A DNA stretch of 63,705 nucleotides, the filler included, from Collodictyon triciliatum (lineage: Eukaryota): assembly GCA_043381765.1 (NCBI GenBank). It is 4 parts of 4 records of this genome, joined end to end, with 100 filler letters (N's around TTAATTAATTAA, not from the genome) between each part and the next. Parts side by side here need not be neighbours in the genome. Positions count along the whole stretch, not along the records: positions 54,612 to 63,705 come from JBHJMP010001152.1; 3 more parts are not named here. One strand, given 5' to 3'. Below the pieces are notes generated by a model. That model made no database searches. It was not told where the DNA came from and saw only the letters and a list, made by a program, of their open reading frames with translations. Every line of letters starts with the position of its first letter. Positions within the stretch are counted from its first letter, which is position 1. Of the stretch, positions 1 to 63,705 are shown piece by piece. Made by a program: the position numbers and the translations under genes.

Positions 1-18426: not shown

Positions 18427-21317
18427 ATGGTAAGCAACTTGATTCTAACCACCCTATTCCTAAGATGATGTTGGCATGTGACAAGCCCATGGAGGGAGAG
18501 AACAAGAAAGAATAACAAACGTAACGACAGCTGGCGTCAGCGTTGTAATCCAGTATTCCCCTGAGCCGCCATGACCAATCCTTCTTACTCTATTCTACTC
18601 CTTATGAGAGCACCTCCCCCATTCTACTTTCATATACAGAGAAAAGGACAACACCAATAACAAAAGAGACCAAACACTCAACAAGATTTATTGTAGAAAG
18701 AAATACAAGCTCCCTCTTTTTTTTCCCTTTCATGAAAAGCCACCCACAACGAACGCTTCTTTTTCTAACCCCTTATCTATTCCTCTCTCTCTCTCGTAAC
18801 TCTGCACAGGTCAACTTCACCATCGATGAACTGCGCTCCATCATGGACCGCCAACACAACATCCGTAACATGTCTGTGATTGCCCACGTGGACCACGGCA
18901 AGTCCACCCTGACAGACTCGCTTGTCGCTGCGGCCGGTATTATTGCCATCCACCAGGCCGGAGACACCCGCATCATGGACACCCGCAAGGACGAGCAGGA
19001 GCGCGGTATTACGATCAAGTCGACCGGGATCTCTCTGTACTTCAGCTTGCCCGAGGAGGTGCCTCTGCCCGTGGAGGCCAACGGCCGCGAGTTTCTGATC
19101 AATCTGATCGACTCGCCCGGACACGTGGACTTTTCGTCCGAGGTGACAGCCGCGCTGCGCGTGACCGACGGAGCCCTTGTCGTGGTGGACTGCGTGGAAG
19201 GCGTGAGCGTGCAGACGGAGACTGTGCTTCGCCAGGCCCTTGGCGAGCGCATTGTGCCAGTGCTGACGATCAACAAGCTGGACCGAGCCTTCCTGGAGCT
19301 GAAGCTGGACCACGAGATCATGTACCAGAACTTTACGCGCGTGATCGAGTCGGCCAACGTGATCATCTCGACATACCGCGACGAGACGATGGGGGATCTG
19401 CAGGTGTACCCCGAGAAGGGCACGGTTGCGTTTTCGGCCGGACTGCACGGGTGGGCGTTTACGCTGAACCGGTTTGCGCGCATGTACGCGTCCAAGTTTG
19501 GCGTGGATCAAGAGAAGATGCGTCAGCGCCTGTGGGGCGACTCGTACTTTGACCGGGAGGCCAAGGCGTGGGTCAAGACCGGGGGCAAGTCGCTGAAGCG
19601 TGCGTTCTGCCAGTTTGTGCTGGACCCGATCCAGAAGATCTTTGACGCGACGATGAACGAGCAGATGGACGCGCTGGACAAGATGCTGACTGCGCTGAAC
19701 ATCAAGCTGCTGGCGGAGGACCGGGACCTGCGGGGCAAGCAGCTGATGAAGCGCGTGATGCAGAAGTGGCTGCCGGCGGCGGACGCGCTGCTGGAGATGA
19801 TGGTGCTGAACCTGCCGTCGCCGGCCAAGGCGCAGCGCTACCGCGTGGACGCGCTGTACGACGGCCCGCTGGACGACGCGGCGGCCACGGCGATCCGCAA
19901 CTGCGACCCGAACGGCCCGCTGGTGATGTACGTGTCCAAGATGGTGCCGACAAGCGACAACTCGCGCTTCTTTGCGTTTGGGCGCGTGTTCTCGGGGACG
20001 ATCCGCACGGGCAACAAGGTGCGCATCTACGGGCCCAACTACCAGCCGGGCAAGAAGGACGACCTGTTTGTCAAGCCGATCCAGCGCACGGTGCTGATGA
20101 TGGGGCGCCGCACCGAGACGGTCGAGTCTGTGCCGTGCGGCAACACGGTGGGGCTGGTGGGCATCGACCAGTTCCTGGCCAAGGCCGGCACGCTGACGGA
20201 CCTGGACTCTGCGCACCCGATCAAGAGCATGAAGTACTCGGTGTCGCCGGTCGTGCGCGTGGCCGTGGACGTCAAGAACCCTGCGGATCTGCCCAAGCTG
20301 GTGGAGGGGCTGAAGCGGCTGTCCAAGTCGGACCCGCTGGTGCAGTGCTCGATCGAGGAGACGGGCGAGCACATTGTGGCCGGGGCGGGCGAGCTGCATC
20401 TCGAGATCTGCCTCAAGGATCTGGAGGAGGACTTTATGGCCGGCGCCCAGCTCATCAAGTCGGACCCCGTCGTCTCGTTCCGCGAGACCGTCAACGCCAC
20501 GTCGGGCATGGACGTGCTGTCCAAGTCGCCCAACAAGCACAACCGCCTCTACTGCAAGGCCGAGCCGCTGCCCGAGGGCCTGTCCGAGGAGATCGAGGCG
20601 GGCAAGGTCACTGCGCGCGACGACCCCAAGACCCGCGGCCGCTACCTGGCCGACACCTTCGGCATGGACGTCGGCGATGCCCGCAAGATCTGGTGCTTCG
20701 GCCCCGAGGGCACCGGCCCCAACATCGTCATCGACGCCACAAAGGCCGTCCAGTACCTGTCCGAGATCAAGGACTCGGTCGTCGCCGGCTTCCAGTGGGT
20801 CACCAAGGAGGGCGTCCTGTGCGAGGAGAACATGCGCGGCGTCCGCTTCAACATCCTCGACGTCGTCCTGCACGCCGACGCCATCCACCGCGGCGGAGGC
20901 CAGATCATCCCCACCGCCCGCCGCGTCTTCTACGGCGCCGCCCTCACCGCAGAGCCGCGCCTCATGGAGCCCATCTACCTCGTCGAGATCCAGTGCCCCG
21001 AGCAGGCCGTCGGCGGCGTCTACTCGGTCCTCAATCGCAAGCGCGGCCAGGTTGTCGAGGAGAACCAGCGCGCAGGCACCCCCATCTACAACATCAAGGC
21101 CTACCTCCCCGTCACAGAGTCCTTCGGCTTCACCTCCGAGCTGCGTGCCCAGACCTCCGGCCAGGCCTTCCCCCAGTGCGTCTTTGACCACTGGTCCGTC
21201 GTCCAGGGCTCCCCGCTCGAGCCCGGAAAGATTGCCGACCAGGTTGCCGCCATCCGCAAGCGCAAGGGCCTCAAGGACGGCATCCCCGACCTCGACAACT
21301 TTGTCGACAAGCTCTAA
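18427..21317 (+). CDS. EEF2: Eukaryotic translation elongation factor 2 (exon 1 is ATG only; intron 18430-18809)
   Basis: ATG|GTAAGC...GCACAG|GTCAAC gives [10 protein letters not shown]...[37 protein letters not shown], the diphthamide loop [11 protein letters not shown] and [12 protein letters not shown]. Confidence 0.99.
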
Positions 21318-21853
21318 GGACCGCACCGCACCGCACCGCACCCTCTTCTCTCTGTTTCTCTGTCTCTCTGTCTCTCTGTCTCTCTGTCTTTGTCTCTGTC
21401 TCCCTCTCTCGCCCACTTCTTTCCTTGCCTGCCCTACCCTGCCCCTGTGTCTGTGGGTTTGTGAGAGAGCCCAGTGGCATCCTCCCCATCCCATCCCATC
21501 CCATCCCATCCCATCCCCGTGAATAAAGATGAGGCTGTGCCTGTGTGCCGTTCGGCCACGCTAATACCACCCTCATTCTGCGCGTTGGCTGATCCCTGCC
21601 CACACTGCCCAGCATCCTCGGCTGTTCTCTTGGCTTCAGCAGAACTGCTTGAAAATTTTTTTTACCAATCTAATCTCGCCTTGTGCATTTGCTTCCTTTC
21701 TTTGGTGAATCCCTCCGTGAGTGCGTTGTCTCCTCCATGTCAGATACCACAAGCAACTCCCTCTCTTTTTACTTTTTTTTTTTTTCTCCCTCCTTTTTTT
21801 CGATTTGACACACCGTTTGTTGACAGGGCGCAGTACAGACGGCCCGAAAAGCC

Positions 21854-22421
21854 ATGTCCACGGCAGACTTTTCTCTTTTGCAAAAACTTGGTCAAGGTAG
21901 CTACGGCGTTGTCTTTAAAGTTCGGAGGCACGGTTTGTCCGTTTATTTCATATCTTTCGGGGGGGTTTTTTTTTCTAATATTTTTTTTTTTAACTCTCGA
22001 CTATGCTTATCTCTGTGGCTCGATACCAGAGGATGGCCATGTCTATGTTTTGAAAAAGATCGACCTGGCAAAGCTCTCTGCCAAGGAGCAGGTTTGTCCT
22101 CTTATGTGTTTTGTGTTGTTTGTTGTATGATGTTAATGTGTACCCGTTTTCTCTTTCTTTCTTTCCTTCTTTCTTTCGTCGTACTATTTTTTCTATATTT
22201 TTTTTAAGTTATATTCAATATCGTTGTTATTTTTCCTAATCACCCTCTTCACAATTCGATTGAATAATTTCCCACAGCAAGATGCCGTCCAAGAAGTAAA
22301 GATTCTGGCCTCCGTCGACCACCCTTCTATCGTCCGGTACTATGATTCCTTTCTGGAGCAAGCTCACCTCTGCATCATAATGGAATTGGCAGAAAAAGGC
22401 ACACTTTCTGATAAATTAAAA
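21854..22421 (+). CDS. NIMA-related kinase, N-terminal exons (truncated by scaffold end)
   Basis: MSTADFSLLQKLGQGSYGVVFKVRRH|EDGHVYVLKKIDL...|QDAVQEVKILASVDHPSIVRYYDSFLEQAHLCIIMELAEKGTL is a NEK-type N-lobe. Confidence 0.85.
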
Positions 22422-22513
22422 GTATGATTATCCAACCAGAAACAAGGACAATAATAATAATAACAAAACAAAGAAAACCTCCCTTCATCATTTTATTCAA
22501 AGTTCTTCAACCT

Positions 22514-22615
22514 CTCATCTCATCTCATCTCATCTCATCTCATCTCATCTCATCTCATCTCATCTCATCTCATCTCATCTCATCTCATCTCATCTCATCT
22601 CATCTCATCTCATCT
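22514..22615. repeat. (CATCT)n microsatellite, intronic
   Basis: Seen directly. Confidence 0.95.
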
Positions 22616-22718
22616 TTTTCTTTTATTCTTCCATTTTCTATTGTTGTCATCCACTTTCTTGGTAATCATACATGATACATGCAATTGACATGATCATAAT
22701 ATATTGTCTATAGCGATT

Positions 22719-22818
22719 NNNNNNNNNNNNNNNNNNNNNNNNNNNNNNNNNNNNNNNNNNNNTTAATTAATTAANNNNNNNNNNNNNNNNNNNNNNNNNN
22801 NNNNNNNNNNNNNNNNNN
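22719..22818. other. Artificial scaffold-joining spacer (44N-TTAATTAATTAA-44N)
   Basis: Identical 100-nt six-frame-stop spacer occurs three times; genes are truncated on both sides. Confidence 0.95.
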
Positions 22819-22961
22819 TTTTTTTTTTTTTGACATCCCCTTCCTTCAAAATAAAAAAAAAAAAAAAGAAACAAAAATCTCCAAAAATACTTAAGATGAA
22901 AACCAGATGTCTCGTTCATGATTATATACTGAAATATATTGCATATCATCCCTTCTCACAG

Positions 22962-24717
22962 ATTTTAAATGTTGGAGTAAAGTCAGATGCCATCAACGGT
23001 ACATATAAATTAGTTTGTCATAGTCAATAGTAGAAACTTTCTTCATCCAATTTCATAATTTCCTATAATAGTCACAAAATAATGAAGGTTTTTTTCCCCT
23101 CAAGCACATATAGATACGAATTTATATTTGAAAGAAGGAAGCAACAGTTTATGCTCACTGCGTTAATGTGTTCCTATTTATTTTGAAAAAAAACCCAGCA
23201 ATATTTGGTGGGCCTATCCCTTTTACAAAGCCGTCCCATCCAATCATGTCCACTGTCGCATTTCTCGTTGGTGCAGTAGATCCACGAATAGCCGCTGCTG
23301 CTGCGAGTTCAGCACTAGGTTCTCAATCCCTTCTATTCATGTGGGAAACATTAGCCTAGAGTCGTTTTGAAGCTGGCAGAAATGCACCACCTGAGGATTA
23401 AAATTTCTTTAACCTACTTCTAGCAACGCACGAACAGATTGAGGCAGACTCTGAAAGAATGAAAAAAGGTTGTTTTTTAGGAAGATTTTTAAGTTTGAAG
23501 CTATTCCATCATCTACCCCATTAATGATAATGATAATGATAACAATAATGATGATAATGATGATGATAATTACAATTTCAGAGAGACTAACATGATAGGG
23601 TTCGAATAAACAGATGAGAGTATTGCAATGACCGAGAGCGACCGAGACACTCAAGTAGCTGCCAGTTGTGCTCTTGCTGCCACTGCCGTAAAGGCCAAGG
23701 TCTACTGCATGACCTCTATGGATGCATGCACTTCTTTTTGAATTTCACTTATTGTGTTCCATAATAGACCCTTGCTGAGCAAGAAGAACGTGAAATTCAC
23801 TCGCTTATGGCTCTGATATTGGAGAGCAGAATGAAAAAGATTGAAATTAGGATGATGCAGTTTGAGCAACTTGAAGAACTGTTGGATAAAGAAAAAGACC
23901 AGGTTTGGACATATTCAAACTCCCTTTGATTAATCAATCTTCACTCAAGAATTTGTAACGTTGATTTTCTTTCATAAATAAAAACTTGAACTATTCTGTT
24001 TATTGCAGATTGAAATTTTGCGTCAACAACTTTACACGGAGAGGCTTTCCCTTCAAAGTGCGATGAGAGATGTCGATCTGCAACCCTTAGTTCTCAAGAA
24101 GGACACGCGTATAGAAATTCTTACAACTATGTTCCTCATAAAATGATGATAATACGGTTACATTTGCGTTCCTAACTAGTGAGCATCAACATTCAGAACC
24201 ACCAGTGAACACTACATCTGTACCAGAGGCCTCAACCAACCAGACACAGCCAACAACACAGGCAACAACAGCACAAACAACAGCACAACCAACACCTCAG
24301 CCAACAGCACAGCAAACTACAAGCCAGCCGCAGGCAGCAACACCTTCACGCCCGCTTCTATCAGGACTTGCAAACTCTGCACCAACGAGTCAAAATGCAA
24401 CACAATCCCAGTCCCAGTCCCAGTCCCACACGGAGGCCTCACCATCCCAGCAACACACAAACCTGGGATATCCACGCCAAGGATTCGGATATTCGAGTTT
24501 TGCTGGACATACATCCCACACAACAGGAGAAAGCAGAGCGCAAGCTTACACACCATCCCAGAGCTCCACTTTAGATTCTACCACATCCGCCAGCGCACCT
24601 GCTTTGCATCCTCCCCATCCATCCAACACAAGCACCAATTACCCTGGCTCATACAATCCCCTCAGGCGCCTCGAATCTACCGGACAATCTGTGCAAAACT
24701 TCAACTCAGGTATGTGA
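22962..24717 (+). CDS. SWI/SNF subunit SWI3/SMARCC, C-terminal half (SWIRM-associated regions, coiled coil, low-complexity tail)
   Basis: [35 protein letters not shown] and [71 protein letters not shown] match SMARCC1/2 and SWI3 motifs. Confidence 0.88.
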
Positions 24718-25253
24718 AAAAAAAAAAGAGGATTGAAAAACCAAAGACGACAGTGTTTTCTTCACCGAAGTTAAAATTTTTTTAACAACATTTATCTGCC
24801 GTTATTTGCTCTGCAACTAATTCAGTATCGGGACATACACCGAATATGAAAGGTGGAGTCAATGCAGCTCACATGCAGTCCCTCACTCGACCTGGAGCGC
24901 CGGCAGATGAGCGTGGAGCGCATCCACAGTAGGACACGGACTAAGAAAGAGAGACAAAATCAACGACAAGATGGTGGAGGATGAGAAAATGAAAAAAATG
25001 AAGGAAAAAAAATGAAAAAGGAGAAAAAAATGAAAAAGGACTAGGAAGCGCGATGCAGGAGGCGAGATGTAGAACAAGGCAGTGCGCCCTTCAACGCGGA
25101 CACTACCGCCACTCCATTTCCGGAATAAACCCCAAACTGGACGCAATCAACTCTGCCCACTCGCCTGCGCTTGTCAAACACAGGCAGACACAACCCGGAG
25201 GAAGCAGCGCCAGCGCCAAAGAAAAGAGCAACGTCCACAGCCGCAGCGGCACA

Positions 25254-28200
25254 ATGGAGCACGCAAAGACACCGGCCATCCACTCGCTGGTGGCCAAGTT
25301 CGAGACGCAGGCGCAGACAAGCGGGCCTGCAAGCCCGACCGCCGCGTCCGCGTTTGGTGCGTCCATCAAGTCCCCTCGCACGCCCAACGCCGGCGCAGCC
25401 GCCACCCCGACGCACAGCCCTGGGCAGAAGCCCGGCACCGCAACACCGCCGGTCCGCAGCCCGCCGGGTATGCCATCGGCCACTCCGCCCAGCGAACAAA
25501 AATACGCAACAAAAAATACGCAACAAAACACGCAACAAAAACACACAAAAACACACAAAAATACGCGACAATACGCAACAAAACACAAACAAAAACACAC
25601 AAAAATACGCAACAAAAATACGCAACAAAAATACGCAACAAAATATGCAACAAAACACACAACAAAAATATGTAACAAAAATACGCAACAAAACACAAAC
25701 AAAAACACACAAAAATACGCAACAAAACACAAACAAAAACACAACAAAAATACGCAACAAAATACGCAACAAAACACACAACAAAAATACGCAACAAAAA
25801 TATGCAACAAAATACGCATCAAAACACACAACAAAAATATGTAACAAAACACAAAAACTTGTACCAAAACACACAACAAAAATATGTAACAAAACACAAA
25901 CAAAAACAAACAAAAACACACAAAATTACACACACAAAATTAAAATGCATGACAAAAATACAAATAAACAAAAAAATATAAAGGGACACGTGGCAAATTG
26001 CATGATCAACAACACAACCCGCAACATACTCACATCGCAGGCCGAGGCTCTCCATCGTCCAACACCAGCTCGCCACTCCAAGGCAAGGCTGGATCCAAGC
26101 CGCTCAGCCCAACAGCCTCGCCGCCCGTCCCGGCCGCCCCAAAGATGCCGCCGCCCCAGACAGGCTCATTCTTGAGCCCCAGACCGATTTTCCCGGGCGG
26201 CCCGTCTGCATCCACAGCCCAGCCGCCCACCCACGCAGCACCGACCAGGGCGCCACCCGTGGCAAAGCCCACCTCAAAGCCTCCGTCGCAGTCCGCAAAC
26301 CCTGTCCTGCCGCCAAAGTCGGTTGTGGCGAAAGCCCCCCGCAGCCCCGATGCATCGTCTACCGCCTCGTCATCGTCCTCTCTCAAGGTCGACCGCATGC
26401 TCACCTCCAGCTCCAGCTCGCAGGCATCTACTGCGTTTCCACCTCCCGCAAACTCATCGCAGAAGATGCAGCCTGTCTTCCCAAAGAGCGAACACAACGT
26501 CACAGTCATCCGCAGTGGTCGTATCTCGAGTCTCCAGGCAACGTTCGAACCCGGCCGCGACTCTCTCAAATCGTCTACTGGCGTTGCTCTTCACCATACG
26601 AAGCCTCACGCTTTATCCAGCACGCACGACGGTACTCGTAAGTGGTCCTTTATTTACCCAATCTGCTTTCTATTTTGACGTTATTCCATATCCATGAATA
26701 TATACTCTGTTATTCAACTAGCATATGTATGCAATTCCAATTCCAATTCCAATTCCAATTCCAATTCCAATTCCAATTCCAATTCCAATTCCAATTCCAA
26801 TTCCAATTCCAATTCCAATTCCAATTTCAATTCCGAATCGTAATTCGTAATCGGCACACTATTTCCATTCATGTAGAGAATCAAAGTCAATTGTTCAAAA
26901 CAGATACTACATCCATGACCCTCACCGTTCCCTCCTCATCAGTACGCAATTTTTTTCTCTATTACTTTTCGATTACAATCTATGTTGATGGAAGGAATGG
27001 CATGATAAAGTGTGCAAAAAAATCATAGTAGACACGTTTCTGTCTTTTAGATGTGCTGTTACAAAAATGAGATAAAGACATTAATTCATAAATGATAATA
27101 TTCCCTGCAGTAAAGTTAATATACTTACTTTCTGTTTGAAAACACTACATCGGCGATCGCCACGCCAATTAATTATTTCTTTTTTTTTTTATTCTTCCTC
27201 TCAGTTGGAACCAGGATTATCACCAAAGTCTCACATCCCCCGGCAATTAGAAATTAACCCTCCTTTGCACTCAACAATGTCTGGATTACCAGAAAAGAGC
27301 GAGTCTGGTGGAATGATGACTAAATTCTGTATGTAACACTGCTGCTTTTATTTACATATTCATTTTCGATAAAAAAAAATTTCAAAGGGTGCCTCCAGTT
27401 TATGCAGTTTATTATCATCGTAAATCCACCTAGCCAATCAAAAAGAATTCTCTCCTTTGATGATTACATATAATCCTTTATTGAAAAAATAGTTCAGATA
27501 TTTTGGCCTTCAGACCCAGAAGTGGAGATTGGGACTCCATACAGCGTCATACACGAAAATCATGTTACCTTTGATAGCGAAACGGGTGTATTCTTGGTCG
27601 GTTGAGAATAGCTATAAAATACCACTAGGGCCTTATTTCCCTCTACGTGTTCTAAGCACATATCTGCTGTTTAAATAGGGACTTCCTCCAGGTTGGGAAT
27701 CTCTGTTGAAAACGTCTGGTATATCAAAGACTGAGATGAAAAGTGACCCCACCTCTGTTTTGAATGCTATCAGATTTCACGATGAATATCATAATGTCCC
27801 TTTAAATGAGTCAGCTACACGGCAGATGGACTCTATATGCGCCGTCCCTGATGTAAACATAGACCTAATTCATCTCGGTACTTTCAATCCTCATCTTTTT
27901 ATTTTTTATATGTTACTTTCGTTTCATGGACTAATGAGATATCCATTATTATTATTTTTATTTTTAAAAAAAAAGGGACAAGCACGAACTAAGAAAACTA
28001 ATCGAATTCATCCTCTTTCTAGACGACCTTGTAAAGCACGAGAATCCATCAAGTCTGTATCGCATGGAGAAGAAACTTGGAGAAGGGTACAACCCAAGCA
28101 TACTTCCCATTTACCATGCAACAATACCCACACGATTCGTTGCGCACAACTGATTCATTATTTTGTTTAGTGCCTCAGGCTCTGTTTATGCAGCAGTATC

Positions 28201-29897
28201 TCAGAAAACTAGCGAACGCGTATGTCCAAGAGTCCTATACATAGTTTAGATTAGAAAAAAATATTTCTCATTTTATATCACGATTTGATACGACTTAATT
28301 CATATATACTATATTATTATTGACTAAAACATGCTTCAACAATTTACCTTTTTTATTTATTTTTCATGTCTCAGGTTGCCCTTAAAAAAATTGATTTGAG
28401 TCGAAATGCGAATGATAAATTAATCAAAGCGGAAATATACAACATGCAAAGAATAAAACATCCTAACATCATCGCATATATTGCGAGCTACATGACCGGT
28501 AAGGAAATATGGATTGCTTTGGAATTGATGGATGGAGGCCCACTGACTGATGTGGTGACTGGAAATTACAAGATGAATGAAATGCAGATAGCTCACGTAA
28601 CAAAGAAGGTGTGTTTACGTTCAAAGCTGATTCTTATTTCTTTTTTTTCACTGAATACCTTTTTCTTTTTCTGATTCTTATTTCTTTTTTTCACTGAATA
28701 CCTTTTCCTTTTCCTTTTTCTTTTTTCTCTGAATATTTTCTTTCTAATTATATTCATATCGAAATGTTAAGTAATTCCATAACTCAGGTTTTTGATGCAA
28801 TAAATTATCTGCATACTCGTCGATTCATTCACCGAGACATCAAAAGCGATAACATACTTATTAATCGTAAAGGCGAAGTTAAGCTTGGTTCGTCTCCATC
28901 TATGAAGACATATGTAGCACTTCCATTATTTATTTATGTCGTCGTCACTATTCACTATGCACACAATCAAAATCATTTGGTATCCATGCAGCCGATTTTG
29001 GATATTGTGCAAAAGTGACCCAGGATGACCCCAAAAGGTTTCACTCATTTATTTCAATAACCCAAGAAACATTCCACAATTTATTCAGATTGCTATTATA
29101 TGTAGGTCAAGCATTGTTGGAACACCCTACTGGATGGCACCCGAACTGGTCAAGGGTCATGACTATGACACCAAGGTTTTATTTATTTGTTTGTTTGTTT
29201 GGTTGTTTGGTTGTTTGGTTGTTTGGTTGTTTGGTTGTTTATTTATTTGTTTGTTTGTTTGTTTGTTTGTTCGTTTGTTTGTTCGTTTGCTTATTCATAT
29301 TTGTCCCTTTTTGATCTCTACTACCTCTCCCGATAAATATTCTGGAGCTGTAAACCTGCAATCTGTGTATTAGGTTGATGTGTGGAGCATAGGCATTTTG
29401 ATGATAGAGATGATTGACGGGGAGCCACCGTACCTGCATTATCCTCCCATTCGCGTGAGCACATGCTACCTCTATACATTTCACACCCTCGATCAGCTGC
29501 TTTACAAACTTTGATATAGTGGAAAACAAAACTGTTGCTAGCGATTTCGAGTTTTCTTGATTCCGATTACGCTTGTATTAAGATAACATCTCCGTCTTTC
29601 CAGGCGTTATTTCTCATCGCGACCCACGGCACACCAGAAGTAAAGAATGAGAAAAAAATGTCGGCCAACCTGCGGGACCTGCTCTTCAAATGTCTGGAGG
29701 TTGATGTGAGCTCCAGAATCAGCGCAGCGACGGCCGGACGCGTATGGCTTGTTTTGTTGAGCACGATTTGAACGACTGCGCAGATTCGCCACCTTTACTC
29801 ACCCGCCCGCCTGTGCCCACGCGCTCTGCAGCATCCGTTCTTGGAGCGGATTTGCACTGCAGACGAGATTGTCCATATGCTCAAGCCCAAAGTCTGA
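25254..29897 (+). CDS. p21-activated (PAK/Ste20) kinase: Pro-rich N-terminus, CRIB/PBD, kinase domain
   Basis: [38 protein letters not shown]; kinase motifs [69 protein letters not shown]. Confidence 0.93.
25495..25935. repeat. Degenerate A/C-rich tandem repeat (CAACAAAAATACG-like) filling PAK intron 1
   Basis: Lies between the GTATGC donor (about 25468) and the TCGCAG acceptor (26040). Confidence 0.85.
26732..26834. repeat. (CAATTC)n microsatellite, intronic
   Basis: Seen directly. Confidence 0.95.
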
Positions 29898-30196
29898 TGA
29901 ACGCCGCACACCGGGCACTACATTATCGATCCACACCCCGAAGAAGAGCAAAGGCCCAAGGACTCGGCCACCCGCTTGCCACACCCATCCGAAGCCACAT
30001 ACCCGTAACACATAAAACGTCACTTTCCTTCCAGCCAAATCCTTGTGTGTCCGAGTTCGACTCTGTTTTCTGCAATGACATCTGTCAACAGCGCCCCGTT
30101 TGCTCTGTGCAAGTCCCCTGTCGTGTGTGCCTGGTCTGTGTGGCTTCGAGACGGGCAACTGTCTCGCCGCTGTGCTGACGAGGGTTTTGCCTTTAA

Positions 30197-31590
30197 ATGC
30201 AAGCGACATCCGGCCTTATCCACAACCACGCACACAGCCGCCTCTGCCGGAATATCAGCGATCTTTTGTCGAGTGAAAAGTACAAAACACACTGCACTGC
30301 CAACCCCAGATCTTCCCAACAGGCTCAGGCTCAGGCTCAGGCTGATCTGCAGCAGCTTCTTCAATGAGACCAGCCTCGCCATACGGGACTTTTGCACAGC
30401 AGAATGAACTATTGCGGCCGACCGATGAGCCAGACCACGTCGTCGATCTTGGCACAGCCCCGATCGTCCTCAACGCAGAGTCCAAAGACATCGTCGAGGC
30501 AACCGGGGGCCACACGGGCGGCGAAAAAGTCATTGTCCTTCAGTTTCATGCAAAGAATACAATAATCCCTATCGCCCACTTTGATGCCACATACCCCATC
30601 GCGCTGCGTGATTTCGTAAGCACCTACCGCCATCATCACCACCACCATCATCATCGCCACCACCATCATCATCACCATCACCAGGAGTGAGACAGAACCC
30701 ATATTCTCCCTACATCTCTCAGAACCCTCCATAACCAACAACTCGATTACCGCATAGATCACGTCACCTGAGTTCCTAGTCCTCATCAACGCCGTCAATA
30801 GCATAGCGAAAGGGATTTCTGCATGTTTCCGAAGCAAAGAGGATGATTGTTGCGTCTGGCTCTGCTCACCCTTGTACTTTTTCGCTCAAGAGGAGGGACA
30901 ACCTCTGGTATATGACGTGGATACAACACTTTTCCTAGAGGTTTTCTTTGCACCAATTTTCCATATCTTTTGTGCATATTTGAACCATCTTATGTCAACT
31001 AAGCAGGCCTTGGACCTCCGGAATATACTCCTTTTTTTAAAAAACAAAAAACCAACAAACAAAAAACAAAAAAACAAAACAAATAAGTATGCAGAATGCT
31101 ATCTTATGGGAACGCAGGGAAATTGCAATAGAATTGAGAATATCAAACCATGGGTTTTATAGATTAATCAAAATTGTAAACCGCTAGAAACGGCAGGCGA
31201 TCTCGGATTATCTAATGTTCTGCAGCGCAAAGTTTCGTGACCGCGGGGTGACTTTCACTCTGGTCTCAGCCCAGTGCAAAGGGTTCGAGTACGGGCGAGT
31301 GTCACAGCGCTTTTATGACTATCCTTTTTGGGTCAGTAGCTTCCTGTCTCTGTGCCAACCCCACCTTCGCACCTTCCAAGATATTAATATGTGTATAATC
31401 CATGCATCGCTTCGACTTTTGCAGGATGAAATCTGCCCTGTATTTAACTGTTGAAACTATTATTGGCGCCACCCTGCAGATTGAGATCCGACTTTCTGGA
31501 GAGTTCCTGCACATGCTGACCATGATGGACACAACCCATGCGCTGGACTTGTATCCACCATCGGCATTGGCTCGCGTTGGTCTGAACTGA
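30197..31590 (+). CDS. Putative Erf4/Golgin-A7 family protein; one exon junction unresolved
   Basis: AHFDATYPIALRDF|ITSPEFLVLINAVNSI and ISDYLMFCSAKFRDRGVTF resemble the Erf4 pattern F...FP..L.G.I...EF...I..IN...RG..F. The junction between about 30908 and 31188 could not be put in frame with certainty. Confidence 0.45.
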
Positions 31591-31909
31591 GCGACATTAC
31601 CGAAATATTCACCTTCCACTTTGCAAGCATTCCCGATCCCCAGGGTTATAGATGCGCTTCATCTTCCACCATCACGCGAACATCCCAGATAACCAATCCA
31701 AATCAGAACAAAATAAAGTGAGATGGAGCAAAATAAAAACAAGCGGCGGTCAGTTGGATGAATACAAAACAAAGGAAAACAAAACAAAACAAAACATAAA
31801 CGCAGAAACCACGCAGAAAAAAAAAGTCTTCCCCAGCGTCGAAGCCCTCCGTTCTTAGAAACCTGCCGCCCAACCCCTAGTCACAATCCACACAGCACAA
31901 GAAGCATCC

Positions 31910-44510: not shown

Positions 44511-46487
44511 CTGTCGAAACGAAAATAAGGTTTACGCTAAACTTAAGGAATGCGATTTTGATACAAAATAAAGAGGAATTTATTGACTAAGTAATCACAT
44601 CATAGGACATTAAGACAGATGAAGACAAGGCAGAAGGAATTAAATAATGGGCGGGACCGACGAAGAAGACAGAATTGTGCGCTTTTCTCGGACTGGCGAA
44701 TCAATATTGATATGCTGTTAAAGACTTGTCCCTAATCACCAGACCGCTCACAGACATGCTGAAGAAATCGGGAGAATTCAAATGGAAAGAAGCTCACTCA
44801 ACAGCCTTCGAAGAGATAAGGCTAAGTTGACCAGCATACCAGTGCTTAACCCCCCCTCCCCAGTTCCGAGCAAATCTCTCTCGAGAACATACGACGCCTC
44901 GGCCTCCGCAGCAGGGGCACCTTTGAGCCTAAAACTCGATGGACACGCACACCCCATAGAGATATATTCACGGAAGTTAAGCGAAAGCATAATAGAATCG
45001 AAAGATAAATCAGAGAAATTAATTAAGAGAGAACACAAGAAGGACTCTTATTTTGGAGGGTTATGGACGGCCTTGGCAGAAGGGAAAATCTCACCGACAC
45101 TAGAAAACCGAGTACAAAAATATTTAATCAGAGACAGTCTGATCTTTAAAGTCAAAGATGGGACACTATGTATACCCAAGAACGAGAAAATCATCAAGAC
45201 CATCATTTACAACAACCACTGTTCAGCCGTTGCTGGTCACTTTGGATTAAATAAAACATATGTACTGATATGATCAAATATTTCTGGTCAGGAATACACA
45301 GAACAATTAAAGAATACATTGTGTCATGTCGTAGTTGCCAAGAAGGAGATGCGACAATTAAAAAAACCGCAGAGTTTACCACAATCGATAGAAGCTCCTG
45401 CACAACTTCGGGGAGAAATTAAAATGAATTTATAACACATTTGCCGAAAACAAGGAACAGCAACGACTGTGTGGCAGTTTTTGTAGACCAATTGACAAAG
45501 TCCGCTCATTATACTGCGTGCAAAGAAATAGTATCCGCGTTAGAAATGGCAATTTTTTTGATAGCATAGTCAAGCTACATGGTCTACCAAGGAATATCAT
45601 CTCTGAAAGAGACAGCTGATTCACAAGTAGACTTTGGACATCAATCATAGAAGCTTAAAACGAGAAACTAGGGTTGTCCACCGCATCTTAATCACAAACA
45701 GGGAGACAAATAGAGATAACTAATGGCACAGTAGAAATAATGGTGAGAACATATGGCAACGAGAAACAAGATGATTGGGACATACTACTCCCACGATTAG
45801 AGTTCGTGTACAATAATTCAACAAACCCGGCGGTGAAAGTGACACCGTTTAATTTGGACAAAAGGCAGGATTCCATAGCTTTACAAACTCTAATTCAAAG
45901 AATAAGGGAAACAGATAAATTGACAGCAGATGAAATTATGGAGAATATCAACACAAGAGTACAAAATATGCAGAAATATGTATAACAGGCATATGTAGGT
46001 CAGACACACTACACGGATAGTAAAAGAAATTACGTAAAATTAACAGGGGATATATTACTCCTGAATGCTAATAAGTTGAGATGGATAATTAAAAAACGAC
46101 TCAAAGAAACTCCAAACCCGAGTCATAGGACCATTTAGAGCGGAAAAGGTGATATCCCAGGCGTGGTACAAATAAATATTGCCAAATAAGATGGAAATTC
46201 ATCCAGTCTTTCACATTAACCTACTAAAGAAGTAAACCAGTAGAAAAGATAACGGACAAGTAAGAGAGGGTATAGTTGAGATGGAAGATACTTGTGACTT
46301 CGAAATTCGAAAAGATATTAGGTAGAACAATAACTAAAGGAAAAGTCGAATACTTACAGGGAATGGAAAGGATACATGGAAGAAGGCAATGGGAAACCAC
46401 TAACAAACCAAGAGAATAGCATGGACTTAGTGAAGCAATTTGAAGAAGCAGTAGGGTTGCCGCTCGGGAAGGGGGGGGGGGGATAGT

Positions 46488-46745
46488 TGTAACAAACGCC
46501 CTTATACAACAGACTTTACATTTCTGGAACACATCTTACCAGGAAGATTTCGAGGGAGAACGCCACGTCAGCTTCGCAGAAGGAACGCGCAAGCGACCTA
46601 AATAAGGATGAACCACACCTAAGCGTCTACTCCAATACTTATGAGCCCCTCCTACGCCTAGCTGTGCCTATCTTTTACCTTTTCTCCTAGGGAGAACAAT
46701 AAAGCATCTTAGTCTTTCGAGACTCCAATATCCTCTCCTTAACCG
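46488..46745 (+). repeat. Putative 3' LTR
   Basis: Starts with TGTAACA just after the PPT and contains AATAAA at about 46698; right end uncertain and no second copy in the window. Confidence 0.55.
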
Positions 46746-49700
46746 TTTTTTTCTTAAATTATCCGAGTAATTGATAATGTGGAGACGGAGAAGGATACTG
46801 ACGAGGAAAGAGATATGCATGATGTCATCCAGCCATTTTTCAGGAATGAGTAGCTGTTTTAGTCCCTAGCTCATGAGACAGGAGTGAAAGATGGAGCAAG
46901 TCGAAGTTGGAGTGAGCCATCCTAGGGTCATTCGGGTTTTGCTTGCACTTTGTTTCATTCAAATAGGGGGTTTGCTGGACCATAAATCTGGCTTTGCTTT
47001 TTTGGTTCGCCGACTTTGATAAAGGAGATGGTTAAGTTCTTGTTATTCTCTTAGTGTAGGTTGAGGGTGGAGTTAGGGTTCGCGGTTGTTTTTTGATGTT
47101 CCAAAAATTTTTATCTGGAATTTCATGGCACTTTTCTTTCGTTTTCATGAAGCTCATTGAAAGAAGAGATAGTTTGGAAACTCTCATTGTCTTTATAAAA
47201 CAGAGAGAGAGAGATGCAATACGAATTATGTAGATATGAAATGTGTCATAGGAATTTAGAAATTTTGAACTCCACCAAGAAGAAGGGAGAAATAGTCAAA
47301 TAGATTCACAAAAAAAATTCTAAAAAAAACAATACCTTGAGTGGTGAATTCCATGATGATTTCTGATAGTATATGATACGACAGAAGGTTATATTCAGCT
47401 CTTAGGTTTGATGATGTGACCTGGAGAAAAATTTTAGACTGAAAAGGGGTACTCGATTGAACATATTCTGTAAAAGTACAAGTTTTTTATGTCGTCACTA
47501 CAGTCGATTTATGTGCGTATCTGTTGTGAGTCTTGCAGACTCTGTTGTTTCATGGTCTTGATGTCTTTGACTCATTTTCTATTTGTTTGATTTGTGAGTT
47601 TATTTCTTTTGCAAGGATTTAACCTGGGTTAGGGTGTTTGAAGCTAGTGCATGCTCTTTCAGAAAGCGTGTTGGAAAATTATTACACATAGCCGTAAATT
47701 TTGCAGGGTTTTGGTTCTTGCTACAGTAGCTCTACCACAGCCATGTGAAATAGGAGTTTTACCTTTTTTTTTTGAGCTCCAAAGGGGTCGGTTTGAACCA
47801 TCTTAGCTCCCTGCCAAGGAGTTGTGGCCATGTGTTCAACGGTAGTCGGTAAAGAACCATTGGGCTTTATGTTGTTTCGCGCATACTGATGCTGCTTATT
47901 GTATCTCTCAAACTTACTTGCTCTACCACCAGAAGCTTTTGGACGCTTTATGCTGTGCAGAATACAACCATATAAAGATAATATCTATCATTTAAGCGCA
48001 TTTGGATGAACTCTTTTCATATTTTTTAGATCTCAAGAAGAAGGTGAGCGCATGTGTGAGTCTGGTGGCCTTGTTCTTGTATTAAATGAATTGTTTGACA
48101 CATTGAAAAAAAATACGGTCTGCTCAGATGGATTTGACAGTGGCTCTTTTACTGGTCTCCATGTACTCATATGCAGCTCGGGGATGTTTTCAGCACGATA
48201 TTTGGAACTAGAATAACTGTCCGCAGCTTGAGAAGCCTCTGAAGAACTATGATTTATTATAAAAAAATCCCCCTTTTTTGGCTTTTGACTTTCAAAAGAC
48301 CTGTTACTGATGCAGTATCATAAATATAGGGTTAATTTTTTTTTAAAAAAAAAATTGCTCCGACTTCAAGAATAAATTGCGTCGATTTTTTTTAATAACA
48401 TAATGCGTAGCATTCTTTCGACTTTAAATTCAAATTTATAAAATTAAGGACACTGCAATTTGTTCCTCTGAAACATTTAATATCTCTTCACGGACTGAAA
48501 GGGCGTTTCTTGGCTTCATAAATCAAAATGGTACAGCTTAGTAACCACAAATTCATAGGAATCTTTCCTCAGAACCTAACTCTTGAGCTATGACTACGGT
48601 AGATTCATATACTACAAGCTATATTTCTGAAAATATTCTGTTTCATTTCGATATTAATGAAACAGGCAGACAGAATAGAAGTTATGGGCTATATATATTC
48701 TGATATACTGATATTTGATCATCGGCGATAATGTATTTGTATACATTTTTTAAAAAATTAACAACAATCATAGGTTGTTGAAAAAAGTAGTGAGTATTTC
48801 TTTTATTTGCTTTTAATATCCTGCTCTCATGGAGGATTTTGGAAATTTTGGTGAAGAGTCTCTTAAAATTTCGAGTTAAATTCACGAAATATTTTCGTTT
48901 TTTTTTCTTTATCTCAGAGTTTAGACAAAATCCTCAGAATTTAGCTATTTTATAGTGATTAGGTCATGTACCCATCAAGATGATAATATTATCTCATCAA
49001 GCCTCAAATCATCAAATTTTCAAGTAATGGTTATTTTTTGAAATTGTTTATTTTTTTTCAACAAATAAGGTTCTATTTGAGTTTGATACAATTTATCAAA
49101 GTTTCTTCTTGAAATATGACAGGTGCTGTCGTTTTCTTTGAGCTTCTATTATACAGGAAAAGCTGAAATATCATTCAAGGAAATGTTTTACAACCGAATG
49201 ATTGTACTTTCATTTGCTTTGTCTTGTGTTTCTTCAAATCTCTCCTACATTTGGGTTGAAATTCGACAGTGACTTTGAACATTAATGCCTCGAATATGCT
49301 TAATAAAATCACTTATATACGAATATATTGAAGGAATGAGCCTAATTAGAAGCGTTATTGCCTAAAAGGTATTAAGAAAGGTTCAATTCACCTGTTTTTA
49401 ATTTATTTGAATACATGAAAATTAGTTAAAAACCAGAGCTTGAGATCGCATTCAGCTCAACTTGTCGAGTAATTTTATTTTATTAGAATCTCTTTCAAAT
49501 ATAGAGTATTGACCTTATAATATATAATTTTTTGGGTGTTTTCATAATTAGTTCTATCCCAAACCCCAGCCACAAACGAGCAATTCCAAAGAAAATAAAT
49601 TTATTTGTCTATTTCGGTGCACAATATTGCATTAAATTCGACATGATTAGTTTGATTCTCGTCTTTGTGAGAATTTGAGGCAGCTTCATTATTTTCTTGT

Positions 49701-50963
49701 TGTTTGCAATTTGAAGTCTCATTTTTTTATCTTACGTTTTTTTTTCAAGTTGTCCTGGGTATATTTTTATGTTGTGTAAATGACTAAATTTTTCAAAATA
49801 TTCAATAATTACTATTCATTTTTAATTATGCGATTACAAATTCATACCCAGATAAAGGTTCGTGAAGTGCATAAAAAGGTTACCTTGTAACAATGGCCTC
49901 GTGGAGGAGGTAATTTCAGTTTATGTTGGTGTGATGGTATCTTTACTCTTCAACATTCTCAATAAAATCTAAAAATTTTACAATCTTAATGATTCACTCT
50001 GTTTGTGATATATTACTAATGAATTTACTATATATTTATGTTCCAGTGATTCATACAGACATTGGTTTGTATGTATGAAAAAGTGAACCAATTCAAAAAG
50101 AATCTGTTTATTGGTCTTCTGGGTTGTAGATGATTATATCGAATCATTAACTTTTAGCATTTTTGTGTAAAATTGAACATACGCACATTTTTTTCGAGTT
50201 ACTCTGATATCACCATGTTTTTACTGACCAATCGTTCATTTAAAATATTAGTTTTTTTTTCATTCCTAGTTTCATATTTGTGCGAGATGATAGAATTTAA
50301 AATATTGGTTTGTTAGATCGACTCCGGGCTTATTTTTGTGGACTGTATCTCCTTTATACTTCTTCCTTTCACCATCAATTCGACTAGTGTCTTTAAAATT
50401 ATAGAAAGAGATTCAGAAGGAGGTGATAAAATGAAGGAAAATGATTTGATATTCTTGGATAACATAGAGTCTTATCAATTCTTACATCTCTTTTGTTCAA
50501 AAAGGTAATGGGATGTTTCTTTTTTTAAATTTTTTTATTTCCTCGTGTAGACTAATCCTCTATTATGCGCTTGCTTCATGTTGATGGCGCTTAGTTCATG
50601 CTCTCAGTTCTGAGTTAATCATGTTAACTGGTTTTTTTTCGAAAGTATTCGTCAAAACCATGGTGTTGGAACTCAAGAAATTAAAGTTTACAATATTGAA
50701 CAAGATTTGGCCAAATTGATATATAATTGGGGTAGAGGAGATAGCAAAATTAAAATTCCAAATTGATTTATTTCCCTAACCCATTTGTTTACTTTGTGTT
50801 TTCTAATCTTTGCTAAAATAATTTATAGTATATTGTATGGAATACTCATTCATATCAAAGAATCCGTTGAAATACACCCATTCTCATTTTATAAGAAGCT
50901 TATAGTTATTTAAAGGCTTGATTCAGGTAAAAATTAATCGCATTACTGAATTTTCAAGCGCAC

Positions 50964-51020
50964 TTTTTTTTTGATTTCTTTATTCTTCCTTTCAATTTTG
51001 TGCGGGATGGTGGAGATGCT
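50964..51020 (-). mobile_element. Copy of the short retroposon 3'-end motif (may extend further right)
   Basis: TTTATTCTTCCTTTCAATTTTGTGCGGGATGGTGGA next to a poly(T) tract; no clear TSD. Confidence 0.6.
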
Positions 51021-51389
51021 GGTTTTGGGTCGCGCGCGCTCTTTTGATATATGAAGTGCTTAAGGGATTGGTATTGCTTTTATTAGGTACATGGAGATCT
51101 AAATCGTTTATTTTTTTTCATAGAGAGGCCTCAAAAATACAATTTTATTGTTTTTAGTAAAGATTTAATTTTTTTTGGAAACTAATCAGACCGAAATAAT
51201 TTTTTTTCTTTATTCGATTCAAGACATCGTAGGAAAAGATCATGCACTCTCTGTTAAATTGCATTCCGAGGTAAAAAAAATAGTCAAATATTCAAAGGAC
51301 AGCGTTGAAGGCAAGTCTACTTATTATTTTCAAGATCTTTTTTTTTTGTCGTTGCTCTTCGATCTCGGTTGGTTAATTCAAACATCCAT

Positions 51390-54258
51390 GGACTTCAGTG
51401 AGACCATGCGCGGTTTTGGCGACATTCAGATTCGTACAGGGTCAAAATTGCATCGAGAAACGAAACCTCCCAGTCGATATTTTGTTGTGGACATACCACG
51501 GTCAAAAAGTGCGATTGAGAACGAAATATCCAGAGATGAAGAAGGATTTCTCCGACGTCGGAGCAAGAAATGGCCTATTCTCTTTTTCTCAAACCGTATT
51601 AATATGCGCAAGCAACTGCATGTTGTAAAGAAATCGAGAAACCGCTACGAAAAAAAAAACGTGACACTTATGGTGGACAACCCTGCCATCAAACTCAGGA
51701 TCTCCTTCCCAAGAAAAGAAAACGCAGCCGCCTTCATTAAAGAGGAGACCTTTCCATCACCTCAATCACCATTACACCCCCATGCCAGCCAAAACTGTCA
51801 CAAATGATGCGCATCTGTCTAACATACCGCTGAGGGTCAGCTGGACTGATATTTTTAAGGGCCTGTAGTGAATACTTCACCCCAATCAAAGTCAACCGGT
51901 CAAAGCCTGGTGGGATATGCATGAATGATACACTCGTTACTTTTGACGAAGAACAAGAAAAATGGGGAAAATACATACCTTTGTCGTCATTCATGGTAGA
52001 CGCTATCGCATGGAGATATACGCTCTCAAAAAGTCTGAAATCCCATCAAATCTTTCCAAAAAATAAGAGAATAATACACAAGGTCGAACCATACAAAAAA
52101 AACAAAAAAAAAACTACTGTCAAGCCGATCACCAAAAAAACAGGTGACCACCAACAAAACGCCACCACTAACTTTTTTTTGCTTCAATACAAAAGAAGCC
52201 GACTTTGGCGCTGAAGACTGGCCAAGCGTGCAGGAATCGTCTGTTAAAAACAAATTCAGAGCCTAACAACAATGCCAAAGGCAACACGCGTCGTCTTCTA
52301 ATACCAGAAGGAGAAATCGTGGCAAGACATCCACGGATGAAGTGCTCCAAGTCTCAATCAAGAAAATGGTTCAGGGAACGGCCCCAAAATCAAGAAATGG
52401 ATATCGAAATGATGGACGAATCACCAGGAAATTTGCCTGAAAGTGCTTCATCAAGTTCTTCAATTAACATGGAGGAAGCAGTAGAAATCGTGGAATGGCT
52501 TCAAGGAAGAATTGGAGGAAACATCGCTAACCTCAAAGATTTCCAACCTCCTCAAGCCGATGATATCTCACCAAACTCTCCTTTAAATCATGGAGAGGAC
52601 TCCGAGGAAAGGGAAACCCAAGCAAACTCGGTAACAGAATCGAGAAACACCATAATGGAACCCAGCAAACCACATCCACTAACCTCCTTAGAGGTTATGG
52701 CTCCTGGAACCACCCAAGAGACTCCTTCTTCAGCAGGTGCTGTGCAATCCATAAGAAGCGACGTCTCAGACTCGGGATTGGATTAACAACAGTCCATCCA
52801 ACCTGTCGTCGTCATAGAAGATTCTGCCGAAGAAGAAAGTGAGTATCTTGAAGGTTCCGGAACGACGAATTACTCCTCAAGTACTGTTTGTGAAAACACT
52901 CCGACTGTCGAAACTCTTGCGACTCTTCAGCGAGAAACACCTTCCAAAAAAAAAAGAAGGAACGTAGACGAATATAAAACACTGGTTACTCATCCTGAAA
53001 TCACTGGCGCACCAAAAAAAAGACGGAAACTGTCGAAGATAAAGCCTCGCCCGATGAAAAGAGAATGAATCAGTCAAGTACACCACCGAAGGTAGCGAGC
53101 CAGAAAGCAAATCAGAATGAAAGTGGAAACATGGGTGGCCCTGCCTACTGCGTGGATGAAGGAGAAGAATTGGAAATGAGGGTTGCCGATCACCACCAGA
53201 GTGTATCTCCCAACACGCCAGCTACAAAGGGGATGCAGCCAAAAGACCAAGATCATCCGAAAAATCCTGGCCGAACCGCGAGCAATTATAACACCGGCCA
53301 AATGAAAGATAACTGGAGTAAACCATCCCACTCTGAGTTACCCAGCTCCAGCAGAGAGGGCCAATCACCGAATAATGCAGCCTCCAAAAGGCAATAGACT
53401 AACCATGTGTTTTAACTTTCTGTCGTGGAACATTAGGGGGATTAACAACCCCAAAAAAAGAAAAGAGGCCCTGAACACTGCTCTTTTCTATCATGCAGAC
53501 ATCATTTGCCTCCAAGAAACATGGCCCAGCCATGATAATCTAACAACAATGAAATATGGAAACGTCCACAAACGTGATCCTGTGACGATAATCAGCAGAG
53601 ACATGCAGGTTTAGCGATTCTATGCAAGAAATGCATAGCCAAACTCAATCCTCGCTTCAGAGAGATTATTCTTGGCCGCTGAGTAAGTCTCTATATCCAA
53701 TTTGACGGAGCTGACACTCGTATAATGACGACATACATGTCGCTCCAAACAGCAGGTTCAAATACTAGAATACATGAGTATGTGCTTGTCTCTAAGGAGA
53801 TGGATATTGCGAAACGTATCATCATCTGTGGAGACTTCGACGCTCTTATTGACACCAGCACCGAGTGGTCTGGGTCTTCGACACGCAATGATAAATCTTT
53901 CGTCGACTGGACAATCATGCAAAAGCTGAAAGACCACTAAAACACGCTCAATACTCACTCTCGAGGAGTGACGTGTAGAAGACATACAAAAAGCGGCTTC
54001 ATGTGGAACAGAATCGACCGCTTCCTCTGCTCAAGGGACTTGCATGCATGGTTCAAGAAACTTAAAACAGTCTATTCTGCGCTGTCCTACCACAGTGCTA
54101 TCCTGGCTAACATCGATTCAGCCGGTGGCTGTGAATGGCAGGCGAGGTATATAGACTGGAGGGAATACAACAACTCCAAGTCAATAGATGACATACAAAA
54201 CAAGCTCAAAACTTACTTCAACACCACAGGTGATGCATTAATTGAAGCGGAATGGCCT
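51390..54258 (+). mobile_element. Decayed L1/Tx1-like non-LTR retrotransposon: ORF1 plus AP-endonuclease of ORF2, 3' truncated
   Basis: APE motifs LSWNIRGIN, DIICLQET, IICGDFDA, RIDRFL and SYHSAI; upstream ORF1 is homologous to 2550-4090; frameshifts and stops. Confidence 0.88.
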
Positions 54259-54511
54259 TTAATTTTTTTCTTTTCAACAGTTTATTGAGAGAAAACAAAG
54301 TTGAGGAAACCGCCTTCGCCTCTTGGACAAAAATGAGCTGTGGACAAGACAGTGGAAACCCCCGGATTGTGTGGTTGGAGGTTTTGTGTTTTGGATGGAA
54401 AAAAAAGAAAAGAAAAAAAAAAGAAAAAGACAAGATAGAGAGGAGAGAAGGTGTTCTCACATGCAGACTATTCTACCCGAGGTGGTTCAAATCCAATGCG
54501 CGGTTTCTGGT

Positions 54512-54611
54512 NNNNNNNNNNNNNNNNNNNNNNNNNNNNNNNNNNNNNNNNNNNNTTAATTAATTAANNNNNNNNNNNNNNNNNNNNNNNNNNNNNNNNN
54601 NNNNNNNNNNN
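54512..54611. other. Artificial scaffold-joining spacer
   Basis: 44N-TTAATTAATTAA-44N. Confidence 0.95.
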
Positions 54612-54653
54612 ACTTTTCCTCTCTCTGCTTCGATGATTTTTTCTAAAAAAAAT

Positions 54654-54706
<53 letters not shown>

Positions 54707-54785
54707 AGTTATGATGGTGTGAAATAATTTTTGCAATTGAGAAGGTAGATATATTACGTGTTGGTTACATTCTTTCGATGTATAG

Positions 54786-56346
54786 TTCTCTCCTATTGTC
54801 AAAAAGTGCCATCATATACACCATGACCTACTCAAGACTAGAGATCCTGACCTGTACAAAAATCTTGAGAAATTGGGAATTGAACCCCAGCTATATGGAT
54901 TGTAAATCTTTGATTTTACTCAAGGCTTCTCTCACAAAAATACATTAGCATAGACAAAACTTAGCGATTCATAAATATTCAACTATATGAAAATAAACTC
55001 ACTAAGGTTCCTTTTAAAATGCCCTCTTATCTAACGAATGTGATTCATCAATACAGGCGGTGGATACGTCTTTTGTTTGGGAGAGAATTTTCTCTTCAAG
55101 GACTTCTTGTTGTGTGGGATTTTTTGTTTGCTGACGACGTTTCTGCCACTGTTGACTACATGTGTGTCGCTATGCTTATTTACATAAGAAATGAAAGTAT
55201 GTATATTGATTCACAAATATGTTTAATATATACGTGATGCTTTTATTTAAAATTGAGGTATTATATTATATACATCATACATACTCTTTTATTTTTCTAT
55301 GCCATTTGTCCATTTCCATTTCCATTCTAATTAAATTTAACCTACGAAAAGTTATCGGACAGGAATACATATCAGCCCTGAAGCATTTATTCACATACCC
55401 TGAGGTAGTAGACGTTCATCAAATCACACAGCATGCCGTGCGACTTCGTGAGTATAGGAGGAGTAGTATGTTCAGCTTCCAAAACCCAATCCCAAGTCCA
55501 CGATATTCCTTCGATTCATTAATTGGCAACTCCAGCCAAAAGCATCATAACGGCGACGATGCACCCGAAGCATCGACACCCAGAGGAGAAAAGCCAGAGC
55601 AGAAGTCGGGAATGAAGAAACATGTATTATTGGTACCCTATCTAAAGCTGATTGCACTCCCCATTATCTTATTTTCCTTATTATTTTTTTTTCATCTCCT
55701 TTCCAGGTAAACAACTAATCACCAATCACGTTCAACTCAAGTAACGATTTCTTATTAGCTCGGTATTGGGCGCTTAACTTCGGGAAAAAAGAAAAAAGAT
55801 GATGAAGAATTTAAGGTTTCATTTAAATTCTCTCACATAACACAATATACCATCCTAAAAAAATATATATAACGGGTATTGACATGGCAATTTAGGCCAT
55901 TGTCGCTGAAAATCAAAGACTTGAGAGGACGCAAGAGAAGACTGCACACCGCTTACAACTAATGGTCACTACAATAGAAGCAGAGCTGAACGAAAAATAG
56001 TTTGTTTTTCTCCTCTGCTTTATTAAAATATACCCTGAAACATAAAAAAAAAAGGTGTTATGGAATGCTAAAATGTTTTATGCGTATGGATAGCAAAAGC
56101 CCCCATCTTATCGATGTTGGCAAACTTCTTTGCGCCGTAGCAGAACTGAAAAGAGTCAAGAGCATCCTCGCTAAAGTAAGAGTTTTTTTTTCATTCTGGG
56201 AGCCTTGTGCCCGTTTGAAGAGCCAGTTTTAATACTTACTCTAACGGTAACAACAAAACAAACACAAAAAATAGGAGATAGATATTCCCTCTGACGATGA
56301 GACTTTTGGCGAGTTATGTGATTTCGAGAAAGGCTACGCAGAATAA
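54786..56346 (+). CDS. TBC1D5: Rab GAP, TBC1D5-like, C-terminal half
   Basis: LLKTRDPDLYKNLEKLGIEPQLYGL|RWIRLLFGREFSLQGLLVVWDFLFAD...VDYMCVAMLIYIR and C-terminal VAELKRVKSIL. Confidence 0.85.
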
Positions 56347-56651
56347 ACGCTGCAAACAAACTAAAGAAAAGAAAAGAAAAGAAAAACCATTTTATACATT
56401 AAAAAAAAAAAAACGACAAGAATCTTACAGAGTGTACATATCTAAAGATTTCTTTGTACAATTCATTATTTTTTTTAACAATTTTTAATATTTTTATTTC
56501 TGATTTTCAGTTTAGTTTCCTGGGATTAAGATGGCATGCATGTCTGGGGGTTACCTCAGCGCCTATTCCTAAAAATGATTTTTATTATTACTATTATTAT
56601 AGGCTTTCGTCAAATGGTTTGGTGTCAAAAGTTTATGATACAAATCGATTA

Positions 56652-59600
56652 TTAATTCTCATGAGTGACGTGTGGATACCGGTTCTTTGTTGCCTCTTTT
56701 TTTTTTATATCGGGGAGCTTTGGTGGGGTGTTATTGGTAGGAGGTCTCCTTGTGTCTCTTTGTAGGGTATTGGTGCTGCCAGGGCCTGAGCGCGTAATGT
56801 CAGGAAGATTTGTACTCGTGTCGCTAGAGCGGGAGGGTGATTCAGTACTCGTATTTTGGGGTGTTTGCAAAAGTGACGGAAGAGCAGAGGCTGACGGTTT
56901 TGATTGAACAACCGCAACAAATGAATCCGCTCGGATTTTGTCATGAATAACATTAAGTGCCTTTTCTATATCAAATATGCCAGCGTGATATCTTTCCTCG
57001 CACCAACATTCCTTAACGTTTAATAGTGTTTCTCCATACAGTCTCAATGCGACAATTTTTTCAAGTAGAGAAATATAGTCAGCATCTCCCTTTTTTTTTA
57101 TAAAGGTATGTAATTGATGTAATGTCAATTCAGATGCCTTAGATTTATCTCTTTGCGCAAAAACACCTTCCAAACTTTGTTCCGATAATGCTGCCAGTTT
57201 AAGGGACTCATCTTGGCTAATGTAGTAGTAATCTTTCATTCTTGCTGGGTTCATTCTATCAGCTACCCCTGTGTATTTTTCCCAACTTTCTCCCGCAATA
57301 ATCTCACTTAGTTTAGTACATCCACTTTCAAATAAAAACTCCACAAACTCTCCACGGTACATCGATGTAAGTTTGGTGAATCTCATCGGAAGTAGCCCAA
57401 GAATTTGATGCTCGGGTATTTTATATTCACTATCCTTATAAAACGTAAGATACCTCAACACTAATGACAAATCTGGTCGAAATTTGTAGTTCTGTCTCCA
57501 GCAAACTTTCAATAGCCTTTTCAATTCCTCTGGTACTTGCGAGGGGACCTCGGGTCTCAACCCGTTGCTGCTGGGTGACTCCCCAAGAAATCCTGGGAAA
57601 GGCTCAGTACCAGAAAACATGTACCACAACAGTAAGCCAAAGGCGTACACGTTACTGGGCTCTCCCCGGTGACCCTGATTAACACCTTCTTCTCCATAGA
57701 CACTCACATCTTCATAATAAGGCTCACTAACTACATCGTGTATTTCTGGCGCTTGCCAGTTCTTCGTACCGTTACGATTTAATTCCCCAAACCGTGTAGG
57801 TAGGTTAGAGCCGACCTTTTCAGCCCCACGATAACTTACCAGACCGAAATCGACAATTTTTGCCACATCCCCAACAACCATAATATTGTCAGACTTTAAA
57901 TCCTCATGATAAATACTTTTTGAATGCATAAATAGTAGACCCTGGCATATTTGAACAGAGTATTGAACAATTGTTGGTACTGAAAGCTTCCTTTCCTTTA
58001 CCCCCTCCATTAACCTCTTCAGAGAAACACCAGCATTTTCCATTATCATGTAAAAATCATTTTCGATCCGGCTTACGCAAAAAAGTTTCACAATATTTCT
58101 ACATTCTGCGCACTCATACAGGAGCTTGCTCTCTGAAATCATCGATAATATAACTTCTTCGATGGAAAAATTACCAGTCTGTTGAATGGTCTGAATTTTC
58201 ACAACAACATCTGTCCCTTGATAATATGTCCTATACACCCTTCCGAATGCTCCTTTGGCAACATATTCGACAAGCTCTATGCGATCATCCGTCCAAATAT
58301 GCCTCAACTCCATATCAATAGACTGAAGACATAGAGAGGTATGTGTCTTTTTCTTTATGTGATTTTGACGCACAATATTCTGGTTCGTTTTTGGAATGCC
58401 TGTTTAATATCAAATTGAATACATTAGCAAAGCTACACGAAAAATAGATTGATGGGAGACAAAGAAAAAATAATATAAAAAATAATTACCTGCTTCTAAA
58501 AAAATTTGTCCCTGCTTTACTTTTACAAAATCCAACGTGTGATGTCTGGTGCACAGAGCCGGTTCAGGTTGAGATTGCAAACTTGACAAAGATAGCACCC
58601 CATCCATTTTTTTTCTGCGACACTCATAACATGTTGATTGATATGAACGAATAAGATTTGGCCGAATAGACATGATAATTCTGTTGAAATAGCACAATAT
58701 ATCCCAGAGGTCAATTGATTTTTCAGCCCCCGAAGCACTTGATCGAATAGAAATGCTGATGATATTGAAATGTGTATGTATTAGTATTTTTAAATCATCA
58801 CCTGGAATCATTCTCAGCACGTTACTCGATTCATTTCTCTCTACAGTTAGGTGAATTTTAGCGACATTTGTAAAAAAACTGTTCTCGTACTGAACTCCTA
58901 AAGGTGCGCCCATTGTGAGATGAAGAGCTTGAACAATTATAGCACTCTTGTCAGATACCGTCAATTCTTTTTCTGTAATCATGTCAATTGAGAGTTCAGA
59001 TATGCAGTTCGACTCTGCCTTTTCATTCCATATGGCCTTCAAATTTTGACACTCTTCCATCAAGGAAGGGAATGCAATGCATTCTTGGTTAAAGTAAATA
59101 CCAAGTCCAAAATGTTCAAATATTATTAGTATAACCTTGAATATATTTTCTTCAATGGTAAACCCCAGTTCTGCATTTATCTTTTGTTTGAGCTTAGACA
59201 CCAATATCACTCCTGTCGAATCTCTTCCAACACCTCTGAAACTGAAAACGCACTTGAATATATTAATTAAAAATAGTGGGTCTAAAAAGACAGTTGACCT
59301 CATGGACTCCACGGATGAATACCAAATGATGGAGCCTAGGTCATGCAAAAACTTCAAGGCACTTTTGCACTGACTTTCATCCATTCGAAGTGATTTCACG
59401 GCAAAGTCAATAATGCTGGTAAGACTGTCGTACTTGCTTGTTTTCCCTTTGTAGTCTATATATTCTTTCAAACGGACATACTGCCTGGGGACATCTTTGT
59501 TTATATTTTCCAACTGCATCATTCCTTGAAAAATAGCCTCTTTTAAATCGGATATACCTTTTCCTGTCTTATTGCTGATTCGCAGTTTTGAATCAATAAA

Positions 59601-62600
59601 TTTGTGAAATTTATTTGACTTTGTAATTTTTTCGATTTCTCTTTTCATCTCCTCACTACATTTTGTAATTATGCTATCGAGATGAGTTCCAACGATAATT
59701 ATCCTTGAACCGGGGGAGAAGTCATCCAACATTTTAATCCACCGACGAATGTTGTTTTTTTCTTTATCATAATCAAGTCGATACAATATTAAAACGAGAG
59801 CTCCTGCGGACAAGAAGAAAGGATGCGTCACCTGAAATTCATCTTGTCCACCAAAATCCCATATTTTGATGGATATACATTCTCCTGACTCTGCCAAAGA
59901 GAAGTCATTTATGTCAACATGAGCTATTCCATCAGTTTTTTCTCTTTTCTCTTCAACAGTACTCTTAAAGAACGAAGTTTTTTGCATAATTGACTTTGTC
60001 AGTGTGGTTTTTCCTGCTTCACCTTCACCGAGTAATAATATTCGTCCCTGAGTCCATTTAACGAATCCATTTATGGAGCTAAGAAGGAAATCAAATACAG
60101 CCTCTGGCCCTTGCTTAACCACAGCCTGAGGGACGTTTTTTATTGGATTTCCGTGAATAAAAAGTCCACTTCTCAGCCCCTTAATCGAACCGATAATGAT
60201 TGGGATGCTGGTAATCTTTGTTAAAAAAATCCATTATGAAAACATGTTCAAAAATAATGAGAAATCATAGCTTTAATATAGTTCATTTTTACGTTGTTGT
60301 TGGATAGATTTAGCAATCTAAGATTTCGAAGGTCAGCAATTATTTCGGGTACTTCAGATATCTACTCATTAAAAAAAAAATACTTTCAGTAAAATTCTAC
60401 TTTAGAAATTCAAAAAAATAAAAGAGTTTTTCTCGCGCATTAAATAGACCTGGTTGTTGGAAACATCCAATTCTTCGATCCATGTCATGTTAAAAATTGG
60501 AGTGTATATGTTTTTTATCTGGAGATGAAAATCAATAAGAATGATGAGGTTGATAACAATAGTATGAATGAGGAGAATGAGATTAATTTTGGGTTTATAA
60601 AGGAGTTTAATGGAATTTGGAAATTGAGGATACAATACAATTGTAGATAATGATTTCAAAACAGGAACTAAGAAATGTTGAATATTAGATAGAACAGTAA
60701 TATTTCAATATCCCACATTTGTAGATTCCATAATCAAACTTTTGAGGTGAACTAGTTCTGTGAGAATGCATGGGAAATTGGATATCTGTTAAACTTTTTG
60801 TTAAGCAATGTTGATTTGTCCCGAGAAAATCTCAAATAGAGTTTAATGCTAAAAAAAATAAGAGTATAAAAATACTGGATTGTTTGAAATATTTAAGGAA
60901 TTAATCCATCTCATCTGAGAAAACCATGTTGGGAAATCTGTAATCTGCATATTTTTTTTATCGTTAGGCAGTATGGTTTTTGCACGATTTTTTTGAATCA
61001 ATTTAAATATATAGTTACGAAATATTTCTTTCTTATGTAAGATTTTTATAATCTAATAATAAAACTCTGGTTGATTTTATTATCATTATAAATATTCTAA
61101 TTCTTATTACTATTACTAATATTATTGTAAAGTGGAGATACCATATTATTTGATATATCTATTCTCCAAGGGCTTTCAGGCAGTAGAGATATCTCTGCTG
61201 GTATTTCTTGAATATCCATACCTTTGCATCTTATTTCATTGTTTAAATAATCAACTGAATCATATATCTTTTGTTGCGAAGGAGATAGATTATTGTGATG
61301 AATATCGAATTTCTTGAGTTTCTTTGCTTCTCTCAGACTGGGAATCCTTGATAACTTCAAAAAGAAAATCATCGACTTAGTTTAAATCGATATTAATAAT
61401 GAATAACATTCTAAAAATGGAATTTTATAGATTTCTTGATGTATTTTATAAGAATATACTGATTTTTTAAAGAAAACCTTGTTATTGTACATTTCGATAA
61501 TTTCGATGTTATTTAGATGAAGGATAAAATCCGGAAACTCTGATATCTGAAATATATAAAACATAAATAGAATATATCAAATGAAAGGAAAAAGACGATC
61601 TAGTTTATTTCATATGAGAAATATGAACATACATGACATTCATTGGCAGCGATGAATTTCAAGTTTGTCAAATGTGAGAATGAATCAGGGATTGATGATA
61701 TCTATTTGAGATAAAAGACTCTGATAATATTTCTTAATTACATCCTTTTCTTAAAAATGAAATTATTATTTTATGATTTATTACATTTAGAAATGATATG
61801 TTAATCGATTCTAGTTGTCTTAGGAGGCTTATCCAATGTGGGAGTCCCTGAATCTATCAACAATGTGAAATTGAGATGAATTGTGTAATTAAAGCTTTTT
61901 TTATTCTTCCTTTCAACTTTTGTGCAGGACCGATGTAATTAAAGCTTTTAATTTACTCGGGCCACTCACTGGACATGATCTCAAGTGAAGAACTCTTAGC
62001 CTGGTCATTTTCTTCATTTTGTCAGGTAAGGCTGATATCTAGAAGACGACAAATAATATATAAAAACGTGATGAAACGCCGGCAGCACTTGTTTTAAGTT
62101 ATAATACCTTATTCCCAGAAAAATTGATTGCTTGTAAAGTCGAAAGCCCGTGAAACCAATCAGGAATGACAGATATCTGATATATAATTCTTTAGATGTT
62201 TTTATTACTTTTATTTATGGACATATATATATATATATATATTCCTATGAATAAAATGTAAATCATGCTTGGCAAGAATCCAAATCCAGTGATTTTAGTT
62301 TGATTAAGCTCTTGATTTTCTCAGGAATGGTTGAAATCTATGTAATAGGATATTAATATCACTTCTTTTTTTTAAAACAATTTGATAGATAGTAATTTAA
62401 ATTACCGGATTTTTCTTAAGTACAAGACTTTCTGTCGATTTCATTTCGAATAGCCAATCCGGTAAGGTGTTGATCTAAATGAAGAGTAAAAGTTGGAAAA
62501 AGGCTGATACGAAGAAATTATGAATTGGAAGGTAGAATTTACTCTGTTCGAAGAAAAGTCGATTAACTTCGGGTTCATTGGCAGCAGTGAAAGCTCTGGA

Positions 62601-63659
62601 GGTAGAACTTGGATGGACTTTCCAGAGAAAATAAGTTGTGAACTGCTCAAGCTGGTCGAATCCAAAAAATCTTGTATTATTCCAGGAAATTGGTTGCGCT
62701 GAAGTGTCAGCATTTTTAAGCTTGTCATGTCCCTCATGTTGGGAATGGAAGTGATCTGCCAGAAATAAATGTTCGAGACAACTATCAATCTTACTGAGAT
62801 AAAAAAAATCATTTGTTTCGTATGTGCAATTAATATACAGACCATATTGTCCGAGAAGTCCATGTGCTCTAGACTCATCAATTGACTGATCCATTCAGGT
62901 ACAAAGCTTAACTACAGAAAAAAAGTTTTTCTATCGATTTAAATATTCTTTTTTTAAAAAAATTCTTATAAATTATTCAAGATGGTGAAGATAAATTTTA
63001 ACATTTTTTTCTATTGTTGAATAAAAAGAAGAAATTATGTAAAAAAAAAAAGAACGTATTAGAAACATAAATAATGAGAAAATAAATAAATTTTGAAAAG
63101 GAATAAATCAAAATCAAAATTGGAATTAAAAGTTAAAGAGACAAGAAATAAATGGCCTCAGTTCGATGAAAATAATTTACATTACAATGGCTGACATTCA
63201 ACGACTTTAGCATCGTTAACTCGGACATTTTTTCTGGCAACTCACGTATCTATTATACTATTATTAGGACTCGGTGTAATTCCATATTTAACAATATTTA
63301 TACCATATTTTTGGATAGGTTGATTGATTCCAAGGCTTGCAAATCACAAAACCATCCCGGAATTTCTGAAATCTAAAGGAGAGGTGTATAAATTTTCTTT
63401 TTTAAAAAATTATAAAGCTCAAATAACGGTATACTGTATCATTCACCTCATTCAACGACAAATCAAGCTTCCATGGTCTATTTGGTAAAAAGCCTATTTC
63501 TTCGGGTATGGTTGTAGTTTTTAGCCCAGAATAATTTATCTCGTTGGTTTTTAAGTCGAAGGATTCCATAAGCCTCTGTATGTCCACTGAAAAATTGTTT
63601 TGTCCCAAATTGAGAAAAGTAAGATTCGTCATAACTCTCATGTTTGCAATTGTGCTGAG
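56652..63659 (-). CDS. ROCO protein: LRR array, Roc GTPase, COR, protein kinase, SAM-like tail; 5' end beyond the window
   Basis: 17 phase-0 LRR exons; exon 60215-58490 with GEGEAGKTT, TDGI, WDFGGQ, VGTHLD, ISNKTG and COR; exon 58399-56652 with KGAFGRVY, VVVK, HEDLKSDN, DFG and WQAPE. Confidence 0.93.
61896..61933 (-). mobile_element. Ultra-short retroposed insert with a 12-16 bp TSD in a ROCO intron
   Basis: Same core motif, flanked by TGTAATTAAAGC(TTTT) starting at 61884 and 61934. Confidence 0.75.
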
Positions 63660-63705
63660 CTAATTAAAGATAATGTAAATCAATCAATCAATCAATCAAT
63701 CAATC

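Follow-up and report, generated by a model that had tools for sequence, protein, structure and literature searches.

The window (the whole 63.7-kb stretch of DNA that was analysed) carries, on its minus strand, an expressed ROCO gene of a collodictyonid protist of the CRuMs group, in which LRRs, a Roc GTPase, COR and a protein kinase follow one another in one polypeptide. The LRRs are encoded by an array of small exons, all of them in phase 0. Probably this is an old duplicated array in an intracellular ROCO signalling protein of the LRR-Roc-COR-TKL-type kinase layout, the exon copies of which have diverged and are now spliced constitutively.

The host was placed by means of the EF2 gene within the same window, which is 92% identical to EF2 of Diphylleia rotans and thus points to a collodictyonid, a lineage unrelated to brown algae, as had been stated in the initial annotation. 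The 5′ end of the gene lies beyond the window and the visible LRR array is therefore a lower bound. Since one contig (X1 record 2) runs 100 nt upstream past the first visible exon, E1, additional 5′ exons are located outside the window. After splicing, 1,687 codons can be read without a stop across LRR, Roc, COR and kinase. A search of the entire window with Rfam gave no matches.

The LRR array consists of frame-symmetric 69-nt and 213-nt exons

All 17 proposed LRR exons are stop-free and in phase 0 when translated at their coordinates; 14 of them are 69 nt long and three are 213 nt long (Table 1). Each is preceded by an acceptor AG, and the donor is GT after 16 exons and GC after one (62269-62337). 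The coordinates, sizes and phase given in the initial annotation were thus confirmed, and its order of exons, [213+3x69][213+7x69][213+4x69], is correct. The alternation of P.W and P.K modules that it described is strict only in modules E2-E4 and E6-E10 and is not strict elsewhere; position 7 of the module is W in 6/14 modules and K in 3/14.

The exon pattern is IxxLPxxLxxLxxLxxLxLSxNx, with the exon starting at the I/L of IxxLP. Fourteen exons hold a single repeat each, and the three 213-nt exons hold, by eye, about three repeat-like units each. Together with one repeat in the Roc exon, the LRR solenoid comprises at least 24 repeats by eye. The 17 complete introns of the array are all phase 0 and lie at the same point within the repeat; on the assumption that roughly one intron in two is phase 0, a run of 18 such introns would have a probability of about 4e-6. 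Exons of this kind, with one repeat each and all in phase 0, would be the footprint of units of exon plus intron having been duplicated in tandem long ago, in part perhaps as pairs of exons of types A and B (P.W...S.N and P.K...S.C). Since then the copies would have diverged.

Table 1. Exons of the ROCO gene in the window, in the direction of transcription
Feature	Position	Strand	Evidence
LRR exon E1, 213 nt, 71 aa, 3 LRR-like units by eye; first visible; AG upstream	63447..63659	-	translation, contig joint 63372/63447
LRR exon E2, 69 nt, P.W type	63304..63372	-	translation/splice signals, contigs, module HMM
LRR exon E3, 69 nt, P.K type ending S.C	63181..63249	-	translation/splice signals, contigs, module HMM
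LRR exon E4, 69 nt, P.W type	62843..62911	-	translation/splice signals, contigs, module HMM
LRR exon E5, 213 nt, long module	62543..62755	-	translation/splice signals, contigs, long-module comparison
LRR exon E6, 69 nt	62406..62474	-	translation/splice signals, contigs, module HMM
LRR exon E7, 69 nt, then sole GC donor	62269..62337	-	translation, contig joint with ends CT..GC on + strand
LRR exon E8, 69 nt	62108..62176	-	translation/splice signals, contigs, module HMM
LRR exon E9, 69 nt	61970..62038	-	translation/splice signals, module HMM; joints by X2 record 6 arithmetic
LRR exon E10, 69 nt	61785..61853	-	translation/splice signals, module HMM; X2 record 6 arithmetic
LRR exon E11, 69 nt	61633..61701	-	translation/splice signals, module HMM; X2 record 6 arithmetic
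LRR exon E12, 69 nt	61478..61546	-	translation, contig joint 61354/61478, module HMM
LRR exon E13, 213 nt, long module	61142..61354	-	translation/splice signals, contigs, long-module comparison
LRR exon E14, 69 nt	60876..60944	-	translation/splice signals, contigs, module HMM
LRR exon E15, 69 nt	60717..60785	-	translation/splice signals, contigs, module HMM
LRR exon E16, 69 nt	60450..60518	-	translation/splice signals, contigs, module HMM
LRR exon E17, 69 nt	60293..60361	-	translation/splice signals, contigs, module HMM
Large exon, 1726 nt: last LRR, LRR-to-Roc linker, Roc GTPase, COR	58490..60215	-	Pfam, contigs, motifs, structure matches
Large exon, 1720 nt: TKL-like protein kinase and ~250 aa C-terminal region	56680..58399	-	Pfam, contigs, motifs, structure matches
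Terminal exon start: last four codons, stop codon; 3′ UTR continues below	56555..56568	-	contigs leave at 56679

Assembled transcripts join the LRR exons in genomic order

Transcript evidence came from assembled contigs of two public runs of one study, X1 and X2, whose label as RNA is a guess; a third run of the same study, X3, had no contigs placed on the window. Nineteen joints were found in total, of which 14 canonical and one non-canonical are listed, and all 14 canonical joints fall exactly on the proposed exon edges, including the one with the GC donor. In X2 record 6, a contig of 1651 nt spanning 60088-63555, the listed pieces are separated by 2x69, 7x69 and 4x69 nt. As this length arithmetic requires all seven middle exons, we take the four unlisted joints to be the remaining joints between neighbours. 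From inside E1 to the Roc exon, the contig includes every exon spanned, in genomic order.

No exon-skipping joint occurs among the joints listed for the X1/X2 contigs, assembly being a step that drops rare variants. The initial annotation had proposed a combinatorially variable array, with junctions as a check for exon skipping; the contigs of both runs instead keep every covered exon, and this check returned only constitutive joints between neighbours, in assembled contigs to which rare isoforms are invisible. Its statement that modules can be skipped or swapped without a frameshift holds as arithmetic from the phase-0 symmetry. Frame symmetry alone is no proof of shuffling or of cassette splicing.

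Roc and kinase motifs are intact and no membrane anchor is visible

The assignment to the ROCO family was borne out by Pfam, which recognized Roc (8.3e-21, residues 64-186 of the exon product) and COR-A (9.2e-11, residues 249-377), both above the curated cut-off, and Pkinase in the product of the kinase exon (3.9e-31). Pattern searches of the translation found the Roc motifs G1, G3 and G4 intact (GEGEAGKT P-loop, DFGGQ and THLD) and the kinase motifs VVVK, HEDLKSDN, DFG and APE present. The nearest solved structures of Roc-COR are those of prokaryotic Roco proteins (4wnr, 2e-22; 6hlu and 3dpu), with the LRR-to-Roc linker within the alignment; solved LRRK2 and LRRK1 were matched at about 2e-15 and about 2e-14, respectively. 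For the kinase, the nearest solved structures are MLK4, MLK1 and RIPK1, all of the TKL group.

Roc-COR and the kinase do occupy one large exon each, as had been noted, and a small terminal exon, missed in that description, is additionally present. It is separated from the kinase exon by a 111-nt GT-AG intron at 56569-56679, its first codon shares two bases with the kinase exon, and the loose letters of the contigs past 56679 match the window near 56540-56568. No Pfam family was matched by the 254 aa that follow the kinase (best bPH_9, E 0.15). An Atlas feature search of the same 254 aa gave a weak EF-hand-like lead (score 0.91-0.92), with 117-127 shared features versus 170 typical of true members.

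The protein had also been described as receptor-like, a label that we do not retain. The LRRs adjoin Roc directly with no transmembrane segment between them, and no credible transmembrane segment was found in the 1,687 visible residues, the 5′ end being outside the window. In a 19-residue hydropathy scan the only segment to reach 1.6 is within COR. A cell-surface LRR receptor-like kinase is not supported either, as the visible residues contain no transmembrane helix between the LRRs and the kinase, although a signal peptide or membrane anchor could lie in the N-terminal part upstream. If the protein is a sensor, then it is an intracellular one.

The characterised ROCO proteins LRRK2, Dictyostelium Roco4 and Chlorobaculum Roco served as models for a possible mechanism. 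By analogy with them, GTP binding and hydrolysis by Roc, coupled via COR dimerisation, would control the kinase, and the LRR solenoid would be a cytosolic protein-binding, possibly autoinhibitory, arm.

The closest relatives are ROCO transcripts of Diphylleia rotans

An exhaustive search of representative sequences with Roc-COR gave 7,832 matches at E <= 0.001 and 18 at E <= 1e-30, among them no orthologue or self match, the best identity being 40%. The closest sequences found are ROCO transcripts of D. rotans in EukProt EP00002 (P0003, P0004, P0005, P0242-P0246, P0248 and P0250), the six best representatives of which show 32-40% identity over Roc-COR, with E down to 4e-68. None exceeds 40% identity, and none is an orthologue of the gene. 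At least 10 distinct ROCO clusters are present in D. rotans, differing in the number and order of modules and in output domains, which are DUF4062 with AAA_16 (STAND-like NTPase), PH, or none. No kinase family was found in the 6/10 D. rotans ROCOs that were rescanned with Pfam, or in those of the others that precomputed Pfam lists cover.

The D. rotans proteins carry the same 23-aa LRR modules, and P0005 also has a long 71-aa module of the same layout (18.1 bits, E 3e-7). This suggests that the grammar of long and short modules is older than the gene. Isoforms of D. rotans assembled by Trinity showed no internal indel of an LRR module in 10 pairs and one four-isoform set; they differ by a 49-aa insert resembling intron retention or at their N- or C-terminal ends.

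Metagenomes were scanned as well. The Roc-COR exon gave 99 pattern matches, none of which was confirmed, and an alignment of 10 sequences of the family retrieved 510 relatives. The best 80 of these loci (L001-L080) are all at <=29% identity and are presumed to be prokaryote-like Roco genes; the scan yielded no collodictyonid genomic paralogue.

Old duplication probably accounts better for the array than shuffling, exon skipping or decay

That the gene has decayed into a pseudogene, or that chance in AT-rich DNA produced the pattern, is extremely improbable. Transcripts of the X1/X2 strain do contain an extra T in the T9 run at 57090, shortening the window's open reading frame by about 145 codons through an early stop, and a base change at 56993 that would create TGA in the window's frame. 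However, the frameshift at 57090 lies in a homopolymer, is missing from the window and is confined to the tail after the kinase domain. Moreover, the frame is open throughout, the catalytic motifs are intact and two samples show transcription of the gene with correct splicing. Diversity at the transcript level, with LRR cassettes alternatively skipped as in DSCAM or the Ectocarpus ROCOs and many variants made from one gene, would be permitted by the frame-neutral cassettes, and LRR exons of Ectocarpus ROCO genes are reported to be alternatively spliced (PMC11378527). We nevertheless consider it very unlikely here, given that the canonical joints listed all link neighbours, that the sole non-canonical joint falls within COR and resembles a match to a paralogue, and that no D. 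rotans isoform examined differs by an LRR module.

More weight is due to exon shuffling in evolution, in which ROCO paralogues acquire, lose and swap phase-0 cassettes, giving diversified, immune-like intracellular LRR sensors convergent with those of brown algae; we still regard it as unlikely. Symmetric cassettes would leave the reading frame intact after any such event, and there is a documented brown-algal precedent (PMC3341825 and PMC11378527). The varied number and order of the same 23-aa and long modules among the D. rotans clusters resembles a family gaining and losing modules and was counted against the reading of an old array, and the DUF4062 and AAA_16/STAND-like or PH modules of some D. 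rotans ROCOs also favour shuffling. So does the divergence between strains: the LRR pieces of X1 record 2 have 18 differences from the window in ~709 nt, as compared with 30 in ~3,446 nt of Roc-COR-kinase, and this roughly 2-3-fold excess, which would fit faster LRR evolution, was likewise counted against the reading of an old array with constitutive splicing. On the other hand, the itemised strain differences in LRR exons, 3 nonsynonymous and 4 synonymous, reveal no nonsynonymous excess in a sample (n=7) too small for dN/dS. The signs of shuffling described for Ectocarpus in PMC3341825 are exon identity, intron similarity and intronic LRR relics; LRR-only reservoir loci are a further trace of this kind in the brown-algal genes. 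Here, the 69-nt exons share 28-62% of their DNA sequence pairwise (mean 43%) and the 213-nt exons 46-49%; exon-intron units share only matches of 18-29 nt, which fall on conserved exon starts or on stretches rich in A/T, and a search of the gene gave no intronic LRR relics. A check for orphan 69-nt LRR exons, which had been suggested at the outset, was run over the window with the module HMM and found none (best match outside the training set 9.4 bits, E 0.18). Neither the gene nor the window thus contains near-identical exons, intron repeats or extra LRR exons as traces of recent shuffling.

A broader form of the shuffling idea, to which we give a similarly low probability, would be that collodictyonids, deep-branching predatory flagellates near the base of Amorphea, independently built a repertoire of ROCO-based intracellular LRR sensors from frame-neutral 69-nt/213-nt cassettes that paralogues acquire, lose and swap and that are perhaps rarely skipped, with a kinase as output in this gene and STAND-type NTPases or PH in the D. 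rotans paralogues. If true, the idea of an exon-shuffled immune receptor, proposed for brown-algal ROCOs, would gain a second case that arose by convergence. An old duplicated array, constitutively spliced, remains our preferred explanation.

Comparison with brown-algal ROCOs, LRRKs and other repeat-per-exon genes

Interest in ROCO proteins stems mainly from LRRK2 and its link to Parkinson's disease. The present gene shares with LRRK2/LRRK1 and the Dictyostelium Roco kinases the LRR-Roc-COR-kinase order, a TKL-like kinase and intact catalytic motifs, but identity to LRRK-type proteins in a search among long proteins is only ~22-25%. No WD40 follows the kinase, unlike in metazoan LRRK1/2, and the ANK/ARM repeats of LRRKs are not visible, the N-terminus being outside the window. 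A search of long proteins with the kinase exon at a cut-off of E 1e-20, probably too strict for that database size, found no match in 2,659 candidates. Orthology to metazoan LRRK1/2 was rejected on the missing WD40 and on the identity of the closest Roc-COR relatives, D. rotans ROCOs in which no kinase family was found. Since the nearest relatives of Roc-COR are those proteins and prokaryotic Roco, the kinase fusion may be independent of that in LRRK-type kinases.

The brown-algal LRR-ROCO genes cited as a precedent do exist in Ectocarpus and Saccharina (Zambounis et al. 2012, PMC3341825; Teng et al. 2024, PMC11378527). In both systems an N-terminal LRR array is encoded by single repeats in equal-sized, frame-symmetric exons, Roc-COR directly follows the LRRs, and the genes belong to a multi-gene family. 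However, the brown-algal exons are 72 nt long and in phase 2 (Teng et al.), as opposed to 69 nt (23 aa) and phase 0, and their pattern, GxxPxxLxxxxxLxxLxLxxNxLx, places the exon boundaries at an offset from those found here. Unlike the brown-algal arrays, the present one has a 213-nt triple unit every few exons; it shows no nucleotide similarity between exons, no intronic LRR relics and, in the contigs, no alternative LRR splicing. A kinase follows COR, whereas the brown-algal ROCOs are LRR-Roc-COR only, and CRuMs stand against stramenopiles as the host lineage. The differences in exon size, phase and boundary suggest that the two arrays are of independent origin and that one-repeat-per-exon arrays arise repeatedly by exon duplication. 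In the immune receptors proposed for brown algae, the LRR arms are the candidate surfaces for recognition, and the gene described here adds a second ROCO LRR array with one repeat per exon, verified by transcripts and from a supergroup that has hardly been studied. Literature searches turned up no report on collodictyonid ROCO or LRR genes, and the main text of the collodictyonid draft-genome paper has no occurrence of LRR, Roco or leucine-rich. The ROCO diversity of D. rotans makes collodictyonids useful for studying the diversification of LRR-NTPase sensors that preceded animals and fungi.

Ribonuclease inhibitor is another gene with one LRR per exon; its repeat-sized exons share a single phase, a layout usually taken as a sign of exon duplication, but their size and phase differ from those here and the protein is unrelated. 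The same holds for the gonadotropin receptors (cited in PMC11378527). They are membrane receptors with extracellular LRRs, unlike the protein described here.

The LRR exon array is real and is verified by transcripts

We read the minus strand over 60000-63705 and checked each of the 17 proposed LRR exons (E1 to E17, from 5' to 3') by script. All 17 translate without a stop from the first base and follow an AG; 16 are followed by GT and the remaining one by GC. Fourteen have a length of 69 nt (23 aa) and the other three of 213 nt (71 aa), in the order 213, 3 x 69; 213, 7 x 69; 213, 4 x 69. Exon count, sizes, phase and order are thus as the initial annotation had described them, and the transcript contigs agree. 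The 69-nt exons start with I/L-x-x-(I/L/F/V)-P and end with S-x-N/C-x, so that every intron falls at one repeat position, in phase 0. The array holds 17 complete introns of 54-269 nt (median about 88 nt over all 18 introns measured); their G+C content is 23.5%, that of the LRR exons 36% (36-39% across the exons of the gene). If about half of introns are assumed to be phase 0, the probability of 18 consecutive phase-0 introns is about 4e-6, thus the pattern is not due to chance. The phase-0 array is best read as the trace of tandem duplication of an exon-plus-intron unit. A partial A/B alternation (P.W...S.N versus P.K...S.C) in E2-E4 and E6-E10 suggests that duplication of a two-exon unit enlarged part of it.

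Transcript evidence came from three coded public sequencing runs of one study (X1, X2 and X3), labelled 'RNA? (a guess)' and kept as Logan contigs, of which 43, 28 and 0 pieces, respectively, were placed on 56600-63705. The contigs leave out exactly the predicted introns, with 14 canonical joints listed at the predicted coordinates, the GC donor among them. Record 6 of X2 (1651 nt, spanning 60088-63555) covers part of E1 and the other sixteen visible LRR exons, four of its joints resting on arithmetic: its listed pieces leave 138, 483 and 276 nt of the contig between them, that is 2 x 69, 7 x 69 and 4 x 69, so the spanned exons are all present and in genomic order. Record 2 of X1 extends 100 nt past E1, so the 5' end of the gene lies beyond the window edge. 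Divergence between contigs and window is about 0.9% over Roc-COR-kinase and about 2.5% over the LRRs; the contigs thus belong to a closely related strain or species rather than to the assembly.

Coordinates of the ROCO gene (minus strand) and of other features
Feature	Position	Remarks
First visible LRR exon, E1	63447-63659	213 nt
LRR exon with GC donor	62269-62337	69 nt
Last exon of the array, E17	60293-60361	69 nt
E9/E10 intron	61854-61969	core 61896-61932
LRR-Roc-COR exon	58490-60215	start at 60215 set by contigs
Odd joint in COR	59123/59237	within 59080-59264
COR/kinase intron	58400-58489	90 nt, GT-AG, phase 1 (contigs)
Kinase exon	56680-58399	
EF-hand-like lead	56994-57416 (-)	141 aa
3-nt deletion in contigs	57222	
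Added T, T9 run	57090	
TGA in the window's frame	56993	
Added T, T10 run	56696	
Terminal intron	56569-56679	111 nt, GT-AG (contigs)
EF2 gene	18819-21317 (+)	intronless
Endonuclease-like ORFs	~53300-54300 (+); 51169-53400	
Comparable ORF fragment	near 2955-3733 (-)	
Q/P/S/T-rich open frame	5403-8837 (-)	1,144 codons
N runs (assembly gaps)	12200-12850; 34450-35000; ~54520-54570	

The gene encodes a ROCO kinase with probably intracellular LRRs

The spliced reading frame is open over 1,687 codons. The first of the two large exons carries a further LRR and the linker from the LRRs to Roc, followed in the Pfam search by Roc (8.3e-21) and COR-A (9.2e-11); the second gave a protein kinase (3.9e-31). 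The P-loop, DFGGQ and THLD motifs of Roc and the VVVK, HEDLKSDN, DFG and APE motifs of the kinase were all found. Among solved structures, Roc-COR best matches prokaryotic Roco proteins (4wnr, 2e-22; 6hlu, 8r4b and 3dpu, about 1e-19), as against about 2e-15 for LRRK2 and 2e-14 for LRRK1, and the best matches of the kinase are MLK4, MLK1 and RIPK1, all of the TKL group. The protein had been called receptor-like. However, the LRRs join Roc directly and thus lie with the enzymes on one side of any membrane, and the visible residues contain no credible transmembrane segment (a single 19-residue hydropathy window reaches 1.6, within COR), therefore the term can mean an intracellular sensor at most.

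The 254 aa after the kinase gave no Pfam match; a helical-looking part of them gave a weak EF-hand-like lead in the Atlas (score 0.91-0.92, 117-127 shared features). In the contigs of both X1 and X2 this region carries an added T in each of two T runs, a 3-nt deletion and a change that would read TGA in the frame of the window. The T9 insertion ends the frame about 145 codons short of the window ORF end; either the post-kinase tail is truncated in the strain behind the contigs or one source contains a homopolymer error.

The gene belongs to a collodictyonid ROCO family

The EF2 encoded in the window shares a 90%-identity cluster with EF2 of Diphylleia rotans and is 92% identical to it on direct comparison (755/817 residues), versus 71-75% for the next named relatives. 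The source is thus a collodictyonid (CRuMs group) near the D. rotans of EukProt, not identical to it, and the gene had rightly been assigned to a protist lineage unrelated to brown algae. The G+C contrast between neighbouring genes is very strong, with about 55-61% in EF2 against the values given above for the ROCO gene; other parts of the window go down to 27-35%.

Relatives of Roc-COR were sought by a word-index search among long proteins and an exhaustive search of representatives. The latter gave 7,832 matches at E <= 0.001 and 18 at E <= 1e-30; neither search returned an orthologue or self match, the best matches being 32-40% identical. D. rotans transcripts made up 7/7 best matches and nine of the best 11, and form at least ten ROCO clusters (P0003, P0004, P0005, P0242-P0246, P0248 and P0250). 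Rescanning six of these ROCOs with Pfam showed DUF4062 plus AAA_16, PH or no further domain after LRR-Roc-COR, and a kinase in none (0/6). In P0242, P0243, P0003 and P0004, LRR-Roc-COR is joined to DUF4062 and an AAA_16/AAA_22 (STAND-like) NTPase region; P0244-P0246 and P0005 have a C-terminal PH-like domain instead. The output modules of collodictyonid ROCOs are thus unusually varied. The LRR regions of the D. rotans ROCOs contain 23-aa modules as in the window gene, and a 71-aa module of P0005 matches the 213-nt exons over their full length (18.1 bits, E 3e-7), so this long-and-short module grammar is a trait of the family. Literature searches gave no mention of collodictyonid ROCO or LRR genes, nor did a term search in the available main text of a preprint (2026) that describes draft genomes of collodictyonids.

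The LRR array is probably old and constitutively spliced

Exchange of LRR exons between paralogues across the ROCO family would agree with the number and order of LRR modules, which vary from one paralogue to another, and with the per-site divergence between window and contigs, which is higher in the LRR pieces than in the remainder of the gene. We nevertheless consider it unlikely. Pairwise DNA identity among the fourteen 69-nt exons does not exceed 62% (28-62%, mean 43%; protein 13-52%), and among the three 213-nt exons it is 46-49%. A repeat search returned 18-29-nt matches alone, at conserved exon starts or A/T-rich stretches, and no similarity between introns of the gene. An HMM built from the 14 modules and run on six frames of the window recovers those 14 by construction and nothing further above 9.4 bits (E 0.18): it detected neither relic exons in any of the three long introns nor, in 63.7 kb, any of the orphan 69-nt LRR exons whose search the initial annotation had suggested. 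The 36 itemised base differences between window and contigs divide, nonsynonymous to synonymous, into 3/4 in the LRR, 8/8 in Roc-COR and 11/2 in the kinase and tail; replacement changes in the LRR exons are not in excess, seven differences being far too few for a verdict.

As to alternative skipping of LRR exons, no joint between non-neighbouring exons occurs among those listed for the contigs of X1 and X2. The LRR exons are included constitutively in these transcripts, though rare isoforms could escape contigs. Among the D. rotans transcripts, what separates the four isoforms of P0004 is an in-frame insert of 49 aa, resembling a retained intron, together with differences at their 3' ends; another 10 isoform pairs differ solely at the N- or C-terminal ends, and none (0/10) has a module-sized internal indel. 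The proposed combinatorial receptor function thus gained no support from exon divergence, relics, transcripts or D. rotans isoforms. The gene is a new collodictyonid ROCO kinase whose array of one repeat per exon is best read as old and constitutively spliced.

One odd joint was seen, within COR, the sole one of its kind, with non-canonical ends, a 28-nt side and long loose ends. The contigs concerned, from both runs, match this COR stretch alone; their 'joint', 113 nt long and non-canonical, comes with loose ends of 255 nt. A paralogous ROCO gene of the same organism is the probable source of these transcripts.

The likeness to brown-algal ROCO genes is architectural

According to the available text of two studies (Zambounis et al. 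2012, PMC3341825; Teng et al. 2024, PMC11378527), nearly all brown-algal ROCO genes encode each LRR by a 72-nt exon (GxxPxxLxxxxxLxxLxLxxNxLx), in phase 2 per Teng et al. Their introns contain non-coding LRR relics, dot plots indicate recombination within and between genes, exon order is unconserved even in recent duplicates, several annotated splice variants differ in LRR content, and the proteins, of LRR-Roc-COR type, have no kinase (PMC3341825, PMC11378527). In contrast, the window gene has 69-nt phase-0 exons with an offset boundary (exons start IxxLP), an array punctuated by 213-nt triple units and a kinase after COR, and none of the recombination marks described there was found in it. 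Set against these accounts, it resembles the brown-algal genes in architecture only, and the two arrays most likely have independent origins.

Other features of the window

Within the E9/E10 intron lies a 34-nt insert with a terminal AATAAAA, bordered by perfect direct repeats of 15 nt (AAAGCTTTAATTACA). It resembles the tail of a retroposon severely truncated at its 5' end, with a target-site duplication. The 37-nt core piece occurs once in the window, and its summed contig depth is about 722 in X1 and 421 in X2, versus about 2-25 in other bins. Many of its contigs enter poly-T on one side and differing sequences on the other, thus it looks like the common 3' end of an abundant transcript or repeat family. 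By eye, the translations of ORFs elsewhere resemble the endonuclease part of a LINE-type retrotransposon, and a comparable fragment lies on the minus strand. Because of the N runs, some neighbouring gene models are incomplete. The Q/P/S/T-rich open frame contains a long tandem run of VQNP, VQTP and IQTP-like units and is flanked by long AAT/ATT-type microsatellites, translating to poly-N, poly-I or poly-L.
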